From Candidatus Rokuibacteriota bacterium (GTDB taxonomy: Bacteria > Methylomirabilota > Methylomirabilia > Rokubacteriales > CSP1-6): a stretch of DNA of 64,000 nt. Each line of letters starts with the position of its first letter. Within the stretch, counting starts at the first letter, position 1. Location of the stretch: the NCBI GenBank assembly GCA_003220315.1, contig QHSA01000133.1:14843-78842 (forward strand). The letters run 5' to 3'. The position numbers and the translations under genes were made by a program. Below are positions 1 through 64,000 of this stretch, piece after piece. Below the pieces are notes generated by a model that did no database searches, was not told the DNA's origin, and saw nothing but the letters and a program-made list of their open reading frames with translations.

Positions 1-784
1 GTTGGAGGAAGACCGCCCCGAGCGACTCCGCGACCGAGACGAGCAGCCCCCCGACGAACGCGCCGAGGAGGCTCCCCATCCCGCCGATGATCACGATGTT
101 GAACGAGGCCACCGAGAGCGAGAGCCCGGTCGCCGGCTCCCAGGGCAGGATCGGTGCGACCAGCGCCCCCGCCGCCCCCACGCACGCCGCGCCGACACCG
201 AACGCGACCGCGTACACCCGTCGCACATCGGTGCCGATCACGAGGGCGCCGAAGGTGTTGTCCGCCGTGGCGCGCATCAGCCGACCGAGCTCGGTCCGGA
301 ACAGAAAGAGCCAGAGCGCCGCCGTCAGGGCGAGCGCGACGCCGAAGGCGATGAGGCGCGCGACGTCCACGAACACCGGGCCGAGCCAGATCGTCGCCGC
401 CGCGAGCGTCGAGCGGGCGCGCGTGGGCTCGGGGCCGAACGCGAGCAGCGCCGTGTTCTCGAGGATCAGCGCGACGCCGAGCATCAGGAGGATCTGCATC
501 TCGTGCGGCGCGTCGAGGACGCGGTCGACGAGCCCCCGCTGGACGACGAGTCCGAGGACGAAGAGCGCCGCGGCGGCGGCGCCGAACGCCACGTAGGGGT
601 CCACGCCGGCCCGCGACGCGAGGAGGAACGTGACGTACATTCCCCACACCATCATGTCGCCGTGGGCGAAGTTCACGACGCGCATGACGCCGAAGATGAG
701 CGTGAGGCCGACGGCCATGAGGCTGTAGACACCACCGAACAGGAGCCCGCTGACCAGGGACTGGAGGACCAGCGTGAGGTCCAG
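1..784 (-). CDS. livH: Branched-chain amino acid ABC transporter permease (LivH family), 3' end truncated by window edge
   Basis: Reverse translation gives LDLTLVLQSLVSGLLFGGVYSLMAVGLTLIFGVMRVVNFAHGDMMVWG..., the typical LivH N-terminus and TM helices. Lies immediately downstream of the SBP gene stop (TAG 786-788). No in-frame ATG/GTG/TTG near the homologous N-terminus; the only candidate start is CTG at 784. Confidence 0.75.
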   Translation of the reverse strand, partial: MDLTLVLQSLVSGLLFGGVYSLMAVGLTLIFGVMRVVNFAHGDMMVWGMYVTFLLASRAGVDPYVAFGAAAAALFVLGLVVQRGLVDRVLDAPHEMQILLMLGVALILENTALLAFGPEPTRARSTLAAATIWLGPVFVDVARLIAFGVALALTAALWLFLFRTELGRLMRATADNTFGALVIGTDVRRVYAVAFGVGAACVGAAGALVAPILPWEPATGLSLSVASFNIVIIGGMGSLLGAFVGGLLVSVAESLGAVFLQ

Positions 785-785
785 G

Positions 786-2072
786 CTAGACCTTGGGCCG
801 CGGGAACACGAACTTCTGCACCGCGGCGTCTCTGGGCCACACGACGACCGGCTTCTGGCCGAGGATCTGGATCATCGCCGTCGAGGCGTTCGGGTTGTCG
901 CCGATCTCGTTGAACACGACGGGACCCGCCGCCACGGCGAGGATGTCCTTGACGTTGGTCTTCTTCATCGCCTCCACGATGGCCTCCGGACCGTCGGGGT
1001 CCGCGAGCGCCTCCCGCCCGGCGCGCTCCAGGACGTCGGCGATGGTCAGCATCCCGTCGTACGACGCGACGGAGTTCGTGTCGAAGGTCTTTCCGCCCGA
1101 TCGCTTGCGGTACTCCTCCGCGACCGCCTGCGTGCGCGCCTTCTTGAAGTTGGGCCACGACGGCACGTTGTCCATCACGTACTCCAGATCGTCCTTGAGC
1201 GCCGCGAGTTGGCCCGCCTCGTAGAGACCGGGACTGCCGGGGCCGACGATGCCCATGACCTCGACACGCTGCTTCCGGATCTCGGGCAGCAGGAGCTGCG
1301 CGCTCGCCGGGCGCGTGATCGGCGCGATGACGTCGGGCTTCGCCGCCTTCGCCCGCGAGACCTCCGTGGAGAGGTCCGAGGGCGGCTCCGACCAGGGGAT
1401 GACCTCGACGATTTCCCACGACGGGCTCGCCGCTTTGTGGGCCGCGATGAACCCCTTCGACTGGTTCTGGCCGAAGAGGTCGTTCGTGTACATGAGCACG
1501 ACCCGCCTCGGCGCGACGCGGGCCGCCGCAAAGATCTCGTTGAAGTACCGGACCGCGAGGCGGCCGAAGCTCGAGCCGGTCGGGAAGTTCCGGTAGACGT
1601 ACTGGACCTTCTGCTGCCCGTCCTTCACCGCCTTCGCGACGTTCGCCGTGATCGGGTCGGCCGCCGCGATGTCCACGAGGAACGGCACGCGCTTCTGCTG
1701 GGCGACCGACACCATGGCCGCCGTCGAGCCGGAATCGAACGATCCCATGAGCATCCGCGCGCCCTGGTTGACGACGCGCTCCGCCTCGAGGCGCCCGAGA
1801 TCGGGCTTCGTCTGCGTGTCGCCCAGCAGCAGCTCCAGCTTCATCCCGCCGAGCGACTTGATGCCGCCCGCCGCGTTGATCGCGTCCGCGGCCATCTGAG
1901 CGCCGAGGCGGCACGCCTGGCCCGGCTCGGCGAGCGGGCCCGTCACGGGATGGATGACGCCAAGCTTGAAGGTCGCCGGCTGGGCGCGCAGCGCGCGCGG
2001 CGCGAAGCCGAGCGCCGCGCCCGTCGCGGTGGTGTTGAGGAACATCCGACGGCTGAGTCGGGTCAGTGCCAT
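786..2072 (-). CDS. Branched-chain amino acid ABC transporter substrate-binding protein (LivJ/LivK family) with Tat/Sec-type signal
   Basis: 428-aa ORF; N-terminal RRMFLNTTATGAALGF twin-arginine-like signal; periplasmic binding protein type-I fold motifs; same-strand neighbour of the permease. Confidence 0.9.
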   Translation of the reverse strand: MALTRLSRRMFLNTTATGAALGFAPRALRAQPATFKLGVIHPVTGPLAEPGQACRLGAQMAADAINAAGGIKSLGGMKLELLLGDTQTKPDLGRLEAERVVNQGARMLMGSFDSGSTAAMVSVAQQKRVPFLVDIAAADPITANVAKAVKDGQQKVQYVYRNFPTGSSFGRLAVRYFNEIFAAARVAPRRVVLMYTNDLFGQNQSKGFIAAHKAASPSWEIVEVIPWSEPPSDLSTEVSRAKAAKPDVIAPITRPASAQLLLPEIRKQRVEVMGIVGPGSPGLYEAGQLAALKDDLEYVMDNVPSWPNFKKARTQAVAEEYRKRSGGKTFDTNSVASYDGMLTIADVLERAGREALADPDGPEAIVEAMKKTNVKDILAVAAGPVVFNEIGDNPNASTAMIQILGQKPVVVWPRDAAVQKFVFPRPKV

Positions 2073-2147
2073 GCACTCCTCCCCCAGTGGTGTCGGTGGA
2101 TTATAGCCCCCTCGGCGGTCGAGTCGGATTCCGCGGGCGGACGTCGC

Positions 2148-3296
2148 TCAGTCGTCGAGCAGCTCCTTGGCGATGATCAGCCGCTGGATCTGGTTCGTCC
2201 CCTCGTAGATCTGCATGATCTTCGCGTCCCGCATGAAGCGCTCGACGGGGTACTCGCGTGTGTAGCCGTAGCCCCCGAAGACCTGGATGGCGTCGGTCGC
2301 GACCTTCATCGCGGCGTCGCCGGCCCAGCACTTCGCCATCGACGCCTCGTACGTGTTGCCTCGGATCCCCGCGTCCACCTGACGGGCGGCGTGGTGGACC
2401 ATGAGGCGCGCGGCGTGGACCTGCATCGCCATGTCGGCGAGCATGAACTGGATACCCTGAAAGGCTGCGACCGCCCGCCCGAACTGGTGTCGCTCCCGGG
2501 CGTACGCCACCGCGGCGTCGAGCGCCGCCTGCGCGATGCCGACGGCCATCGCGCCGGTCGCCGGGCGCGTGACGTCGAGGGTCTCCATGGCGATCGTGAA
2601 TCCCTCGCCCTCCTCGCCGAGGCGGTTCGCGACCGGTACGGCGCAGTCGGTGAAGTGGAGCGCCACGGTGGGCGAGGCTCGGATGCCCATCTTCTTCTCC
2701 TTCTTACCCACGGCGAAGCCGGGCATGCCTCGCTCGACGAGGAACGCGGTGACGCCCTTCGCGCGCAGCTTCGGGTCGATCGTGGCGAAGACGACGATGA
2801 CGTCGGCGTGGTCGCCGTTGGTGCACCACTGCTTGGAGCCGTTCAGGACGTAGCGGTCACCCCTCCGCACCGCGGTCGTCCGGAGGCCCGCCGCGTCCGA
2901 GCCGGCGCCGGGCTCCGAGAGCGAGTACGCGGCGAGGAGCTCGCCCGTCGCCAGGCGCGGCAGGTACTTCGTCTTCTGCGCTTCGGTGCCGAAGCGGAGG
3001 ATCGGGAGCCCGCCGAGCGGCTGGTCGAGGTACTGGGTCGCCGTCGCCGCGCACGCCCACGCGATCTCCTCGCACACGAGCGCGAGCGCGAGGCACCCCG
3101 CATCGGTCCCGCCGTACCGCTCGGGCACCCAGATCCCGTAGAGCCCCGCGTCGATGAGCGCTCGGATCGAGTCCTCGGGGTACTCCTCGGCGTCGTCGTA
3201 CCGGGCCGCGTGCGGCGCCACGCGCTCACGCGCGATCGTGCGCGCGAGGTCACGGATCAGCCGCTGGTCCTCGGTCAGGTAGAAGGCGTCGTTCAC
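2148..3296 (-). CDS. Acyl-CoA dehydrogenase
   Basis: ACAD motifs ([23 protein letters not shown], [12 protein letters not shown]). Start set at GTG 3296 ([11 protein letters not shown]) preceded by GAGGGGGA; the upstream ORF-track extension is spurious. Confidence 0.9.
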
Positions 3297-3307
3297 GGGC
3301 GTCCCCC

Positions 3308-4483
3308 TCAGATGATCCGCTGGCGCCGGAGATCGACGAGCCGCTCCGGCGGGTACCCGAGCGTCTCGCCGTAGATCTTGTCGTTGTGCTCGCCGAGACG
3401 CGGCGGGAAAGTGAGCGACGGCGGGTCGCCGACCGGAGGCGCGGGCAGCGCGACGGTGAGGCCGGTGCGCGGGTCCCGGACGTGGACGAGCCGAGGAGCC
3501 ACCAGCGGGTCGGCGACCACATCGGCCAGCGTGTTGACCCGCGAGATCGGGACCCCCGCCTCGCGCAGGAGGGCCTGCGCCTCGGCGGTCGGGAGCCGCG
3601 CGACGCGCTCGCCCAGCTCCCGATGGAGCCGCCCCACATCGGCGATGCGCCCGGCGTTCGCGGCCCACTCGGGCCGGTCGAGCCCGGCGAACGCGCGGAG
3701 CTTCGCCAGCGCGGCCCACTGCGCGTCGTTGCCGACGGCGACGTACACGTAACCGTCGCGGGTCTGAAAGACCGCCACGGGGGCAAAGAATGGATGGATG
3801 GTCCCCGTCCGTGTGATCCGCTCGCCCAGGCTCGCCGACAGGAGGACCGGTGAGACCATCCAGGAGACCGCGCTTCGCAGCATCGAGACGTCGAGCCGCG
3901 CCCCCGTCCCCGTCACGGCCCGGTGGTAGAGCGCCCGCATGATCGCGCCATAGCCGTGCTCCGCGGCGCCGAGGTCCACCATCGGCAGCCCGAACACCAT
4001 GGGCGGGCCGTCGGGCGCGCCGGTGAGCTCCATGAACCCCGCGCGGGCCTGGAGGATCGGGTCGTACGCGGCCTCGTCGTGGTCGGGCCCGAAGCCGGTG
4101 ACGCCGAGCCAGATCAGGTCGGGCTTGACGGCCCGGAGCGTGGCGTCGTCGATGCCGAGCTTCGCGTAGCTCCGCGGGCGCTGGTTGGTGGCGAAGACGT
4201 CCACCCGGAGCGCGCGGACGAGCTCACGGAGGATCCGGCGCCCCTCGGCCTCGCCGAGGTTCAGGGTAACCGCTTCCTTGCCACAATTGTTCGGCAGGAA
4301 ATAGCTCCGCATGTCGGCCTCGCCCAGCACGTCACGGCCGACGAATCGGTTCGGGTCCGGGCGCCCGGCGTTCTCGACGCGGATCACGCGCGCGCCGTCG
4401 CATGCGAGCCGATAGGTGAGGAACGGCAGGACCGTCGCCTGCTCGAGCGAGAGGACCGTGACGCCCTCGAGGGCTCGCGTCAC
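3308..4483 (-). CDS. CoA-transferase family III (CaiB/BaiF-like)
   Basis: [17 protein letters not shown]...[11 protein letters not shown]-terminus typical of family III CoA transferases. GTG start 4483 overlaps the TGA of the upstream ligase gene (GTGA). Confidence 0.9.
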
Positions 4484-5751
4484 CGGACGGTGCGGCGGTC
4501 CACGACCCGGACCGCCTTGCCCTGAGATCGCTCGAGCTCGCCGAGCCTCGCGAAGCGGACCTCCGGGGAGAGCGCCAGGAGGTCGGAGAGCTCGCGGCGA
4601 ATCCGCGCGCCCACGGCGGGATCGCAGCCGGCCTCGGCCTCGACGTGGATCGTCAGGCGCTCGCCCCCGCCCTCGCCCTCGAGGACGATCTGGTACTCGT
4701 GGCTCAGGTTGGGCTGGCGCAGGAGGACGGTCTCCACCTGGCGCGGGTAGAAGTTCACGCCCTTGAAGATCACCATGTCGTCGGTCCGGCCGCGCAGCCG
4801 GTCGAGCCGGAGCGCCGTCCGGCCGCAGTCGCACCTCGCGCGCGAGAGCACGCGCGTGAGGTCGTGGGTGCGGTAGCGGACGAGCGGCAGCCCGACGCGC
4901 GTCAGCGTCGAGACGACCAGCTCACCCTCGGTGCCGTCCGGCACGACGGCGCCGGTCGCCGGGTCCACGATCTCGGGATGGTAGTGGTCCTCCCAGACGT
5001 GGATCCCCGCACGCGCCCCGCAATCGATCCCCATGCCGGGTCCGCCGGTCTCGGTCATGCCGATGATGTCGAAGCTCTGGATCGCGAGCTCCCGCTCGAT
5101 GCGCAGGCGCAGCTCGTCGGACCACGTCTCCGAGCCGAAGATCCCGACGCGGAGCGAGAGCGAGGCGAGGTCGAACTGCTCCTCGCGCGCCACCTCGACG
5201 AGCCGCAGCGGGTAGGTCGCGATCGCGGTCACGACGGTGGCCTTGAGGTCCCGCATGAGCCGCAACTGGAGGGAGGTGCGCCCCGCGCCCGTGGGAATCA
5301 CCATCGCGCCGAGGCGCTCGGCCCCGTAGTGGAAGCCGAAGCCGCCCGTGAAGAGGCCGAACGACGGCGTGATCTGGATGACGTCGCTCCGGCCGACGCT
5401 CGCCGCGACGTAGCAGCGCGCCATGACCTCGCCCCACTGCGCCACGTCCTCGGCGGTGTACGGGTTGAGGATCGGGTTCCCCGTCGTGCCGCTCGACATG
5501 TGGACCCGGCGGTAGGCCTGCTCCCGCCCGCACGCGAGGGCGAAGGGGTAGGCGTCGCGCAGCTCGGCCTTCGTGAGGAACGGCAGCCGGCGCCAGTCCT
5601 CGAGCCGCCGGAGGTCTTCCGGCCGCGCGCCGCCGAGCCGGCGTGCGTGCGCTGGGTGATCGCTGAGGCGAGCGAGCGTGGCGCGCATCCGCTCGAGGAC
5701 CAGGCGCTCGAGCCGCTCGCGGTCGAGAGCTTCGAGCTCGGGCTGGAACAT
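4480..5751 (-). CDS. paaK: Phenylacetate-CoA ligase-like adenylate-forming enzyme (PaaK / F390 synthetase family)
   Basis: MFQPELEALDRERLERL... SSGTTGNP AMP-binding motif and C-terminal PaaK-type domain. Start chosen at the ATG giving the homologous N-terminus. Confidence 0.85.
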   Translation of the reverse strand: MFQPELEALDRERLERLVLERMRATLARLSDHPAHARRLGGARPEDLRRLEDWRRLPFLTKAELRDAYPFALACGREQAYRRVHMSSGTTGNPILNPYTAEDVAQWGEVMARCYVAASVGRSDVIQITPSFGLFTGGFGFHYGAERLGAMVIPTGAGRTSLQLRLMRDLKATVVTAIATYPLRLVEVAREEQFDLASLSLRVGIFGSETWSDELRLRIERELAIQSFDIIGMTETGGPGMGIDCGARAGIHVWEDHYHPEIVDPATGAVVPDGTEGELVVSTLTRVGLPLVRYRTHDLTRVLSRARCDCGRTALRLDRLRGRTDDMVIFKGVNFYPRQVETVLLRQPNLSHEYQIVLEGEGGGERLTIHVEAEAGCDPAVGARIRRELSDLLALSPEVRFARLGELERSQGKAVRVVDRRTVR

Positions 5752-5773
5752 CCGCTCGCGGGCGACCGCCTGT

Positions 5774-6499
5774 CTACGCGGGCGTGAGGTTGCGGAGCCC
5801 GCCGAGCTTCCGGAGACCCAGCGCATAGGGAAGGGCCCGGAGCACGACGCCCAGCGTCTCGCGCTGGCGCGCGAGCCAGGTGACCTCGGGACGGGGCGGG
5901 AGCGGCGCCGCGAGCGCGGCGAGGTCGAGGTACCAGGTGCGAGCCCGACCCACGCCCTCGAGCTCCTCCTCGAGCGGCCGGGCGCCCGTGCGCAGACGTT
6001 CGTCCGCGCGCTCCCACAGCGGCTCGGACATCAGGAGGTACTCGCGAACCGGGACGGAGTTCTTCAGCATCCGATGGACGAAGATGACGTCGAAGCCCGC
6101 GAGCCTCGTGAGCCGCTTGACCCGCTGGGGCGCCACGTCGCCCAGGTGGGCGACGAACTTGACCTTGAGGTTCCCGACCTGGGCGCACCCCTGGCACGGG
6201 CAGTTGTTGAGGCAGGCGATTTTCTGCTGGAGCGCGTGAAAGGCGCCGTGCATGGCCACCGACTGGCCAAGCGCCGACTCCACCAGCTCCGGGCCCGTGC
6301 CGCCCGGCAACGGGCGGTACATGAACGCGGCGTCCCCCTCCACCTCCACGAGATCGAGGGCCGAGGTGGCGTCGATCATCGCCTCGAGCAGTCGGGCCAC
6401 GACATCCTGGGCGTGCGCCAGGTCCGTCCGGTGGAACTCCATGAAGCGGGTATAACCCGCGATGTCGGCGATGAGGAGGAGCCCGCGCTGGACCGCCAT
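5774..6499 (-). CDS. DUF2652-family protein (nucleotidyl-cyclase-like fold)
   Basis: 241 aa; LLIADIAGYTRFM motif resembling the class III cyclase core; CxxC motifs; recalled as DUF2652, moderate certainty. Confidence 0.6.
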   Translation of the reverse strand: MAVQRGLLLIADIAGYTRFMEFHRTDLAHAQDVVARLLEAMIDATSALDLVEVEGDAAFMYRPLPGGTGPELVESALGQSVAMHGAFHALQQKIACLNNCPCQGCAQVGNLKVKFVAHLGDVAPQRVKRLTRLAGFDVIFVHRMLKNSVPVREYLLMSEPLWERADERLRTGARPLEEELEGVGRARTWYLDLAALAAPLPPRPEVTWLARQRETLGVVLRALPYALGLRKLGGLRNLTPA

Positions 6500-6511
6500 G
6501 CCGCCTCCATC

Positions 6512-7267
6512 CTACACCCCGAGCCCCCCTCGACGGGCGCCGGCGTGCGCCGCCAACCCGAGGTAGGCGGCACGGACGCGCGGGTCCTCACCGAGCTCCT
6601 GGCTCGTCCCCGCGACGACGACGCGACCCGTCTCGAGCACGTAGCCGCGGCTCGCGAGCCGGAGCGCCCGGCGCGCGTTCTGCTCGACGAGCAGGACGGC
6701 CACGCCCGTCGCGTTGATCCGCTGGATGGTTCGGAAGATCTCGCGCGAGAGCATCGGCGCCAGGCCGAGCGAGGGCTCGTCGAGCAGGAGCAGGCGCGGC
6801 CGGGCCACGAGCGCCCGGGCGATCGCGAGCATCTGCTGCTCGCCGCCGGAGAGCGTGCCCGCGAGCTGGCGCCGCCGCTCGCGCAACACGGGGAAGAGCT
6901 CGAACGCGTCCTCGAGTCGCGCCGCCAGGTCGCGCCGGGGAACCGTATGGCCACCGACGAGCAGATTCTCGAGCACGGTGAACTCGACGAAGACGTCGCG
7001 CCCCTCCGGCACGTGCCCGACACCGGCCGCGACGATCCGGTCCGCGGGCTCACGCGTGATGTCGCGCCCCTCGTAGAGCACGCGGCCTTGCGCGGGCCTC
7101 ACCAGTCCCGAAATCGTTCTCAGCGTCGTGGACTTGCCACTGCCGTTCGCCCCGAGGAGCGCGACGATCTCGCCGCGGCCCACCGTGAGCGAGACGCCCT
7201 CCACCGCGCGGCGCTTGCCGTAGGACACCGCGAGGTCCTCGACCGCGAGCGTCGCCGGCATCCTCAT
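6512..7267 (-). CDS. livF: Branched-chain amino acid ABC transporter ATP-binding protein LivF
   Basis: Walker A GANGSGKST, signature LSGGEQQML, Walker B LLLLDEPS. Start ATG 7267 (MRMPATLAVEDL) preceded by GAGGCGAGCC and overlapped by the TGA of the R2 mini-ORF. Confidence 0.9.
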   Translation of the reverse strand: MRMPATLAVEDLAVSYGKRRAVEGVSLTVGRGEIVALLGANGSGKSTTLRTISGLVRPAQGRVLYEGRDITREPADRIVAAGVGHVPEGRDVFVEFTVLENLLVGGHTVPRRDLAARLEDAFELFPVLRERRRQLAGTLSGGEQQMLAIARALVARPRLLLLDEPSLGLAPMLSREIFRTIQRINATGVAVLLVEQNARRALRLASRGYVLETGRVVVAGTSQELGEDPRVRAAYLGLAAHAGARRGGLGV

Positions 7268-7391
7268 AGGCTCGCCTCGCACGGCGGGGCCGATTTGTAT
7301 CGCTCGCCTCGGGCCTGGGGGCCCCAGCCCCCGGTCGGCCCTGCGGCTCGCCCTGCGGCCCCGCGACGTGCTGCGGCTCGCACTGCCATCC
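7264..7391 (-). repeat. R2-family intergenic element forming a 41-codon mini-ORF between livG and livF
   Basis: ATG 7389 lies 2 nt after the livG stop (TGA 7392-7394). The mini-ORF MAVRAAARRG...PPCEASL ends with TGA 7264-7266 overlapping the livF ATG (ATGA). Shares CTGCGGCTCGCACTGCCATC and GGCGAGGCGAG blocks with 14117-14228 and 23602-23868. Confidence 0.7.
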
Positions 7392-8153
7392 TCAGTCGTC
7401 CTCGCGGCCCAGATAGGCCTCGACCACCGCCGGCTCGACGGCGATCGCGCGCGGCTGGCCCTCGGCGATCTTCCGCCCGTAGTTCAGCACGGCCACGCGG
7501 TCGGAGACGCCCATCACGAGCTCCATGTCGTGCTCGACGAGCAGGATCGTGAGCCCCCGCTCGTCCCGCAGCCGCACGATCAACCCCATGAGCGCCTGGG
7601 TCTCGGTGGGATTGAGGCCGCCGGCGGGCTCGTCGAGCAGCAGGAGCCTGGGCTCCGCGGCGAGCGCGCGCGCGAGCTCGAGGCGCTTCTGGAGCCCGAG
7701 CGGCAGGCTGCGCGCCTCGACGCCGGCCTGGCCCTCGAGCCCCAGGCGCGCCAGGAGCGCGCGCGCGGTCGCGCGCGCCGCGCCCTCCTCCCGAAGGACC
7801 GCGGGGAGCCCGAGCGCGCCGCGGAGCGCGCCCGCGCGGAGGTGGGCGTGGCAGCCGATCAGCACGTTGTCGAGCACGGTGAGCTGGCGAAAGACCTCGG
7901 TGTTCTGGAAGGTGCGCGCGATCCCGCACCGCGCGATCGCGTGCGGTCCCATGGCCAGGAGGTCACGGCCGAGGAAGGTGACGCGACCGGACGCGGGGCG
8001 TTCGAGGCCGGTCACGATGTTGAAGACCGTCGACTTCCCCGCCCCGTTGGGGCCGATCAGCGCCACGATCTCCCGCGCGGCGACCTCGACGGAGAAGCCA
8101 CTCAGCGCGGCGAGGCCGCCGAAGCTGATCGAGAGGTCCTCGACGCGGAGCAC
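7392..8153 (-). CDS. livG: Branched-chain amino acid ABC transporter ATP-binding protein LivG
   Basis: Walker A GPNGAGKST, LSLGLQKRLELARAL signature region, Walker B LLLLDEPAGG. Confidence 0.9.
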   Translation of the reverse strand: MLRVEDLSISFGGLAALSGFSVEVAAREIVALIGPNGAGKSTVFNIVTGLERPASGRVTFLGRDLLAMGPHAIARCGIARTFQNTEVFRQLTVLDNVLIGCHAHLRAGALRGALGLPAVLREEGAARATARALLARLGLEGQAGVEARSLPLGLQKRLELARALAAEPRLLLLDEPAGGLNPTETQALMGLIVRLRDERGLTILLVEHDMELVMGVSDRVAVLNYGRKIAEGQPRAIAVEPAVVEAYLGREDD

Positions 8154-8159
8154 CGCGCG

Positions 8160-9323
8160 CTACTCGGCCCTGAGCCAGTCGGTGAGCTGCTTGAAGCGGC
8201 CCCGCTCCACGCGCACCCAGAACCCCTGCCGCTGGGTCTCGTGGTCCGGGCCGATCGTGACCGGCGGCAGGATGCCGCTCTCGAATCCACGGATCCCCTC
8301 GAGCGCGACGACGAGTCCCTCGCGCGTGAGGCGGCGGCCCGCGCGCGTGGCGCCCTCCGTGAAGAGCATCGCCGCGAAGTAGCCCGAGAGGGAGTAGCGG
8401 TTGGGCTCGTTCTTCGGGAGGTACGTCTTTAAGTCATCGCGATATCGCTTGACGCCCGGCCGGTCCGAGGTCAGCGGGTCGGGCCAGAGCGACAGTCCCT
8501 CGACGCCCTCCGACGCGTCTCCCGCGAGCGCGAGGTAACGCTCGTCGGTGAGCGGGCCGGAGGAGACCATGACGACCTCGCTCCAGCCGATCTTCTGGCG
8601 CTCGCGGAGCGCCTGGGCGCCCGGGCCGGGCGTGAGGACGAGGAAGAGCACGTCGGGCCTGGCCGCCTGAAGCTTGGCCATCTGGGCGCTCACGTCGGTG
8701 ACGCCGCGCTTGACCGACTCCGTCGCCACCAGCTTGAGCCCGTGGCGCCCGAGGTCTTTCTCGAGGGCGGTGAGGAACGACTTGCCGTACTCGTCGTCCT
8801 GGTAGAGCGTCGCGAACTTCCCGAACTTCCGCGCGCCCACGAGGTAGTCGATCATCATGCGCGACTGCCGGTCGTAGAGCGTCATCCCGCTGAAGACCCA
8901 CTTCCGCCCGCGCGTGATCGGCGAGCCCTGGAACGGGAAGAGCAGCGGGACACGGTTCTCCTCGAGGTACTCGAGCGTCGCCACCACCGGCGGCGTGCCC
9001 TGCGGGGCGATGATCGCGAAGACTCCATCCTGCTCGAGGAGCTTCCGCGTGTTGGCGACCGCCTCCTGCGGCTTGTAGCCGTCGTCGTAGTACACCGTCC
9101 GCACCTTCCGGCCGTGGATGCCCCCGCCGTCGTTGACGGCCTTGAAGTAGAGGTCCACCCCGAACCTCGTCGCCTGCTCGCCCGTGAAGGCGAGCGGGCC
9201 CGAGAACGAGTTCGAGCCGCCGAGCAGGATCTCGGCGTCGGTCACGCCCTGCTGCGCCCGGGCGGGCAGCGGAGTGGCGCCCGTGGTGAGGCCCGCGATG
9301 ACGAGGGCCAGGAGGACTCGCAT
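8160..9323 (-). CDS. Branched-chain amino acid ABC transporter substrate-binding protein (paralog 1)
   Basis: 387 aa, signal peptide MRVLLALVIAGLTTGATPLPARA; about 75% identical to the next gene upstream. Confidence 0.9.
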   Translation of the reverse strand: MRVLLALVIAGLTTGATPLPARAQQGVTDAEILLGGSNSFSGPLAFTGEQATRFGVDLYFKAVNDGGGIHGRKVRTVYYDDGYKPQEAVANTRKLLEQDGVFAIIAPQGTPPVVATLEYLEENRVPLLFPFQGSPITRGRKWVFSGMTLYDRQSRMMIDYLVGARKFGKFATLYQDDEYGKSFLTALEKDLGRHGLKLVATESVKRGVTDVSAQMAKLQAARPDVLFLVLTPGPGAQALRERQKIGWSEVVMVSSGPLTDERYLALAGDASEGVEGLSLWPDPLTSDRPGVKRYRDDLKTYLPKNEPNRYSLSGYFAAMLFTEGATRAGRRLTREGLVVALEGIRGFESGILPPVTIGPDHETQRQGFWVRVERGRFKQLTDWLRAE

Positions 9324-9344
9324 ACGTCGTCTCCTTCTCGTCGG

Positions 9345-10505
9345 CTACTCCGACTTGAGCCAGTCGGTGAGCTGCTTGAAGCGGCCCCGCTCCACACGCA
9401 CCCAGACCGCCTGCTTTTGGGTCTCGTGGTCCGGGCCGATGGTGAGCGGCGGCAGGATCCCGCTCTCCCAGCGCTTGACGGACTGGAGGGCGGCGATCAA
9501 CGACTCGCGGGTCAGCCGGGCCCCCGCGCGCGTGGCGCCCTCCGCGAAGAGCATCGCGGCGAAGTAGCCCGCGAGGGAATACCGGTTGGGCTCGTTCCGC
9601 GGGAAGTAGTTCTGCATGTGCTCGCGGTAACGCCGCACGCCTGGCAGGTCCGAGGTGAGCGGGTCGGGCCAGAGCGACAGCCCCTCGACACCCTCGGCAG
9701 CGTCGCCGGCGAGCGAGAGATACCGCTCGTCGGTGAGCGGGCCGGTGGACACCATGAGCGTGTCGGTCCAGCCGATCTTCTGCCGCTCCCTGAGCGCCTG
9801 CGCGCCCGGGCCGGGTACGAGGACCAGGAAGGTCACCTCGGGCTTCGCGGTGTGGAGCTTGGCGATCTGGGCGCTCACGTCGGTGACGCCGCGCTTCACC
9901 GATTCGACCGCGAGCAGCCTGAGGCCGTGGCGCGCCAGGTCCTTCTCGAAGGCCGTGAGGAACGACTTGCCGTACTCGTCGTCCTGGTAAAGCGCGGCGA
10001 ACTTCCTGTACTTTCGCCGACCCACCAGATAGTCGATCATCATCCGTGACGAGCGGTCGCTCATCGTCATGCCCTGGAAGACCCAGTGCCGGCCGCGCGT
10101 GACGGTCGAGCTCTGGTACGGGAACAGGAGCGGGACACGGTTCTGCTCGAGGTACTCGAGCGTCGCCACGACCGGTGGGGCGCCCTGCGGGATGATGACC
10201 GCGAACACCTGGTCCTGCTCGACGAGCTTGCGTGTGTTTGCCACCGCGTCCTGCGGCTTGTAACCGTCGTCGTACCAGATCGTCCGCACCTTCCGGCCGT
10301 GGATGCCCCCGCCGTCGTTGACGGCCTTGAAGCCGAGATCCACCCCGAACTTCGTGATCTGCTCGCCCGTGAAGGCCAGCGGGCCCGAGAACGAGTTCGA
10401 GCCGCCGAGCAGGATCTCGGTGTCGGTGACGCCCTGCTCGGCGCGCGCCGGCGCCGCGACCATCACGACGAGGGCGAGCAGCGGAAGGAGCCATCCGGAT
10501 CTCAT
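9345..10505 (-). CDS. Branched-chain amino acid ABC transporter substrate-binding protein (paralog 2)
   Basis: Start ATG 10505 (MRSGWLLPLLALVVMVAAPARA), overlapped (ATGA) by the stop of the R1 mini-ORF; the ORF-track N-terminal extension is repeat-derived. Confidence 0.9.
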   Translation of the reverse strand: MRSGWLLPLLALVVMVAAPARAEQGVTDTEILLGGSNSFSGPLAFTGEQITKFGVDLGFKAVNDGGGIHGRKVRTIWYDDGYKPQDAVANTRKLVEQDQVFAVIIPQGAPPVVATLEYLEQNRVPLLFPYQSSTVTRGRHWVFQGMTMSDRSSRMMIDYLVGRRKYRKFAALYQDDEYGKSFLTAFEKDLARHGLRLLAVESVKRGVTDVSAQIAKLHTAKPEVTFLVLVPGPGAQALRERQKIGWTDTLMVSTGPLTDERYLSLAGDAAEGVEGLSLWPDPLTSDLPGVRRYREHMQNYFPRNEPNRYSLAGYFAAMLFAEGATRAGARLTRESLIAALQSVKRWESGILPPLTIGPDHETQKQAVWVRVERGRFKQLTDWLKSE

Positions 10506-10740
10506 GGTCGTTCTCCTTGTAGCGGGGTCCGCGAGCCCGGCGCCATCGGTGGGTGGCCTGAGACCAGGCGCGCCCCGGCTCCGGTCCCCCTGCCGCCGCT
10601 CATTCCAGTCCACGCCGCGAGCCCGGCGCCATCGGTGGGTGGCCTGAGACCAGGCGCGCCCCGGCTCCGGTCCCCCTGCCGCCGCTCATTCCAGTCCACG
10701 CCGCGAGCCCGGCGCCATCGGTGGGTGGCCTGCCCACCGT
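10502..10740 (-). repeat. R1-family tandem repeat (86-bp unit x ~2.35) forming chained mini-ORFs between livM and the SBP gene
   Basis: Units 10531-10616 and 10617-10702, plus a partial unit 10703-10732 that lies inside the livM 3' coding end. The livM TGA (10686-10688) overlaps ATG 10689 of a 28-codon mini-ORF (MSGGRGTGAGARLVSGHPPMAPGSRRGLE). Its TGA overlaps ATG 10603 of a 33-codon mini-ORF whose TGA (10502-10504) overlaps the SBP ATG 10505. Confidence 0.8.
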
Positions 10741-11651
10741 GTGCGGAGCCGCCGCACGGCACTCGCGATGCCGCCCGGCATGAACAGCATCGAGGCGATC
10801 AGGATCGCGCCAAAGATCAATGGGCGGTAGTTCTGGAAGCCCGCGAGGGAGTCGTTCAGGACCGTGAGCACCGCCGCGCCGGCCACCGAGCCAGGGACCG
10901 ATCCGAGGCCGCCGAGGATGATCATCGCCACGAAGTCCACCGACAGGAACACGTCGAAGGCGTCGGGCGAGAGGAAGCCGACGACGAAGGCGAAGAGCCC
11001 GCCGGCGACGCCCGTGTAGAGCGCCGAGATCGCGAACGCGAGCGTCTTGTACCGCGCCACGTGGATCCCGCTCGCCTGCGCCGCGACCTCGCTCTCGCGG
11101 AGCGCGAGGAGCGCGCGCCCGGTCCGCGTCCGCGCGAGGTTTCCGGCGGCCCACACCATCACCGCGCCCACCGCGAGGACCAGATAGTAGCGCGCCGTGT
11201 CGGTCGCGAGCACCCACGGCCCGAGGCGCGCGGCTGGGACCCGGAGCCCGTCGTTGCCGCGCGTGAGCCCGTCGAGGTTCAGGATCGCCTCGACGACGAC
11301 GAACCCGAAGGCGAGCGTCGCCATCGCGAGATAGAGGCCCTCGAGCCTGAGGCACGGCACCCCGAGCAGGAGTCCGACCGCCGCGGTGACGAGCGCCGCC
11401 GCGAGGAGCGCCACGACGACCGGGACGCCGGGCGAGCGCGTGGCCACGATCGCGGCGGTGTACGCGCCCACTGCGAGGAACCCCGCGTGGCCGAACGAGA
11501 GCTGGTTCGTGTACCCGGAGAGGAGGTTGAGCCCGATCGCCACGATCGCGTTGACGACGATGAGGCTCGCCAGGAAGACGAAGTAGCGCGGCGCCGCCCA
11601 CGGCCAGAGGAGCAGTCCCGCCGCGCCGATCGCCAGCGCGAGGAGCCGCAT
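10686..11651 (-). CDS. livM: Branched-chain amino acid ABC transporter permease LivM
   Basis: Start ATG 11651 (MRLLALAIGAAGLL) overlaps the TGA of livH (ATGA); LivM-type TM profile; the last ~18 codons are encoded by R1 repeat sequence. Confidence 0.85.
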   Translation of the reverse strand: MRLLALAIGAAGLLLWPWAAPRYFVFLASLIVVNAIVAIGLNLLSGYTNQLSFGHAGFLAVGAYTAAIVATRSPGVPVVVALLAAALVTAAVGLLLGVPCLRLEGLYLAMATLAFGFVVVEAILNLDGLTRGNDGLRVPAARLGPWVLATDTARYYLVLAVGAVMVWAAGNLARTRTGRALLALRESEVAAQASGIHVARYKTLAFAISALYTGVAGGLFAFVVGFLSPDAFDVFLSVDFVAMIILGGLGSVPGSVAGAAVLTVLNDSLAGFQNYRPLIFGAILIASMLFMPGGIASAVRRLRTRWAGHPPMAPGSRRGLE

Positions 11652-12529
11652 CAGACCTTCCGCCGCGCCACCCGACCGAGCATGCCGCCCGGACGGATCA
11701 GGAGGATCGCGATCAGCGCGAGGAAGGGCACCGAGTGCTTGATCGACGACGGGAGGTAGAGCGGCGCGAGGTTCTCGATCACGCCGAGCAGCATGCCGCC
11801 GACGACGGCGCCGGGCATCGAGCCAAAGCCGCCCAGGACCGCCGCGATGAAGCCGTTGATCGCGACGAGGCCCATCTGCGAGGAGAGGAAGACCACCGGA
11901 GCGATCAGGACGCCGGCGATCGCGCCGACGACCGATGCCAGGATCCACGACGCCGCGTAGACCCGCTCGACGCTGATCCCCACGAGCCGCGCCGCGCGCT
12001 GGTTCTGAGCGACCGCGCGCATCGCTCGGCCGAGCCGGGTGCGCGTGAAGAGCGCCCAGAGGCCGAGCATGAGCGCGAGCGAGGCGCCGATGATCCCGAG
12101 CGACACGGGTGCCACGCGCACGGGGCCCAGGACGATGGGGCGGGTCCCGAAGAACGACGGGAACGGGAACTCGTCGTGCGTCCACGCGAGGCCGGCCGCC
12201 GAGCGCAGCACGAGCGACAGGCCGAGGGTGATGATCAGCACGTCGAAGTGCGTCGCCCCGATCGCGTGGCGGATGATCACACGCTCGATCACCCACCCGA
12301 GGAGCGCCGCCGCGGCGACCGCGATCAACATCACGACCACCAGGGGCAGCTTCACGTGCGCGTAGACCGTGAAGCCCGCGAAGGTCGAGACCATCAGCAT
12401 CTCGCCCTGCGCAAAGTTCAGCGTGCGCGTCGCGTTGTAGACGATGACGAGGCTCAGCGCCACGAGCGCGTAGATCGAGCCGGTCGCCAGCCCGCTCACG
12501 ACGACGTGGACGAGCGCTGCGATTGTCAC
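11651..12529 (-). CDS. livH: Branched-chain amino acid ABC transporter permease LivH
   Basis: GTG 12529 (VTIAALVHVVVSGLATGSIYALVALSLVIVYNATRTLNFAQGE) overlaps the upstream TGA (GTGA); typical LivH. Confidence 0.85.
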   Translation of the reverse strand: MTIAALVHVVVSGLATGSIYALVALSLVIVYNATRTLNFAQGEMLMVSTFAGFTVYAHVKLPLVVVMLIAVAAAALLGWVIERVIIRHAIGATHFDVLIITLGLSLVLRSAAGLAWTHDEFPFPSFFGTRPIVLGPVRVAPVSLGIIGASLALMLGLWALFTRTRLGRAMRAVAQNQRAARLVGISVERVYAASWILASVVGAIAGVLIAPVVFLSSQMGLVAINGFIAAVLGGFGSMPGAVVGGMLLGVIENLAPLYLPSSIKHSVPFLALIAILLIRPGGMLGRVARRKV

Positions 12530-13014
12530 CGGACGCGCGCGACGAAGCGGCAGGCCGGCGCGCCGGTCGCCGCGCAGGCCGTCTCGGTGGCGACGGCGGG
12601 CGCGCCGAGCGCCACCTCGGCGAGCCGCTCGAGGACGCCGCGCGTGAGGTGACACACCGGCGTCACGGCGGCGCCGTACGCCCGGGCGAACGGCGAGTTC
12701 CGTACGCTGACCACCAGCTCGTCCGACCCGAGGCGCTCGAGCGCGAACGCGCCCCAGCCGATCTCGCCGCCCATCGCCAGGAGTCGCGCGACGATCTCCT
12801 CCGCCGCGCCCTCGAGAGCCTGGAGCGCCGTGCCGCCGCCCGCCCGGCCGCCCGCGGCGAGGCACGCCGCGGCGCGCTCGCCCAGCACCGCCTCGACCGC
12901 CTTCTGCAGCGCGACGAGCGTCTCGGGGCGCACGAGGAGATAGCACGACCCCTGGTAGGTGAGGCCGCCCGCGCCATCGGCCTCCACCCTCGACGGCACG
13001 CGGTCGGCGGTCAC
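12526..13014 (-). CDS. V4R (4-vinyl reductase) domain protein
   Basis: 162 aa from GTG 13014 (GTGA overlap with upstream gene); C-terminal region resembles the V4R small-molecule binding domain; start is uncertain. Confidence 0.55.
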   Translation of the reverse strand: MTADRVPSRVEADGAGGLTYQGSCYLLVRPETLVALQKAVEAVLGERAAACLAAGGRAGGGTALQALEGAAEEIVARLLAMGGEIGWGAFALERLGSDELVVSVRNSPFARAYGAAVTPVCHLTRGVLERLAEVALGAPAVATETACAATGAPACRFVARVR

Positions 13015-14120
13015 TGGATCGCCTTCCGCCACATCGGCGAGGCCCACCCGTCCCGGAGGAACGCAAGAATCTCGCGCCGGCTCAGGTCGCCGAGCCCCAG
13101 GTGCTCGAGCGCGCGGCCGCGGCCCGAGAGCTCGCGCCCGAGCAGCGCGCCGTACACGAGAAGGAGCCCCGTGATCGCGGGCGTCACCGCGCCCGCCGCC
13201 CGCGCGGCCGACTCGAGGAGCGCCAACCCGAGAACCGCGTCCTCGGTGACGTAGCGGTGCTCGAACGTGACGATCTCGCTCCAGAGGCCGCTCGCCACGA
13301 GTTTCGTCTTCGCCCCGGCGCCGTAGAGCCCCTCGGCCGCCCGCGTCTCGTCGTAGTACGTCGCGAGCTCGTAGTGGGGCGCCGCGTAGCCCCAGCCCCG
13401 GCGAGTCGCGACCCGCTCGGCGTCCACGGCGTCGATGAGCCGGCGCACGCTCGGCGTCGTGCCAGCCGCGTGGACGTCGAAGCTGCCACCGTCGATCGCG
13501 CCGGTATTCAGGAGAACGAGCGGGGGGTGGATCACGGGCCCGGCGTTGGTGAGCGCGACATCGAGGGAGTCCGCGCACGGGCGGACGGCCGGGAAGAGCT
13601 CGGCGAGCCGCGGCAAGACGCGCGGGCCCCGCGACGCGGGAAACACGCCGATCGGCAGGTTGGCGGCGCGCAGGGGCGCCTTGACGACCGCGGGCGCCGT
13701 CTTCCGCGTGAGATAGGGCAGCGTCCCGGTCTCGGCGAGGGCGAGCGGTAAGGGGCCGCCGGCGCGCGCAATCCCCCGCGCCATCGCGTAGCTACCGAGC
13801 GTTCCCGGTGTGAGCAGGATGATCTGTCGGTCGTTGAGACACGGCGCCAGGCGCTTGGCGAGCTCCTCGTGGCTCGTCGCGGGTAGCGGGACGATCAGGA
13901 CCTCCGCGCCCTCGACCGCCTCGCCGAGGTCGGTCGTGGCGCGCTCGAGCTGCGCCGTCCCGTGCCGCCCCTCGGCGTCGAGCGTGATCGTCGCGCGCTC
14001 CACGAGCGGGCCGAGCGCGTCCGCCGAGCGGCTCCAGAGCCTGACGCGGTGGCCGGCCAGCGCGAGATCGGCCGCCGTCGCGAAGCCACCATTGCCCGCG
14101 CCCAGGACTGCTAGCTTCAC
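13011..14120 (-). CDS. NAD/NADP-dependent octopine/nopaline (opine) dehydrogenase family oxidoreductase
   Basis: GTG 14120 gives MKLAVLGAGNGGFATAADLALAGHRV, a classic Rossmann N-terminus of the opine dehydrogenase family. The GTG is overlapped by the TGA of the R2 mini-ORF. Confidence 0.7.
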   Translation of the reverse strand: MKLAVLGAGNGGFATAADLALAGHRVRLWSRSADALGPLVERATITLDAEGRHGTAQLERATTDLGEAVEGAEVLIVPLPATSHEELAKRLAPCLNDRQIILLTPGTLGSYAMARGIARAGGPLPLALAETGTLPYLTRKTAPAVVKAPLRAANLPIGVFPASRGPRVLPRLAELFPAVRPCADSLDVALTNAGPVIHPPLVLLNTGAIDGGSFDVHAAGTTPSVRRLIDAVDAERVATRRGWGYAAPHYELATYYDETRAAEGLYGAGAKTKLVASGLWSEIVTFEHRYVTEDAVLGLALLESAARAAGAVTPAITGLLLVYGALLGRELSGRGRALEHLGLGDLSRREILAFLRDGWASPMWRKAIQ

Positions 14121-14228
14121 AGACTCGCCTCGCCTGTGGCTGCGGCTCGCACTGCCACGACGTTCATAAGCTCGCCTCGCACGGCGGGGCCCCAGCCCCA
14201 CGACGTGCTGCGGCTCGCACTGCCATCA
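14117..14228 (-). repeat. R2-family element forming two chained mini-ORFs (20 and 16 codons)
   Basis: The CoA-transferase TGA (14226-14228) overlaps ATG 14226 (TGATG). Mini-ORF1 MAVRAAARRGAGAPPCEASL ends with TGA 14164-14166 overlapping ATG 14167 of mini-ORF2 MNVVAVRAAATGEASL. Its TGA 14117-14119 overlaps the GTG 14120 of the next gene. Confidence 0.7.
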
Positions 14229-15419
14229 CGCCACGACTCCGGCGGCGCGCAGCTCGGCGATCCGCGCGGCGGAGTATTCGAGGACACCGCCGAGCACGGC
14301 CTCGGTGTGCTCGCCGAGTGTGGGCGGCGGCGCCGTCTCGAGCCCCATCGCGCCGTCCACCTTGACCGGCGTGCCGAGCGCCGGGAGCTTGCCGTGGACC
14401 GGATGCGCCGTCTCGAGGACCATGCCGCGCTGGCGCACCTGGGGGTCGGCGAGGACGCGATCGACGGAGCGGATGGGCGCGCCGGGCACGCCCTCCGCCC
14501 CGAGCCGCGCGAGCCAGTCGTCGGTCGTCCGCCGGCGGAAAGCGGCCTCGATCAGCGGGACCAGCACGCCACGGTTCGCGACGCGATCACGATTGGTCCC
14601 GAAGCGCAGGTCGCGCTCCCACTCCGGGTGCTCGACCACGCGGCAGAACCCCGACCAGAACTTCTCGGCGAAGACGGCGACGACCAGGTGACCATCACGC
14701 GTCGCGAGGGCCTGATAGGGGACGACCGAGGCGTGGCTCGAGCCGAGCGGCCCGGGGACGCGACCGTTCGTCCAGAAATACTGCGCAATATACGTGAGGA
14801 GCGAGACCTGGCAGTCGAGCAGCGACAGGTCGAGGTGGGCGCCCTCGCCAGTCCGCTCGCGACGGAAGAGCGCTCCGGCCACCGCAAACGCGCCGAAGAT
14901 CCCGCCCGTGAGGTCGCCCATCGGCAGGCCCATGCGCACCGGCGCCCTCCCCGGCTCGCCCGTGATGGACATCGCCCCGGCCATCGCCTGGAGCGCCAGG
15001 TCGAAGGCCGGCCAGTCGCGATACGGCCCCTCCTGGCCGTAGGCGGAGATCGAGCAGAGGATCACGCGCTGGTTGAGGGACCAGAGCTTGGAGTACGCGC
15101 AGCCGAGACGCTCCATCACGCCGGGGCGGAAGTTCTCCCAGACGACGTCGGCCCGACGGACGAGGTCGTAGAAGACCTCGCGCCCGGCATCCCTGGTGAG
15201 GTCGAGCGCGACGGACTTCTTGCTGCGGTTGATCGCGAGGAAGTACGCCGACTCGCCGTCGGCGAGGAACGGCGGACCCATGACCCGCATCGGGTCGCCG
15301 CCGTCGGGGTCCTCGATCTTGATCACCTCGGCGCCCATGTCGGCGAGCAGCATCGAGCCGTACGGCCCCGCGAGCATGCGGGAGAGGTCGAGCACGCGGA
15401 CGCCCGCGAAGAGCTTCAC
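14226..15419 (-). CDS. CoA-transferase family III (CaiB/BaiF-like)
   Basis: MKLFAGVRVLDLSRMLAGPYGSMLLADMGAEVIKIE, the canonical family III N-terminus. Confidence 0.9.
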   Translation of the reverse strand: MKLFAGVRVLDLSRMLAGPYGSMLLADMGAEVIKIEDPDGGDPMRVMGPPFLADGESAYFLAINRSKKSVALDLTRDAGREVFYDLVRRADVVWENFRPGVMERLGCAYSKLWSLNQRVILCSISAYGQEGPYRDWPAFDLALQAMAGAMSITGEPGRAPVRMGLPMGDLTGGIFGAFAVAGALFRRERTGEGAHLDLSLLDCQVSLLTYIAQYFWTNGRVPGPLGSSHASVVPYQALATRDGHLVVAVFAEKFWSGFCRVVEHPEWERDLRFGTNRDRVANRGVLVPLIEAAFRRRTTDDWLARLGAEGVPGAPIRSVDRVLADPQVRQRGMVLETAHPVHGKLPALGTPVKVDGAMGLETAPPPTLGEHTEAVLGGVLEYSAARIAELRAAGVVA

Positions 15420-15467
15420 GCTGTCTCCGCTTGACGTCGGCGTTGCAGGCCGATACCTTTACTTTCA

Positions 15468-15716
15468 ATGAGTATTGTAAAGCGCGTCCGCACGCGCGGC
15501 CGCACGCGGATCAGTGCGAAGAACCAGACGACGATCCCGGTCGCCGCGCTCAGGCGCGCCGGGCTCAAGCCCGGGGACGAGCTGCGGGTGGAGGCTGCCG
15601 GCGCGGGCCGCATCGTTCTCACCCGGGTCGAGGAGACGCTGGCCGGCTACGCCGGCCGCCTGACGGGAGTGTATCCAAAGGGATCCCTACAGAAATTGCG
15701 CCGCGAGTGGCGATAG
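15468..15716 (+). CDS. vapB: VapB/AbrB-MazE family antitoxin
   Basis: 82 aa; SpoVT/AbrB-like swapped-hairpin N-terminus (RISAKNQTTIPVAALRRAGLKPGDELRV); overlaps the downstream PIN gene. Confidence 0.8.
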   Translation: MSIVKRVRTRGRTRISAKNQTTIPVAALRRAGLKPGDELRVEAAGAGRIVLTRVEETLAGYAGRLTGVYPKGSLQKLRREWR

Positions 15717-16096
15717 TCGTCCTCGACGCGAGCATCGTCATCGCGTTCCTCGACGCGCGCGACCCGCACCACGCCGCCGCGGTCGCGGCCGTCGGCCAGT
15801 CCCGCCGGGAGGAGCTGGTCCTACCGTCGAGCGCGTACGCCGAGGTCCTCGTCGACCCCTGGCGCCGCGGACCCGACGCGGTCGCGGTCGTCAGGCGACT
15901 CGTGACCGACGTGGGCATCCGCATCGAACCGCTCAACGAGCAGATCGCCGAACGCGCCGCCAGGCTCCGGGCCCACCACCGCGCGCTCCGGCTTCCCGAC
16001 GCGCTCGTGCTTGCGACCGCGGATGCGCTCGACGCCACCGCCTTCACGTGCGACCGGTCGTGGCAGCGCCTGAGCCGTCGGGCCCGGGTCGTCTGA
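15707..16096 (+). CDS. vapC: VapC PIN-domain toxin
   Basis: GTG start overlapping vapB by 10 nt; IVVLDASIVIAFLD... PIN acidic residues (D, E, D) present. Confidence 0.8.
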   Translation: MAIVVLDASIVIAFLDARDPHHAAAVAAVGQSRREELVLPSSAYAEVLVDPWRRGPDAVAVVRRLVTDVGIRIEPLNEQIAERAARLRAHHRALRLPDALVLATADALDATAFTCDRSWQRLSRRARVV

Positions 16097-16106
16097 CCGG
16101 CCCCCA

Positions 16107-18392
16107 TCACCGGGCGTCCTTCGAGGCGACATGGCCGGCGAGCGCCGCGCGCACGCGGGCGGGCGTGATCGGCAGCTCGGTGAAGCGAACGCCGAGCGCG
16201 TCCTTCAGGGCGTTCGCGACCGCGGCGGCGACGGGGATGACGCCCGACTCGCCGAGCCCCTTGGCGCCGAACGGGCCCTCCGCGTCCACCGTCTCGATGA
16301 GGCGCACGACGATCTCGGGCATGTCGGCGGCCTTGAAAACCGCGTAGTCCATGAAGCTCTGCGTCAGGATCTGGCCCTCCTCGACGACCAGCTTCTCGGT
16401 GAGCGCGTAACCGAGCCCCATGTGGATGCCGCCGTGCACCTGACCTTCCGCGGCGCCGGGGTTGAGCGCGCGGCCGACGTCGTGCGCGGAGACGATCTTG
16501 CGCACCTCGATCTTGCCCGTCTCCGGCTCGACGTCGACGAGCACCGCCTGACACGCCGAGGCGTACGCGGCGGAGACGTTCCCCTGGAAGTCTTTGTCGA
16601 GCATCACCGTCGGCGGGTCGTAGAAGGCCTCGGCGACGAGCACGCGCCCTCCGTGCCTGAAGTGTCCCGCCCGCACCACCTGCTCGTACGGAAGCCGCCG
16701 GTGCGGCTCGCTCCGCACGAACACGACGCCGCCCGCGACGTCGAGCCGCTCCGCCGGCTCCTCGAGCTCCACGGCGGCGAACTCGAGGAGCTGCGCCTTC
16801 ACCTTCTCGGCGGCGAGTCGCGCGGCGTTGCCGGCGACGAACGTCGTCCGGCTCGCGTGCGTCCCCACGTCCCACGGCCGCACGCTCGTGTCGGAGTTGA
16901 CCACGTCCACGCGCTCGAGCGGGACGCCGAGCGTCTCGGCCACGATCATCGCGAGGACGGTCTCCGACCCCTGGCCGATCTCGCTCGCGCCGGTAAGCAG
17001 CGCGACCTTGCCGAAGTCGTCGAGCTTGACGATCGCGCCGCAGCCGTCGGAGCGGTAGATCCGCGCGCCACCACCGACGTGGAACATGCCCGCGTACCCG
17101 ACCCCGCGCTTCCAGCCGGGCCTGAGCGGCGGCGGGTCTCGCCGCATCTCCTCGGCGGCGGCGTCGATGCACTCGGTCATCGCGAACGACGTGAGCACGA
17201 AGCCCTGCGGGTTCACGTCGCCCGGCTTCGACGCGTTCCGGCGGCGCACGTCGAGCCGGTCCAGCCCGAGACGTTCGGCGAGGTCGTCCATCTGAGACTC
17301 CACGGCGAACGTGGACTCGGGGTTGCCGTAGCCGCGCATCGAGCCGGAGTACGGGTTGTTCGTGTACACGATCGTTGTATCGAAGCGGACGCTCGGGACG
17401 CGGTAGAGCCCGGCGACGGTCGCGAGCATCACGTACGGCGTCGTCGAGCCCCAGGAGGTGTACGCCCCGTTGTCGATCGTCACGTGCGCGTCGCGCGCGA
17501 GCAGCCGGCCGTCCCGGTCGGCCGCGGTGCGCAGCCGGATCGTGCAGGGCTCACGCCCGGGGCACGCGATGAATTCCTCCACGCGGTCGAACTCGATCTT
17601 CACCGGACGGCGGCAGTGGAGCGCCAGCAGCGCGGCGATGACGTCGATCGGGTACAGGTCGAGGCCGCGGCCGAAGTTGCCGCCCACGGGGGGCTGCAGC
17701 ACCCGCACGCGGTCACCGCCGATCCCGAGCGCCTCGCCGAGATCGCGCCGGTAGAGGAACGGCACCTGGGTCGTCGTCCACATCGTCAGGTTCCCGGCGG
17801 GGTCCCAGTCGGCGAGCGCGACCATCGTGCCCAGGCACGCCTGCGTGACGAAGGGGAGCCGGTAGGTGTCTTCGACGACCACCGCCGCCTCGGCGAGCGC
17901 GCGGTCCACGTCGCCGCGGCTGAACTGATAGCGCAATGTGTGCGCGTTCCTCCCGAGCTCCTCGTGCACGAGCGGCGCGCCCGGGACCAGCGCCACGCGC
18001 GGGTCGAACACCGCCGGGAGCTCCGCGTACTCGACGTCGATGAGCGCGAGCGCCGCCTCGGCGAGCTCGGGCGTCTCGGCGGCGACCGCGGCCACCTCGT
18101 CGCGGACCGAGCGCACCTTGCCCCGCTTGAGCGCGGTCTGGTCCTTGGCGACGCCGAACAGACGCGGCTCCACGTCGTCCCCGGTCAGCACGGCCAGGAC
18201 GCCGGGGAGCGCGCTCGCGCGGCGCGTGTCGACCCGGACGAGGCGCGCGTGCGGGTGCTGCGATCTCAGAATCTTGCCGTGGGCCAGGCGCGGCAGGACA
18301 AGGTCGTGGAGGTAACGCGTGCGGCCGGTGACCTTCTCCGCGCCGTCCCGCTTCGGGACCGTCGTGCCGATGACGTCGAAGGAGCGCGTCAT
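16107..18392 (-). CDS. Xanthine dehydrogenase/aldehyde oxidase family molybdopterin-binding subunit
   Basis: 761 aa; a/b hammerhead and MoCo-binding domains; no adjacent FeS or FAD subunit genes. Confidence 0.85.
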   Translation of the reverse strand: MTRSFDVIGTTVPKRDGAEKVTGRTRYLHDLVLPRLAHGKILRSQHPHARLVRVDTRRASALPGVLAVLTGDDVEPRLFGVAKDQTALKRGKVRSVRDEVAAVAAETPELAEAALALIDVEYAELPAVFDPRVALVPGAPLVHEELGRNAHTLRYQFSRGDVDRALAEAAVVVEDTYRLPFVTQACLGTMVALADWDPAGNLTMWTTTQVPFLYRRDLGEALGIGGDRVRVLQPPVGGNFGRGLDLYPIDVIAALLALHCRRPVKIEFDRVEEFIACPGREPCTIRLRTAADRDGRLLARDAHVTIDNGAYTSWGSTTPYVMLATVAGLYRVPSVRFDTTIVYTNNPYSGSMRGYGNPESTFAVESQMDDLAERLGLDRLDVRRRNASKPGDVNPQGFVLTSFAMTECIDAAAEEMRRDPPPLRPGWKRGVGYAGMFHVGGGARIYRSDGCGAIVKLDDFGKVALLTGASEIGQGSETVLAMIVAETLGVPLERVDVVNSDTSVRPWDVGTHASRTTFVAGNAARLAAEKVKAQLLEFAAVELEEPAERLDVAGGVVFVRSEPHRRLPYEQVVRAGHFRHGGRVLVAEAFYDPPTVMLDKDFQGNVSAAYASACQAVLVDVEPETGKIEVRKIVSAHDVGRALNPGAAEGQVHGGIHMGLGYALTEKLVVEEGQILTQSFMDYAVFKAADMPEIVVRLIETVDAEGPFGAKGLGESGVIPVAAAVANALKDALGVRFTELPITPARVRAALAGHVASKDAR

Positions 18393-18399
18393 GCTCGCG

Positions 18400-19995
18400 T
18401 CAGAACTTCACGGGCTCCTTGTGCTCCCCGAAGACGTCCTTCAGGGCGCGCGCGATCTCGCCGAGCGTCGCGTACGCCTTCACGGCCTCCACGATCGGGT
18501 CCATGAGATTGCCCGCGGCCCGCGCTTCGTCACGGAGGCGCGCGAGCGCGCGCGCCACGGCGCCCCCGTCCCGGTCCCGGCGAATCCGTTCGAGTCGTGC
18601 GATCTGGGCGGCGGCGACCTGCGGGTCGGAGGCGTACAGCTCGACCTCGCGGTCGGCCGCGGCGGGCGTGTCGCCGACGTGGCAGTTGGCGCCGACCTTC
18701 GGGATCTCACCGGAGGCGAGCTTCTGCTCGAAGCGGTACGCCTGGCGCGCGACCTCGGCCTGGAGGGCGCCGCTCTTCACGGCCTCGACGATGCCGCCCA
18801 TCCGTTCGACCCGGGCCATCTCCTCGAGGATCTCCGTCTCCATGGCGCTCGTCAGCGCCTCGACATAGTACGAGCCCCCGAGCGGGTCCACCGTGTCTGC
18901 CGCGCCGGACTCCTCGGCACAGATCTGCATGGTGCGGAGCGCGATGAGCTGCGCCTTCGCCGACGGGATCGTGTACGCCTCGTCGTAGGTCGGCAAGGCC
19001 ATGGTCTGCGCGCCGGCCAACGCCGCGGCGAGCGCGATGTACGCGCCCCGGACGATGTTGTTCTCGGGCTCCTGGACCACGAACGCCGAGCCGCCGCCCC
19101 CGATCAGCGTCCGAAACATCCACGACTTCGGATTCGTCGCGCCGAACCGCTCGCGCAGCATGCGCGCGTACAGGCGCCGGCCCGCGCGGAATTTCGCGAC
19201 CTCCTCGAAGATCTTCCCCCATGCCGTGAAGTTGAACGAGATCCGCGGGGCGAAATCGTCGACGGAGATCCCGCGCGCGAGCATGCGCTCGATGTACGCG
19301 GCCGCGATCAACAGCCCGTACGCCATCTCCTGCGCCGTCGTGCAGCCCGCCTCGCGGATGTGGTAGCCGCACACCGAGACCGGATTCGAGCGCGGATAAC
19401 GCTTCGCCGAGAACTCGACGAGGTCCGCCACGAGCCGCAGGGACGGCTCGACGGGGTAGATCCACGTGCCCCGCGCGACGAATTCCTTGAGGATGTCGTT
19501 CTGGGGTGTCGTGACGACCCGGTCGGCCGCGGCGCCCTGCTTCTCGGCGACGACGTAGTACATGGCCGTGATCGGCGCCGCCATCCCGTTGATCGTGAGG
19601 GAGACGCTGACGCGGTCGAGCGGAATGCCAGCGAACGCGTCCTCCATGTCGGCCAGCGTGTCGATCGCCATCCCGACCCGGCCCACCTCGCCCTCGGCGC
19701 GCGGGTCGTCGGAGTCGAGACCCAACTGAGTGGGCAGGTCGAAGGCGACGTTCAGGGCGTCCTGTCCGTGCGCCATCAAGTACTTGAATCGGCCATTCGT
19801 CTCCGTCGGTGTGCCGAAGCCGACGTACTGGCGCATCGTCCAGAGGCGCTCGCGGTACATCGTCGAGTGGATGCCCCGCGTGAACGGGTACTCGCCGGGG
19901 CGGCCGATGTCGCGCCCGACGTCGACGTCGGCCAGGTCCTCGGGCCCGTAGAGGGGCTTGATCGGAAAGCCCGCGTGCGTTCGTAGCTCCTTCAT
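18400..19995 (-). CDS. Methylmalonyl-CoA mutase family catalytic (substrate-binding) subunit
   Basis: 531 aa; MCM N-terminal TIM-barrel motifs (RGIHSTMYRERLWTMRQYVGFGT); lacks a B12 domain, which is supplied by the upstream gene. Confidence 0.9.
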   Translation of the reverse strand: MKELRTHAGFPIKPLYGPEDLADVDVGRDIGRPGEYPFTRGIHSTMYRERLWTMRQYVGFGTPTETNGRFKYLMAHGQDALNVAFDLPTQLGLDSDDPRAEGEVGRVGMAIDTLADMEDAFAGIPLDRVSVSLTINGMAAPITAMYYVVAEKQGAAADRVVTTPQNDILKEFVARGTWIYPVEPSLRLVADLVEFSAKRYPRSNPVSVCGYHIREAGCTTAQEMAYGLLIAAAYIERMLARGISVDDFAPRISFNFTAWGKIFEEVAKFRAGRRLYARMLRERFGATNPKSWMFRTLIGGGGSAFVVQEPENNIVRGAYIALAAALAGAQTMALPTYDEAYTIPSAKAQLIALRTMQICAEESGAADTVDPLGGSYYVEALTSAMETEILEEMARVERMGGIVEAVKSGALQAEVARQAYRFEQKLASGEIPKVGANCHVGDTPAAADREVELYASDPQVAAAQIARLERIRRDRDGGAVARALARLRDEARAAGNLMDPIVEAVKAYATLGEIARALKDVFGEHKEPVKF

Positions 19996-20378
19996 GTCTC
20001 CCTCGCCTCCTTCGTGAACGCGGCGACGATGTCCGGCAGCGGTGTGCCCATCGGGAACACGCGCGCGACGCCGAGCTTCCGGAGCTCCTCCACGTCGCGC
20101 GGCGGGATGATGCCGCCCACGACGACCCTGACCTCCCCGGCGCCGTGCGCCCGCAGCCCCTCGAGCACGCGGCGCGAGAGGAGCACGTGGGCGCCCGACA
20201 GCACCGAGAGCCCGACCACGTCTACGTCCTCCTGGATCGCCGCCCGCACGATCTCGTCCGGCGTCCGCTTGAGCCCCGAGTAGACGACCTCGACCCCCGC
20301 GTCGCGGAGCGCCTGCGCCACGACCTTCGCGCCGCGGTCGTGGCCGTCGAGCCCCGGCTTGGCGATCAGGACCTTCAC
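19992..20378 (-). CDS. Cobalamin (B12)-binding domain subunit of acyl-CoA mutase
   Basis: 128 aa; DGHDRG B12-binding motif; GTG start 20378 overlapped by the TGA of the R1 mini-ORF; its TGA overlaps the mutase ATG (ATGA). Confidence 0.9.
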   Translation of the reverse strand: MKVLIAKPGLDGHDRGAKVVAQALRDAGVEVVYSGLKRTPDEIVRAAIQEDVDVVGLSVLSGAHVLLSRRVLEGLRAHGAGEVRVVVGGIIPPRDVEELRKLGVARVFPMGTPLPDIVAAFTKEARET

Positions 20379-20652
20379 TGTAGCGAAGTCCGCGAGGCCG
20401 GCGCCATCGGTGGGTGGCCTGAGACCAGGCGCGACCCGGCTCCGGTCCCCATGTCGTGTCTCATTCCAACAGGGTCCGCGAGGCCGGCGCCAGCGGTGGG
20501 TGGCCGTCGGACTGACCGCCCTTCGAGCGCGGGCTTCGCCCGCGCAACCGATCCTGGGGGAGGCTCGGAGGGGGCCGTCGAGGCCCCCTTCGATGAGGTG
20601 GGTGGCCTGAGACCAGGCGCGACCCGGCTCCGGTCGTCCCGGCGCTATTCAT
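20375..20652 (-). repeat. R1-family element (two units, the distal one interrupted by a nested R3 element) forming 63- and 29-codon chained mini-ORFs
   Basis: ATG 20652 lies 2 codons before the metallophosphoesterase TAG (ATGAATAG). Mini-ORF1 reads through R1-partial, R3 and R1 to TGA 20461-20463, which overlaps ATG 20464 of mini-ORF2 (MRHDMGTGAGSRLVSGHPPMAPASRTSLQ). Its TGA 20375-20377 overlaps GTG 20378 of the B12 subunit. Confidence 0.75.
20496..20607. mobile_element. R3 MITE-like element (92 bp) with 10-bp direct target duplication GTGGGTGGCC, nested in R1
   Basis: Insert 20506-20597 flanked by GTGGGTGGCC at 20496-20505 and 20598-20607. Two internal hairpins (GCGCGGGC-TTC-GCCCGCGC; GGGGGCC-GTCGA-GGCCCCC). 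A near-identical copy (3 differences) sits at the same position of a diverged R1 at 27445-27556. Confidence 0.7.
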
Positions 20653-21124
20653 TCGGGAGCTCGAGGATGCGGCCCCGCACGCGCCCATCCTCGACGGTGA
20701 GTCGTCCCACTGCCACGGGAAGCTTGAAGCGGCGGGGGCCGGCGCTTCCCGGATTGAAAAACAGCACGCCGTCCCGCTCCTCCTGCCGCGGCTGGTGACT
20801 GTGGCCGGAAATGACCACGCCGAACCCCGCCGCGCGCGGGTCAAGGCCCAGCGCCGTCACGTCGTGCAGCACGTACAGGAGCACGCCCCCGATCTCGAGA
20901 ACCTGAGTGGACGGAACCTTCTCGGCCCACGCGCCGCGATCATTGTTGCCACGAACGGCCGTCACCGGCGCGATCGCGCCGAGTCGCTCCAGCACGTCCG
21001 GCGTGCCGATGTCCCCGGCGTGGACGATCGCATCGACGCCCCGGAGCGCCACGACCGCCTCGGGCCTCAACCGTCCGTGAGTGTCGGAGATAACGCCCAC
21101 CGATCGCACGCGCGAGCCGCTCAT
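20645..21124 (-). CDS. Metallophosphoesterase (YfcE/MJ0936 family)
   Basis: 159 aa from ATG 21124 (ATGA overlap with upstream DUF35 gene); GVISDTHG ... GDIG ... GNND ... GHSH motifs. Confidence 0.8.
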   Translation of the reverse strand: MSGSRVRSVGVISDTHGRLRPEAVVALRGVDAIVHAGDIGTPDVLERLGAIAPVTAVRGNNDRGAWAEKVPSTQVLEIGGVLLYVLHDVTALGLDPRAAGFGVVISGHSHQPRQEERDGVLFFNPGSAGPRRFKLPVAVGRLTVEDGRVRGRILELPNE

Positions 21125-21549
21125 GCCGGGGCGAACGCCGGCAGCCATCGGGCGTTGCCCTTGGGGTCGTCGGCGACGCGAAGCGGCGCGAGCCGGACGC
21201 GCTGGCCGATCCTGAGCGCCGCCGGGTCGGCGTCGACGAGGGCCGTGAAGACCCGATGGACGTCGACCTTCACGATCGCAAAGACGCGCGGCCCGTCGAA
21301 GCCCGCGGGAAGCCCCGCCTCCTGCAGCGTGAAGGCGTGGAGCGTTCCCTCGCCCGGGAGGTCCACCCATTCGAACCGGTCCGACGCGCACTCGCCGCAG
21401 AAGCCGCGGGGTGGCCACGCCGTCGTGCGGCAGTCGCGGCAGCGGGTGGTCATGAGCCGCCCCGACGCCAGGCGCGTGTAGAACTCGTGAAGCTTCGTGT
21501 GGTCCGCCGACTCCAGCGGGAAGGGGTCGACCGCGCGGAAATAGGTCAC
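21121..21549 (-). CDS. Zn-ribbon/OB-fold protein (DUF35 family, thiolase-associated)
   Basis: GTG 21549 (GTGA overlap); CRDCRTTAWPPRGFCGEC zinc ribbon followed by an OB fold; the family normally partners SCP2-type thiolases. Confidence 0.75.
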   Translation of the reverse strand: MTYFRAVDPFPLESADHTKLHEFYTRLASGRLMTTRCRDCRTTAWPPRGFCGECASDRFEWVDLPGEGTLHAFTLQEAGLPAGFDGPRVFAIVKVDVHRVFTALVDADPAALRIGQRVRLAPLRVADDPKGNARWLPAFAPA

Positions 21550-22645
21550 GCGCCGACCACCGGCCACTTCGACTCGATGGGGAGTCCCGCGCGCGCGATC
21601 TGCCGCCGGGCGAGCTCTTCCACACGTGCGTAGAGCGCCTGCTCGTCGAGCGTCGTGAGCCGCCCCTCGTCGAGGACGATCCGCCCGTCGATCAGCACGG
21701 TCCGCACACTCGCGCCCGTCGCCGCGTAGACGAGGTTGTTCAACGGATTGAGGAGCGGGCGCCACTCGGGAGTGTCCAGGTCGTAGAGCACCAGGTCGGC
21801 GCGCTTGCCCCGCTCGATCGAGCCGATCTCGCGCTCGAGCAAGAGCGCCGCGGCGCCGTGGAGCGTCGCCATCTCGAGGACGCGCTCGGGGCCCATCACG
21901 CCCACGTCGAGGCGCGCGTCCTTGGAGATCGTGGCGGTGAGGTACATGAGCCGCAGCATGTCGAAGTGGTTCGAGCCGTTCCCGCTGTCGCCCCCGAGCG
22001 AGACCGAGACGCCGGCGTCGAGCATCTCGGGGAACCGGCCGTGGGCGACGAGCCCCTTCGTGTGCTTGAGCGCCGCCGACGGGCAGTGAGAGACCTTCAC
22101 GCCACGCGGACCGCGGCGAGCATCTCCTCGTTCGCGCGGAGCGCGTCGGCCGTGGTCTGGCGCATCCGTCCGGATCCGCCCGCGAGGTCCCACGACCAGC
22201 GCCCGAGGATCGCGCGCATCCCGATCGCCTCGACCGCGTCGGCGACCGCCGCGACGTCGAAGAGCGTGCCCGCCTCACAGAAGGTCGTCGTCCCCGTGCG
22301 GATCATCTCGACGCACGCGAGCTGCGCGGAGACCTGCTCCTCCTCCGGGGTCATGACCGCGTAGAGCGGGATGAGCCAGTCGGGGAGGTAGCGGTCCACC
22401 GGGATGTCGTCGAGGAGGAGGCCGCGATTCAAGTGCTCCGAGAGGTGGACGTGCGTGTCGACGAAGCCGGGGAGCACGAGGCGTCGGCGACCGTCGATCA
22501 CCCGGTCGGGCGCACGCGGCGGCCGCACGTCGACGGCGGGGCCCACGTCCACGATGTCCCGGCCGTCCACGAGCACGGCGCCGTCGCGCAGGATGCGCCG
22601 CTCGCGGTCCACGGTGACGACGGTCGCGTGCTCGATGAGGATCAC
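21546..22645 (-). pseudogene. Amidohydrolase (chlorohydrolase / MTA-SAH deaminase family) disrupted by an internal ~75-aa deletion with frame change
   Basis: Frame A 22097-22645 encodes the N-terminal half, from the HxH metal site region (FVDTHVHLSE) to ...RANEEMLAAVRVA*. Frame B resumes at GTG 22100 with VKVSHCPSAALKHTKG (the HxPxSNxKL region) and continues to 21546. The segment that should carry two metal-ligand His motifs is absent. The fragment junction is a GTGA overlap. Confidence 0.5.
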
Positions 22646-23604
22646 TGGTACGCAGCGTCCTCTCGCACCCGCCTGAGCTGCCGGAGCAGCGCACGGACCT
22701 TGGCGGTCTCGAACGTCTCGCGCCGGTCGCCGGCGTAGTCGAAGAACCCGCGCCCCGTCTTCGGGCCGAGCTCTCGCCTCGCGATCTTCTCCTCGACCAG
22801 GCGCGCCGGCTTGAAGCGGTCGTCACCGAGCGCGTCGGCGAGGAAGCGGCTCGCACGGTGGAGGATGTCCACGCCGCCCCAGTCGATGAACTCGAAGATC
22901 CCGACCTGCGCGTAACGGAAGCCCATCCCCGCCCTGAACGCCCGGTCCACGTCCTCGGGCGACGCGACGCCCTCCTCGACGAGGCGGACCGCCTCGTTCA
23001 TGAGCAACGCCTGTAGCCGCGGCCCGATGAACCCCGGCGAGTCGGCGCACCGCACGGGGACCTTCCCGAGCGCCTCGAGGACCTCGATGGCGCGGTCGAC
23101 GACGGCGGCCGTGGTCGCCTGGCCGGCGACGACCTCCACGAGCGGGACGATGTGGGCGGGGTTGAGCCAGTGCGCGACGAGGAAGCGCTCCGGACGCTCT
23201 ACCGCGTCGGCGAGGTGCCTGGGCGCGATCGTCGAGCTCGTCGAGGCGATGATCGCCCCGGCGCCGACGCGGGTCGAGAGGCGCCCCAGCACCTCGCGCT
23301 TGAGGTCGAGCAGCTCCGGCAGCGCCTCCTGCACGAAAGCGCACGCGTCGAGGCCGTCGAGCCCCGTGCGGTCCTCGATCCGGTCGAGCGCCGACGCGAC
23401 GTCGCCGCCCGCGATCACACCCTCCTCGGTCATGAGCCGGAGGTCGCGGGTGATCTCGCGCCGCGCGTCGGCGAAGACGGCGCGCCGCTCCTCGGGCGTG
23501 CGGGCCTTGACGTCGACGAGGAGGACACGGCGCCCGCCCAAGGCGAAGGCGAGCGCGATCTGGCGCCCGATCCTCCCGGGGCCGAGAACCGCGACTGTAT
23601 TCAT
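22642..23604 (-). CDS. 3-hydroxyacyl-CoA dehydrogenase (NAD-binding, HBD/FadB-type)
   Basis: MNTVAVLGPGRIGRQIALAFALGG Rossmann N-terminus; C-terminal 3HCDH dimerisation domain; ATG 23604 is the last start of the R2 tandem array. Confidence 0.9.
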   Translation of the reverse strand: MNTVAVLGPGRIGRQIALAFALGGRRVLLVDVKARTPEERRAVFADARREITRDLRLMTEEGVIAGGDVASALDRIEDRTGLDGLDACAFVQEALPELLDLKREVLGRLSTRVGAGAIIASTSSTIAPRHLADAVERPERFLVAHWLNPAHIVPLVEVVAGQATTAAVVDRAIEVLEALGKVPVRCADSPGFIGPRLQALLMNEAVRLVEEGVASPEDVDRAFRAGMGFRYAQVGIFEFIDWGGVDILHRASRFLADALGDDRFKPARLVEEKIARRELGPKTGRGFFDYAGDRRETFETAKVRALLRQLRRVREDAAYQ

Positions 23605-23868
23605 AGACTCGCCTCGCCGGCGGCTGCGGCTCGTACGACCACGTTCATAGACTCGCCTCGCCGGCGGCTGCGGCTCGTACGACCACGCTCATAGACTCGC
23701 CTCGCCGACGGCTGCGGCTCGTACGACCACGTTCATAGACTCGCCTCGCCGACGGCTGCGGCTCGTACGACCACGTTCATAGACTCGCCTCGCCGGCGGC
23801 TGCGGCTCGTACGACCACGTTCATAGACTCGCCTCGCCGACGGCTGCGGCTCGTACGACCACGTTCAC
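23602..23868 (-). repeat. R2-family 44-bp tandem array (6 ATG units plus 1 GTG unit), each unit a 15-codon mini-ORF
   Basis: Unit CATAGACTCGCCTCGCCG(G/A)CGGCTGCGGCTCGTACGACCACG(T/C)T at 44-bp period, with start codons at 23604, 23648, 23692, 23736, 23780, 23824 (ATG) and 23868 (GTG). On the minus strand each unit reads (M/V)NVVVRAAA(A/V)GEASL-TGA, with the TGA overlapping the next ATG (ATGA). The thiolase TGA (23865-23867) overlaps the first GTG; the last TGA overlaps the dehydrogenase ATG. Confidence 0.85.
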
Positions 23869-25034
23869 GCCGGTTCGCGCCCGTAAATCATCACGACGTG
23901 CTCGCCCATCCCGCTGTTGTTGTGCGTGAGCCCGATCGCCGCGCCGGGCACCTGGCGGGCGCCGGCCTCGTCGCGGAGCTGGACGAAGACCTCCGCCGCC
24001 TGGGCGACGCCGGTGGCGCCGAGCGGGTGACCGCATCCGATCAGCCCGCCGCGCGGGTTCACGACCACGTCGCCGCCGTAGTCGCCGCGCCCCGCGGCGA
24101 CGAACGCGCCCGCCTCGCCCTTGCCGCAGAAGCCGAGCTCCTCGCACGCAATGAGCTCCGCGATCGCGAAGCAGTCGTGTACCTCGGCGAGGTCGACCTC
24201 GCGCGGCGCGATGCCGGCCATCCGGTACGCGGCCTGCGCCGCACGCCTGAGCGCGGGCCACTGGGCGTAGTCCTCGTGGAGCGAGGTGAGCTGGAAGCCG
24301 TCCAGCGCCTGGCCCGTCCCTCGGATCCAGACCGGCTTGTCGGTCAGCCCGCGCGCCCGCTCCTCGCTCGCGAGGATCACCGCCGCGGCGCCGTCGGTGA
24401 TCGGCGAGCACATGAACAGGCGCAAGGGCGTCGCGATCATCCGCGAGCCGAGCACCTGGTCGAGCGTGGCGCCCTTGTTGAAGTGGGCGTTCGGGTTCTT
24501 GGCGGCATGGGTATGGTTTTTCACGCCGACCATCGCGAGCTGCTCCTCGGTCGTCCCGTACGCGGCCATGTGGCGCTGGGCCGCGAGCGCGAAACAGGGC
24601 GGCGCCGTGAGCCCGAAGGCCGCCTCCCACTCGCGGTCCACCCCGGTGCCCATGTTGAGGATCGCCTCCTCGCCCGTCGGCGCGTTGAGCTTCTCGACGC
24701 CGAGCACCATGACGAGGTCGGCGAGCCCCGCGGCGATGAAGGCGTACGCGTAGCGGATCGCGACGGTGCCCGAGGCGCACATGTGCTCGGTCCGCGCGCT
24801 GAGCGCGCTCGGCTTGATTCCGAGCGCCTCGGCGGCGAGCGAGGAAATATGGGACTGGAAGGCCGTGCGCTCCGGCATCACGGAGCCGACGACGAGACCC
24901 TCGACGTCCTTCGGCTTCACCGCAGGGATCGAGTCGAAGCACGCCTTGCCCGCCTCCCAGATGAGGTCGCGGTAGCTCGCCCGGCGCACGCCGAACTTCG
25001 AGACCCCCGCGCCGACCAGCGCGACTCGTCTCAT
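23865..25034 (-). CDS. Thiolase-like protein (SCP2-type thiolase / lipid-transfer protein family)
   Basis: 389 aa; MRRVALVGAGVSKFG N-terminus; active-site Cys region (EHMCASGT); C-terminal GCGHPLGATG. Confidence 0.9.
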   Translation of the reverse strand: MRRVALVGAGVSKFGVRRASYRDLIWEAGKACFDSIPAVKPKDVEGLVVGSVMPERTAFQSHISSLAAEALGIKPSALSARTEHMCASGTVAIRYAYAFIAAGLADLVMVLGVEKLNAPTGEEAILNMGTGVDREWEAAFGLTAPPCFALAAQRHMAAYGTTEEQLAMVGVKNHTHAAKNPNAHFNKGATLDQVLGSRMIATPLRLFMCSPITDGAAAVILASEERARGLTDKPVWIRGTGQALDGFQLTSLHEDYAQWPALRRAAQAAYRMAGIAPREVDLAEVHDCFAIAELIACEELGFCGKGEAGAFVAAGRGDYGGDVVVNPRGGLIGCGHPLGATGVAQAAEVFVQLRDEAGARQVPGAAIGLTHNNSGMGEHVVMIYGREPA

Positions 25035-25711
25035 CTCATCCTCCCGCGCGCACCCGCGTCGATCGCTTCGGCGATCGCCGCGTGTCCGGCCTGGCGGGCC
25101 ACATCCGCCGGCGTTTGCCCCTCGTGGTTCCCGGTCTCTGGATCCGCGCCCGCCGCGAGCAGCAGCCGCACGACCTCGGCGTCGCCGCCGAGCGCAGCCT
25201 CGTGCAGTGGCGTGTGTCCGCCGCTCTGCCGCGCGTTCACGCGCGCGCCCGCGTCGAGCAGGCGACGCATGAGCGCGGCGCCAGCGCGACCGGCTGCGGC
25301 CGCGTGCAACGGCGCGTTGGCGTGGCCGTTGCGCGACGTCGCGTTCACGTCGGCGCCACGCGCCAGCAACACGTCCACCATCGCCGTGTGGCGAAAGTGA
25401 CCCGCGAGGTGCAGCGGCGTCCAGCCATCCGGCGCATGCGCGTTCACGAGCGTCGGGTCGGTGTCGAGCAGCGCGCGCACGCGGTCGACGTCGCCCGCCG
25501 CGGCGGCCTCGAACACGTCGAGCGTGGCGCCCCGGGCGCGCAGGAGCGTCAGGACGTCGGGCGCCCGATGATAGATGGCGAGCAAGACCGGGGTCTCACC
25601 CGACGCGGTGCGCGCGGTCACCAGGCTCGGGTCACGGTCGAGGGCGGCCACCGCCGCCGCTCGATCCCGACCCCTGACCGCCGCCAGCAGTTCGTCCACC
25701 GGGCGCGTCAC
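25031..25711 (-). CDS. Ankyrin-repeat protein
   Basis: GTG 25711 (GTGA overlap); 4-5 ANK repeats (GWTPLHLAGHFRHTAMVDVLLARGADVNA..., GHTPLHEAALGGDAEVVRLLLAAGADPE). Confidence 0.8.
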   Translation of the reverse strand: MTRPVDELLAAVRGRDRAAAVAALDRDPSLVTARTASGETPVLLAIYHRAPDVLTLLRARGATLDVFEAAAAGDVDRVRALLDTDPTLVNAHAPDGWTPLHLAGHFRHTAMVDVLLARGADVNATSRNGHANAPLHAAAAGRAGAALMRRLLDAGARVNARQSGGHTPLHEAALGGDAEVVRLLLAAGADPETGNHEGQTPADVARQAGHAAIAEAIDAGARGRMR

Positions 25712-26184
25712 GGGCGCCTCCGCATGAGGACGCTCTCCTCGTAGCCGCACACGGTGTCGCCCCGCTGGTTCTTCACGACCGCGCTCAAGATCACGACGCC
25801 ACGGTCGGGCCTGGACGTCTCGCGGCACGCCGTGACGGTCATCTCGGTGTGCACGGTGTCGCCGAACTTGACGGGCGCGGTGAAGCGGACCCGGTCGAGC
25901 CCGAGGAGCGCGAGCGTCGTCCCCTCGAACCAGCCCGCGAGGTTCTGCGCGCCGTTGGAGACCGCGAGCGTGAGGATGCCGTGGGCGACGCGCGCGCCAA
26001 ACGGCGTCGTCGTCGCGTACTCCTCGTCCGTGTGGAGCGGGTTGAAGTCGCCCGTGAGCCCGGCGAAGCGCGAGACGTCGCCGCCGTCCACCGTGCGCCG
26101 TCCGGTCACGAGCACCTCGCCGACCTCGAAATCCTCCCAGTAGCGTCCGCGTGGTCGCGACGTCCCTCCCCGTGTCGTCGTCAT
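25708..26184 (-). CDS. MaoC-like (R)-specific enoyl-CoA hydratase / hotdog dehydratase
   Basis: 159 aa; DFNPLHTDEEYA hydratase motif. Confidence 0.85.
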   Translation of the reverse strand: MTTTRGGTSRPRGRYWEDFEVGEVLVTGRRTVDGGDVSRFAGLTGDFNPLHTDEEYATTTPFGARVAHGILTLAVSNGAQNLAGWFEGTTLALLGLDRVRFTAPVKFGDTVHTEMTVTACRETSRPDRGVVILSAVVKNQRGDTVCGYEESVLMRRRP

Positions 26185-27344
26185 CACGCGAACGCCTGAC
26201 CACGGTCCCAGTCGAGGTCGCGGTCGATCACGACGCGCAGGATCTCCGAGGTCCCGCCACCGGGCAAGAGGAAGCGCGCGTCACGGAAGTAGCGCTGGAT
26301 CGGGTACTCCATCGCGAGTCCGTACGAGGCGAAGATGCGCGCCGCCTCGTCCGTGACGCGCACCGCCATCTCCGACGCGAAGAGCTTCACCATCGCCGCC
26401 TCACGGGTGATCGCGCGTCCGGCGTCGAGCCGGGCCGCGGCCTGGTAGGTCATGAGCGTCGCCGCGTGGAGCCGGGTGAGCATGTCGGCGAGCTTGAAGC
26501 CGATCGCCTGGTGCTCGACGATCGGCTTCCCGAACGCGACCCGCTCCCGGGCGTAGGCGAGCGCGGCCGTGTACGCGGCGCGCGCGATCCCGACGGAGAT
26601 CGCCGCGGTCATCACCCGGATCTCCGAGAGGACGGACCCGATCTTCTCGACACCACCCGTTTCACCACCGAGGAGATACTCGGGAGGAACTTCCACGTCG
26701 TCGAGCCGGATCTCCCCCGTCACGGAACCACGCACCGCCATCTTGTCGATCGACTTCCCGAGCGCGATCCCGCGCATCGCCGAGCGGTCCAGGAGGAAGA
26801 GCGCGATGTTCTTCATGCCGCGCTCGGCAGAGGTCTTCGCCGCGACCGTCAGGACGTCGGCCACCGGCGCGTTGGTCACCCAGGTCTTGCCCCCGCGGAG
26901 CACCCAGCGGTCGCCGCGTCGCTCGGCGCGCGTGGTGATGTTGGCGACGTCGGAGCCGGCGCCGGGCTCGGTGAGCGCGAAGGTCGCGACCAGGTCGCCC
27001 CGGAGCGCGGGCACGAGGTACTTCCGGCGGAGCTCTTCGGTGCCGTACTTGTAGATGAAGTAGGTCCCCATCAGCGACTGCATGGCCACCGTCGCGGCCA
27101 CCGAGAGCGAGCCCCGGGCGAGCTCCTCGGCGAAGAGACAATAGGTGACCATGTCCGCGTCGGCGCCGCCGTACGCCGCCGGGTAGCGGAGACCGAGATA
27201 GCCGAGCTCGCCGAGGCGCTTGAACAGCGTCCACGGGAACTCCGCGCGCTCGTCGATCGCCTCTGCGGCCGGCACCACCTCGGCGTCGACGAGCCGCGCG
27301 ACCGCCTTGCGAAATTCTTCTTGCTCTGGCGTGAAGGCGATCAT
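26184..27344 (-). CDS. Acyl-CoA dehydrogenase
   Basis: ATG 27344 (MIAFTPEQEEF) overlapped by the TGA of the R1 mini-ORF; ACAD motifs throughout. Confidence 0.9.
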   Translation of the reverse strand: MIAFTPEQEEFRKAVARLVDAEVVPAAEAIDERAEFPWTLFKRLGELGYLGLRYPAAYGGADADMVTYCLFAEELARGSLSVAATVAMQSLMGTYFIYKYGTEELRRKYLVPALRGDLVATFALTEPGAGSDVANITTRAERRGDRWVLRGGKTWVTNAPVADVLTVAAKTSAERGMKNIALFLLDRSAMRGIALGKSIDKMAVRGSVTGEIRLDDVEVPPEYLLGGETGGVEKIGSVLSEIRVMTAAISVGIARAAYTAALAYARERVAFGKPIVEHQAIGFKLADMLTRLHAATLMTYQAAARLDAGRAITREAAMVKLFASEMAVRVTDEAARIFASYGLAMEYPIQRYFRDARFLLPGGGTSEILRVVIDRDLDWDRGQAFA

Positions 27345-27625
27345 TGTAACGGGGGCCGCGGGGCCGCCACACTCCGTGGGTGGCCTGAGACAAGGCGCGA
27401 CCCGGTTCCGTTCCGTAACGGGGGCCGCGGGGCCGCCACACTCCGTGGGTGGCCGTCGGACCGACCGCCCTTCGAGCGCGGGCTTCGCCCGCGCCACCGA
27501 TCCTGGGGGAGGCTCGGAGGGGGCCGTCGAGGCCCCCTTCGATGAGGTGGGGGGCCTGAGACGAGGTGCGACCCGGGCCCGTTCGGCACGCCGCCGCGTT
27601 TCATTCCACCGGGCGCGGCACTCAT
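27341..27625 (-). repeat. R1-family element (two units, the distal one carrying a nested R3) forming a 94-codon mini-ORF
   Basis: ATG 27625 overlaps the hyuB TGA (ATGA); the ORF reads through R1, R3 and R1 (…HLVSGPPPHRRGPRRPPPSLPQDRWRGRSPRSKGG…RLVSGHP…) to TGA 27341-27343, which overlaps the ACAD ATG 27344. Confidence 0.75.
27445..27556. mobile_element. R3 MITE-like element (92 bp) with 10-bp target duplication (GTGGGTGGCC / GTGGGGGGCC), nested in R1
   Basis: Insert 27455-27546; differs from the 20506-20597 copy at 3 positions, whereas the flanking R1 sequences differ extensively. Confidence 0.7.
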
Positions 27626-29427
27626 GACGTCTTCCGCTCCGCTCTCATCGCGCCGCGGAGCTCGCGCGTGGCGTGCTCGTCCACACGAAGGTCGACCCCC
27701 GTCCCCGCGATCACGACGCCGTAGTCCGCGCGCGCCGCCGCGATCGAGACGTAATCGTCCAGGACGTCCTCGAGCACGCGCCGGGGGTCGCGCTCGAGCG
27801 GGTCACCGTAGCCCCCGGCGCCGGGCTGCTGGAACGAGATGACGTCACCGAACGCGAACTCGCGAGAGGCCTTCCCGTGGACGAGCTGTTCGTCCGGGCC
27901 GGGATTGATCACCGTTCGGCCGAGCGTTCCCGGCCGGCCACCGAACAGGCCGTATGGCGCGAACGTCTGCCGGTCGGCGAGATTCGTGAGCTTGCCGTCG
28001 TCGGCGAGGAAGCGCATGTCGCGGCGGACGCCGCAGCCGCCCCGGAACTTCCCCGCGCCGGCGGAGTCACGGAGCAGCTCGAAGCGCTCGACGATGATCG
28101 GCAGGTTCGCCTCCTGCGCCTCGACGGGGATGTTCGAGGCGTTGAACGCCCACGCCATCGCCTCGCACCCGTCCCGCGTCGCGCGCGCGCCCGTGCCCGA
28201 GAGCACCAGCTCGTACGCGACGAAGCGGCGCCGACGCGCGCGGTCCGAGCCGCCGAAGGTCGGATTCGCCATGTGCGACGCGGCCGCCGCCACTCGGTCG
28301 GGCACCGCCCGCGCGAGCGCGCCGATCACCGACTCGAACGTGCGGTAGCAGATGATCGCGCGCGGCCCCCCGCCCGCCGGCGGCCGCGGGTTGAGGAACG
28401 ACCCCTCGGGCGCCGTCACGGTGATGGGGCGCAGCGCGCCGTCGTTCATCGGGCCGAACGGGTCGGTCAGGCACTTGACCGCGGCATACGAGTAGGAGCG
28501 CGTGTAGTTGATGTAGGAGTTCATGCCCGACGCGGTCTGCGGGCTCGAGCCCCCATAGTCGATCACCATGCCGTCGCCCGCGACCGTCACCGCGACGGCC
28601 ACGCGGAGCGGCGCGGTCCCCGGCCCCGAGTCGTCCATGAAGTCCTCGAACGTGTAGACGCCGTCCGGGACGGCCCGGATCGCGGCGCGCATGTTCGCCT
28701 CGGTCCGCTCGATGATCTCGTCCATCGCGCGGACGAGCAGGTCGCGGCCGTAGCGCGCGCCGAGCTCTTGGAGTCTCAGCTCCCCGACGCGCAACGCGCT
28801 CCGCTGGGCGCGCAGGTCGCCGAGGACCTTCTCGGGCGTGCGCGTGTTCGCGGCGATGATCCCGACGATCCCAGCGTCCTCCTCGTACGCCCTCCACACC
28901 TTGGTCGGCGGGATACGGAGCCCTTCCTGGAAGTAGTCGAAGATGCCCTCGACGCCCTGGCTGCCGGGGCGCTGGCCGCCGACGTCGGTGTGGTGGAGGA
29001 TGTTCACCGCGAAACCGACCAGCTGACCCTCGTGGAACGCGGGCTGCGTGACGAAGAAGTCCGGCAGGTGCCCCGAGCCGAGCAGCGGATCGTTCATGAG
29101 AATGGCATCGCCCGGACGCAGCGACTCGACGGGGTGCGCGGCGAGCGCGTTCTTGACGGCGACGGACATGGCCCCCATGTGCCCGGGACTGTACGGCCCC
29201 TGAGCGACCATGCGCCCCTCGGGGTCGAAGACCGCCACGGAGAAGTCCTGGCCCTCACGCGCCTGCTCGGAGTAGGCGGTCTTATGGACCGTCGTCCCGA
29301 TCTCGACCGCGATCGACTGGAGCGCGCCCCAGATGACGCCGAGGGTGATCGGGTCCGTTGTCGCGGAGGCGGCGAGGCCGGCGCACTCCGTAGGTGGCGT
29401 GCTGTGGGTGCGGTCTGGCTCCGTCAT
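27622..29427 (-). CDS. hyuB: Hydantoinase B / 5-oxoprolinase subunit (HyuB family)
   Basis: 601 aa from ATG 29427 (ATGA overlap with hyuA); DPITLGVIWGALQSI... HyuB N-terminal motif. The first ~20 codons (MTEPDRTHSTPPTECAGLAAS) are encoded by a partial R1 unit. Confidence 0.85.
   Translation of the reverse strand: MTEPDRTHSTPPTECAGLAASATTDPITLGVIWGALQSIAVEIGTTVHKTAYSEQAREGQDFSVAVFDPEGRMVAQGPYSPGHMGAMSVAVKNALAAHPVESLRPGDAILMNDPLLGSGHLPDFFVTQPAFHEGQLVGFAVNILHHTDVGGQRPGSQGVEGIFDYFQEGLRIPPTKVWRAYEEDAGIVGIIAANTRTPEKVLGDLRAQRSALRVGELRLQELGARYGRDLLVRAMDEIIERTEANMRAAIRAVPDGVYTFEDFMDDSGPGTAPLRVAVAVTVAGDGMVIDYGGSSPQTASGMNSYINYTRSYSYAAVKCLTDPFGPMNDGALRPITVTAPEGSFLNPRPPAGGGPRAIICYRTFESVIGALARAVPDRVAAAASHMANPTFGGSDRARRRRFVAYELVLSGTGARATRDGCEAMAWAFNASNIPVEAQEANLPIIVERFELLRDSAGAGKFRGGCGVRRDMRFLADDGKLTNLADRQTFAPYGLFGGRPGTLGRTVINPGPDEQLVHGKASREFAFGDVISFQQPGAGGYGDPLERDPRRVLEDVLDDYVSIAAARADYGVVIAGTGVDLRVDEHATRELRGAMRAERKTS
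29381..29427 (-). repeat. Partial R1 unit fused to the 5' end of hyuB
   Basis: GCCGGCGCACTCCGTAGGTGGC... encodes the PPTECAGLAA peptide shared with other R1 frames; ends with ...CATTCCA at the hyuA stop. Confidence 0.6.
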
Positions 29428-31487
29428 TCCAACTCCACCAGGAGACTCGCGTACTCGTCCACAGCCGCCGAGGCGCCGGGCGGAAGGACGGTCGTGGACT
29501 CGCGCTCCTCCACGATCGCCGGCCCCGTGAGGCGCGCCCCTGCCGCGAGCGCGTAGCGGTCGTAGACCGGCGTGTCCACGTAGCCGCGCGCCTCGGGAAA
29601 GTAGGCGCGACGGCTCCCCTTCACCGCGCGGCCACGGTCCTCGGTCTGCGCCTTCGCGAGCGCGATGCGGGGCGAGCCGCCGACCGCCGAGAGCTTCCAC
29701 GTGACGACCTCCACGGGCTCGCGCGGGTTCGCATAGCCGTAGCGGGCGGCGTAGACCTCGTCGAACGTCGCGCGCACCCGGGCGAGCGCGGCGGCGTCGA
29801 GCTCGCCCGACGGCACGGGAACGGTCAGCTCGTACCCCTGGCCCACGTAGCGCGCGTCGGCCGAGCGCGCCACGTGGATCTCACCGGCGACGGCGGACTC
29901 GCGGACGACCTCCGTCGCCTGCCGCGCCATCTCCGCGTACATCCGACCGAGCTGCGCGAGATCCACGGCGTCGAGCCGGCGGACGTAAGTGCGCGCCACG
30001 TCGAACCGGAGCTCCGCGGCCAGCAGGCCGATCGCGGCCGTGACCCCGGCGGCCGCGGGGAGAATCACGCGCGGGATGCCGAGCGCCTGGGCGAGTCGGC
30101 AGCCGTGCACGGGGCCCGAGCCGCCGAAGGCGACGAACGTGAGGTCGCGCGGGTCGCGGCCGCGCTCGATCGAGACCACGCGGGTCGCCAGCTCCATGTT
30201 GGTGGTGACGATCGCGTGGATCCCCCACGCCGCGTCCTCGAGCGACAGGCCGAGCGGCGCCGCGACCTTCGTCTCGATCGCCCGCGTCGCCGCCGCCGGC
30301 TCGAGCTTGACCGAGCCGCCCGCGAAGTAGTCGGGGTTGATATAGCCGAGCACCACGTTCGCGTCGGTGACCGTGGGCTCGACACCACCGCGCCCGTAGC
30401 AGACGGGCCCCGGCACCGACGAGGCGCTCTCCGGGCCCACGGCGATCACGCCGAGCCGCGCGCGGGCGATCGAGCCGCCGCCCGCACCGATCTCGACGAG
30501 GTCGATCGCCTGAATGTTCATCGGCAGGCCGCTGCCCGGGGCGTTGTTGACGCGGTGGAGCTCGAACGCCGTCGTCGTGGAGGGCCGCCCGCGCTCGACG
30601 AGTGCGAGCTTGGCGGTCGTGCCCCCCATGTCGAACGCGATCAGGTCGCGGTGGCCGGTGAGCTCGCCGTACGCCGCCGCCATCAGGGCGCCCGCGGCGG
30701 GACCCGACTCGATCATCCGCACGGGGTAGCGCTGCATCGCCTCCGCCGTCGCGACGCCGCCGGAGGACTGCATGACGAAGAGCCGGCCCCGGTAGCCGCG
30801 CTCGGCCAGGGCGGCGGCGAGCCCGCGCAGGTACTCGCGCACGGCCGTCATCACGTAAGCGTTGACCACGGTCGTCGAGGTCCGCTCGTATTCGCGGAAG
30901 GTCGGCGACACCTCGTGCGACATCGTCACCGTCACGTGCGGAGCCTCTTCTCCGACGATCTCCGCCAGGCGCCGCTCGTGGAGGGGGTTCAGGTACGCGT
31001 GCAGGAGGCAGATCGCGAGGGTCGTGACCTCGCGCGCGACGAGCTCGCGGACGGCCCGACGGGCGTCGGCCTCGTCGAGCGGGCTCCGCACCGAGCCGTC
31101 CGCCAGGACGCGCTCGGTCACCTCGCCGATCAACCGGCGAGGGATCAGCGGCGCGGGCTTCTCGATCTGGAGGTCGTAGACCTGGTAGCGCTTCTCGCGC
31201 CCGATCAGGAGCACGTCGCGGAAGCCCCGCGTGGTGAGGAGCCCGACGCCTCGCGCCTTGCGCTCGATGACGACATTGGAGCCGAGTGTCGTCCCGTGGA
31301 CCGCCTGGGCCACGTCGCGCCACGTGACACCGCTCCGGGCGACGAGCTCGTCGAGCCCCGCGAGGCAGGCCTCGGAGGGGTCCGGGTAGGTCGTCAGCCG
31401 CTTCGCGATGAGGAGCTCCCCCGACGGCGACTGCAGCACCAAGTCGGTGAACGTCCCCCCGACGTCGAACCCGATCCGGTAGGGCAT
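29424..31487 (-). CDS. hyuA: Hydantoinase A / 5-oxoprolinase subunit (HyuA family)
   Basis: 687 aa; MPYRIGFDVGGTFTD N-terminus; ATG 31487 overlaps the TAA of the R1 mini-ORF (TAATG). Confidence 0.9.
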   Translation of the reverse strand: MPYRIGFDVGGTFTDLVLQSPSGELLIAKRLTTYPDPSEACLAGLDELVARSGVTWRDVAQAVHGTTLGSNVVIERKARGVGLLTTRGFRDVLLIGREKRYQVYDLQIEKPAPLIPRRLIGEVTERVLADGSVRSPLDEADARRAVRELVAREVTTLAICLLHAYLNPLHERRLAEIVGEEAPHVTVTMSHEVSPTFREYERTSTTVVNAYVMTAVREYLRGLAAALAERGYRGRLFVMQSSGGVATAEAMQRYPVRMIESGPAAGALMAAAYGELTGHRDLIAFDMGGTTAKLALVERGRPSTTTAFELHRVNNAPGSGLPMNIQAIDLVEIGAGGGSIARARLGVIAVGPESASSVPGPVCYGRGGVEPTVTDANVVLGYINPDYFAGGSVKLEPAAATRAIETKVAAPLGLSLEDAAWGIHAIVTTNMELATRVVSIERGRDPRDLTFVAFGGSGPVHGCRLAQALGIPRVILPAAAGVTAAIGLLAAELRFDVARTYVRRLDAVDLAQLGRMYAEMARQATEVVRESAVAGEIHVARSADARYVGQGYELTVPVPSGELDAAALARVRATFDEVYAARYGYANPREPVEVVTWKLSAVGGSPRIALAKAQTEDRGRAVKGSRRAYFPEARGYVDTPVYDRYALAAGARLTGPAIVEERESTTVLPPGASAAVDEYASLLVELE

Positions 31488-31567
31488 TATTGGTGGCCTG
31501 AGACGAGGTGCGCCCCGGCTCCGTTCCGCCCGCCGCTTCCCATTCCAGCGAGCCGCAAGGCCGGCAT
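31487..31567 (-). repeat. Single R1 unit forming a 26-codon mini-ORF between the GntR gene and hyuA
   Basis: ATG 31567 lies 1 nt after the GntR TAG (31569-31571); MPALRLAGMGSGGRNGAGAHLVSGHQ-TAA, with the TAA overlapping the hyuA ATG. Confidence 0.65.
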
Positions 31568-31568
31568 G

Positions 31569-32294
31569 CTAGCTCCGGCGTTCGGCTCGGGAGAGGACGA
31601 GACGATAGGGGTAGCGCCGGGGCGTCTGGTAGGTCATCGCGTACTCGACCGGCTCACCACTCGCCGCAAAGTACGTGCGCTCGAAGAGGAGCAGTGGCGT
31701 GCGCGGCCGCACCTGGAGCAGCTCGGCGATCTGCCGCGGCGCGAGGGCCGCGTCGACCACCTGCTCCATGAGCTTGATCGGCACGCCGAGCACGCGCTCG
31801 ATCGCGCCGATGAGCGAGGTCTTCGAGAGGTCCTCGTCGGAGAGCGCCGTGCCGATCGTGAGCGGCACGTACGCGGTCACGTGCTGGAAGGGTCCGTTGT
31901 CCGCGTGGCGGACGCCGCTGATCTGGTAGACCGACGAGCGCGGCGGCAGACGCAGCGCGTGCGCGATGTTTGCCGGGACCGGGACGATCTCGCGCGCCAC
32001 CAGCTTGAACCACGACTCGTCGCCGAGCGCCATCATGTCGCCGACCGAGCCGATCACGCGGAGCTTCGGGTCGGCTCCCGCCGACGGCGTCGAGAAGGTC
32101 CCGCGCCCGGCGTGACGGTAGAGGAGCCCCTCCTCCACGAGGACGTCGAGCGCCTGCCGGATGGTCGGCCGGCTGACCTTGAAGCGCTTGCAGAGCGCGT
32201 GCTCGGAGGGGATGCGCTCGCCCTCCCCGCGCAGATCCTGGCGGATCGCGTCGGCGATCTGGAGGTACCGGGGAATCCCTGGACGGTAGTTCAC
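31569..32294 (-). CDS. GntR-family transcriptional regulator (HutC/UTRA subfamily)
   Basis: N-terminal wHTH (RIPSEHALCKRFKVSRPTIRQALDVLVEEGLL) followed by a UTRA effector domain. Confidence 0.9.
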   Translation of the reverse strand: MNYRPGIPRYLQIADAIRQDLRGEGERIPSEHALCKRFKVSRPTIRQALDVLVEEGLLYRHAGRGTFSTPSAGADPKLRVIGSVGDMMALGDESWFKLVAREIVPVPANIAHALRLPPRSSVYQISGVRHADNGPFQHVTAYVPLTIGTALSDEDLSKTSLIGAIERVLGVPIKLMEQVVDAALAPRQIAELLQVRPRTPLLLFERTYFAASGEPVEYAMTYQTPRRYPYRLVLSRAERRS

Positions 32295-32317
32295 GCGCCG
32301 AACCTCCCGCTGTCAGG

Positions 32318-32329
32318 ATGTCTAGACAT
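32318..32329. promoter_or_regulatory. Perfect 12-bp palindrome ATGTCTAGACAT (candidate GntR/HutC operator)
   Basis: Located 24 bp upstream of the GntR start codon; matches the GT-N-TA-N-AC logic of HutC-subfamily operators. Confidence 0.5.
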
Positions 32330-32382
32330 CTAGCACCCCGCCTCTACGTCGTCAACGACCGAGACGGATGCCACCGTGCGGA

Positions 32383-33012
32383 TCACCCACACGCGAGCAT
32401 CGCGCGCACCTCGTCGTCCGGCACGGGCGAGAAGTCGAGGTAGTACTGCCCGACGGCCTGGAACTCCGGGTCGACGACGAGGCTCACGAAGCGATCGGCG
32501 GCGCGCTCGAATTCTCCCGCGGCCTGCGCGGAGGCGCAGGGCACCGCCACGGTAACGTCGCGCGCCCCGTGTCGGCGCGCGTACGCGAGGGCGACGCGCA
32601 TCGTGAGGCCAGTGGCGAGGCCGTCGTCCACCAGCACCACGCCGGGGCCCGGGAGGTGGGCGCCGAGGGACCGCGCGCCGTACGCCGCCATCCGGCGCTG
32701 GATCTCTCCGCGCACCCGGGCCTTCGCCTGCTCCACCTCCGCCGGCGAGAGCCCGAGCATCGCGACCGACTCGGCCTTGACGTACGCCTCGCCGTCCTCG
32801 TCGAGCGCGCCGAAGGCGAACTCGGGCGCGACCGCCGCGGTCAGCTTGCCCGCGTAAACGAGCGCGAGCGGCGCGCGGAACCGCTCGACAAGGGGCAGGG
32901 CGACCGTCACGCCGCCCCGCGGGATCGCGCCGACGACGAAGGGCGGCGCCGGCGTCGGGACCAGCGCGTCGGCGAGCGCTCGCCCGGCGTCGGCCCGGTC
33001 CCGGAAGGTCAT
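32383..33012 (-). CDS. Phosphoribosyltransferase-domain protein
   Basis: 209 aa; PRTase type-I motif (VVLVDDGLATGLTM). Confidence 0.75.
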   Translation of the reverse strand: MTFRDRADAGRALADALVPTPAPPFVVGAIPRGGVTVALPLVERFRAPLALVYAGKLTAAVAPEFAFGALDEDGEAYVKAESVAMLGLSPAEVEQAKARVRGEIQRRMAAYGARSLGAHLPGPGVVLVDDGLATGLTMRVALAYARRHGARDVTVAVPCASAQAAGEFERAADRFVSLVVDPEFQAVGQYYLDFSPVPDDEVRAMLACG

Positions 33013-33051
33013 GGCGCCTCGGCGTTCATCGGCTCGCTTCGGACGGCGGGG

Positions 33052-34200
33052 CTAGGCGCGCACCAGCTCGCGCGCGATCACGACCCGCTGGATCTGGTTC
33101 GTGCCCTCGTAGATCTGCGTGATCTTGGCGTCGCGCATGAAGCGCTCGACGGGATACTCGCGCGTGTAGCCGTAGCCGCCGAAGATCTGCACGGCGTCCG
33201 TCGTGACCCGCATCGCCGCGTCGCCCGCGAAGCACTTGGCCATCGACGACTCGAACGCCGTGCGGGGAGCGCCGCGGTCCAGGAGCGCTGCGGCGTGGTG
33301 GACCATGAGGCGCGCCCCGTGCGTCTGCATCGCCATGTCCGCGAGCATGAACTGAATCCCCTGGAAGGCCGCGATCGGCTGGCCGAACTGCTGCCGCTCT
33401 TTGGCGTAGGCGACGGCGGCGTCGAGCGCGGCCTGGGCGATCCCCACGGCCTGGGCGCCCACGGCCGGGCGCGAGCCGTCCAGGACGCGCAGCGCGATCC
33501 TGAACCCCTCGCCCTCGTCGCCGAGACGGTTCTCGACGGGCACCTCGCAGTCGCTCAGATGGAGCGCAACCGTCGGGGACCCGCGAATCCCCAGCTTGCG
33601 CTCGAGCTTGCCGAGGGCGAACCCGGGGAACGTCGGCTCGACCAGGAACGCGGTGACCCCGCGGTGGCCCTTGCCGCGGTCCACGGTGGCGAAGAGGGTG
33701 ATGACGCCGGCGTGACTGCCGTTCGTGACCCACATCTTGGTCCCGTTGAGAAGGTAGCGGTCGCCCCGGCGCACGGCGGTCGTCGTGAGCGCGCCGGCGT
33801 CGGACCCGGCGCCAGGCTCCGAGAGGGAGAACGCCGCGGTGATCTCGCCCGCAGCGAGCCGCGGCAGGTAGCGCCGCTTCTGCGCCTCGCTGCCTGCCGT
33901 GACGATCGGGAACCCGCCGGTGTACTGGACGAGATAGATGACGGCGGTGGACGCACACGCCCAGGCAATCTCCTCGACCGCCAGGCAGAAGGCGAGCGCG
34001 CCGAGCCCGGCGCCGCCGTAGGCCTCGGGGATGTAGAGCCCCATGAGCCCCTGCTCGCCGAGTGACGTGAGCTGGTCGGTCGGATACGTCTCCGTCTCGT
34101 CCACCTGCGCGGCGAGTGGCGCGACCCGTTCGCGGGCGAGAGCCCGGACGAGGTCGCGCACCTGGCGCTGCTCGGCGGTCAGATCGAAGAGGTCGCGCAT
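33052..34200 (-). CDS. Acyl-CoA dehydrogenase
   Basis: Start ATG 34200 ([14 protein letters not shown]); about 65% identical to the ACAD at 2148-3296. Confidence 0.9.
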
Positions 34201-34361
34201 TCCGGAAGCATTATCGGCCACACCGGGCCCGCTGACAATTCTCGTCACGCCGGCCGTGTAACTTTGGGTCATGCGCGAGGCGGCCGGTGCGGCGCCCTCG
34301 GGCAAGTGCTTGAGTTCCCGAACCCCCCATCGTTGGCACCGGCCGTGCATTTTTCGCTGAC

Positions 34362-35162
34362 GTGAAATCAGACGCGAAGGTCATCGTGGTCATGCCCGCG
34401 TACAACGCGGGCCGCACCCTTCGGATGACGTACGAGGAGCTGCCCAAGGACGCCGTCAGCATGGTGATCCTCGTGGACGACGGCTCGACCGACGCGACGC
34501 TCGAGATCGCCCGGCAGCTCGGGCTGGAGATCTTCGTCCACAACCGGAATTACGGCTACGGCGCCAACCAGAAGACCTGCTACGCGGAAGCGCTCCGCGC
34601 CGGAGCCGACGTCGTCGTCATGGTTCACCCCGACTATCAGTACGACCCGCGGCTCGTCCCTCAGATCATCGAGCCGATCCTCCGCGGCGAGGCCGACGTG
34701 GTGCTGGGCTCACGGCTCAAGACGGGCTCGGCGCTCCGGCAGGGGATGCCGTGGTGGAAGTACGTCTCGAACCGCTTCCTCACGGCGCTCGAGAACCGGG
34801 CGTTCCGCCTCCGGCTCTCGGAGTTCCACACCGGATACCGCGCGTTTCGCCGCGAGGTGCTCGAGCGCGTGAACTTCGTCCTGAACTCCGACGGCTTCGT
34901 CTTCGACCAGGAGATCATCGCGCAGGTCGTGGCCGCGCGCTTCCGGATCGCCGAGATCGCGGTCCCGACGCGCTATTTTCCCGAGGCGTCGTCGGCGAGC
35001 TTCTGGGCGTCGATCACGTACGGGCTCTCCATCCTCGTCCTGCTCGCGCGCTACGTCCTCCACCGTCGAGAGCTCCTGCGGACCCGCCGCTTCGACAGCC
35101 TCCGTGGCCGCTACACGCGCCTCGCGCCGCCGGAGCGCGTCGCGGCCCGCGCGCGCTCTTGA
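34362..35162 (+). CDS. Family-2 glycosyltransferase (dolichyl-phosphate mannosyltransferase-like)
   Basis: [11 protein letters not shown]...VDDGSTD...DAD; GT-A fold motifs with a C-terminal TM helix; GTG start. Confidence 0.85.
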
Positions 35163-35290
35163 CGATCCCCCGCCCCTAGACGATCATCGGGCGTCGCTCG
35201 GTCGTCCCACCCGACGCGGAGCCCGTGCACCTCCGGCAGGCCACCTGCCGTGGAGGTGGGCACCCGGCCCCCGCGACAAGGAGACGCGCC

Positions 35291-36418
35291 ATGGCGGAGC
35301 TCGCGGCGACGAAGCGTCTGGTCACGACCCTCGCGATCCTCGTCCTCGTCCTCGCGGCCGGCTTCTATGCGGTCGCCCAGCAGATGGACGAGTCGAAGCG
35401 CGACCGCACCGTCCCCGTGCTCGGCGGTAAGTACCACGTGCTGCCGGCGACGCTCGAGACGACGCAGTGGGGCTGGCTCGACCCCAAGGAGCCGCCCAAG
35501 CTCGTCGTCAACTCCGGCGACACGGTCGCGGTCGAGACGATGATGCACGCGCACAACAAGATCCAGCCCGGGACGACGATGGAGGAGATCGTCGCCCTCC
35601 GCAAGGCGAACCCGGGGGGCGGGCCCCACTCCCTGACCGGGCCGATCTACGTGAACGGCGCCGAGCCCGGCGACGTGATGGAGATCCGGATCCTCAAGAT
35701 CACTCCCAAGGCGTTCGGCGTGAACTTCAACCTCCCCGGCAGGGAGTTCCCGACGATCGGCGCGCTCGCCTCAGAGATGCCCGACGGCTTCGTCAGGTAC
35801 TTCTACCTCGACTGGGACAAGCGTCAGGCGGAGTTCAAGCCCGGCATCGTCGTCGACCTCCAGCCGTTCCCGGGGACGCTGGCCGTCGGCATCGACCCCA
35901 AGGACCCCTCGCCGCGCAAGGGCGGCGCGACCGATCCGATGGCGCCGGTGTCGACGCTCCGGCCCTGGAAGAACGGCTCGAACATGGACATCAACGAGCT
36001 GCAGGAGGGCACGACGATCTACATCCCGATCTTCCTCAAGGGCGGCCTCGTCTGGACGGGCGATTCCCACTGCCGCCAGGGCAATGGCGAGGTCAACCTC
36101 ACCGCGCTCGAGTGCGCCTACCGCGAGATCGTGATGCAGCTCATCGTGCGCAAGGACCTGAAGCTCGACTGGCCGCGCGTGGAGACGAAGACGCACTGGA
36201 TCATGCTGGGCTTCGACGAGGACCTCAACCGGGCGATGGTGAGCGCCGTCCGCGAGACCGTCGACTTCCTCGCGAGCCAGAAGATGGCGCCGCTGACCCG
36301 CTACGAGGCTTACTCGCTCGTCTCGATGGTGGGCGACTGCCGCGTGACGCAGGTGGTGGACGTGCGCAAGGGTGTCCACTGCATGATCCCGAAGTCGATC
36401 TTCGTCAAGCCGTCGTAG
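35291..36418 (+). CDS. Acetamidase/formamidase (FmdA/AmdA family), membrane-anchored
   Basis: N-terminal TM helix followed by the FmdA_AmdA fold (HAHNKIQPG, DxCRQGNGEV). Confidence 0.85.
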   Translation: MAELAATKRLVTTLAILVLVLAAGFYAVAQQMDESKRDRTVPVLGGKYHVLPATLETTQWGWLDPKEPPKLVVNSGDTVAVETMMHAHNKIQPGTTMEEIVALRKANPGGGPHSLTGPIYVNGAEPGDVMEIRILKITPKAFGVNFNLPGREFPTIGALASEMPDGFVRYFYLDWDKRQAEFKPGIVVDLQPFPGTLAVGIDPKDPSPRKGGATDPMAPVSTLRPWKNGSNMDINELQEGTTIYIPIFLKGGLVWTGDSHCRQGNGEVNLTALECAYREIVMQLIVRKDLKLDWPRVETKTHWIMLGFDEDLNRAMVSAVRETVDFLASQKMAPLTRYEAYSLVSMVGDCRVTQVVDVRKGVHCMIPKSIFVKPS

Positions 36419-36419
36419 G

Positions 36420-37319
36420 GTGCGCGCCGCGCTGCTGGTCCTGCTCGCGGCCGTCCCGGCCTGGGCGGGCGGCGCGCTCTCCGTCGTGACGACCTCGACC
36501 GACCTCCAGGCCCTCGTCGAGGCCGTCGGCGGCGACCGCGTGCGGGTCGAGAGCCTGGCGCCCGCCGCGCACGAGCCGCACGCGGTTACAGTCACGCCCG
36601 GGCAGTTCGAGAAGCTCAAGGCCGCCGCGCTCCTCGTGCGGATCGGGCTCGACCACGAGCCCTGGCTCGCCCGCGTCCTCCGCGCCGCGAACGATCCCCG
36701 CTTCGCGCCGGGGAGCGCGCACGACCTCGACGTCTCGAAGTCCGTCGACCTGCTCCAGACGGCGACCGCGCGCGTGAGGGGCGAAGGGGTTGCCCACGTC
36801 CACGGCTTCGGCAACCCGCACTACTGGCTCGATCCCGCGAACGCGCGGCCGATGACCGGGGCGATCCTCGAGGCCCTCGTCCGGCTGGCGCCGGACGGCC
36901 GCGACGTCTTCGCCAAGAACCGCGCGCGCTGGCTCGCGCGGCTCGACGACTCGCTCGCCCGCTGGACACGGGCGCTGGCGCCCTATCGCGGCACGCGCGC
37001 CGTCGTCGTGCACGACAGCTGGCCGTACTTCGCCCGACGCTTCGGGCTCGTCGTCGTCGCCGCGGTCGAGCCCGCGCCCGGCGTGCCCCCGTCGGCGGCG
37101 TCGCTCGCTGCGCTCACCGCGAAGATGCGCCAGGCGCGGGTCCGGCTCGTGATCGGCGAGCCGTCGTCGAACGCGTCACTCGTGAGTCACGTGGCGGCGC
37201 GCGGCGGCGCCCGGGCGGTCGTGCTCGTCCCCTCCGTCGGGGCCGACCCCGAGGCGGGCGACTACGTAGCCCTCTTCGAGCTCGACGTGCGGCGCCTCGT
37301 CGAGGCGCTCGGACCGTGA
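36420..37319 (+). CDS. Metal ABC transporter substrate-binding protein (ZnuA/TroA family)
   Basis: Signal peptide; His-rich metal site (AHEPH, HVHGFGNPHYWLDP); GTG start 1 nt after the formamidase stop. Confidence 0.8.
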   Translation: MRAALLVLLAAVPAWAGGALSVVTTSTDLQALVEAVGGDRVRVESLAPAAHEPHAVTVTPGQFEKLKAAALLVRIGLDHEPWLARVLRAANDPRFAPGSAHDLDVSKSVDLLQTATARVRGEGVAHVHGFGNPHYWLDPANARPMTGAILEALVRLAPDGRDVFAKNRARWLARLDDSLARWTRALAPYRGTRAVVVHDSWPYFARRFGLVVVAAVEPAPGVPPSAASLAALTAKMRQARVRLVIGEPSSNASLVSHVAARGGARAVVLVPSVGADPEAGDYVALFELDVRRLVEALGP

Positions 37320-38593
37320 TCGAGTTCCTCGCGCTCCCGTTCCTCGCCTGCCTCGTGCTCACCGCGATCCACGTCTACCTCGGGCTCCACGTGCTCGCGC
37401 GTGGCGTCATCTTCGTGGACCTGGCGCTCGCCCAGACGGCGGCCCTCGGGATCACCGTCGCCCTCCTCGCGGGCCACGCGATCCAGAGCGACGCGGCGTA
37501 CTGGTACGCGCTCGTCTTCACACTGGCGGGCGCCGGGCTCTTCGCCGTGAGCCGGACACATCGCGGACGTGTTCCGCAGGAGGCCCTCATCGGTATCGTC
37601 TACGCGGTGTCGGCTGCGGCGGCCGTGCTCGTCGTGGATCGGGCCCCGCAGGGGAACGAGCACATCAAGCAGCTCCTGGTGGGAAGCATCCTGACGGTCA
37701 CGGGGGACGAGGTGCGCGCGCTCGCCCTCCTCTACGCCCTGATCGGCGCCATTCATTGGGTCGTGCGCCGCCCGCTCCTCCGCATCTCGTTCGACCCGAA
37801 CGGCGCCGCCGGGCGGCACGCGGTCCGCGCGTGGGACTTCGTTTTCTACGCCTCGTTCGGGCTGGTGGTGACCAGCTCGGTGCGAGTCGCGGGCGTGCTC
37901 CTCGTCTTCTCGTACCTCGTCGTGCCCGCGACGGTGGGGGCGTTGCTCACGGGCTCCGTGCGCGGCCGCCTCCTCCTCGGCTGGGCCGCGGGCGCCGGGG
38001 TGAGCGCCGCAGGGCTCGCGGCCTCCTACGCCTGGGACCTCCCGACCGGCGCCACCGTGGTCACGACCTTCGGCGCGTTGCTCGCCGTGGTCGGGCTGGC
38101 GCTCGCGGCGCGCGGGCTCGGCCGCGCGGTCCGGACGCGCGGCGCCTCGGCGCTCCGCTCGCTCGGCGCCGGCGCGTGCGCCCTCGTCGCGCTTGCCGGA
38201 CTCCTCGTGGCGCTCTTCCCGCGAATGGACCATGTCTGGCTCGACTGGATCGAGGCGCCCCTGCCCGTCGTCGAGCTCGCGTTCCTCACGCCGCGGGAGC
38301 GCGAGACGTACCGCGAGAGCCACGCGGCGATCGCGCAGGCCACCGCCGACCTCGCGCGGCTACGCGCGCTGCAGCAGGAGGTCCTGTGGGGCGCCCGAGC
38401 GATGCCCGAGGAGACGACGGAGCGGCTCAGGCAGTTCGTGGCGGGCCGGAGCGAGCTCACGGCTGGCGACCGGATGGTGCTACGCACCCTGCGGACCAGG
38501 GCCCGCGAGCGCCAGCGCTACTGGATCGGCGTCCCGTTGCTCCTCGCCGGTGCCGTCGGCGCCCTCGTCCTCGCGCGCGCCCGCCGCGTCTAA
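37316..38593 (+). CDS. Metal ABC transporter permease (ZnuB family) with ~140-aa C-terminal cytoplasmic extension
   Basis: GTGA overlap with the SBP gene; 8 predicted TM helices followed by an Arg/Glu-rich helical tail; no ATPase gene adjacent. Confidence 0.8.
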   Translation: MIEFLALPFLACLVLTAIHVYLGLHVLARGVIFVDLALAQTAALGITVALLAGHAIQSDAAYWYALVFTLAGAGLFAVSRTHRGRVPQEALIGIVYAVSAAAAVLVVDRAPQGNEHIKQLLVGSILTVTGDEVRALALLYALIGAIHWVVRRPLLRISFDPNGAAGRHAVRAWDFVFYASFGLVVTSSVRVAGVLLVFSYLVVPATVGALLTGSVRGRLLLGWAAGAGVSAAGLAASYAWDLPTGATVVTTFGALLAVVGLALAARGLGRAVRTRGASALRSLGAGACALVALAGLLVALFPRMDHVWLDWIEAPLPVVELAFLTPRERETYRESHAAIAQATADLARLRALQQEVLWGARAMPEETTERLRQFVAGRSELTAGDRMVLRTLRTRARERQRYWIGVPLLLAGAVGALVLARARRV

Positions 38594-38597
38594 CCCG

Positions 38598-38690
38598 TGC
38601 GTCGGAATCACCGCTGTTCGAGCGCCGGCTCCGCCGGCGCAACCGATCCGGGGGGAGGCATCGGAAGGGGGGCGAAGCCCCCCTCCGAGT
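38598..38690. repeat. R3-like hairpin element at convergent gene ends (probable bidirectional terminator)
   Basis: GTCGGAATCACCGCTGTTCGAGCGCCGGCTCCGCCGGCGCAACCGATCCGGGGGGAGGCATCGGAAGGGGGGCGAAGCCCCCCTCCGAG; same architecture as R3, with compensatory stem changes (GCGCCGGC/GCCGGCGC versus GCGCGGGC/GCCCGCGC). Confidence 0.6.
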
Positions 38691-38693
38691 TAC

Positions 38694-39548
38694 CTAGCCC
38701 GTGTAGGCGTAGAAGCCGCGGCCCGTCTTCCGTCCGAGGTGGCCCGCGATCACCATGCGCTTGAGAAGCGGCGGCGGCGCGTAGCGAGGCTCGCGGAACT
38801 CCTCGAACATCACCTCGGCGACGTACATCGCGGTGTCGAGCCCGACGAGGTCCAGGAGCGTGAACGGCCCCATGGGGTAGCCACAGCCGAGCTTCATCGC
38901 CGTGTCGATGTCCTCGAGCGAGGCGAGGCCGCTCTCGTAAAGCCGGACCGCGTCGAGCAGGTACGGCACGAGCAACCGATTCACGATGAACGCCGTCGAG
39001 TCCTTCGTCTGGACCGGGGTCTTGCCGACCGCGCGGACCCACTCGGTCGCCGTCGCGACCACCGCCTCGTCGGTCAGGATCGTCCGCGCCACCTCCACGA
39101 GCTTCATCAGCGGCACGGGGTTGAAGAAGTGGAGCCCGAGGACCTGGCGGGGGCGCGTGGTCGCCGCGGCCAGGGCCGTGACGTTGCACGACGAGGTGTT
39201 GGTCGCCAGGATCGCGTGGGGCGGGCAGATCCGGTCGAGCTTCGCAAAGGTCTCGTTCTTGAGCTGCTGGTTCTCCGTCATGGCCTCGACGACGAGGTCG
39301 CACCCCTTGAGGTCCTCGAGTCGCGGCGTGCCGCCGATGCGCGCGAGCGCGGCGTCTTTCGTGGCGGCGTCGAGCTTGCCCTTCGCCGCGAGCCCCTCGA
39401 AGACCTCACGGAGCCGGCTGAGGCCCCGCTTGACCAGCTCGGCACTCGCCTCGACGAAGAGCACGGGGAACCCCGCCTGGGCCGCGACCTGGGCGATGCC
39501 CGAGCCCATGAGACCACAGCCGATGACGCCGACGTTTTTGATGGTCAT
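38694..39548 (-). CDS. 3-hydroxybutyryl-CoA dehydrogenase
   Basis: MTIKNVGVIGCGLMGSGIAQVAA Rossmann N-terminus; full-length 3HCDH. Confidence 0.9.
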   Translation of the reverse strand: MTIKNVGVIGCGLMGSGIAQVAAQAGFPVLFVEASAELVKRGLSRLREVFEGLAAKGKLDAATKDAALARIGGTPRLEDLKGCDLVVEAMTENQQLKNETFAKLDRICPPHAILATNTSSCNVTALAAATTRPRQVLGLHFFNPVPLMKLVEVARTILTDEAVVATATEWVRAVGKTPVQTKDSTAFIVNRLLVPYLLDAVRLYESGLASLEDIDTAMKLGCGYPMGPFTLLDLVGLDTAMYVAEVMFEEFREPRYAPPPLLKRMVIAGHLGRKTGRGFYAYTG

Positions 39549-39574
39549 GAGCGTCTCCCGGGGGCCGGCGGAGG

Positions 39575-39937
39575 CTAGTTGCGCGCGCGACGACCCGGCA
39601 GGGACGGCGGCTCGTAGTGGGCCGTCCCCGGCGGGCACGGATTCCGCACGGTGACCGCCACGGAGCCGGCGCCGGTGCCGCAACGGACGCTGCCATCGGC
39701 CTGCGGTGTGCACTCGGCGGCGCGAGGTGGCGGACCGTCCTCTCTGAGCGCCTGATCGAACGCCGACACGCGCGGCTCGATGGGCTGCGCGAAAATGCTC
39801 AGGATCATCGACGCGCTGACCGGCGTCTTCGCCTCCTCGGCGGAGGCGCCGGGCGCCCACGCGCCGAGCGTCAGGAGGGTGCCGGCCAGGAGCGTGGCGC
39901 CACCGCGCACGAGAGCGATCCGTGTCGAGATTCCCAC
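39575..39937 (-). CDS. Hypothetical small secreted protein
   Basis: 120 aa; signal peptide (LLAGTLLTLGAWAPGASA); several Cys residues; no recognisable family. Confidence 0.4.
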   Translation of the reverse strand: MGISTRIALVRGGATLLAGTLLTLGAWAPGASAEEAKTPVSASMILSIFAQPIEPRVSAFDQALREDGPPPRAAECTPQADGSVRCGTGAGSVAVTVRNPCPPGTAHYEPPSLPGRRARN

Positions 39938-39950
39938 CTGTGATGCCTCC

Positions 39951-40475
39951 TCAGTCGTAGACGATGAGGGAATGGAGCGGGAAGCTCTTGAGCTTGTCGC
40001 GGCCGTGGAGGAAGGCGAGCTCGATCAGGAACGCCACGCCGACGATGTGGCCCCCGAGCTGCTCGATCAGCCGGAGCGTCGCGGCCATCGTGCCGCCCGT
40101 GGCGAGCAGGTCATCGACGGCGAGTACGCGCTGCCCCGGCTTGACCGCGTCCTCGTGGATGGCGAGCGCGTCGCGCCCGTACTCGAGCTCGTACTCGACC
40201 TCGATGGTCTTGCCCGGGAGCTTGCCGAGCTTCCGCACGGGGACGAAACCCGCGCTCAGCTCGTGGGCGAGCGCCCCGCCGAAGATGAACCCACGCGACT
40301 CGACGGCGACCACGACGTCCACGCGCTCCTTCTGATAGCGGCCCGCGAGCACGTCGATCACGTAGCGGAACGCCGGACCGTCCTTGAGAAGGGTGGTGAT
40401 GTCCTTGAAGAGGATCCCCTCGGTTGGGAAGTCCCTGATGTCACGGATCTTCGCCCTGAGGTCGGCGATGTTCAT
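39951..40475 (-). CDS. apt: Adenine phosphoribosyltransferase
   Basis: 174 aa; PRPP-binding motif VLAVDDLLATGGT; Apt-length with matching N-terminus. Confidence 0.9.
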   Translation of the reverse strand: MNIADLRAKIRDIRDFPTEGILFKDITTLLKDGPAFRYVIDVLAGRYQKERVDVVVAVESRGFIFGGALAHELSAGFVPVRKLGKLPGKTIEVEYELEYGRDALAIHEDAVKPGQRVLAVDDLLATGGTMAATLRLIEQLGGHIVGVAFLIELAFLHGRDKLKSFPLHSLIVYD

Positions 40476-40774
40476 CGCGCGCCTATCTTACGCGCTCCAT
40501 GTCGCAGCGCGCAAGACGCCGCATCACATCAAAATTTAGGTTACCGAGCGGGAGGTCGTACATCCTGAATTATGAGTTCCTACGGACGCCGCGCGACGGC
40601 GCCGACGTGCCCGCGTGACACCCAATGGACGGCCATCCGTCAGGTCACCGACGAGCGTCCGACGAGCGCCGCCGCTCAACCCACGAATTTCCTAGCGCCG
40701 ATGCCACGTGGAGTTCTACGTGGCACTCAACTTGCTTCGTTCGAGGGTGAGGCAAGTTTCGACACGAGACACCC

Positions 40775-41143
40775 ATGCTGCTCCCGGAGCAAGTCCACCG
40801 GCTCTTCCAACTCGCCCTGGTCGAGTTCGCGCCCGACTGGGAGATCAGCGGAGCCTGCACGGAGCTCAGTCTACACAGGGCGGAGCACTGGGCTTCCGGC
40901 CTCGGGACATTCGGGCTCGTCCTCCACAACCGGGTGACCGGCGCCACGAAGGTTCTCGGCCGGCGGACGGGAGAGCTCCCGAACGCGACCTACCACCGTG
41001 GCATCTCGTATCGCGTCCTCGAGGCATACGCCGACCGGATCACGGACCCGATCCGGCGCTACTTCGAGGAGATCGGCGTCGTCGCCCCGCCGGAGGCGCG
41101 GTTCCAGAAGCCGCCGGCGGGCTCCGGCCTCAAGCACGCCTGA
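40775..41143 (+). CDS. Hypothetical protein
   Basis: 122-aa ORF downstream of a ~300-bp lower-GC, ORF-free region; no family recognised. Confidence 0.4.
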   Translation: MLLPEQVHRLFQLALVEFAPDWEISGACTELSLHRAEHWASGLGTFGLVLHNRVTGATKVLGRRTGELPNATYHRGISYRVLEAYADRITDPIRRYFEEIGVVAPPEARFQKPPAGSGLKHA

Positions 41144-41187
41144 CGCGTCGCCCGCGCGCCGACTTCCCCACCGCCCGACTGCCACGC

Positions 41188-41934
41188 TCATGACTCGAGC
41201 CGTGCGATCGCGTCGGGCAAGCCGCCGAGCCGCGGGATCGCGTCGTCGGGACGCCACAGGCCGACCGCCCGCGGCGCTTCGCTCGTGACGTGGATGACCC
41301 GCATGCCGGCGGCGCGCGCGCCCTGGATGTCGAGCACCTCGTCGTCGCCGACGTGCACCGCGCTCTCGGGGACGGCGCCGACGGCGCGCAGCGTGAGGGC
41401 GAAGATCTCGGGGTCCGGCTTGCGCACGCCCACTTCGTCCGAGAAGGTCGTATGCCGGAAGTAGCCGAGCAGCCCGAAGCGCTCGAGGAGCTTGCGCAGC
41501 GTGACGCCGGGCGTCCGCATGATGTTCGACACGACGGCGAGCGTGTATCCGCGCGCCGCGAGCGCCTCGAGGGCCGCGCGCGCGGACTCGTCCACCGCCG
41601 GCGGCACCAGGAGCGCGGGGCGCGCGTAGGCCTCGACGAGCATCGCCATCGTCTCGCTGGTCACCCGGCGGGGAAGTCCGGCATCGGCCGCGGCGAGGAT
41701 CGCCCGGACGTGCTCCGTCACCGGCACGTCGCGGTTCCGACTCCAGACTTTCGAGAGGAACGCGCCCGACTCCTCGTAGCCGCGCTCGAGCGCCCTGGCC
41801 GCGACGCGCAGGCCCGCCGCGGCGAGGACCGTCCCGAAGTCGGCCATGCGGCGCTTCTTGTAGCGGTTGTCGCTCGATGGCGGGTCGTGGAGCAGCGTTC
41901 CCCAGAAGTCGAGCGTGACCGTCGTGATCTTCAG
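41188..41934 (-). CDS. HAD-family hydrolase
   Basis: Homologous N-terminus LKITTVTLDFWGTL (motif I DxxG as D-F-W-G) ... VGDDEVLDIQGARAAGM (motif IV). The only start candidate is CTG 41934, overlapping the ECH TGA (CTGA). Confidence 0.65.
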   Translation of the reverse strand: MKITTVTLDFWGTLLHDPPSSDNRYKKRRMADFGTVLAAAGLRVAARALERGYEESGAFLSKVWSRNRDVPVTEHVRAILAAADAGLPRRVTSETMAMLVEAYARPALLVPPAVDESARAALEALAARGYTLAVVSNIMRTPGVTLRKLLERFGLLGYFRHTTFSDEVGVRKPDPEIFALTLRAVGAVPESAVHVGDDEVLDIQGARAAGMRVIHVTSEAPRAVGLWRPDDAIPRLGGLPDAIARLES

Positions 41935-42707
41935 CGTCGGCTCCTGAACTTCGGCGGCCGCTTCTCGAGGAACGCGCTCATCCCCTCGAAGGGCTCGTCG
42001 GTCGCGTAGGCCGCGACAAACGCGTCGACCCCCGAGCGCACCGCCGTCCTCAGGTCGGTCGCGCGCCAGCGGACGATCAGCTCCTTCTGCAGGCGGACCG
42101 CCTCGGGACCGCACGCGAGGATCGCGTCCACGCGCGCCTGCACGGTCGCGCGCAGGCGCTCGGCCGGCACGACGTCGTTGACGAGCCCCCACTCGTGCGC
42201 CCGCTCCGCCGTGATCGGCTCGCCGGTGAGGAGCAGTTCCGCGGCGCGGCCGGGACCGACCAGGGGCGGCAGGAGCGCCGCCTGGATCACGGACGGCACG
42301 CCCACGCGGACTTCCGGCAGGCCGAGGGGCGCCCCCGCGACGGCCACGCGCAGGTCGCACGCGAGCGCCAGCTCGAAGCCGGCGCCGAGGCACGCGCCGT
42401 TCACCGCGGCGATCACCGGGCACGGCGCCCGGTGCACGGCGTCGATCGCGTCGTGCAACGCGGTGATCAGCTCCATCGCCCGCGCCGCGTCGAGATCGCG
42501 CAAGACCCGCACGTCCATGCCCGCCGTGAACGCGCGCCCGCTGCCGGTCAGGACCACCACGCGCGTGGCGCGATCGGCGGCGAACGCGTCGAAGGCCGCG
42601 CGCACGGCGTGGATCACCCCGGGGTCGAGGAGGTTGAGCGGCGGACGGTCCAGCGTGCACCAGACGGCGACACCGGCCCGCTCGACGTGGAGCCCCGCGT
42701 CCGCCAC
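41931..42707 (-). CDS. Enoyl-CoA hydratase/isomerase
   Basis: 258 aa from GTG 42707; crotonase-fold motifs (VVVLTGSGRAFTAGMDV, AAVNGACLGAGFELALACDLRVA). Confidence 0.85.
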   Translation of the reverse strand: MADAGLHVERAGVAVWCTLDRPPLNLLDPGVIHAVRAAFDAFAADRATRVVVLTGSGRAFTAGMDVRVLRDLDAARAMELITALHDAIDAVHRAPCPVIAAVNGACLGAGFELALACDLRVAVAGAPLGLPEVRVGVPSVIQAALLPPLVGPGRAAELLLTGEPITAERAHEWGLVNDVVPAERLRATVQARVDAILACGPEAVRLQKELIVRWRATDLRTAVRSGVDAFVAAYATDEPFEGMSAFLEKRPPKFRSRR

Positions 42708-42802
42708 TAGTCGCTTGCCGGGCTTGGATCTCGCACGGAGCGGACCCAGCGGTGTCGCGCCGAATGGCGAGCCAGGGGCCGCCCGAGGGAGGAGCCCGAC
42801 AC

Positions 42803-43120
42803 TTAATACCGGCGCATGGTCGGGTCGACCGTCCGCGCCCAGTGATCGAGGCCCCCGACGAGGTTCTTCACGTTCTTGAAGCCGAGCTGGCGCAGGTAGT
42901 CGGCGACCGCCGCGCTCCGCACGCCCTGATGGCAGTAGACGACGATCTCGTCGTCGGAATTGAGCTCGCCCGCCCTGACCTCGATCTCCTCGATCGGGAT
43001 GTGCACCGAGTTGTCGAGGCGGCAGAGCCGCGTCTCCCAGTCCTGGCGCACGTCGAGCAGGAGGGGCCGGTCGTTCCGGTCCAGTCGCGCTTTCAGGTCT
43101 TGCGGCGTGATGCCGTCCAT
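42803..43120 (-). CDS. Rhodanese-domain protein
   Basis: 105 aa; active-site loop CHQGVRS. Confidence 0.8.
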   Translation of the reverse strand: MDGITPQDLKARLDRNDRPLLLDVRQDWETRLCRLDNSVHIPIEEIEVRAGELNSDDEIVVYCHQGVRSAAVADYLRQLGFKNVKNLVGGLDHWARTVDPTMRRY

Positions 43121-43132
43121 GACGATCTCCGC

Positions 43133-43984
43133 TCAGCGGGGCGCGGGCCGCCCGACCAGGAAGTCCACGAGCCAGCGGTTCACGGTCTCGGCCTGCTCGA
43201 TCTGGGGGAAGTGCCCGCACTCGTCCACCCAGCGGACCGTCGCGTGCGCGAAGCCTTCGGCGACCAGCGCGCAGTGCGCCGACGGCACGACGCGGTCCTG
43301 GCGGCCGTGGATCAGCAGGACGGGGAGGTCGAGGGTCGCGATCGCGCGGCGGTAGTCCTCAGCGTGGACTTCGAAGTCCGTCCGCACGTGGCGGAGCGTG
43401 GCGAGGTACGCCGCGCGCGCCTCGGCGGCGGTCCGCGCCGCGAATCCGAAGTCGACGAAGAAGTCGACCTCCTCGCGGACCGGCCGGTGGAAGCAGCGCG
43501 CGAGCGCGGCTTTGTAGAGCGCCGCCGAGCCGCAGCGCGCGAGCGCCTCACCGATGAGCGGTAGGGCGACGAGCCGGTAGACCCATGAGGGGCGATAGCC
43601 GAAGCCAGGGACGACGCCGCCCACGAGGGCGAGCCGCTCGACCCGCGCCGGATGGGTGACCGCGTACGTGACGGCGACGGCCGCGCCGAGCGAGTGGCCC
43701 ACGAGCGAGGCCCCCTGGATTCCGAGCGCTTCCATGAACCCGTGGAGCGCGCCGGCGAAGTAGGGCAGCCGGTAGCGCGTGCGGGGCTTCGCGGAGGCGC
43801 CGAAGCCAGGGAGGTCGAGCGCGTACACGGTCGTCCGCGCCGCGAGCCCGCGCAGGGTGTGGCGCCAGGACTCGGCGAACCCGCCCAGGCCGTGCACCAG
43901 GACGACGGCGGGCCCACGCCCCTCGACGAGGTAGTGGAGATCGAGCCCGTCGACTTCGCCGCCCCGAAGCCGGAGTTCTGGCAT
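43133..43984 (-). CDS. Alpha/beta-fold hydrolase
   Basis: HGLGG oxyanion motif, GHSLG nucleophile elbow, C-terminal His. Confidence 0.85.
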   Translation of the reverse strand: MPELRLRGGEVDGLDLHYLVEGRGPAVVLVHGLGGFAESWRHTLRGLAARTTVYALDLPGFGASAKPRTRYRLPYFAGALHGFMEALGIQGASLVGHSLGAAVAVTYAVTHPARVERLALVGGVVPGFGYRPSWVYRLVALPLIGEALARCGSAALYKAALARCFHRPVREEVDFFVDFGFAARTAAEARAAYLATLRHVRTDFEVHAEDYRRAIATLDLPVLLIHGRQDRVVPSAHCALVAEGFAHATVRWVDECGHFPQIEQAETVNRWLVDFLVGRPAPR

Positions 43985-44061
43985 GAGGCTACGATTCTAC
44001 CAAACCGCCGCCGCCCGACTCGGGACATCGGAGGCGCGCCGGCCGCCCGGGCGTCACTCTC

Positions 44062-45006
44062 TCAGGCGAACAGGTCGGGAGGCGAGGAATCGGCCGCCGG
44101 GCTGAGCGGCCGTCCGAGGAGCCGCCTCAGCATGAGCGCGTTCCGGACCGGGTAGTCGCGGTTGTTGTTGTTGAAGGAGATGAAGACCTGCTCGGCCTCC
44201 TCTCCGATCCGCCCGATCTCGGGGACGAGCTCCCGGAGCTCCGCCTCGCTGTAGAGGTAGTCGTACTTCTCACGCACGGTCGGCTCCTCCCCTCGGAGCT
44301 GGCGGAGCCATCCCTCGGCGTTCCGCCCGTGCAGACGGAACACGGCGCTCGGCGCGGTCGCGGCCGTCACGCGCGGCACCGCGCCGGCGGCGACCGGCGC
44401 GTCGACGATCACGTGGGCGAGCCGCGCTCCAGCGAGCGCCGCGAGCGTCTCGGCCGCGTGCTCGGGGAACCACGAGCGATGGCGGAACTCGACCGCGATC
44501 GTGAAGCCCGGCAGGCGCTCAACGAGGGAGGCGAGGTAGTCGAGCCACGCGGCGCCGAAGCGAACCCACGGCGCGAACTGGAAGAGGACGTAGCCGAGCT
44601 TCCCCGCCTCGGCCAGCGGTGCCACGGCCGCGCGGAAGAGCCGCACCGCGGCGTCCACCGCCTCGGGCGGAAAGCTCGTGGCCTCGATCTCCCCGCGCCG
44701 CGTCCGCCGGGGCTGTCGGGGCAGGAGGGCCACGAGCTCCGCCGGGAGGCTCTCGGGCTTCGGGTGGTGCCCCGTCAGCAGCGCGTAGGCCTTGACGTGG
44801 AAGACGAACCCGGGGGGCGTGCGCTCGACCCAGCGGACGGTGTTGCGGACGTCGGGAATCGCGTAGTAAGAGCTGTTCACCTCGACGGTGTCGAAGACGC
44901 TCGCGTAATAGCGCAGGCGCGCCTCCGCCGACATGGACCGCCTCGGATAGAAGCCGCCGCTCTCGATGAGCGCAGGATCCGCCCAGGAGCAGATCCCGAC
45001 TCGCAC
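44062..45006 (-). CDS. DUF72 (YecE-like) family protein
   Basis: 314 aa; conserved DUF72 N-terminus (MRVGICSWADPALIESGGFYP...YYASVFDTVEVNSSYY). Confidence 0.85.
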   Translation of the reverse strand: MRVGICSWADPALIESGGFYPRRSMSAEARLRYYASVFDTVEVNSSYYAIPDVRNTVRWVERTPPGFVFHVKAYALLTGHHPKPESLPAELVALLPRQPRRTRRGEIEATSFPPEAVDAAVRLFRAAVAPLAEAGKLGYVLFQFAPWVRFGAAWLDYLASLVERLPGFTIAVEFRHRSWFPEHAAETLAALAGARLAHVIVDAPVAAGAVPRVTAATAPSAVFRLHGRNAEGWLRQLRGEEPTVREKYDYLYSEAELRELVPEIGRIGEEAEQVFISFNNNNRDYPVRNALMLRRLLGRPLSPAADSSPPDLFA

Positions 45007-45019
45007 GCGCTCGGTGGGG

Positions 45020-45568
45020 CTAGAGGATCTTTTCGTAGATGCCGGGTGAGATGACGCGGTAGACGTGGATCGGCTGCGAGACGTTCTTGAAGGTCTTCTC
45101 CCCGACGCTCTCGAGGACGAAGTGATGACGGATGCGCTCGGCCGTCGTCGGGTCGAGCGCCTGCGCGAAGAGCGGCCCGCTCATCGGCGCACCCGGCGCT
45201 CGTTGCATCTTCGAGATGTTCGCGAGGACCTCGGGCGCGAGGCCGGCCCTCCGTGCGACATCCCCCGCGGTGGCGAGGTCGGTGAACGCCTCGACGCCGT
45301 TGCGACGGTAGATGGTGAACCCTTCGACGAGCGACGAGGACTTGAGCTCCTGGATCATCGTGCGCGTGACGTCCGGACGCTCCTGCAGCATGGCGCCCTC
45401 GATGGACGCGACCACGGCCGTCGTGAGCCGGCGGGCCGCGATCTTGTTCTGGTCGATCAAGGCATCCGACTCGCGCCGGATCGTGACGATCGTCGAGGCG
45501 CCGAAGCCAAGGATGAGCACGATCACGATGAGCAGCCCGATCTTGATCGCGAGCCGGGAGCGGAACAT
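45020..45568 (-). CDS. Hypothetical membrane-anchored protein
   Basis: 182 aa; N-terminal TM helix; C-terminus GEKTFKNVSQPIHVYRV resembles the last strand of class III cyclase domains, but no cyclase core is present. Confidence 0.5.
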   Translation of the reverse strand: MFRSRLAIKIGLLIVIVLILGFGASTIVTIRRESDALIDQNKIAARRLTTAVVASIEGAMLQERPDVTRTMIQELKSSSLVEGFTIYRRNGVEAFTDLATAGDVARRAGLAPEVLANISKMQRAPGAPMSGPLFAQALDPTTAERIRHHFVLESVGEKTFKNVSQPIHVYRVISPGIYEKIL

Positions 45569-45578
45569 CGCGGAGCGG

Positions 45579-46064
45579 TCAGCGCTGCGCGGCCTGCGCG
45601 ATCGCCTGCGCGAGCTCGTCCGCCTCTTTCGGATCGAGCGGCCTGAGGCGCGCGAGCACCTCTCGCGCCTCCGCGAGCCGGCCCATCCGCACGTACGCCT
45701 CGCCGAGGTACTCGAGCGCCTGCGGGTACTGCGGGCGGAGTCGCAGCGCTTCCTGGTAGGCCTTCACGGATTCCTCGAACTTCCCCCGCTTCCGCAGCGC
45801 GTGGCCGAGCCCGTTCCACGCCTCTGGAAACGCGGGCCGGACCCGGGTCGCCTCGCGGTAGGCCTGCTCGGCTCCCGCCCAGTCGCTCTGGCGCGCGAGG
45901 GCCTGGCCCTGGTTGAAGTATGACTCGGCGGTGACGGCAGCGGGCTGGCCGGGTGCGGAGGCGTCGTCGTCGGGGTTCGCCGCGACCCCGGTCGCCAGGA
46001 GGAGCACGAGCGACACGAGGGCGAGACGCATGGCCGATCCTACCATGAAGGAGGCTCCGGTCAC
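45579..46064 (-). CDS. Secreted TPR-repeat protein
   Basis: Signal peptide followed by 3 TPR motifs (AEQAYREATRVRPAFPEAWNGLGHAL...); start could also be ATG 46031. Confidence 0.7.
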   Translation of the reverse strand: MTGASFMVGSAMRLALVSLVLLLATGVAANPDDDASAPGQPAAVTAESYFNQGQALARQSDWAGAEQAYREATRVRPAFPEAWNGLGHALRKRGKFEESVKAYQEALRLRPQYPQALEYLGEAYVRMGRLAEAREVLARLRPLDPKEADELAQAIAQAAQR

Positions 46065-46144
46065 GGACCGCCCGCCGCACCGACCCCGCGTGCGGCGCGC
46101 GCGGGGCGGCGCGCGCGGTCAGGGTCTGCTAGAATTCGTCTCCG

Positions 46145-46372
46145 ATGGCGCGAGCCGACAACTTCGAGGAGTTCGAGGCGACGAGCCTCTTCTGTCCGCG
46201 CTGCCGGCGCGCGACGCCGGTGCGCAAGAAGCTGCTCCTCGTCCTCCCGAGCGGCAACAAGTACGACTACGTCTGCGCCGAGTGCGGTGCGACGGTCGGT
46301 GGCAAGACGGACAACGACGCGAGCGCGTTTCACACGACGATCCCTCCCGCGTCGCCGCGCGATTTCCGGTAG
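46145..46372 (+). CDS. Small zinc-ribbon protein
   Basis: 75 aa; CPRC...CAEC four-Cys ribbon. Confidence 0.45.
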   Translation: MARADNFEEFEATSLFCPRCRRATPVRKKLLLVLPSGNKYDYVCAECGATVGGKTDNDASAFHTTIPPASPRDFR

Positions 46373-46462
46373 CAGCTAACTCCGCGCCAGATCAGTCGCG
46401 CAGGTCTCGGGTGTCAGCCCGTTGACACCGCCCGTTGTGGTCGTCGTCCTCATCTCAACATC

Positions 46463-46497
46463 CTGTTGCATAACACGACGCGTCTTGGCATACTCTC
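46463..46497 (+). promoter_or_regulatory. Candidate sigma70-type promoter (TTGCAT-17-CATACT) in a low-GC island upstream of the transglycosylase gene
   Basis: ~200-bp region of ~50% GC versus ~70% overall. Also contains TTGACA at 46423 and a perfect SD (AAGGAGG) 7 nt before ATG 46576. Confidence 0.35.
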
Positions 46498-46575
46498 TCA
46501 ACTTCATTCTTCTTTTTTCCTTCCCGCGTCCATCGAACAGCGGACTCCGTAGTTGAAATAGTAAGGAGGAACCGT

Positions 46576-47223
46576 ATGAGTAGGTACGGCAAGGCGGTTC
46601 TCGTTTTGGCGTTCGCGCTCACCGTCGCGGTGGGTGGGCTCATCCTCACGCGCCAAGTCATCGCCGTCGCAGGAGAAGCCGACGCCGAGCGGCTCAGCCG
46701 CGCGGTGCTCGAGTACATCGCCGAGAAGAACCCGCAGGCGCCGATCAAGGCGTTTCAAAAGTTTCCCGAGGTGCTCATCGCCGAAGCCCAGCGCGCGAAC
46801 ATCGACCACTGCCTGGTGCTCGCGCAGGCGGAGGTCGAGTCCGAGTTCCGTCACGATGCGGTCGGCCGGGCCGGAGAGGTCGGCCTGTTCCAGATGCTGC
46901 CGTCCACGGCGGTGCTCTTCGAATCGACCGTCGGTCCCTTCCGGCGCCCGGTGCTCAAGGGCCAGCGCGATCTCGGCGACCTCGCCGACCCGCGGGTCAG
47001 CGCGCGCTTCGCGTTGGCCTACCTCCGCGACATCATGAGCCGCAAGCCGAACATCAAGGACGCACTCACCGAGTACAACGGGGGTCCTGCGGGCCGTCAC
47101 CCGCACTACTATCGGATGGTCATGGGCGCGTACGTCGAGATTCTGGAGCGGAGTGAGCTGCGGTGCCGCCTGCAGCCCGCGCCGAAACGGCTCCCGGTCC
47201 TCGCGTTCCTGACTCGCGTCTGA
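46576..47223 (+). CDS. Lytic transglycosylase (SLT domain) protein, membrane-anchored
   Basis: SLT catalytic motifs (AQAEVESEF...GLFQMLPSTA); N-terminal TM helix. Confidence 0.8.
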   Translation: MSRYGKAVLVLAFALTVAVGGLILTRQVIAVAGEADAERLSRAVLEYIAEKNPQAPIKAFQKFPEVLIAEAQRANIDHCLVLAQAEVESEFRHDAVGRAGEVGLFQMLPSTAVLFESTVGPFRRPVLKGQRDLGDLADPRVSARFALAYLRDIMSRKPNIKDALTEYNGGPAGRHPHYYRMVMGAYVEILERSELRCRLQPAPKRLPVLAFLTRV

Positions 47224-47276
47224 TCCGTGCCGCGGCCCCCGGACGCGCGTGATCGGGGAGCGCTCGCGCCCGCCGT

Positions 47277-47640
47277 CTACGTGCGGCTGGCGCTCGTGAT
47301 GAAGACGAAGCCGGCGCGGCCGGTCGCGAGCACCCGACTGCTCGAGAACTCTTCGATCCGTCCCTCGCCGTCCGCGTAGCGACCGTGATCGGCGACGAGC
47401 CGGGCGCGGCCGACGTCGCGACGATCCCTCCATGGGCCGTGCCCGGCGGGCCCCCGTACTGGCGGCTGACGATGCTGGGCGAGACGCCGCCGTCGTCCTT
47501 GAAGGACCGGACGCGAAGTCCGACCGGGTGGCCCGGTCCGCAGCCGAAGCAGTGATAATAGAGGTCGGCGGGCGTGCGGTGAAACGCTGCGCCTCGAGCC
47601 CGGCGAGTCGCTCGCGGACGACGCGGAGATCGGTGAGCGC
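47277..47640 (-). pseudogene. Hotdog-fold (PaaI-type) thioesterase remnant: frameshifted and internally deleted
   Basis: One frame encodes ...DLYYHCFGCGPGHPVGLRVRSFKDDG...GTAHGGIVAT (HGG motif). A -1 frame continues with GRARLVADHGRYADGEGRIEEFSSSRVLATGRAGFVFI-TAG (stop 47277-47279). About 20-50 residues between the two pieces are missing; no start codon is present. Confidence 0.45.
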
Positions 47641-47686
47641 CGTACGGCCGAGCCGCAGAGACGCTCCCGGCCTGGAGGGAGGAGAA

Positions 47687-48109
47687 ATGCGAACCCGACG
47701 GTCCCTGACGCTCGTTCTCGCCGGTCTGCTGGCGCTTGGCGGGTGCGCCTCGAGCCAGTCGCCAGTGCTCTACCCCAACGAGAAGCTGAAGCAGGCCGGC
47801 CGGGAGCAGGCCGACCGCGAGATCACGGAATGCCGCAAGCTCGCGGACGCCTACGTGCAGAGCACCGCCGGCAAGGACGTCGCCAAGGGTGCGGCCGTCG
47901 GCGGAGCGGCGGGCGCGGCGATCGGCGCCGTCGGTGGCGCGGTCAGCGGCCGCGGTGCCGGAACCGGGGCGGCGGTCGGGGCCGCGACCGGTGCGACGGC
48001 GGGCGCCGCCCACGGCGTCGTCAAGCAGACGGCGCCGAGCCCGGTCTACAAGGCCTACGTAAACCGCTGCCTGCGGGAGCGGGGCTACGAAGTCATCGGC
48101 TGGCAGTAG
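47687..48109 (+). CDS. Glycine-zipper lipoprotein (SlyB/YMGG-like)
   Basis: Lipobox LALGGC followed by a Gly/Ala zipper (GAAVGGAAGAAIGAVGGAVSG); SD GGAGGGAGGAG upstream. Confidence 0.7.
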   Translation: MRTRRSLTLVLAGLLALGGCASSQSPVLYPNEKLKQAGREQADREITECRKLADAYVQSTAGKDVAKGAAVGGAAGAAIGAVGGAVSGRGAGTGAAVGAATGATAGAAHGVVKQTAPSPVYKAYVNRCLRERGYEVIGWQ

Positions 48110-48112
48110 GCG

Positions 48113-48394
48113 CTACGCCAGGACCGCGTCGATCTTGCGCGCGAGCGCAAAGTCCTTGGCGGTGAGACCGCCCGCCGAGTGCGTCCAGAGGGAGAGCGTG
48201 ACCGCGTTCCCGTGGATCGCGATGTCCGGGTGATGTCCGGCGCTCTCCGCGAACGCCGCGACGGCGTTGACGAAGAACATCGCGTCTTTGAAGCTCTGGA
48301 ACCGGTACGTGCGATCGATCGTCTTGCCCACCCGCGTCCAGTCCGGCGTCCGCTCGAGCTCGGCCACGACCGCCGCATCGCCCAGGAGGGTCAT
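48113..48394 (-). CDS. Pterin-4a-carbinolamine dehydratase
   Basis: 93 aa; HHPD...THS motifs (ESAGHHPDIAIHGNAVTLSLWTHSAGGLT); ATGA overlap with the upstream HD gene. Confidence 0.85.
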   Translation of the reverse strand: MTLLGDAAVVAELERTPDWTRVGKTIDRTYRFQSFKDAMFFVNAVAAFAESAGHHPDIAIHGNAVTLSLWTHSAGGLTAKDFALARKIDAVLA

Positions 48395-48957
48395 CGGTCG
48401 AACCAGCACCGGATCAGCGGCGCCCACGCGCTGAGGGGGCGGGCGGCTTTGCCGACCGCCTTCGCGTCGTCGTCCCAGCGCCTGAGGGCGAGCGCGGCGG
48501 CGAGCCACGGATGCCCGGCGAGCCGCGCGATCTCCGCGGCCGCCATGACCCCGCCCTGGAGCCGCAGCGTGTGCCGCGAGCCCGCGGAGAGCCGGCCGAA
48601 GTAGTCGGGCTCGGTCGCGCACAGGTAGCGTTTGGCGTCGGCGTGCATGCGCACGCACCACGCGACGCGCTCGGGCACCCACGGCGCGATCAGCTCGGCA
48701 CCGACCTCGTGGTGCCCACGGGCGTCCGGTCCCGCGCGCGTCGGCTCGGTGGCGTCGGAGACGAGCGATTGATCCACGGCATAGCGGCCGACGTCGTGCA
48801 GGAGGCACGCGAGCTGGAGCTCGTCGTCGGCGCCCGCGTCCCACGCGAGCTCGGCGCACTGGAGGGCGTGCTCCAGCTCCGACACGGCCTCGCCTCCATA
48901 GCCGCGCGCCGCGGCGCGCGCCATGGCGTCGAGCAGCCGGTCGGCCATCGTGCTCAC
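48391..48957 (-). CDS. HD-domain phosphohydrolase
   Basis: LQCAELA...LLHDVGRY HD motif; ATGA overlap with the NHL gene. Confidence 0.75.
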   Translation of the reverse strand: MSTMADRLLDAMARAAARGYGGEAVSELEHALQCAELAWDAGADDELQLACLLHDVGRYAVDQSLVSDATEPTRAGPDARGHHEVGAELIAPWVPERVAWCVRMHADAKRYLCATEPDYFGRLSAGSRHTLRLQGGVMAAAEIARLAGHPWLAAALALRRWDDDAKAVGKAARPLSAWAPLIRCWFDR

Positions 48958-49877
48958 ACGCGGATGAACTTCTGCAGCGAGCGGATCTCGCGCGGCGGCG
49001 TCTCGTTCCTCCCCTGCGCGGTCCAGGACACCTCGGCCACGTAGAGCGCGCCGCGCGAGTCGACGGCGCAGCCGTGCGGCGCCACGAACTCACCCGGCTT
49101 CTCGCCCGCGAAGGGGCCACCGAGCCGCCCCACCAGATCGCCCTTGAGGGTGAGGATGCTCACGCGCGCGCCGAGGTTCGGCACCTGAGCGTTCACGGCG
49201 AGGTGCGTCGGCAGCTCGCCGACGTAGAGCAGCCCGCCGTCGCGTCGCTCCGCGAAGAGCCCGCACGGGCGATGCAGGTTGCTGAGCTGCGCGAGGTACT
49301 GCCCCTTCCCGTCGAAGACCTGCACGCGGTGATTCTCGCGATCGGCGACATACACCAGGCCGTCCGCGTCGGTGGCGAGGTTGTGCGGGACGTTGAAGCA
49401 GCCGGGGTCGGTGCCCGGCGCGCCCCACGAGTGGAGGTGCCGGCCCGTGGGGTCGTACTTGTGCACGCGCGAGTTGCCGTAGCCGTCGGAGACGTAGACG
49501 TCGCCGCTCTTCGGGCAGAGCGCCACGTGGGTCGGCCGGTTGAACGGCTTGCCGCCCTGGAGCGTGGACGGGGTGTCGGGATCACCGATCGTCAGCAGCA
49601 GCTTCCCCGCGGCGGTGAACTGGCGGATCGTGTGGTGCAGATCGTCCGTCAGCCAGAGCGTGTCGTTCGGGCCGATCGTGATCCCGTGCGGCCGGCGGAA
49701 GATCCCCTCGCCCCACGAGCGGAGGAAGTTCCCGTCCCGGTCGAAGACGATGACCGGGTGCGCGCCGCGGTTGAAGACGTAGACGTTGTCTGCCGCGTCG
49801 ACGGCCACGCTCGTGGCCTCGACGTAGGACCACCCCTCGGGCAGCCTGCCCCACCCCGCCACCGGACGGTAGTTCAT
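48954..49877 (-). CDS. NHL-repeat beta-propeller protein
   Basis: Repeated ...VYV(S/A)D... blades (six-bladed NHL type). Confidence 0.75.
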   Translation of the reverse strand: MNYRPVAGWGRLPEGWSYVEATSVAVDAADNVYVFNRGAHPVIVFDRDGNFLRSWGEGIFRRPHGITIGPNDTLWLTDDLHHTIRQFTAAGKLLLTIGDPDTPSTLQGGKPFNRPTHVALCPKSGDVYVSDGYGNSRVHKYDPTGRHLHSWGAPGTDPGCFNVPHNLATDADGLVYVADRENHRVQVFDGKGQYLAQLSNLHRPCGLFAERRDGGLLYVGELPTHLAVNAQVPNLGARVSILTLKGDLVGRLGGPFAGEKPGEFVAPHGCAVDSRGALYVAEVSWTAQGRNETPPREIRSLQKFIRV

Positions 49878-49983
49878 GACCGACCCTCCCCCGCTCGGAG
49901 CCCCATACTGCCACAAGCGGACCACACGGGCCATCGCCGGACGGAGCCGGAGTCACGCCGTCCGCTCGCGTAGAATATCCGGG

Positions 49984-52900
49984 ATGCGGTGCCCCGCGTG
50001 TCGAACCGAGAACCGCCCCGGCGTGAGGTTCTGCGAGGAGTGCGGCGCGACGCTCGACGTGCTGTGTCCCGCGTGCGGCGCCGGCGTCCCGACGGGAAAG
50101 AAATTCTGCGGCGCGTGCGGCGCCCCGCTCGCCGCCGCCGTCCCCCCGGCGCCCGCCGTGGCGTCCCCGCGGTTCGAGTCGCCGCGTGCGTACACCCCCG
50201 CGCATCTCGCGGCGCGGATCCTGAAGGACCGCGCGGCGCTCTCGGGGGAGCGCAAGCAGGTCAGCGTGCTCTTCGCCGACGTCTCCGGCTTCACGTCCAT
50301 CTCCGAGCGCCTCGACCCCGAGGAAGTCCACGCGCTCATCAACCGCGCGTTCGAGCTGATGCTGGCCGAGATCCACCGCTACGAGGGCACGGTCAACCAG
50401 TTCCTGGGGGACGGACTCATGGCGCTCTTCGGCGCACCGATCGCGCACGAGGACCATGCCCAGCGCGCCGCTCACGCCGCGCTCGCCATGCAGCAGACGC
50501 TTTCGCGCTACCGCGACGAGCTCCAGGCGACGCGCGCGATCGACTTCCGCGTCCGCCTGGGCCTCAACACGGGGCTCGTCGTCGTGGGCGCCATCGGCGA
50601 TAACCTCAGGATGGACTACACGGCGGTCGGGGACACGACGAACACGGCGGCCCGGATGCAGCAACTCGCCGAGCCCGGCGCGATCGTGGTGGCCGAGGCC
50701 AGCCAGAAGCTGATCGCGCCGTACTTCGCCACGCGGGCGCTCGGCGCAGTCCCCGTGAAGGGCAAGAGCCAACCCGTGGCCGCGTACGAGCTCCTCAAGG
50801 CGCTCGAGGGGGTCACGCGTCTCGACGCCCGCGCGGCACGCGGCCTGTCGCCGTTCGTCGGGCGTGACGACGCGCTCGAGACCCTGGCGCGCGCCTGGGC
50901 GCAGGTCCGGAGCGGCCGCGGGCAGGCCGTTTTCGTCCTCGGCGACGCGGGCATCGGCAAGTCGCGGCTCCTCTTCGAGTTCCGGCGGCGAATCGGGGAC
51001 ACGGTGACGTGGATCGAGGGCGACTGTATCTCGTTCGGGCAGTCGATCCCGTTCCTCCCGATCGTCCAGATGCTCAAGCGGAACTTCGGTATCGAGGATC
51101 ACGACTCCGAAGAGCGGATCGTCGCCCGGGTCCATCACGGCGTCGCGTTCCTCGGCGAGGAGGCCGCGAGCGTCGAGGCCCTGCTGCGGTACCTCCTCGC
51201 CGTCGATCCGGGCGATCCGGCCGTCGCCGCGCTGGACCCGGTGCAGCGGCGTGCCCGCGTCGTCACCGCGATCCACCGGCTGACCGCGACGGGCAGCCGC
51301 CGGCGCCCGATCGTGCTCGTCGTGGAGGACGCGCACTGGATCGACGGCGCCTCGGAGGACTTCCTGAAGTCCCTGACGGAGAATCTGCCCGGCATGGCGG
51401 TGCTGCTGATCGTCACGTATCGCCCGGTCTACGCGCAACCGTTCGGCGATCGCACCTACTACTGGCGCATCGGGCTTCAACCGGTCGATGAGGGCGCCGC
51501 GACGCACATCGTGCGCGCGACGCTCGGCGTCGCGGAGCTCCCGCGCGAGCTGGCCGTCACCATCGCGGGCAAGGCGGAAGGCAATCCGTTCTTCCTCGAG
51601 GAGATCGGCCGCACCCTCGAGGAGACGGGCGCGGTCCGGGTCGAGAATGGCCGGCTCGTGCTGGCGCAGGCGGCGTCGACGATCACCGTGCCCGAGACCG
51701 TGCAGGACGTGATCGCCGCGCGCCTGGACCGACTCGCGGACTCGCAGAAGCGGACCGTGCAGACGGCGTCCGTCATCGGCCGCGAGTTCGCGCTGGCGCT
51801 CCTCAAACGCGTCTCCGATCTCCAAGAGCAGCTCGAGCAGAGCTTGAGCGAGCTCAAGCGAATCGAGTTGATCTACCAGAAGGGCGGCTTCGGCGAGCTC
51901 GAGTACGTCTTCAAGCACGCGCTGACCCAGGACGTCGCCTACGCCTCGCTGCTCCAGTCCGAGCGGCGTCGCTTGCACGCGCTGATCGGTGCGGCGATCG
52001 AGGAGGTCTACGCCGGTCGCCTCGAGGAGCGGACCGAGGAGCTCGTCTACCACTTCACCCGCGGCGAGGTCTGGGACAAGGTCGTCCGGCACGCGCGGGT
52101 GGCCGCCGAGCGCGCGGCGGCGCTCTGCGTGGACGACAAGGCCGTCGAGTTCTACGAGATCGCCCTCGAGGCGCTGCGGCAGGCGGCAGAGACGCCGGAG
52201 ACGGCGCGGGCCGGCATCGACCTCCGCCTGGCCATGCGAGCGCCGCTCTGGCGGGCCGGACGACTCGATCCGCTGTATGAACGGTTCCGGGAGGCGGAAG
52301 ACCTCGCCACACGGCACGGCGTGGCGGAGGTCCTGGACACGATCTACGCCTATCTCGTCCAGTATCACTGGGCCAAGGGCAACCCCGACGAGGCCTTGAC
52401 GTACGGGCGGCGCTGCCTCGAGCGGGCCGCGGCGCGAGACGATCTGGGGCTCGCGGTCACCGGGCACTACTACCTCAGCCGCACCTACCAGACGGTGGGG
52501 CGACACCGCGAAGCCGTCGGTGAAGCCGAGGCGCTGCTGTCCCTGCTCGCCGGCCGGGAGCACGAACGGTTCGGGTTGTCCGGTCTACCCTTCTCCGGCG
52601 CCTGCGCCCTGGCGGCCTTCTCCCTCGCCGAGCTCGGGGACACCACCGGAGCCCTGGCGATGATCGAGCGAGGGAGGGCGGCCGTCGACGCGGCCGGGCA
52701 CCAGTACAGCGCGGCCGTCATCGACGTCAATCACGCGTTCGTCCTCGCGCGGGCTGGCCGTCTCGAGGAGGCGGTTCGGATCGGCGAGTCGGTGGTCGCC
52801 ACCTGCCAGGAGAAGAAATTCGCCGGTCAGTTCATGCTGGGCGCCTGCGCGTTGGCGCACGCGTACGCGGCGCTCGGCCGCGGGCGGGAGGCGGCCGCGC

Positions 52901-53229
52901 TGGCGGGCGCGGCGATCGAGCGGCAAGACACGGCGCAGGCCTTCTCCGACCGCGCGTGGATGCACTCCACCAAGGCGCTCGGGCACGTCGCAGCGGGCGA
53001 ACTGGACGAGGCCGCCCGCGACGTGGCGCGCGGACTCGAGTTCGCCGAGCGTCACCGCGAGCGCGGCTGGGAGGCGTGGACGCGCTACGTCGCCGGACTC
53101 ATCGCCGAGCGGCGTGGTGATCGTGCCGGCGCCGCGCGCGACGTCGACGAGGCACAGGAGATCGCGGAAGAGCTCGGGATGCGGCCCCTCCTCGAGCGCT
53201 GTCGCGCGGCGCTCGCGAAGCTCGGCTGA
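49984..53229 (+). CDS. Multidomain adenylate/guanylate cyclase: double zinc-ribbon, class III cyclase (CHD), AAA/STAND ATPase and TPR domains
   Basis: N-terminal CPACRTENRPGVRFCEECGA / CPACGAGVPTGKKFCGACGA ribbons. CHD motifs (VLFADVSGFT, FLGDGLMALFGAP, VGDTTNTAARM, LGAVPVKGKSQPVAAYEL). Walker A GDAGIGKS and Walker B LVVEDAHW. Long C-terminal TPR/helical region. Confidence 0.85.
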   Translation: MRCPACRTENRPGVRFCEECGATLDVLCPACGAGVPTGKKFCGACGAPLAAAVPPAPAVASPRFESPRAYTPAHLAARILKDRAALSGERKQVSVLFADVSGFTSISERLDPEEVHALINRAFELMLAEIHRYEGTVNQFLGDGLMALFGAPIAHEDHAQRAAHAALAMQQTLSRYRDELQATRAIDFRVRLGLNTGLVVVGAIGDNLRMDYTAVGDTTNTAARMQQLAEPGAIVVAEASQKLIAPYFATRALGAVPVKGKSQPVAAYELLKALEGVTRLDARAARGLSPFVGRDDALETLARAWAQVRSGRGQAVFVLGDAGIGKSRLLFEFRRRIGDTVTWIEGDCISFGQSIPFLPIVQMLKRNFGIEDHDSEERIVARVHHGVAFLGEEAASVEALLRYLLAVDPGDPAVAALDPVQRRARVVTAIHRLTATGSRRRPIVLVVEDAHWIDGASEDFLKSLTENLPGMAVLLIVTYRPVYAQPFGDRTYYWRIGLQPVDEGAATHIVRATLGVAELPRELAVTIAGKAEGNPFFLEEIGRTLEETGAVRVENGRLVLAQAASTITVPETVQDVIAARLDRLADSQKRTVQTASVIGREFALALLKRVSDLQEQLEQSLSELKRIELIYQKGGFGELEYVFKHALTQDVAYASLLQSERRRLHALIGAAIEEVYAGRLEERTEELVYHFTRGEVWDKVVRHARVAAERAAALCVDDKAVEFYEIALEALRQAAETPETARAGIDLRLAMRAPLWRAGRLDPLYERFREAEDLATRHGVAEVLDTIYAYLVQYHWAKGNPDEALTYGRRCLERAAARDDLGLAVTGHYYLSRTYQTVGRHREAVGEAEALLSLLAGREHERFGLSGLPFSGACALAAFSLAELGDTTGALAMIERGRAAVDAAGHQYSAAVIDVNHAFVLARAGRLEEAVRIGESVVATCQEKKFAGQFMLGACALAHAYAALGRGREAAALAGAAIERQDTAQAFSDRAWMHSTKALGHVAAGELDEAARDVARGLEFAERHRERGWEAWTRYVAGLIAERRGDRAGAARDVDEAQEIAEELGMRPLLERCRAALAKLG

Positions 53230-53242
53230 GCTCGGACGGAGC

Positions 53243-53551
53243 CTACTTCCCGTACGCCGTCGACAGGTACCGGACGATCGCCTTCGCGTCCTCGTCGCTG
53301 ATCGAGGCGCCGAAGACCTTGATCATCTTCGTGACGACCGCTTCCCACTGCTTCGCGTCGCCCCGTGGCTGCATCACGATGTAGTCCGTCGAGTGGCACG
53401 AGCGGCACGCGCGCTGCGCCACCTCGACCCCCGGGCCGGGCGTGAGATCCCCGTACGCGTGGTCCGGCGGGAGCGTGATCGCCTTGGTCTGCGCCGCGGC
53501 CGTGAGCGGGAGCGCCGTCACGAGCGCCGCGAGGACGAGCGTGCGTCGCAT
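53243..53551 (-). CDS. Monoheme cytochrome c (SorB-like)
   Basis: Signal peptide; haem-binding CRSCH motif; immediately downstream of the molybdoenzyme gene. Confidence 0.7.
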   Translation of the reverse strand: MRRTLVLAALVTALPLTAAAQTKAITLPPDHAYGDLTPGPGVEVAQRACRSCHSTDYIVMQPRGDAKQWEAVVTKMIKVFGASISDEDAKAIVRYLSTAYGK

Positions 53552-53561
53552 GGCGCGCCTC

Positions 53562-54782
53562 CTAGCCCGCGTGAACGCCGCAGTGCTCGACGACGTTGCG
53601 CAGGTAGCCGGCGGGGTTCCAGAGGGGCTCGGACCCCTGCGACTCGCCGATCGCGTTGAGCGCCCGGACCATGAGCGTGTAGTCGCCCGCCCCTGGCGGC
53701 GTCCAGACCGCGCTCCACTCACGGAACGAGCACCGGCCGAGGTCCGGCCCGAGCTGCGCGCGCCGCCATGTGGCGCCGCCATCGTCGGAGACCTGGACCT
53801 CGCGGACGCCATAGCCTCCGTCGAACGCGATACCCTTGAGCGCCACGGGTCGCCCGGCGGCGACGCGCGCGCCGCTCGGGGGCGCGACGATGAAGGAGCG
53901 GACCGTCATGCGGTGGATCGGCACGGTGCTCTTCGGCGCCGTGCCGGGCTCGACGCAGCCGCACGGCGTGTCGGGAATGCGGTAGGCCGGTTTCATCCAG
54001 AACTTCTCGAACACGTGGTCGACGACCGCGATCTCCGAGAGATTCTTCACCCAGTAGGTCGCATACCACCCGGGCACGACCAGGCGGGCCGGGAAGCCGT
54101 TCAGCATCGGGAGCTCGCGCCCGTTCATCTGGTAAGCCACGATGACGTCGGGATCCTCCATGATGCGCCGGAGGTCGAGGCTCTTCACGAAGTGGGGGAC
54201 GCTCGGGAAGGCAGGCTTGTCCAGGCCCTCGAACGTCGCCTGCACGGCCCCCTGGCGGACGCCGGCCGCGGCGAGGAGATCCCTGAGGCGCGCGCCCACC
54301 CATTCGGCATTCCCCATGGCGCCGTCACCCCACTCCCCGCCGAGGACGCGGGGCGAGAACCGTCCCCGGCTGTTGCCGGCGCACTGGGTGACCGCGGTCA
54401 CCGCCGCCTTCGGGAACCTGGTCTTGAGGTCCTCGAACGAGAGCTCGAGGGGCCGCTCCACGAGCCCCGTCACCCGCAATCGCCAGGTCCCGAGGTCCAC
54501 GCCGGTCGGCACGGGGAAGGTGTGGTAGCGGACGAAGAACGCCTCGTTCGGCGTGATCGCCCGGTCGAAATACGTCATCGGGGTCTCGAGTTGCGGGGGT
54601 CTCGACGTCATGAGGATGAGGTCGGTCTTCTCGGGATAGCGGACGAGCGGCCGCCCGGCGAGGATCGGATCTGCCTGCTGCGAGAACGCCCGGGGCGCCC
54701 GCCAGAGCATCTCTGCCGAAACGGCGAACGCGCCGAGTCCGCCAACTGTTCTCAGGAAGTCCCTGCGAGGGCTCCGCGCCAT
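53562..54782 (-). CDS. Sulfite-oxidase-family molybdopterin oxidoreductase (SorA/YedY-like), Tat-exported
   Basis: Tat signal (RRDFLRTVGGLGAFAVS); Mo-Cys motif (VTAVTQCAGNSR); C-terminal dimerisation domain. Confidence 0.85.
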   Translation of the reverse strand: MARSPRRDFLRTVGGLGAFAVSAEMLWRAPRAFSQQADPILAGRPLVRYPEKTDLILMTSRPPQLETPMTYFDRAITPNEAFFVRYHTFPVPTGVDLGTWRLRVTGLVERPLELSFEDLKTRFPKAAVTAVTQCAGNSRGRFSPRVLGGEWGDGAMGNAEWVGARLRDLLAAAGVRQGAVQATFEGLDKPAFPSVPHFVKSLDLRRIMEDPDVIVAYQMNGRELPMLNGFPARLVVPGWYATYWVKNLSEIAVVDHVFEKFWMKPAYRIPDTPCGCVEPGTAPKSTVPIHRMTVRSFIVAPPSGARVAAGRPVALKGIAFDGGYGVREVQVSDDGGATWRRAQLGPDLGRCSFREWSAVWTPPGAGDYTLMVRALNAIGESQGSEPLWNPAGYLRNVVEHCGVHAG

Positions 54783-54880
54783 GGCTCCCCTCCTGATCCG
54801 GGTGAACGCCCCCCGACTCTATCCGGACTCGAGATCGTCTTCCACCCTCTCGAATTCCCTCGTGCGTATACCCTTTCAGC

Positions 54881-55360
54881 ATGGACGAGCGCGCGTTCAG
54901 CCGTGTGGCCGAGGCGTACGCCGGCCGGCTCTACGCCGTCGCCTACCGGCTCCTCAGGAACCGTGCGGACGCCGAGGACGCCGTGCAGCGCGCCCTCATG
55001 AAGGCGTTTGCGGCGCGCGCGTCGTACTCGCCGCGCTGGGCGGTCTCCACGTGGCTCTACCGCGTGCTCTCGAACGTCTGTATCGACGAGCTGCGCCGGC
55101 GCCGCCCCCCGCCCGACCCGGCGCCCGCCCACGGCGGCCGTGACTCGGGCGACGTCGAGCGCGTGGACCTGGCCCGCGCCCTGGACGCCGTGCCGCGAGA
55201 GGCGCGGCTCCTGTTGGCGCTCCACTACGTCAACGGTCTCTCGTACCGGGAGCTCGCCCGGGTCCGCGGAATCTCGGTCAACACGGTCAAGAGCCAGCTC
55301 GCCCGGGGCAAGACGATTCTCCGGCGGGCGCTGGGGGATCGGCGATGGATCTCGACCTGA
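54881..55360 (+). CDS. ECF (sigma-70 family) RNA polymerase sigma factor
   Basis: Region 2 (DAEDAVQRALMKAF... WLYRVLSNVCIDELRRR) and region 4 (YRELARVRGISVNTVKSQLARGKTIL). Confidence 0.85.
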   Translation: MDERAFSRVAEAYAGRLYAVAYRLLRNRADAEDAVQRALMKAFAARASYSPRWAVSTWLYRVLSNVCIDELRRRRPPPDPAPAHGGRDSGDVERVDLARALDAVPREARLLLALHYVNGLSYRELARVRGISVNTVKSQLARGKTILRRALGDRRWIST

Positions 55361-56052
55361 CGCTCAGGGAGTTCTTCACGGCCGCGGCTCCGCCACGCCA
55401 CGCGCTCGCCCGCCTGTTTCGGGGACTCGGGGGTCGCTCGCCACGGCTCGAACCGCTCGCCGATCGATTCCGCATTGAGGCGAGCGACCACGGCGTGACG
55501 CGCCTCCGACCGGGGCGGGGCCTCGGCGCGGCGTCCCCACGCGCCCGCGGCCACGCCGAGCAGGCGCGCGAGGAGCTCCGCGAATACCTCGCGGGCCGCC
55601 GGACGTTCTTTCGGGTCCCCCTGGACCTCGACGGGGTGCCCGAGTTCCAGGCCACGGTGCTGGCGGAGGCCGCGCGCATCCCGTTCGGCGAGGTCGTCGC
55701 GTACGCGACGCTCGCGCGGCGCATCGGCCACCCACGCGCCGCGCGCGCCGTCGGCAACGCCCTCGGCAGGAATCCGGTGCCCGTGATCGTCCCCTGCCAC
55801 CGGGTCGTCCGCGGGGACGGGAGCTGGGGGCACTACGCCTTCGGCCACGCGATGAAGACGTTCCTGCTCGGGCTCGAGCGCGCGACGCCGCTCCTCGTCG
55901 GCTGCGCGACGAGCCGGATCGTCTGCCGACGCGGCTGCGCGCACGAGCGGCGTGTCGCCGAGGGGAATCGCGTCGTCTTCGCCTCGCTCCGCGACGCGCG
56001 GAGCGTCGGCTACCGCCCCTGCCGCGTGTGCCGGCCGGCCCGCGTCGCGTGA
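55345..56052 (+). CDS. Methylated-DNA-protein-cysteine methyltransferase (Ogt) fused to a C-terminal Ada-type Cys4 zinc domain
   Basis: Overlaps the sigma gene by 16 nt (anti-sigma position). Ogt DNA-binding domain with PCHRVV active site. C-terminal CRRGC...GYRPCRVCRP matches the Ada N-terminal methylphosphotriester-repair zinc motif. Confidence 0.7.
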   Translation: MDLDLTLREFFTAAAPPRHALARLFRGLGGRSPRLEPLADRFRIEASDHGVTRLRPGRGLGAASPRARGHAEQAREELREYLAGRRTFFRVPLDLDGVPEFQATVLAEAARIPFGEVVAYATLARRIGHPRAARAVGNALGRNPVPVIVPCHRVVRGDGSWGHYAFGHAMKTFLLGLERATPLLVGCATSRIVCRRGCAHERRVAEGNRVVFASLRDARSVGYRPCRVCRPARVA

Positions 56053-56090
56053 TCGGCGGCTTGCCGTGATCGGCCGCGTGCTAGGAGCGT

Positions 56091-56220
56091 GTCGGAGAAA
56101 GGGCTGTCGACCGGGGTTCGAGCGCCGGCTTTGCCGGCGCACCGATTCCTCGGGGGTTCGCTCCCTCTCGGGAGCGCTCCCCCGGCCTCGGAGGGGGCCG
56201 TCGCGCCCTTAGGGCGCGCC
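56091..56220. repeat. R3-like hairpin element (extended variant)
   Basis: GTCGGAGAAAGGGCTGTCGACCGGGGTTCGAGCGCCGGCTTTGCCGGCGCACCGATTCC...CTCGGAGGGGGCCGTCGCGCCCTTAGGGCGCGCC; shares the TTCGAGCGCCGGC-loop-GCCGGCGC-ACCGAT core and GGAGGGGGCC hairpin with other R3 copies. Lies in frame with the downstream gene, giving a spurious N-terminal extension. Confidence 0.55.
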
Positions 56221-56250
56221 TGTGAAGTCGCCCCCGCCGACTCTGCTAGG

Positions 56251-57084
56251 ATGCCGACGATGACGGCCCGCGGCTCGCTCGTCTCGTTCGCCGTCGCGCT
56301 GCTCCTGGTCGGCGGCCCACGGCCGGCCGCCGCCCAGTACCCGGTCTTCGACGCCCACATCCACTATAGCCGCCCCGACTGGGACGCGTACCCGCCGGAG
56401 CGCGCGCTCGCCCTCCTCGCTCGGGCGGGTGTGCGTCGCGCGCTCGTGTCGAGCACGCCCGACGACGGCACGCTCAAGCTCTACGAGCGCGCGCCGACGG
56501 TGGTCGTGCCGTTCCTCCGGCCCTACCGCAGGCGCGAAGACATGGGCGGCTGGCACGCAGACGCGGGCGTTGCCGAATACGTGGAGGAGCGACTCAAGCG
56601 CGGTATCTACCGCGGCATCGGCGAGTTCCACCTCGGTGGCGCCGACGTGGACGCGCCCGTCGTCCGGCGGATCGCCGAGCTGGCGGCGGAGCGCGACCTG
56701 TTCCTGCACGCCCACGTGGACGCCGACACGATCGAGAAGCTCCTGGCGCGCTACCCGAAGGTCCGCTTCCTCTGGGCCCACGCGGGCATGTCGGCGGACG
56801 CCAGGACCGTCGGCCGGCTGCTCGACCGATTCCCGAAGCTCTGGGTGGAGCTGGCGCTCCGCAGCGACGTCGCGCCGGGCGGCCGGCTCGACCCCGAATG
56901 GCGCGCGCGCTTCCTGCGTCACGCCGATCGTTTCATGGTCGGGACCGACACGTGGGTGACTTCTCGCTGGGAGGCCGTCGAGTCCTCCACGCGGGACGTC
57001 CAGGAGTGGCTCGCCGAGCTCCCGGCGGAGGTCGCCGAGCAGATCGCGTGGAGGAACGGCGCGCGTCTCTTCCCGGCGCCTTAG
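56251..57084 (+). CDS. Amidohydrolase-2 family (TIM-barrel metal-dependent hydrolase), secreted
   Basis: Signal peptide; FDAHIHY metal motif; HAHVD and WAHAG motifs. Confidence 0.7.
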   Translation: MPTMTARGSLVSFAVALLLVGGPRPAAAQYPVFDAHIHYSRPDWDAYPPERALALLARAGVRRALVSSTPDDGTLKLYERAPTVVVPFLRPYRRREDMGGWHADAGVAEYVEERLKRGIYRGIGEFHLGGADVDAPVVRRIAELAAERDLFLHAHVDADTIEKLLARYPKVRFLWAHAGMSADARTVGRLLDRFPKLWVELALRSDVAPGGRLDPEWRARFLRHADRFMVGTDTWVTSRWEAVESSTRDVQEWLAELPAEVAEQIAWRNGARLFPAP

Positions 57085-57121
57085 TTGAGGTCAGGGGGAG
57101 CGGCGCTGGCGCCCGACACGC

Positions 57122-57541
57122 TCAGCGGCCCTGAGCCTCGACGAGGTGGCGGTCCGAGTCGTAACGGAGCCGGCCGAGCGCCGCGTCGCGCTCGAGCCAC
57201 GCGACTTCGTCCACCTCGTGGTCGTGCTCGCCGACCTTCTCGAGCGGTCGCATGAGGAACCAGCGCACCGTCTTCCGGATCCGCTGCCCGTCGCGCTGAA
57301 ACCAGTACGTCGCGGTGTCCAGCTCGCGCACGACCTCGCAGCGGTACCCGGTCTCCTCGCGCACCTCGCGGAGGGCCGCGTCCGCGCTCGACTCGCCGGG
57401 GCCGAGCGTCCCCTTCGGCAGCGTCCACACGGGCTGGTTACGCAGATCACGCGCGCGGATCAGCAGCACCCGGCCACGCTCGTCGACGACCAGCCCGCCC
57501 GCCGAGAACTGCAGCACCGGCCGCGTCTGCTTCTCCGCCAT
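57122..57541 (-). CDS. NUDIX hydrolase
   Basis: Nudix box GPGESSADAALREVREETG. Confidence 0.85.
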   Translation of the reverse strand: MAEKQTRPVLQFSAGGLVVDERGRVLLIRARDLRNQPVWTLPKGTLGPGESSADAALREVREETGYRCEVVRELDTATYWFQRDGQRIRKTVRWFLMRPLEKVGEHDHEVDEVAWLERDAALGRLRYDSDRHLVEAQGR

Positions 57542-57555
57542 ACGCCCATGATACG

Positions 57556-59238
57556 ATGCGACGCGAGACCCAGCTCGAAGGGAGAACGGACGCGCTCGAC
57601 CTTCTCGCGCACTTCCCGGCGGGCGTGACGCCGCGTCCCGAGCAGGCGCGTCTGCTCGCCGCCGTCGCCGATGCGATCGCGGAGGCCCTGGACGACCCGG
57701 CGGCCGCGCGCGTGGTCCTCGTCGAGGGGCCGCCGGGCGTGGGCAAGAGCCACATCGCGATGACGCTCGCGCGGTGGAGCGGTGACGCCTACCTGCTGAC
57801 CTCGCAGAAGCTGCTCCAGGATCAGTACGAGCGCGAGTTCGGCGCCGAGCTCCAGATCGTGAAGGGCCGCGACAACTACGCGTGCGACCGCTATCCCGGC
57901 GCGCACGTCCCGACCTCGCGCGGCGCCTGCCGCCGGCCGCGCGGCCCGCTCTGCCAGTGCCCGTACGTCCGCGCCAAGACGGCCGCCCTCGGGGCGCCGA
58001 TCTTCTGCGCCAACACCACCTACTTCGCCACGCTCCGCCACTGGCACGCCGAGCGACTCCGGCGGCGCCGTCTCTTGATCGTCGACGAGGCGCACAACCT
58101 CGAGGCGCAGCTCGCCGGCGTCTACACCGCCGGCTTCCCGCCGGCCGAGATGCGCGCGTGGTTCGGCGGGCCGCTGCCGCACCTGGCCTCCGCCGACGAC
58201 TACCGCGCGCTGCTCGTCGAGCACCTCGACCGGCTCGAGGCGCGACGCGCGGCGATCGGGCGCGAGCTGGAGGCGCTCCGTCCGCCCGAGCTCGCCGCCG
58301 ACCTCTTCCTGCGCATGCCCCCGTCCCGGGCCGAGCAGGAGCTGATCGCGCAGCGCGATAATCTAGAATCGGCGTTCGCGCGCGTCCGCTTCTTCCTCGA
58401 CGATGCGGGAGAGTGGATCATGCGCTACCCACCCGATCCCGACGCCACGCTCGAGCTCGTGCCCCTGAGCGTCGCCGTGATGGCGCGCGAGCTGTTCGCC
58501 GAGTCCGCGGAGCTGGTCGTGCTCTCCTCGGCGCACCTCGGCCCGAAGAGCGTCCTGGCGGAGTGCTTCGGCCTCGACGCGGGCGGGATGCGCGCCTTCG
58601 CCAGCCCCTCCCCCTTCCCCGTCGAGCAGCGCCCCATCGTGTACCGTCCGGTGGGCGCGCTCTCGCGCTCAAGCCTCGCCGCGCTCGAGCCCGCCCTCTT
58701 CGCGGCGATCGCCACGATCCTCGACGTCCATCGCGCCGAGAAGGGGCTCATCCACGCGCCCTCGTACGCCGCCGGCGCCCGCCTGGTCCGCGACCTCGCG
58801 GCGCGCGCGCCGGCCCACGCGCGCCGTCTGATCTGGGTGGAGTCGACCGAGGCGAAGGCGCGTGCCCTCGACGCGCACCGCGCCTCGTCGGTCCCGACCG
58901 TCCTCGTCTCGCCGTCCCTCCGTGACGGCGTGGACCTGCCGGACGATTTCCTGCGCTTCCAGATCGTGACGAAGATGCCGTTCCCCGACCTCGGTGATCC
59001 GTGGACCGCGGCGCGGCGGGAGCGCGATCCGCGCTGGTACGCGCTCGAGACCGCCAAGGCGCTCGTGCAGGCGTACGGGCGCTCGTGCCGCCACGCCGGC
59101 GACCACGGGGTCAGCTATGTCCTCGACGCGCAGTTCGAGCGCTTCCTGGCCCGCTATCGTGTGCTCCTGCCCGAGTGGTTCCTGGACGCCGCGGAGCCCG
59201 CGCTCCGCGCGCGGGGCTCGTCGGACGGGACCGAGTGA
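57556..59238 (+). CDS. XPD/Rad3/DinG-family Fe-S ATP-dependent DNA helicase
   Basis: Walker A GPPGVGKS; four-Cys FeS insert (C-D-R ... C-R-R-P-R-G-P-L-C-Q-C-P); DEAH box LIVDEAHNLE; HD2 motifs near the C-terminus. Confidence 0.8.
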   Translation: MRRETQLEGRTDALDLLAHFPAGVTPRPEQARLLAAVADAIAEALDDPAAARVVLVEGPPGVGKSHIAMTLARWSGDAYLLTSQKLLQDQYEREFGAELQIVKGRDNYACDRYPGAHVPTSRGACRRPRGPLCQCPYVRAKTAALGAPIFCANTTYFATLRHWHAERLRRRRLLIVDEAHNLEAQLAGVYTAGFPPAEMRAWFGGPLPHLASADDYRALLVEHLDRLEARRAAIGRELEALRPPELAADLFLRMPPSRAEQELIAQRDNLESAFARVRFFLDDAGEWIMRYPPDPDATLELVPLSVAVMARELFAESAELVVLSSAHLGPKSVLAECFGLDAGGMRAFASPSPFPVEQRPIVYRPVGALSRSSLAALEPALFAAIATILDVHRAEKGLIHAPSYAAGARLVRDLAARAPAHARRLIWVESTEAKARALDAHRASSVPTVLVSPSLRDGVDLPDDFLRFQIVTKMPFPDLGDPWTAARRERDPRWYALETAKALVQAYGRSCRHAGDHGVSYVLDAQFERFLARYRVLLPEWFLDAAEPALRARGSSDGTE

Positions 59239-59252
59239 TAGCATAGGCGGTC

Positions 59253-60143
59253 GTGAACGCGCGCGACGTCGACGCGGTCCTCCAGGCGGTCCGCTTCGAG
59301 CTCTATCGGGAGAACGTCTCCGGCGCCCTCGAGCTGGCCGAGCGCGCTCACGCCGCCCATCCCGACCCCCGGTACGCCGAACAGGCGGCGCGGATCCGGT
59401 CGTGGCTCACGCACCTCGAGAGCCGCGAAGCCTATATCGCGGCCCAGGAGGCGCAGTACAGGCGGCTCCGCTGGCGGGTCGGGCTGAAGCTCCTCGAGCG
59501 GCGGATCCGGATCCTCCTCGGCCGGAAGACGCGCAAGATGATCGGGCGACGCGGGCGTGATCCCGAATTCCAGGAGCTCGAGCGCGAGGTCGCCAGCGTG
59601 CGGCCGCGGCGCGCGCTCGACGCCGGAAGCGGCGAGGGGGGCGTGGCGATGGCGCTGGGCGCCCGCCACCCCGACGTGCGCGTCGAGGGCGTCGAGGTGT
59701 CGGCGACGAACGTCAGGATCGCGCGGCAGCTCAACCGGTTCAAGAACGTCGACTTCCGCCCGGGCCTCGCCGAAGAGGTCCACCTCCTCTTTCCGGCCGC
59801 GTCGTTCGACCTCGTGTACTCGTTCGCCGTCCTCGAGCACGTGCGCGACGTGAACGCGACGGTGCGCGCGATCGAGACGGTGCTGCGTCCAGGCGGGCGC
59901 TTTGCGTTCGTCGTTCCCATGCACGAGCTCCGCGCGCGGGGCCCGATCCCCGACTATGCGCCGGTCCACGGCTACGCCGACCACTGTCGCGTCTTCACGG
60001 AGGCGGAGCTGCGCGCGCGCTTCGGCGGTCGGAAGGGTTTTCGACTGGTGAAGATCCCGGGAGCCTGGAAGCACGGCGAGCTCCCGGACTGCTTCGAGCC
60101 GATCGAGTTCGGCTCGTTCTTCGTGTCGTACGCGACGGATTAG
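59253..60143 (+). CDS. Class I SAM-dependent methyltransferase with ~100-aa N-terminal helical extension
   Basis: Motif I LDAGSGEGG; small-molecule MTase type (no DNA-MTase catalytic motif); GTG start. Confidence 0.8.
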   Translation: MNARDVDAVLQAVRFELYRENVSGALELAERAHAAHPDPRYAEQAARIRSWLTHLESREAYIAAQEAQYRRLRWRVGLKLLERRIRILLGRKTRKMIGRRGRDPEFQELEREVASVRPRRALDAGSGEGGVAMALGARHPDVRVEGVEVSATNVRIARQLNRFKNVDFRPGLAEEVHLLFPAASFDLVYSFAVLEHVRDVNATVRAIETVLRPGGRFAFVVPMHELRARGPIPDYAPVHGYADHCRVFTEAELRARFGGRKGFRLVKIPGAWKHGELPDCFEPIEFGSFFVSYATD

Positions 60144-60149
60144 TCGTCG

Positions 60150-60200
60150 GGTGGAGCGGCGCCGCTCCCCCCAACGCCCCCCACCAGATCAGAGGGGGCG
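60150..60200. repeat. Partial R3-like hairpin element at convergent gene ends, overlapping the 3' coding end of the flavoprotein gene
   Basis: GGAGCGGCGCCGCTCC palindrome, then GAGGGGGCG-AGG-CGCCCCCTC hairpin and CCGAGCCGGCGCTCGAC (reverse of the R3 core); the last ~15 codons of the TcuA-like gene lie in it. Confidence 0.5.
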
Positions 60201-61691
60201 AGGCGCCCCCTCCGAGCCGGCGCTCGACGCCGCCGAGCGCCCCGCGATCCGGCCGAACACGGCGCCCGCCATGAGGCCGGCGCCACCCGGATAGTTGTGG
60301 TAGAAGAGCCCGCCCACGAGCTCGCCGGCCGCGAAGAGCCCGGGAATCGGCCGCTGCTCGGTGTCCACGACCTGCGCGACGTCGGTGATGCGGACGCCGC
60401 CGAACGTGAACGTGATGCCGGTCGTGACCGCGTAGCCGACGTAGGGCGGCGCGTCGAGGGGGAGCGCCCAGTTCGACTTGGGCGGCGCGATCCCGCGCGT
60501 GCGCTTGCCGTCCTTGATCGCCGGGTTGAACGCGCCGGGCATGACGGCGGCGTTGAAGGCCGCGACCGTGCGCAGGAACCCCTCGACGTCGATCTCGAGC
60601 TTCCGCGCCAGGCCCTCGAGCGTCGGGTCCTCGGCCTTCGTCACCTCGCGGATCCGGTACTCCTCCCGCAGCAGGTGGAGAACCTTCGCGTCGAAGATCT
60701 GAAACGCGGCGCGCCGCGGCTGCTCGATGACCGCGCGTCCGTACTTCACGTAGGTGTAGTTGCGGAAGTCGGCGCCCTCGTCCACGAAGCGCTCGCCGCG
60801 GAGGTTCACGATGAGTCCCAGTGGGTACGAATGCTTCTGAAAATTGTCGCCGACCTTCCGGTCGCCGTGCCACGGCGCGTTTAGATCCCACTGGACGGCG
60901 TGGCAGCCGCTCCAGTGGCCCCACGGGAGCGCGCCGATCTCGAGCGCCATCCGGATGCCGTCGCCCGTGTTGTACGGCGTGCCGCGGACGCGGGCGAGGT
61001 CCCAGTTGCGGCCCAGATAGCGCGTGCGCATCTCGGGGTTCGCCTCGAAGCCGCCCGCCGCAAGCACGACGGCCCGCGCCGGGATGGTCTCCGCGCCCGC
61101 CGGCGTCCGCACGGCGATGCCGGTCACCGCCCCACGGTCGTCCGTGAGAAGCCGTATCGCCTTCGTCTCGAAGCGCACGTCGATCCCGGCCTTGGCCGCC
61201 GCCTGGTACTCCATGTCGATGAGTCCGGGCCCGCCGCCCACCGCCTCGAGGACCAGCCCGCCCCAGAACCTGAATCGCCCGTCGACCTTGTAGGCCTGAC
61301 GGCCGAACATCGGGATCCAGCGGACGCCGCGGTCCCGCATCCACCGGACCGTCGGCTGCGACTGGCGCACGAGCAGCATCGCCAGGTCGGGGTCGGCGCA
61401 GTCCTCGGTGACGCGCATGAGGTCGTCGTAGAACGTCTCCTCGGTGTACGGATCGACCTCCATCGACGCCTTCTCCTCGTCGGACAGATCGCCGACGAGG
61501 TCACACAACTCCTCGAAGCTCTTGAAGGCGAACCGGAAGCCGCCCGCCGTGAAGAAGCCGTTGCCCCCGCGCCACGCCTCCGGCGCCTTCTCCACGACGA
61601 GCACGCGCGCGCCCGCCTCGCGCGCGGAGAGGGCGGCGCACATGGCGGCGTTGCCGCCCCCGACCACGACGACGTCGTACACGGCGGGCAC
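60189..61691 (-). CDS. FAD-dependent oxidoreductase (tricarballylate dehydrogenase TcuA / fumarate-reductase flavoprotein-like)
   Basis: N-terminal VVVVGGGNAAMCAALSARE dinucleotide fold; 500 aa. Confidence 0.85.
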   Translation of the reverse strand: MPAVYDVVVVGGGNAAMCAALSAREAGARVLVVEKAPEAWRGGNGFFTAGGFRFAFKSFEELCDLVGDLSDEEKASMEVDPYTEETFYDDLMRVTEDCADPDLAMLLVRQSQPTVRWMRDRGVRWIPMFGRQAYKVDGRFRFWGGLVLEAVGGGPGLIDMEYQAAAKAGIDVRFETKAIRLLTDDRGAVTGIAVRTPAGAETIPARAVVLAAGGFEANPEMRTRYLGRNWDLARVRGTPYNTGDGIRMALEIGALPWGHWSGCHAVQWDLNAPWHGDRKVGDNFQKHSYPLGLIVNLRGERFVDEGADFRNYTYVKYGRAVIEQPRRAAFQIFDAKVLHLLREEYRIREVTKAEDPTLEGLARKLEIDVEGFLRTVAAFNAAVMPGAFNPAIKDGKRTRGIAPPKSNWALPLDAPPYVGYAVTTGITFTFGGVRITDVAQVVDTEQRPIPGLFAAGELVGGLFYHNYPGGAGLMAGAVFGRIAGRSAASSAGSEGAPRPL

Positions 61692-61700
61692 AGCCGGGCT

Positions 61701-62015
61701 CTACCCGATGATCTCGCTGATCTGGACCTGCGGCTGGATGTTCGTGTAATTCGGGATGTCGCCCATGATCTCCTTGCCGTGCTCGCCCATCCCCTTCTGG
61801 AAGTCGGCGACCCTGTTGAAGTAGACGTGCGCGACGGCGACGTAGGGCGCCGGCGCGCCGGGCGCGCCGCCCGCGACGCCCTTGTCCGCCTCGGTCCGCA
61901 CGAGGCCGAACTTGCCGAGGCGCTCGCGGACCAGCGCCAAGTGCTTCCGGACGAAGTAGTCGTGGTCGAACTTCTTGCCCTCGCCGGCAGGGTACAGGAC
62001 CGTGATGCGGACCAT
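61701..62015 (-). CDS. EthD/Dabb-like small alpha+beta barrel protein
   Basis: 104 aa from MVRITVLYPA...; start inferred by homologous N-terminus. Confidence 0.6.
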   Translation of the reverse strand: MVRITVLYPAGEGKKFDHDYFVRKHLALVRERLGKFGLVRTEADKGVAGGAPGAPAPYVAVAHVYFNRVADFQKGMGEHGKEIMGDIPNYTNIQPQVQISEIIG

Positions 62016-62062
62016 GGGAACCTCCTCGTCTGGGGATTCTCGCTCCAGGGAGTGGCAGTGTA

Positions 62063-63304
62063 CTACGGAACCGCGTTCACGCCGGCGGGCGCTGCGCGCT
62101 CGGCCCTGAAAAGACCTCGCAGCCGGACGCCGAGCGGCGTACCGGCGAGCGCCGCCCCTGCCCAGAGCCAACCGTGCAGGCTCGTCGACGCGATCCCGCC
62201 GAAGAGCGCGCCGATGTTACAGCCATAGGCGATCCGTGAGCCGTACCCGAGGAGGAGCCCGCCCAGGACCGCCGCGGCGACGCGGCGCGCCGGGACGCGA
62301 CGCCGCGGGGCGAAGCGGCCGGCGAGCCCCGCGCCGAGCAGCGCGCCCAGGACCAGCCCGAGGTCCATGACCGACGTGACGTCGGCGAGGATGGGCGCCG
62401 CGAGCGCCGTCTGCTGGAACTCGCCCGACCAGAACGCGACGCCCGAGAGGTCGTATCCCATCGCGACGAGCGCCTTCGCGCCCCAGAGCGCGAAGGCCCA
62501 GGTGATGGACCACGGCGTGCCCGCCACGACGAGCGTGACGAGGTTGAGGAGCGCGAGGAGGACCGCGCCCACGCCGAGCGGCCACGGCCCCTGAACGACC
62601 CGCCGCCACCCGGTCACCGGCACCGGGAGCGACGAGCGCGCGTCGACGCGCCGGCGCTCGACGGTCCAGGAGACAAGGGCCAGCAGTGCGCACGCGGCGA
62701 GCTGGAGGACGACGGCGCCGGTCCAGCCGAGGCTCTCGGCGAGGGAGACGTCGCCCAGCGACGGCGTCGCCCACCAGAACGGCATGTGGAAGGTCGCGAG
62801 CACCGCGCCCGCGACGAAACCGACGAGCGTGGCCAGCATCGGCGTGACGCCCGCGCCGAGGTGGTAGAGCATCCCGGACCCGCACCCGCCGGCGATCTGC
62901 ATCCCGACTCCGAAGACGAACGCGCCCACGAGCACCGACACGCCCGCCGGGGCGACCGCGCCGGCCACGGAGGCGCCGAAGATCTCGCCGGCGGCGAGGA
63001 CGGGCGCGAAGAGCACGGTCGCCACCGCGAGCATCAAGAGCTGCGCCCGCACGCCGCGACCGTCGCCCACGGTCACGAGGGCGCGGTACGCCGCGGTGAA
63101 GCCGAAGACGGCGTGATGGAGCGTGAGGCCGAGCGCGGCGCCGACGAGGAGGAGGGCGCCCTGCCGTGGGCCGTAGCGCGCCGCGAGCCAGAGGGCGCCG
63201 ACCGTGAGGAAGCCTGCGGCGCCCGTGGCGACCGACACCTGGACGGGCCCGTTGGCGAGCGCGGCCGGCGGGGCGGCGACGGGTGGGGCGACGACGCGGC
63301 TCAT
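62063..63304 (-). CDS. YeeE/YedE-family sulfur-compound (thiosulfate) transporter
   Basis: Duplicated 4-TM units with conserved Cys (GGCGSG, YGCNIG). Confidence 0.8.
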   Translation of the reverse strand: MSRVVAPPVAAPPAALANGPVQVSVATGAAGFLTVGALWLAARYGPRQGALLLVGAALGLTLHHAVFGFTAAYRALVTVGDGRGVRAQLLMLAVATVLFAPVLAAGEIFGASVAGAVAPAGVSVLVGAFVFGVGMQIAGGCGSGMLYHLGAGVTPMLATLVGFVAGAVLATFHMPFWWATPSLGDVSLAESLGWTGAVVLQLAACALLALVSWTVERRRVDARSSLPVPVTGWRRVVQGPWPLGVGAVLLALLNLVTLVVAGTPWSITWAFALWGAKALVAMGYDLSGVAFWSGEFQQTALAAPILADVTSVMDLGLVLGALLGAGLAGRFAPRRRVPARRVAAAVLGGLLLGYGSRIAYGCNIGALFGGIASTSLHGWLWAGAALAGTPLGVRLRGLFRAERAAPAGVNAVP

Positions 63305-64000
63305 CGCGACGGCGCGTCGCCTCGCGCGCGGCGAAGCATCTCGATCAGCACCTCACGGCTCTCACCCGCAGTCCGCACCTCGCGCGGGAAGGCGATGCGC
63401 ACGCTCGAGAGGCGATCGCCCCGGCGCACGCGCAGCTTGAAGCCGAGGCGGTCGACCGCGACCATCGTCGCCGCGTCGGCCTCCTCGCCCGCGTAGAGGC
63501 GCGCATAAGCGACCAGCGCGTCGGCGTGGTCGCGGTTCATGTGCTCCACGATCCCGTCTGCGACGTCGGCGAGCGGATCGGGCGCCGCCGCAAAGTAGGC
63601 CGCCGCGGACACCCAATCCATCGCCGCGAAGCCGCCGACGAAGTAGAGGTCCGTGACCTCGAGGCGCCAGAACGCAAAATCCTCGAAGTCCACCCAGTAC
63701 GCGGCCCGCGCGTGGCGCGCGAGATAGGCGGCGCGCGCCGCGCTCACCTCCGCCGGCGGCACGACGCGCGCGTCGCCCATCAGCGTGAGGCGCGCGCGGG
63801 CGAGCGGGTCGTCCGATTCTTCACGCTGGGGGCCCAGGCCGGGCTGGGTCACGAGGAGGCTCGCGCGCGGGTCGGCCTGGAGGTTCTGGGTGTGCATGGC
63901 CATCGAGCTGATCAGGACGGCCGGCCGCCCGGCGTCATCGAGCGCGTACGGCATGACCGATGCGAACGGGTGGCCGGGGTGCCGCCGCGAGAGCGTCGCG
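63301..64000 (-). CDS. Pyridoxamine-5'-phosphate-oxidase-like FMN-binding / HugZ-family protein, 5' end beyond window
   Basis: Frame is open to the window edge (…HPGHPFASVMPYALDDAGRPAVLISSMAMHTQNL… is the conserved split-barrel region); C-terminal DUF2470-like part. Confidence 0.7.
   Translation of the reverse strand, partial: ATLSRRHPGHPFASVMPYALDDAGRPAVLISSMAMHTQNLQADPRASLLVTQPGLGPQREESDDPLARARLTLMGDARVVPPAEVSAARAAYLARHARAAYWVDFEDFAFWRLEVTDLYFVGGFAAMDWVSAAAYFAAAPDPLADVADGIVEHMNRDHADALVAYARLYAGEEADAATMVAVDRLGFKLRVRRGDRLSSVRIAFPREVRTAGESREVLIEMLRRARGDAPSR

Follow-up and report, generated by a model that had tools for sequence, protein, structure and literature searches.

The ECF sigma gene and the Ogt-AdaZn gene that follow one another in the window (the whole 64-kb stretch of DNA analysed here) are a real, conserved module. 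The second protein, an Ogt alkyltransferase that carries an Ada-type zinc module, probably occupies the anti-sigma position and probably acts there, a conclusion drawn from the sequences of this pair and of its relatives. Whether the operon is an autoregulated sigma/anti-sigma-type switch that senses DNA alkylation, with binding of the sigma factor, its inhibition and its alkylation-triggered release as the postulated steps, is in our judgement an evenly balanced question, and the evidence bearing on it is set out below.

The gene pair and its domains

The features of the pair are collected in Table 1. A preliminary description of this DNA had called the upstream gene an ECF sigma factor, and the profile searches agree: the protein matches Pfam Sigma70_r2 (E 6e-17, 61.7 bits) and Sigma70_r4_2 (E 7e-14, 51.7 bits), and it scores 87.5 bits with NCBIfam sigma70-ECF (TIGR02937), where the cutoff is 42.9. 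With 151-159 aa, depending on the start, it consists of the sigma-2 and sigma-4 domains only, which places it among the ECF (group IV) sigma factors. The gene had been placed at 54881; while the bounds of that open reading frame hold, the true start is probably not ATG 54881 but GTG 54905, since the -10 element of the promoter described below ends 10 nt 5' of that ATG (11 nt for the CGTATA hexamer). The NCBI gene call on an identical contig also starts at GTG 54905, giving 151 aa.

Table 1 Features of the sigma/Ogt-AdaZn operon (positions within the window)
Feature	Position	Strand	Remarks
ECF-type promoter, class A (predicted)	54840..54871	+	motif conserved across related loci
ECF (group IV) sigma gene	54881..55360	+	159 aa ORF; Pfam, NCBIfam
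Sigma-stop/Ogt-AdaZn-start overlap	55345..55360	+	16 nt, ATGGATCTCGACCTGA; translational coupling
Ogt-AdaZn gene	55345..56052	+	235 aa: two-helix motif, Ogt N-domain, Ogt C-domain, Ada-type Zn module
N-terminal two-helix motif, ~30 residues (MDLDLTLREFFTAAAPPRHALARLFRGLGG)	55345..55434	+	putative minimal sigma-binding anti-sigma remnant
Ogt N-terminal (ribonuclease-like) domain	55450..55629	+	residues ~36-95; weak Pfam Methyltransf_1N match
Ogt catalytic/DNA-binding domain	55642..55881	+	residues 100-179; PF01035
Ada-type Zn(Cys)4 module	55894..56043	+	residues 184-233; PF02805

The overlap of the sigma gene with the downstream reading frame is as it had been described, and a Shine-Dalgarno-like GGGGGA lies 6 nt 5' of the Ogt-AdaZn ATG. 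A longer Ogt reading frame with a start further upstream was rejected, since an in-frame stop bounds the frame. Scans of positions 54600-56400 for sigma-70 promoters and intrinsic terminators found none.

The downstream protein had been read as a complete Ogt alkyltransferase followed by an Ada-type Cys4 zinc motif, with the AraC HTH missing, and all three points were confirmed. DNA_binding_1/Ogt (PF01035) covers residues 100-179 (E 3e-28, 98 bits against a cutoff of 27) and TIGR00589 reaches 97 bits against a cutoff of 46.4; the active site PCHRV (residues 150-154, at 55792-55806; PCHRVV at residues 150-155) contains the acceptor, Cys151. The protein was modelled with AF2 from a 78-sequence alignment (pLDDT 86.4), which replaced a shallow alignment of close homologues whose model was unusable (pLDDT 54.5). 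The model matches M. tuberculosis OGT 4bhb (E 1e-11, TM 0.69), with a fold match over 160 columns and an Ogt N-domain at pLDDT >90, and the catalytic domain has PDB matches by sequence as well as by fold. Alignments of 20 and of 78 divergent sequences show no variation at Y120, R134, N143, P150, C151, H152, R153 or E178, and we take Y120, R134, N143 and E178 to be the counterparts of human AGT Y114, R128, N137 and E172. Since the DNA-binding and catalytic residues are all invariant, including the R134 arginine finger, Y120, N143 and the H152-E178 network, they argue for genuine DNA repair chemistry.

The zinc module matches Ada_Zn_binding (PF02805) over residues 184-231 (E 6e-7, 29.7 bits against a cutoff of 23), and its ligands C194 and C198 (CRRGC) and C226 and C229 (PCRVC), spaced C-x3-C ... 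C-x2-C, are invariant across the family. It aligns with Ada residues 30-76 in 1adn, and in Foldseek it superposes on 1u8b_A, 1zgw and 1wpk (rmsd 1.6-2.1 A, 49-51 columns, E 0.017-0.06), the methylated N-Ada/DNA complex 1u8b_A giving 1.6 A over 51 columns. The PF02805 match spans profile positions 18-64 of 65 only, positions 1-17 (the first helix) being missing in the window's clade; some relatives, P0156 among them, span positions 7-64. The protein gives no HTH_AraC match, and the chain ends 6 residues past the last Cys.

Conservation of the pairing and kinship with zinc anti-sigma factors

An ECF sigma gene stands immediately upstream, on the same strand, at 62 of the 64 Ogt-AdaZn loci with enough upstream sequence, and at 5 of 61 plain Ogt genes, a figure that includes 2 truncated or odd Rokubacteria copies (about 3 of 59 otherwise). 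Carriers of the pair are found in Rokubacteria, where all 15 species representatives keep it, and in Actinobacteria, Chloroflexi, Alphaproteobacteria, Acidobacteria and Dormibacteraeota, the cultured ones including Nonomuraea gerenzanensis and Rubrobacter radiotolerans, which in RSPS-4 has the pair on plasmid 2 (WP_051590067.1 / WP_084264190.1). In four further contexts from four lineages the two genes overlap by 4-23 nt or are separated by a 3-nt gap, and the gene order with its stop/start overlap is held across at least six phyla. The survey of such neighbourhoods that the preliminary description had proposed finds the pairing kept in many phyla of soil bacteria and not confined to one genome. 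With every Rokubacteria representative, other phyla and nearly all loci showing the pair, the idea of a fortuitous overlap peculiar to this genome was discarded and retains virtually no probability. The partner sigmas are only 25-46% identical and go with two different promoter classes, class A, described below, and class B (TGCAAC-N17-GGGTTC) in other clades. They may thus come from several ECF groups, and their modes of action may differ from system to system.

A clue to the role of the downstream protein comes from its N-terminus. Only about 30 residues precede the Ogt N-domain in the window protein, whereas a ZAS domain has about 80-90 residues and four helices; HxxxCxxC and some 50-70 residues of the canonical four-helix anti-sigma domain are missing. 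In many relatives the same Ogt-AdaZn body is preceded by a complete ZAS domain (C...HxxxCxxC) as an N-terminal fusion. In these C3, H29, C33 and C36 are invariant and zf-HC2 scores 27 bits against a cutoff of 22.2, and the precomputed architecture PF13490+PF01035+PF02805 is present among the relatives. The ZAS-bearing proteins likewise lie directly behind an ECF sigma gene, on the same strand, at 3 of 3 ZAS-Ogt loci. A rough NJ tree, which carries no bootstrap support, puts them at scattered places just outside the clade of the window protein, a pattern consistent with an ancestral anti-sigma domain that was cut short more than once.

When the window's N-terminus was aligned by hhalign with those of the ZAS-bearing relatives, the match was moderate (86% probability, E 4.7e-6, 29 columns) and fell in the segment after CxxC, making the window's N-terminus a putative remnant of the distal part of a zinc anti-sigma domain. 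The short N-termini, taken alone, matched none of the curated anti-sigma families. AF2 predicts helices at residues 3-13 and 18-29 (pLDDT ~50) that are not packed against the rest of the model, as expected of a partner-binding segment, and D4, L7, F11 and R23 are invariant within the clade. An HMM of the motif matched 15 of 23 Ogt genes with a sigma gene and 0 of 56 without one; the motif is missing from the sigma-less exception L093 and is retained in L145, where no sigma gene adjoins.

The preliminary description had suggested an alkylation-sensing sigma/anti-sigma-like module. The anti-sigma position in that suggestion is supported by the conserved, coupled pair, by the ZAS fusions and by the putative N-terminal remnant that goes with an adjacent sigma gene. 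A complete anti-sigma domain is what the window protein lacks, so that the ~30 residues alone would have to hold the sigma factor, and an inhibitory function is less certain here than in the ZAS-bearing relatives.

The ZAS fusions also bear on a different kind of sensing. ZAS anti-sigma factors respond to disulphide stress and electrophiles, and the Ogt and Ada folds could have been reused as reactive-cysteine sensors that respond directly, in the manner of RsrA, to oxidants, electrophiles or free methylating agents. Two strongly nucleophilic Cys centres are present in the protein, to which the relatives add a third, the zinc site of the ZAS domain, with an RsrA-like ligand set. This reading leaves little place for the full conservation of the Ogt DNA-binding and catalytic residues (R134, Y120, N143, H152-E178). 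In one phylum, the Dormibacteraeota, the operon continues with a third gene, for a predicted DNA-demethylating oxygenase (PF09859), which also counts in favour of the proposed alkylation switch, and in the window's clade the ZAS site has been lost and the pairing nonetheless kept. We therefore regard direct thiol sensing as quite improbable.

The operon promoter and a proposed circuit

The predicted class A promoter has a -35 element, TTCCACCC, at 54840-54847 and, after a 16-nt spacer, a -10 element, GCGTATAC, at 54864-54871. In 20 loci of the Rokubacteria clade the sigma gene is preceded by the bipartite motif TTCCACCC-N16/17-CGTATA, and the class A motif was counted at 24 loci against a maximum of 14 in shuffle controls. 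The site occurs once in the 64-kb window, where 0 are expected by chance and where exact and matrix scans found no further class A sites. A weak second match, at about L001:10785 on the minus strand (identical contigs), was treated as chance or a terminator, since it lies between two convergent genes, one of which it would read in antisense, and since it includes a hairpin and its -10 is weaker. From the conserved motif we infer that the operon is autoregulated by its own ECF sigma, with TTCCACCC-N16-CGTATA as the presumed promoter.

In the circuit that we propose the ECF sigma would transcribe its own operon from this promoter, and the co-translated, soluble Ogt-AdaZn protein would keep it inactive through the N-terminal two-helix segment. 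During repair Ogt-AdaZn would irreversibly take an alkyl group on Cys151 (from O6-alkylguanine), on Cys194 (from methylphosphotriesters) or on both, and the alkylated protein would then let go of the sigma factor or be degraded. The freed sigma would drive more transcription from the operon and from whatever unlinked genes belong to the regulon, replenishing the repair protein until unalkylated anti-sigma titrates the sigma factor again. Alkylation of the AGT acceptor Cys and of the Ada zinc-site Cys are known conformational or electrostatic switches. Somewhat more tentatively than for the switch as a whole, and at a little under even prospects, we suggest that Ogt-AdaZn is a 'suicide anti-sigma factor', whose stoichiometric consumption by alkyl transfer from damaged DNA would free a dedicated ECF sigma. 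If true, this would give bacteria a third architecture for the adaptive response to alkylation, one that does without activators of the Ada/AraC type and works through a minimal two-helix sigma-binding module of ZAS descent; it would be widespread in uncultured soil phyla (Rokubacteria, Dormibacteraeota, Chloroflexi and Acidobacteria) and occur in cultured Actinobacteria too.

Co-transcription by itself is equally expected if Ogt-AdaZn is merely the product of the regulon. The sigma factor would then be governed otherwise, by transcription from another regulator or by an unlinked anti-sigma factor, and the N-terminal motif would serve another use, such as dimerisation or DNA contacts. The operon's own ECF-type promoter, with no other site in the window, makes the repair protein the only visible local target, and the missing complete anti-sigma domain and the motif of L145 without a neighbouring sigma gene point the same way, as does the classing of ECF122, in the passage on that group in PMC8999054, as having no cognate anti-sigma factor. 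What a pure output role leaves unexplained is the repeated fusion of full ZAS domains to the same protein, the confinement of the N-terminal motif to sigma-linked Ogt genes, with none of the 56 others matching, and the persistence in at least six phyla of a stop/start-overlap order that is typical of stoichiometric partners. We hold this explanation to be unlikely, while giving it more weight than any other competitor of the anti-sigma reading.

A positive partnership of the kind known from E. coli would turn the sign of the regulation around. There, Ada activates transcription once it is methylated, by contacting both region 4 of sigma-70 and the C-terminal domain of alpha. By this precedent the Cys194-methylated module would gain DNA affinity and recruit or activate RNA polymerase with the dedicated ECF sigma, which would stand in for Ada's AraC-type domain and for its contacts with sigma-70. 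The superposition of the Cys4 module on the methylated N-Ada/DNA complex and its four invariant ligands suit such a role. The protein, however, has no sequence-specific HTH and, in the window's clade, lacks the first 17 Pfam Ada_Zn positions; the domain fused to it in relatives is an anti-sigma domain, inhibitory and not an activator; and no conserved Ada-box-like element was seen 5' of the -35 in the aligned promoters, in a comparison that was not rigorous. Positive partnership is accordingly a quite improbable account of the pair, and inhibition with alkylation-triggered release is the one that we prefer.

Relation to known systems

The adaptive response to alkylating agents is the textbook case of a repair protein that doubles as its own sensor, and to our knowledge it is known only in its Ada/AraC activator form. 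If the proposed circuit is true, sigma/anti-sigma signalling too has come to use irreversible self-alkylation, with an output that would depend on the titration of a repair enzyme consumed in the process; anti-sigma factors would gain a new type of cytoplasmic sensor, and a minimal sigma-binding peptide would be defined. The sigma/promoter pair (TTCCACCC-N16-CGTATA) would be orthogonal and perhaps alkylation-inducible, and could be of use in synthetic biology. The abundance of the module in soil metagenomes suggests an important stress from environmental methylating agents in soil.

Like E. coli Ada, Ogt-AdaZn joins an Ogt-type Cys acceptor and a Zn(Cys)4 methylphosphotriester acceptor in one polypeptide; its zinc ligands correspond to Ada C38, C42, C69 and C72 and its zinc-module fold matches 1u8b, and the irreversible self-alkylation that serves Ada as signal, together with the autoregulation of its gene, is proposed here as well. 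The domain order is the opposite, with Ogt first and the zinc module last, and the AraC-type HTH and the first N-Ada helix are missing. Whereas Ada activates directly at the Ada box, a dedicated ECF sigma would carry the output here, probably as its inhibition is lifted.

In RsrA-SigR and RshA-SigH a soluble anti-sigma factor encoded directly 3' of an autoregulated ECF sigma is inactivated by covalent Cys modification, and we propose the same for Ogt-AdaZn, whose ZAS-bearing relatives share the C...HxxxCxxC ligand set of RsrA/RshA. The window protein differs in having lost the zinc-binding helices, and the signals would differ too, being a disulphide within the anti-sigma domain of RsrA/RshA and, as proposed here, an irreversible alkyl transfer onto the fused catalytic domains. 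For the small size of the remaining segment there are parallels in the CnrY-type (class II) and NepR modules, of about two helices and 30-60 residues, which bind sigma domains. They resemble the Ogt-AdaZn N-terminus in size, with no sequence similarity detected; unlike Ogt-AdaZn, CnrY is membrane-anchored and NepR takes part in partner-switching with PhyR.

The AdaA/AdaB operon of B. subtilis and the AdaA-AlkA/Ogt operon of M. tuberculosis spread adaptive-response functions over differently fused polypeptides within one operon, as is the case here. Unlike the window pair, they retain an activator domain of the AraC type and include no sigma factor.

The module had been put forward as one not described before, which is right only in part, since the association itself is to some extent on record. 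For ECF122 a 2022 review (PMC8999054) names a 6-O-methylguanine DNA methyltransferase as a conserved neighbour, says that it 'could be involved' in regulation and gives the mechanism as unknown; following the classification of Casas-Pastor et al. 2021 as relayed there, it files the group among sigma factors without a cognate anti-sigma factor. Beyond that one sentence of PMC8999054, a literature search on ECF or anti-sigma factors with O6-methylguanine methyltransferases or the adaptive response returned nothing. If the proposed circuit is true, an ECF group that this source lists under 'unknown mechanism' (ECF122 and relatives) would have its mechanism. The window pair resembles ECF122 in combining an ECF sigma with a conserved neighbour of this kind, a likeness of gene neighbourhood. 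The exemplar of ECF122 in that source is actinobacterial (Cellulomonas), unlike the Rokubacteria pair of the window, and its entry there makes no mention of an Ada-zinc fusion, an anti-sigma remnant, a ZAS fusion or a promoter, whereas the window pair has the AdaZn fusion, a putative remnant and a predicted promoter.

The sigma/Ogt-AdaZn gene pair and its putative promoter

The preliminary description had placed an ECF sigma gene ahead of a gene fusing an Ogt alkyltransferase to an Ada-type zinc module, and every detail of this pair was borne out. The two ORFs overlap by 16 nt (ATGGATCTCGACCTGA), and the first, with Pfam matches to Sigma70_r2 (E 6e-17) and Sigma70_r4_2 (E 7e-14) and an NCBIfam sigma70-ECF score of 87.5 bits (cutoff 42.9), is by these domain matches an ECF sigma factor. 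In the second protein, referred to with its relatives as Ogt-AdaZn, the Ogt domain PF01035 covers residues 100-179 (98 bits, Pfam cutoff 27), with PCHRVV at 150-155, and is followed by an Ada_Zn_binding match at residues 184-231 (29.7 bits, Pfam cutoff 23), whose cysteines C194, C198, C226 and C229 are spaced C-x3-C...C-x2-C. No AraC-type HTH was found in this 235-aa protein. A PDB sequence search matched it to M. tuberculosis OGT (E 1.5e-20), with a further, weak match to N-Ada (1adn, E 0.006).

Its AlphaFold2 model (78-sequence alignment; mean pLDDT 86.4, pTM 0.76) scored above 90 in pLDDT over the Ogt domains and the C-terminal module, and Foldseek matched it to OGT structures (4bhb, E 1e-11) and to the methylated N-Ada/DNA complex 1u8b (rmsd 1.6 Å, 51 columns, E 0.017), as well as to 1zgw and 1wpk. 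Divergent alignments show no variation at Y120, R134, N143, P150, C151, H152, R153, E178 or any of the four zinc cysteines, so both alkyl-acceptor centres look functional and not degenerate.

Upstream of the sigma genes we found two classes of bipartite motif, each above shuffle controls. Along the 64 kb of the window the class A pattern turns up a single time, where chance would give none; this one motif ahead of the putative operon fits the autoregulation usual for ECF sigma factors. Because its -10 element sits too near ATG 54881 (ending 10 nt before it, with the CGTATA hexamer 11 nt before), the real sigma start is more likely GTG 54905, which is preceded by GGACGAG, would give a 151-aa protein and is also the start in the NCBI annotation of an identical contig. 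The window scan found no additional local targets with the class A motif. A weak second match (TCCACCC...CGTAC; minus strand, 10758-10785 of comparison locus L001, about window 60100-60130) lies between two convergent genes and contains a CGACG/CGTCG hairpin, making a terminator or a chance match more likely than a promoter.

Features of the sigma/Ogt-AdaZn region and promoter motif classes
Feature	Window position	Strand	Details
Signalling protein, large ORF	49876-53229	+	1117 aa; 1068 aa as called on identical contigs
Sulfite-oxidase-like molybdoenzyme, then small cytochrome c-like protein	53243-54782	-	
Class A promoter motif	54840-54871		TTCCACCC-N16/17-CGTATA(A/C)C; also at 19 other Rokubacteria-clade loci
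Class B promoter motif			TGCAAC-N16/17-G(G/T)GTTC; 26 loci, other clades
ECF sigma ORF	54881-55360	same as Ogt-AdaZn ORF	159 aa
Ogt-AdaZn ORF	55345-56052	same as sigma ORF	235 aa
NUDIX hydrolase and DinG/Rad3-like helicase	57122-59238	- (NUDIX)	just downstream of pair; helicase (Helicase_C_2) 57556-59238

Conservation of the pairing

Conservation was surveyed by two scans, one taking one genome per GTDB species (80 loci) and the other covering metagenomes with divergent family members as seeds (80 more). Sigma genes were found by HMM, the count was limited to loci with 1 kb or more of sequence upstream, and a locus was taken as paired when an ECF sigma gene ended 435-534 nt before the PCHR codon. 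An upstream ECF sigma gene accompanied 62 of the 64 genes for Ogt with a C-terminal Ada-zinc module and 3/3 of those for Ogt with an N-terminal zinc anti-sigma (ZAS) domain, against 5 of 61 for plain Ogt; these five include two truncated or aberrant Rokubacteria copies and one with a 994-nt distance.

In the GTDB-species scan the sigma gene lay directly upstream in 15/15 Rokubacteria representatives, and also in a Deltaproteobacteria MAG, an Acidimicrobiia MAG and three Chloroflexi. Gene calls gave a 4-23 nt overlap or a 3-nt gap for the pair in an Alphaproteobacteria MAG, in Dormibacteraeota and at two ZAS-type loci, and the source names in a protein search added short-type proteins, which lack a full ZAS, from Acidobacteria (Thermoanaerobaculia) and Chloroflexi. 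The protein identical to that of the window recurs on many soil-metagenome contigs and in Candidatus Rokubacteria MAG GCA_001919765.1, with the same neighbours every time. Among cultured actinobacteria, the pair is present in Nonomuraea gerenzanensis and, with an 11-nt overlap, on plasmid 2 of Rubrobacter radiotolerans RSPS-4, annotated there only as 'RNA polymerase sigma factor' and 'methylated-DNA--protein-cysteine S-methyltransferase'. By this distribution across the surveyed phyla and cultured actinobacteria the pairing is a conserved module and no accident of one genome; a fortuitous overlap peculiar to this genome is refuted by the paired Ogt-AdaZn loci from several phyla.

Searches of the literature turned up no work on an ECF sigma factor in the alkylation response. 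The association of an ECF sigma with an O6-methylguanine methyltransferase is as such already catalogued, since a review (PMC8999054) lists ECF122 among the groups without a cognate anti-sigma and with conserved 6-O-methylguanine DNA methyltransferase neighbours, which by its account could take part in regulation. The earlier statement that the module had not been described is thus only partly right; the texts searched make no mention of the Ada-zinc and ZAS fusions, the putative anti-sigma remnant at the N-terminus, the promoter motifs or the breadth across phyla. The partner sigmas share only 25-46% identity with that of the window, and two promoter classes are used. The module is real, conserved and largely unstudied, and its presence in cultured Rubrobacter or Nonomuraea makes it directly testable.

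The N-terminal region and a possible anti-sigma role

A whole-library search found many Ogt-AdaZn relatives of 285-320 aa with an N-terminal H-x3-C-x2-C motif. In ten aligned ZAS-type proteins C3, H29, C33 and C36, the ZAS ligand set, are invariant; ZAS-type N-termini matched Pfam zf-HC2 at 27.5 and 27.2 bits (gathering score 22.2), and the combination PF13490+PF01035+PF02805 is precomputed for many such relatives. Two ZAS-type Ogt-AdaZn genes with known context have an overlapping ECF sigma gene ahead of them, and Chloroflexi ZAS-Ogt fusions likewise sit behind an ECF sigma. Read as domain fusions, these are a Rosetta-stone link from the Ogt(-AdaZn) body to anti-sigma function.

The H-x3-C-x2-C zinc motif is absent from the window protein. 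Its N-terminus is about 30 residues longer than that of stand-alone Ogt, and these residues form a conserved motif (hydrophobic-x2-L-x2-L ... A-P-x2-L-x3-V) common to very divergent short-type members, which aligns just after the CxxC of ZAS-type N-termini (hhalign probability 86%, E 4.7e-6, 29 columns). An HMM of the motif matched 0/56 sigma-less Ogt genes and 15/23 Ogt genes with an upstream sigma, and an Ogt-AdaZn gene without a sigma (locus L093) also lacks it; by profile alignment, HMM distribution and this locus, the motif is tied to the sigma factor. AlphaFold2 predicted helices at 3-13 and 18-29 with pLDDT of only about 50, as expected of a segment that would pack against a partner. 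ZAS-bearing members are scattered in a rough neighbour-joining tree of the Ogt-AdaZn core without support values, with two of them (P0124 and P0129) just outside the clade of the window protein, a pattern which suggests that the full anti-sigma domain was ancestral and truncated more than once. At one locus of the Rokubacteria-like clade (L145:3130-3929), an Ogt-AdaZn gene with the motif is preceded by a transaldolase-like gene in place of a sigma gene, and the partner sigma may lie at another site in the genome.

The best supported reading, to which we give about an even chance, is an alkylation-sensing sigma/anti-sigma module of four steps, in which we infer binding, inhibition and release. 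The sigma factor would drive transcription of its own operon, and Ogt-AdaZn would hold it in check by binding through the N-terminal helices. Alkyl groups from damaged DNA would pass irreversibly to Cys151, Cys194 or both, and the alkylated protein would be altered or destabilised, freeing the sigma until fresh Ogt-AdaZn synthesis put the brake back. Alkylation of Cys145 destabilises human AGT, and alkylation at Cys38 is an electrostatic switch in Ada. That the repair protein is a product of the regulon and no more we think unlikely. Less probable still is direct sensing of thiol-reactive chemicals by Ogt-AdaZn, and an Ada-like positive partner is just as improbable. Lacking an AraC domain, the module is not an Ada regulator, and the window protein, with neither HxxxCxxC nor the four-helix domain, is not a canonical class I anti-sigma; the sigma/anti-sigma module would work as ZAS-type pairs do, with a sensor borrowed from Ada.

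Neighbouring genes and variant loci

In the window, the large signalling protein combines N-terminal zinc-ribbon motifs, an adenylate/guanylate cyclase domain, an AAA_16 ATPase domain and TPR-like repeats. The genes for the molybdoenzyme (Oxidored_molyb, twin-arginine RRDFL signal) and the cytochrome c-like protein (CRSCH haem motif) are divergent from the sigma operon, and the putative ECF promoter falls within the intergenic region of only 98 nt. The NUDIX/helicase neighbourhood has a DNA-repair flavour and does not accompany the module in other phyla.

Two Dormibacteraeota loci (L170:4795-5514 and L171:4795-5514) carry a third operon gene, with a 4-nt overlap, for a 2OG-Fe(II) oxygenase of a family (PF09859, Oxygenase-NA) predicted in Pfam to act on damaged DNA bases, a hint that the regulon can extend to more alkylation-repair functions. 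Just upstream of the sigma gene on an Alphaproteobacteria contig (L169:589-873), a 94-aa ORF with an Ada_Zn_binding match has a translation like the N-Ada N-terminus, with most zinc cysteines lost, and may be a decayed remnant. One Rokubacteria representative (L021:4001 onward) keeps the sigma and the Ogt part and has a 314-residue tail in place of the Ada-zinc module, perhaps through a frameshift, a fusion or an assembly artefact. At five loci (L099, L125, L129, L134 and L141) a second, divergent ECF sigma paralogue (E 1e-32 to 1e-35 with the same sigma HMM) lies immediately upstream of the operon, on the minus strand and some 600-1100 nt ahead of the partner sigma.
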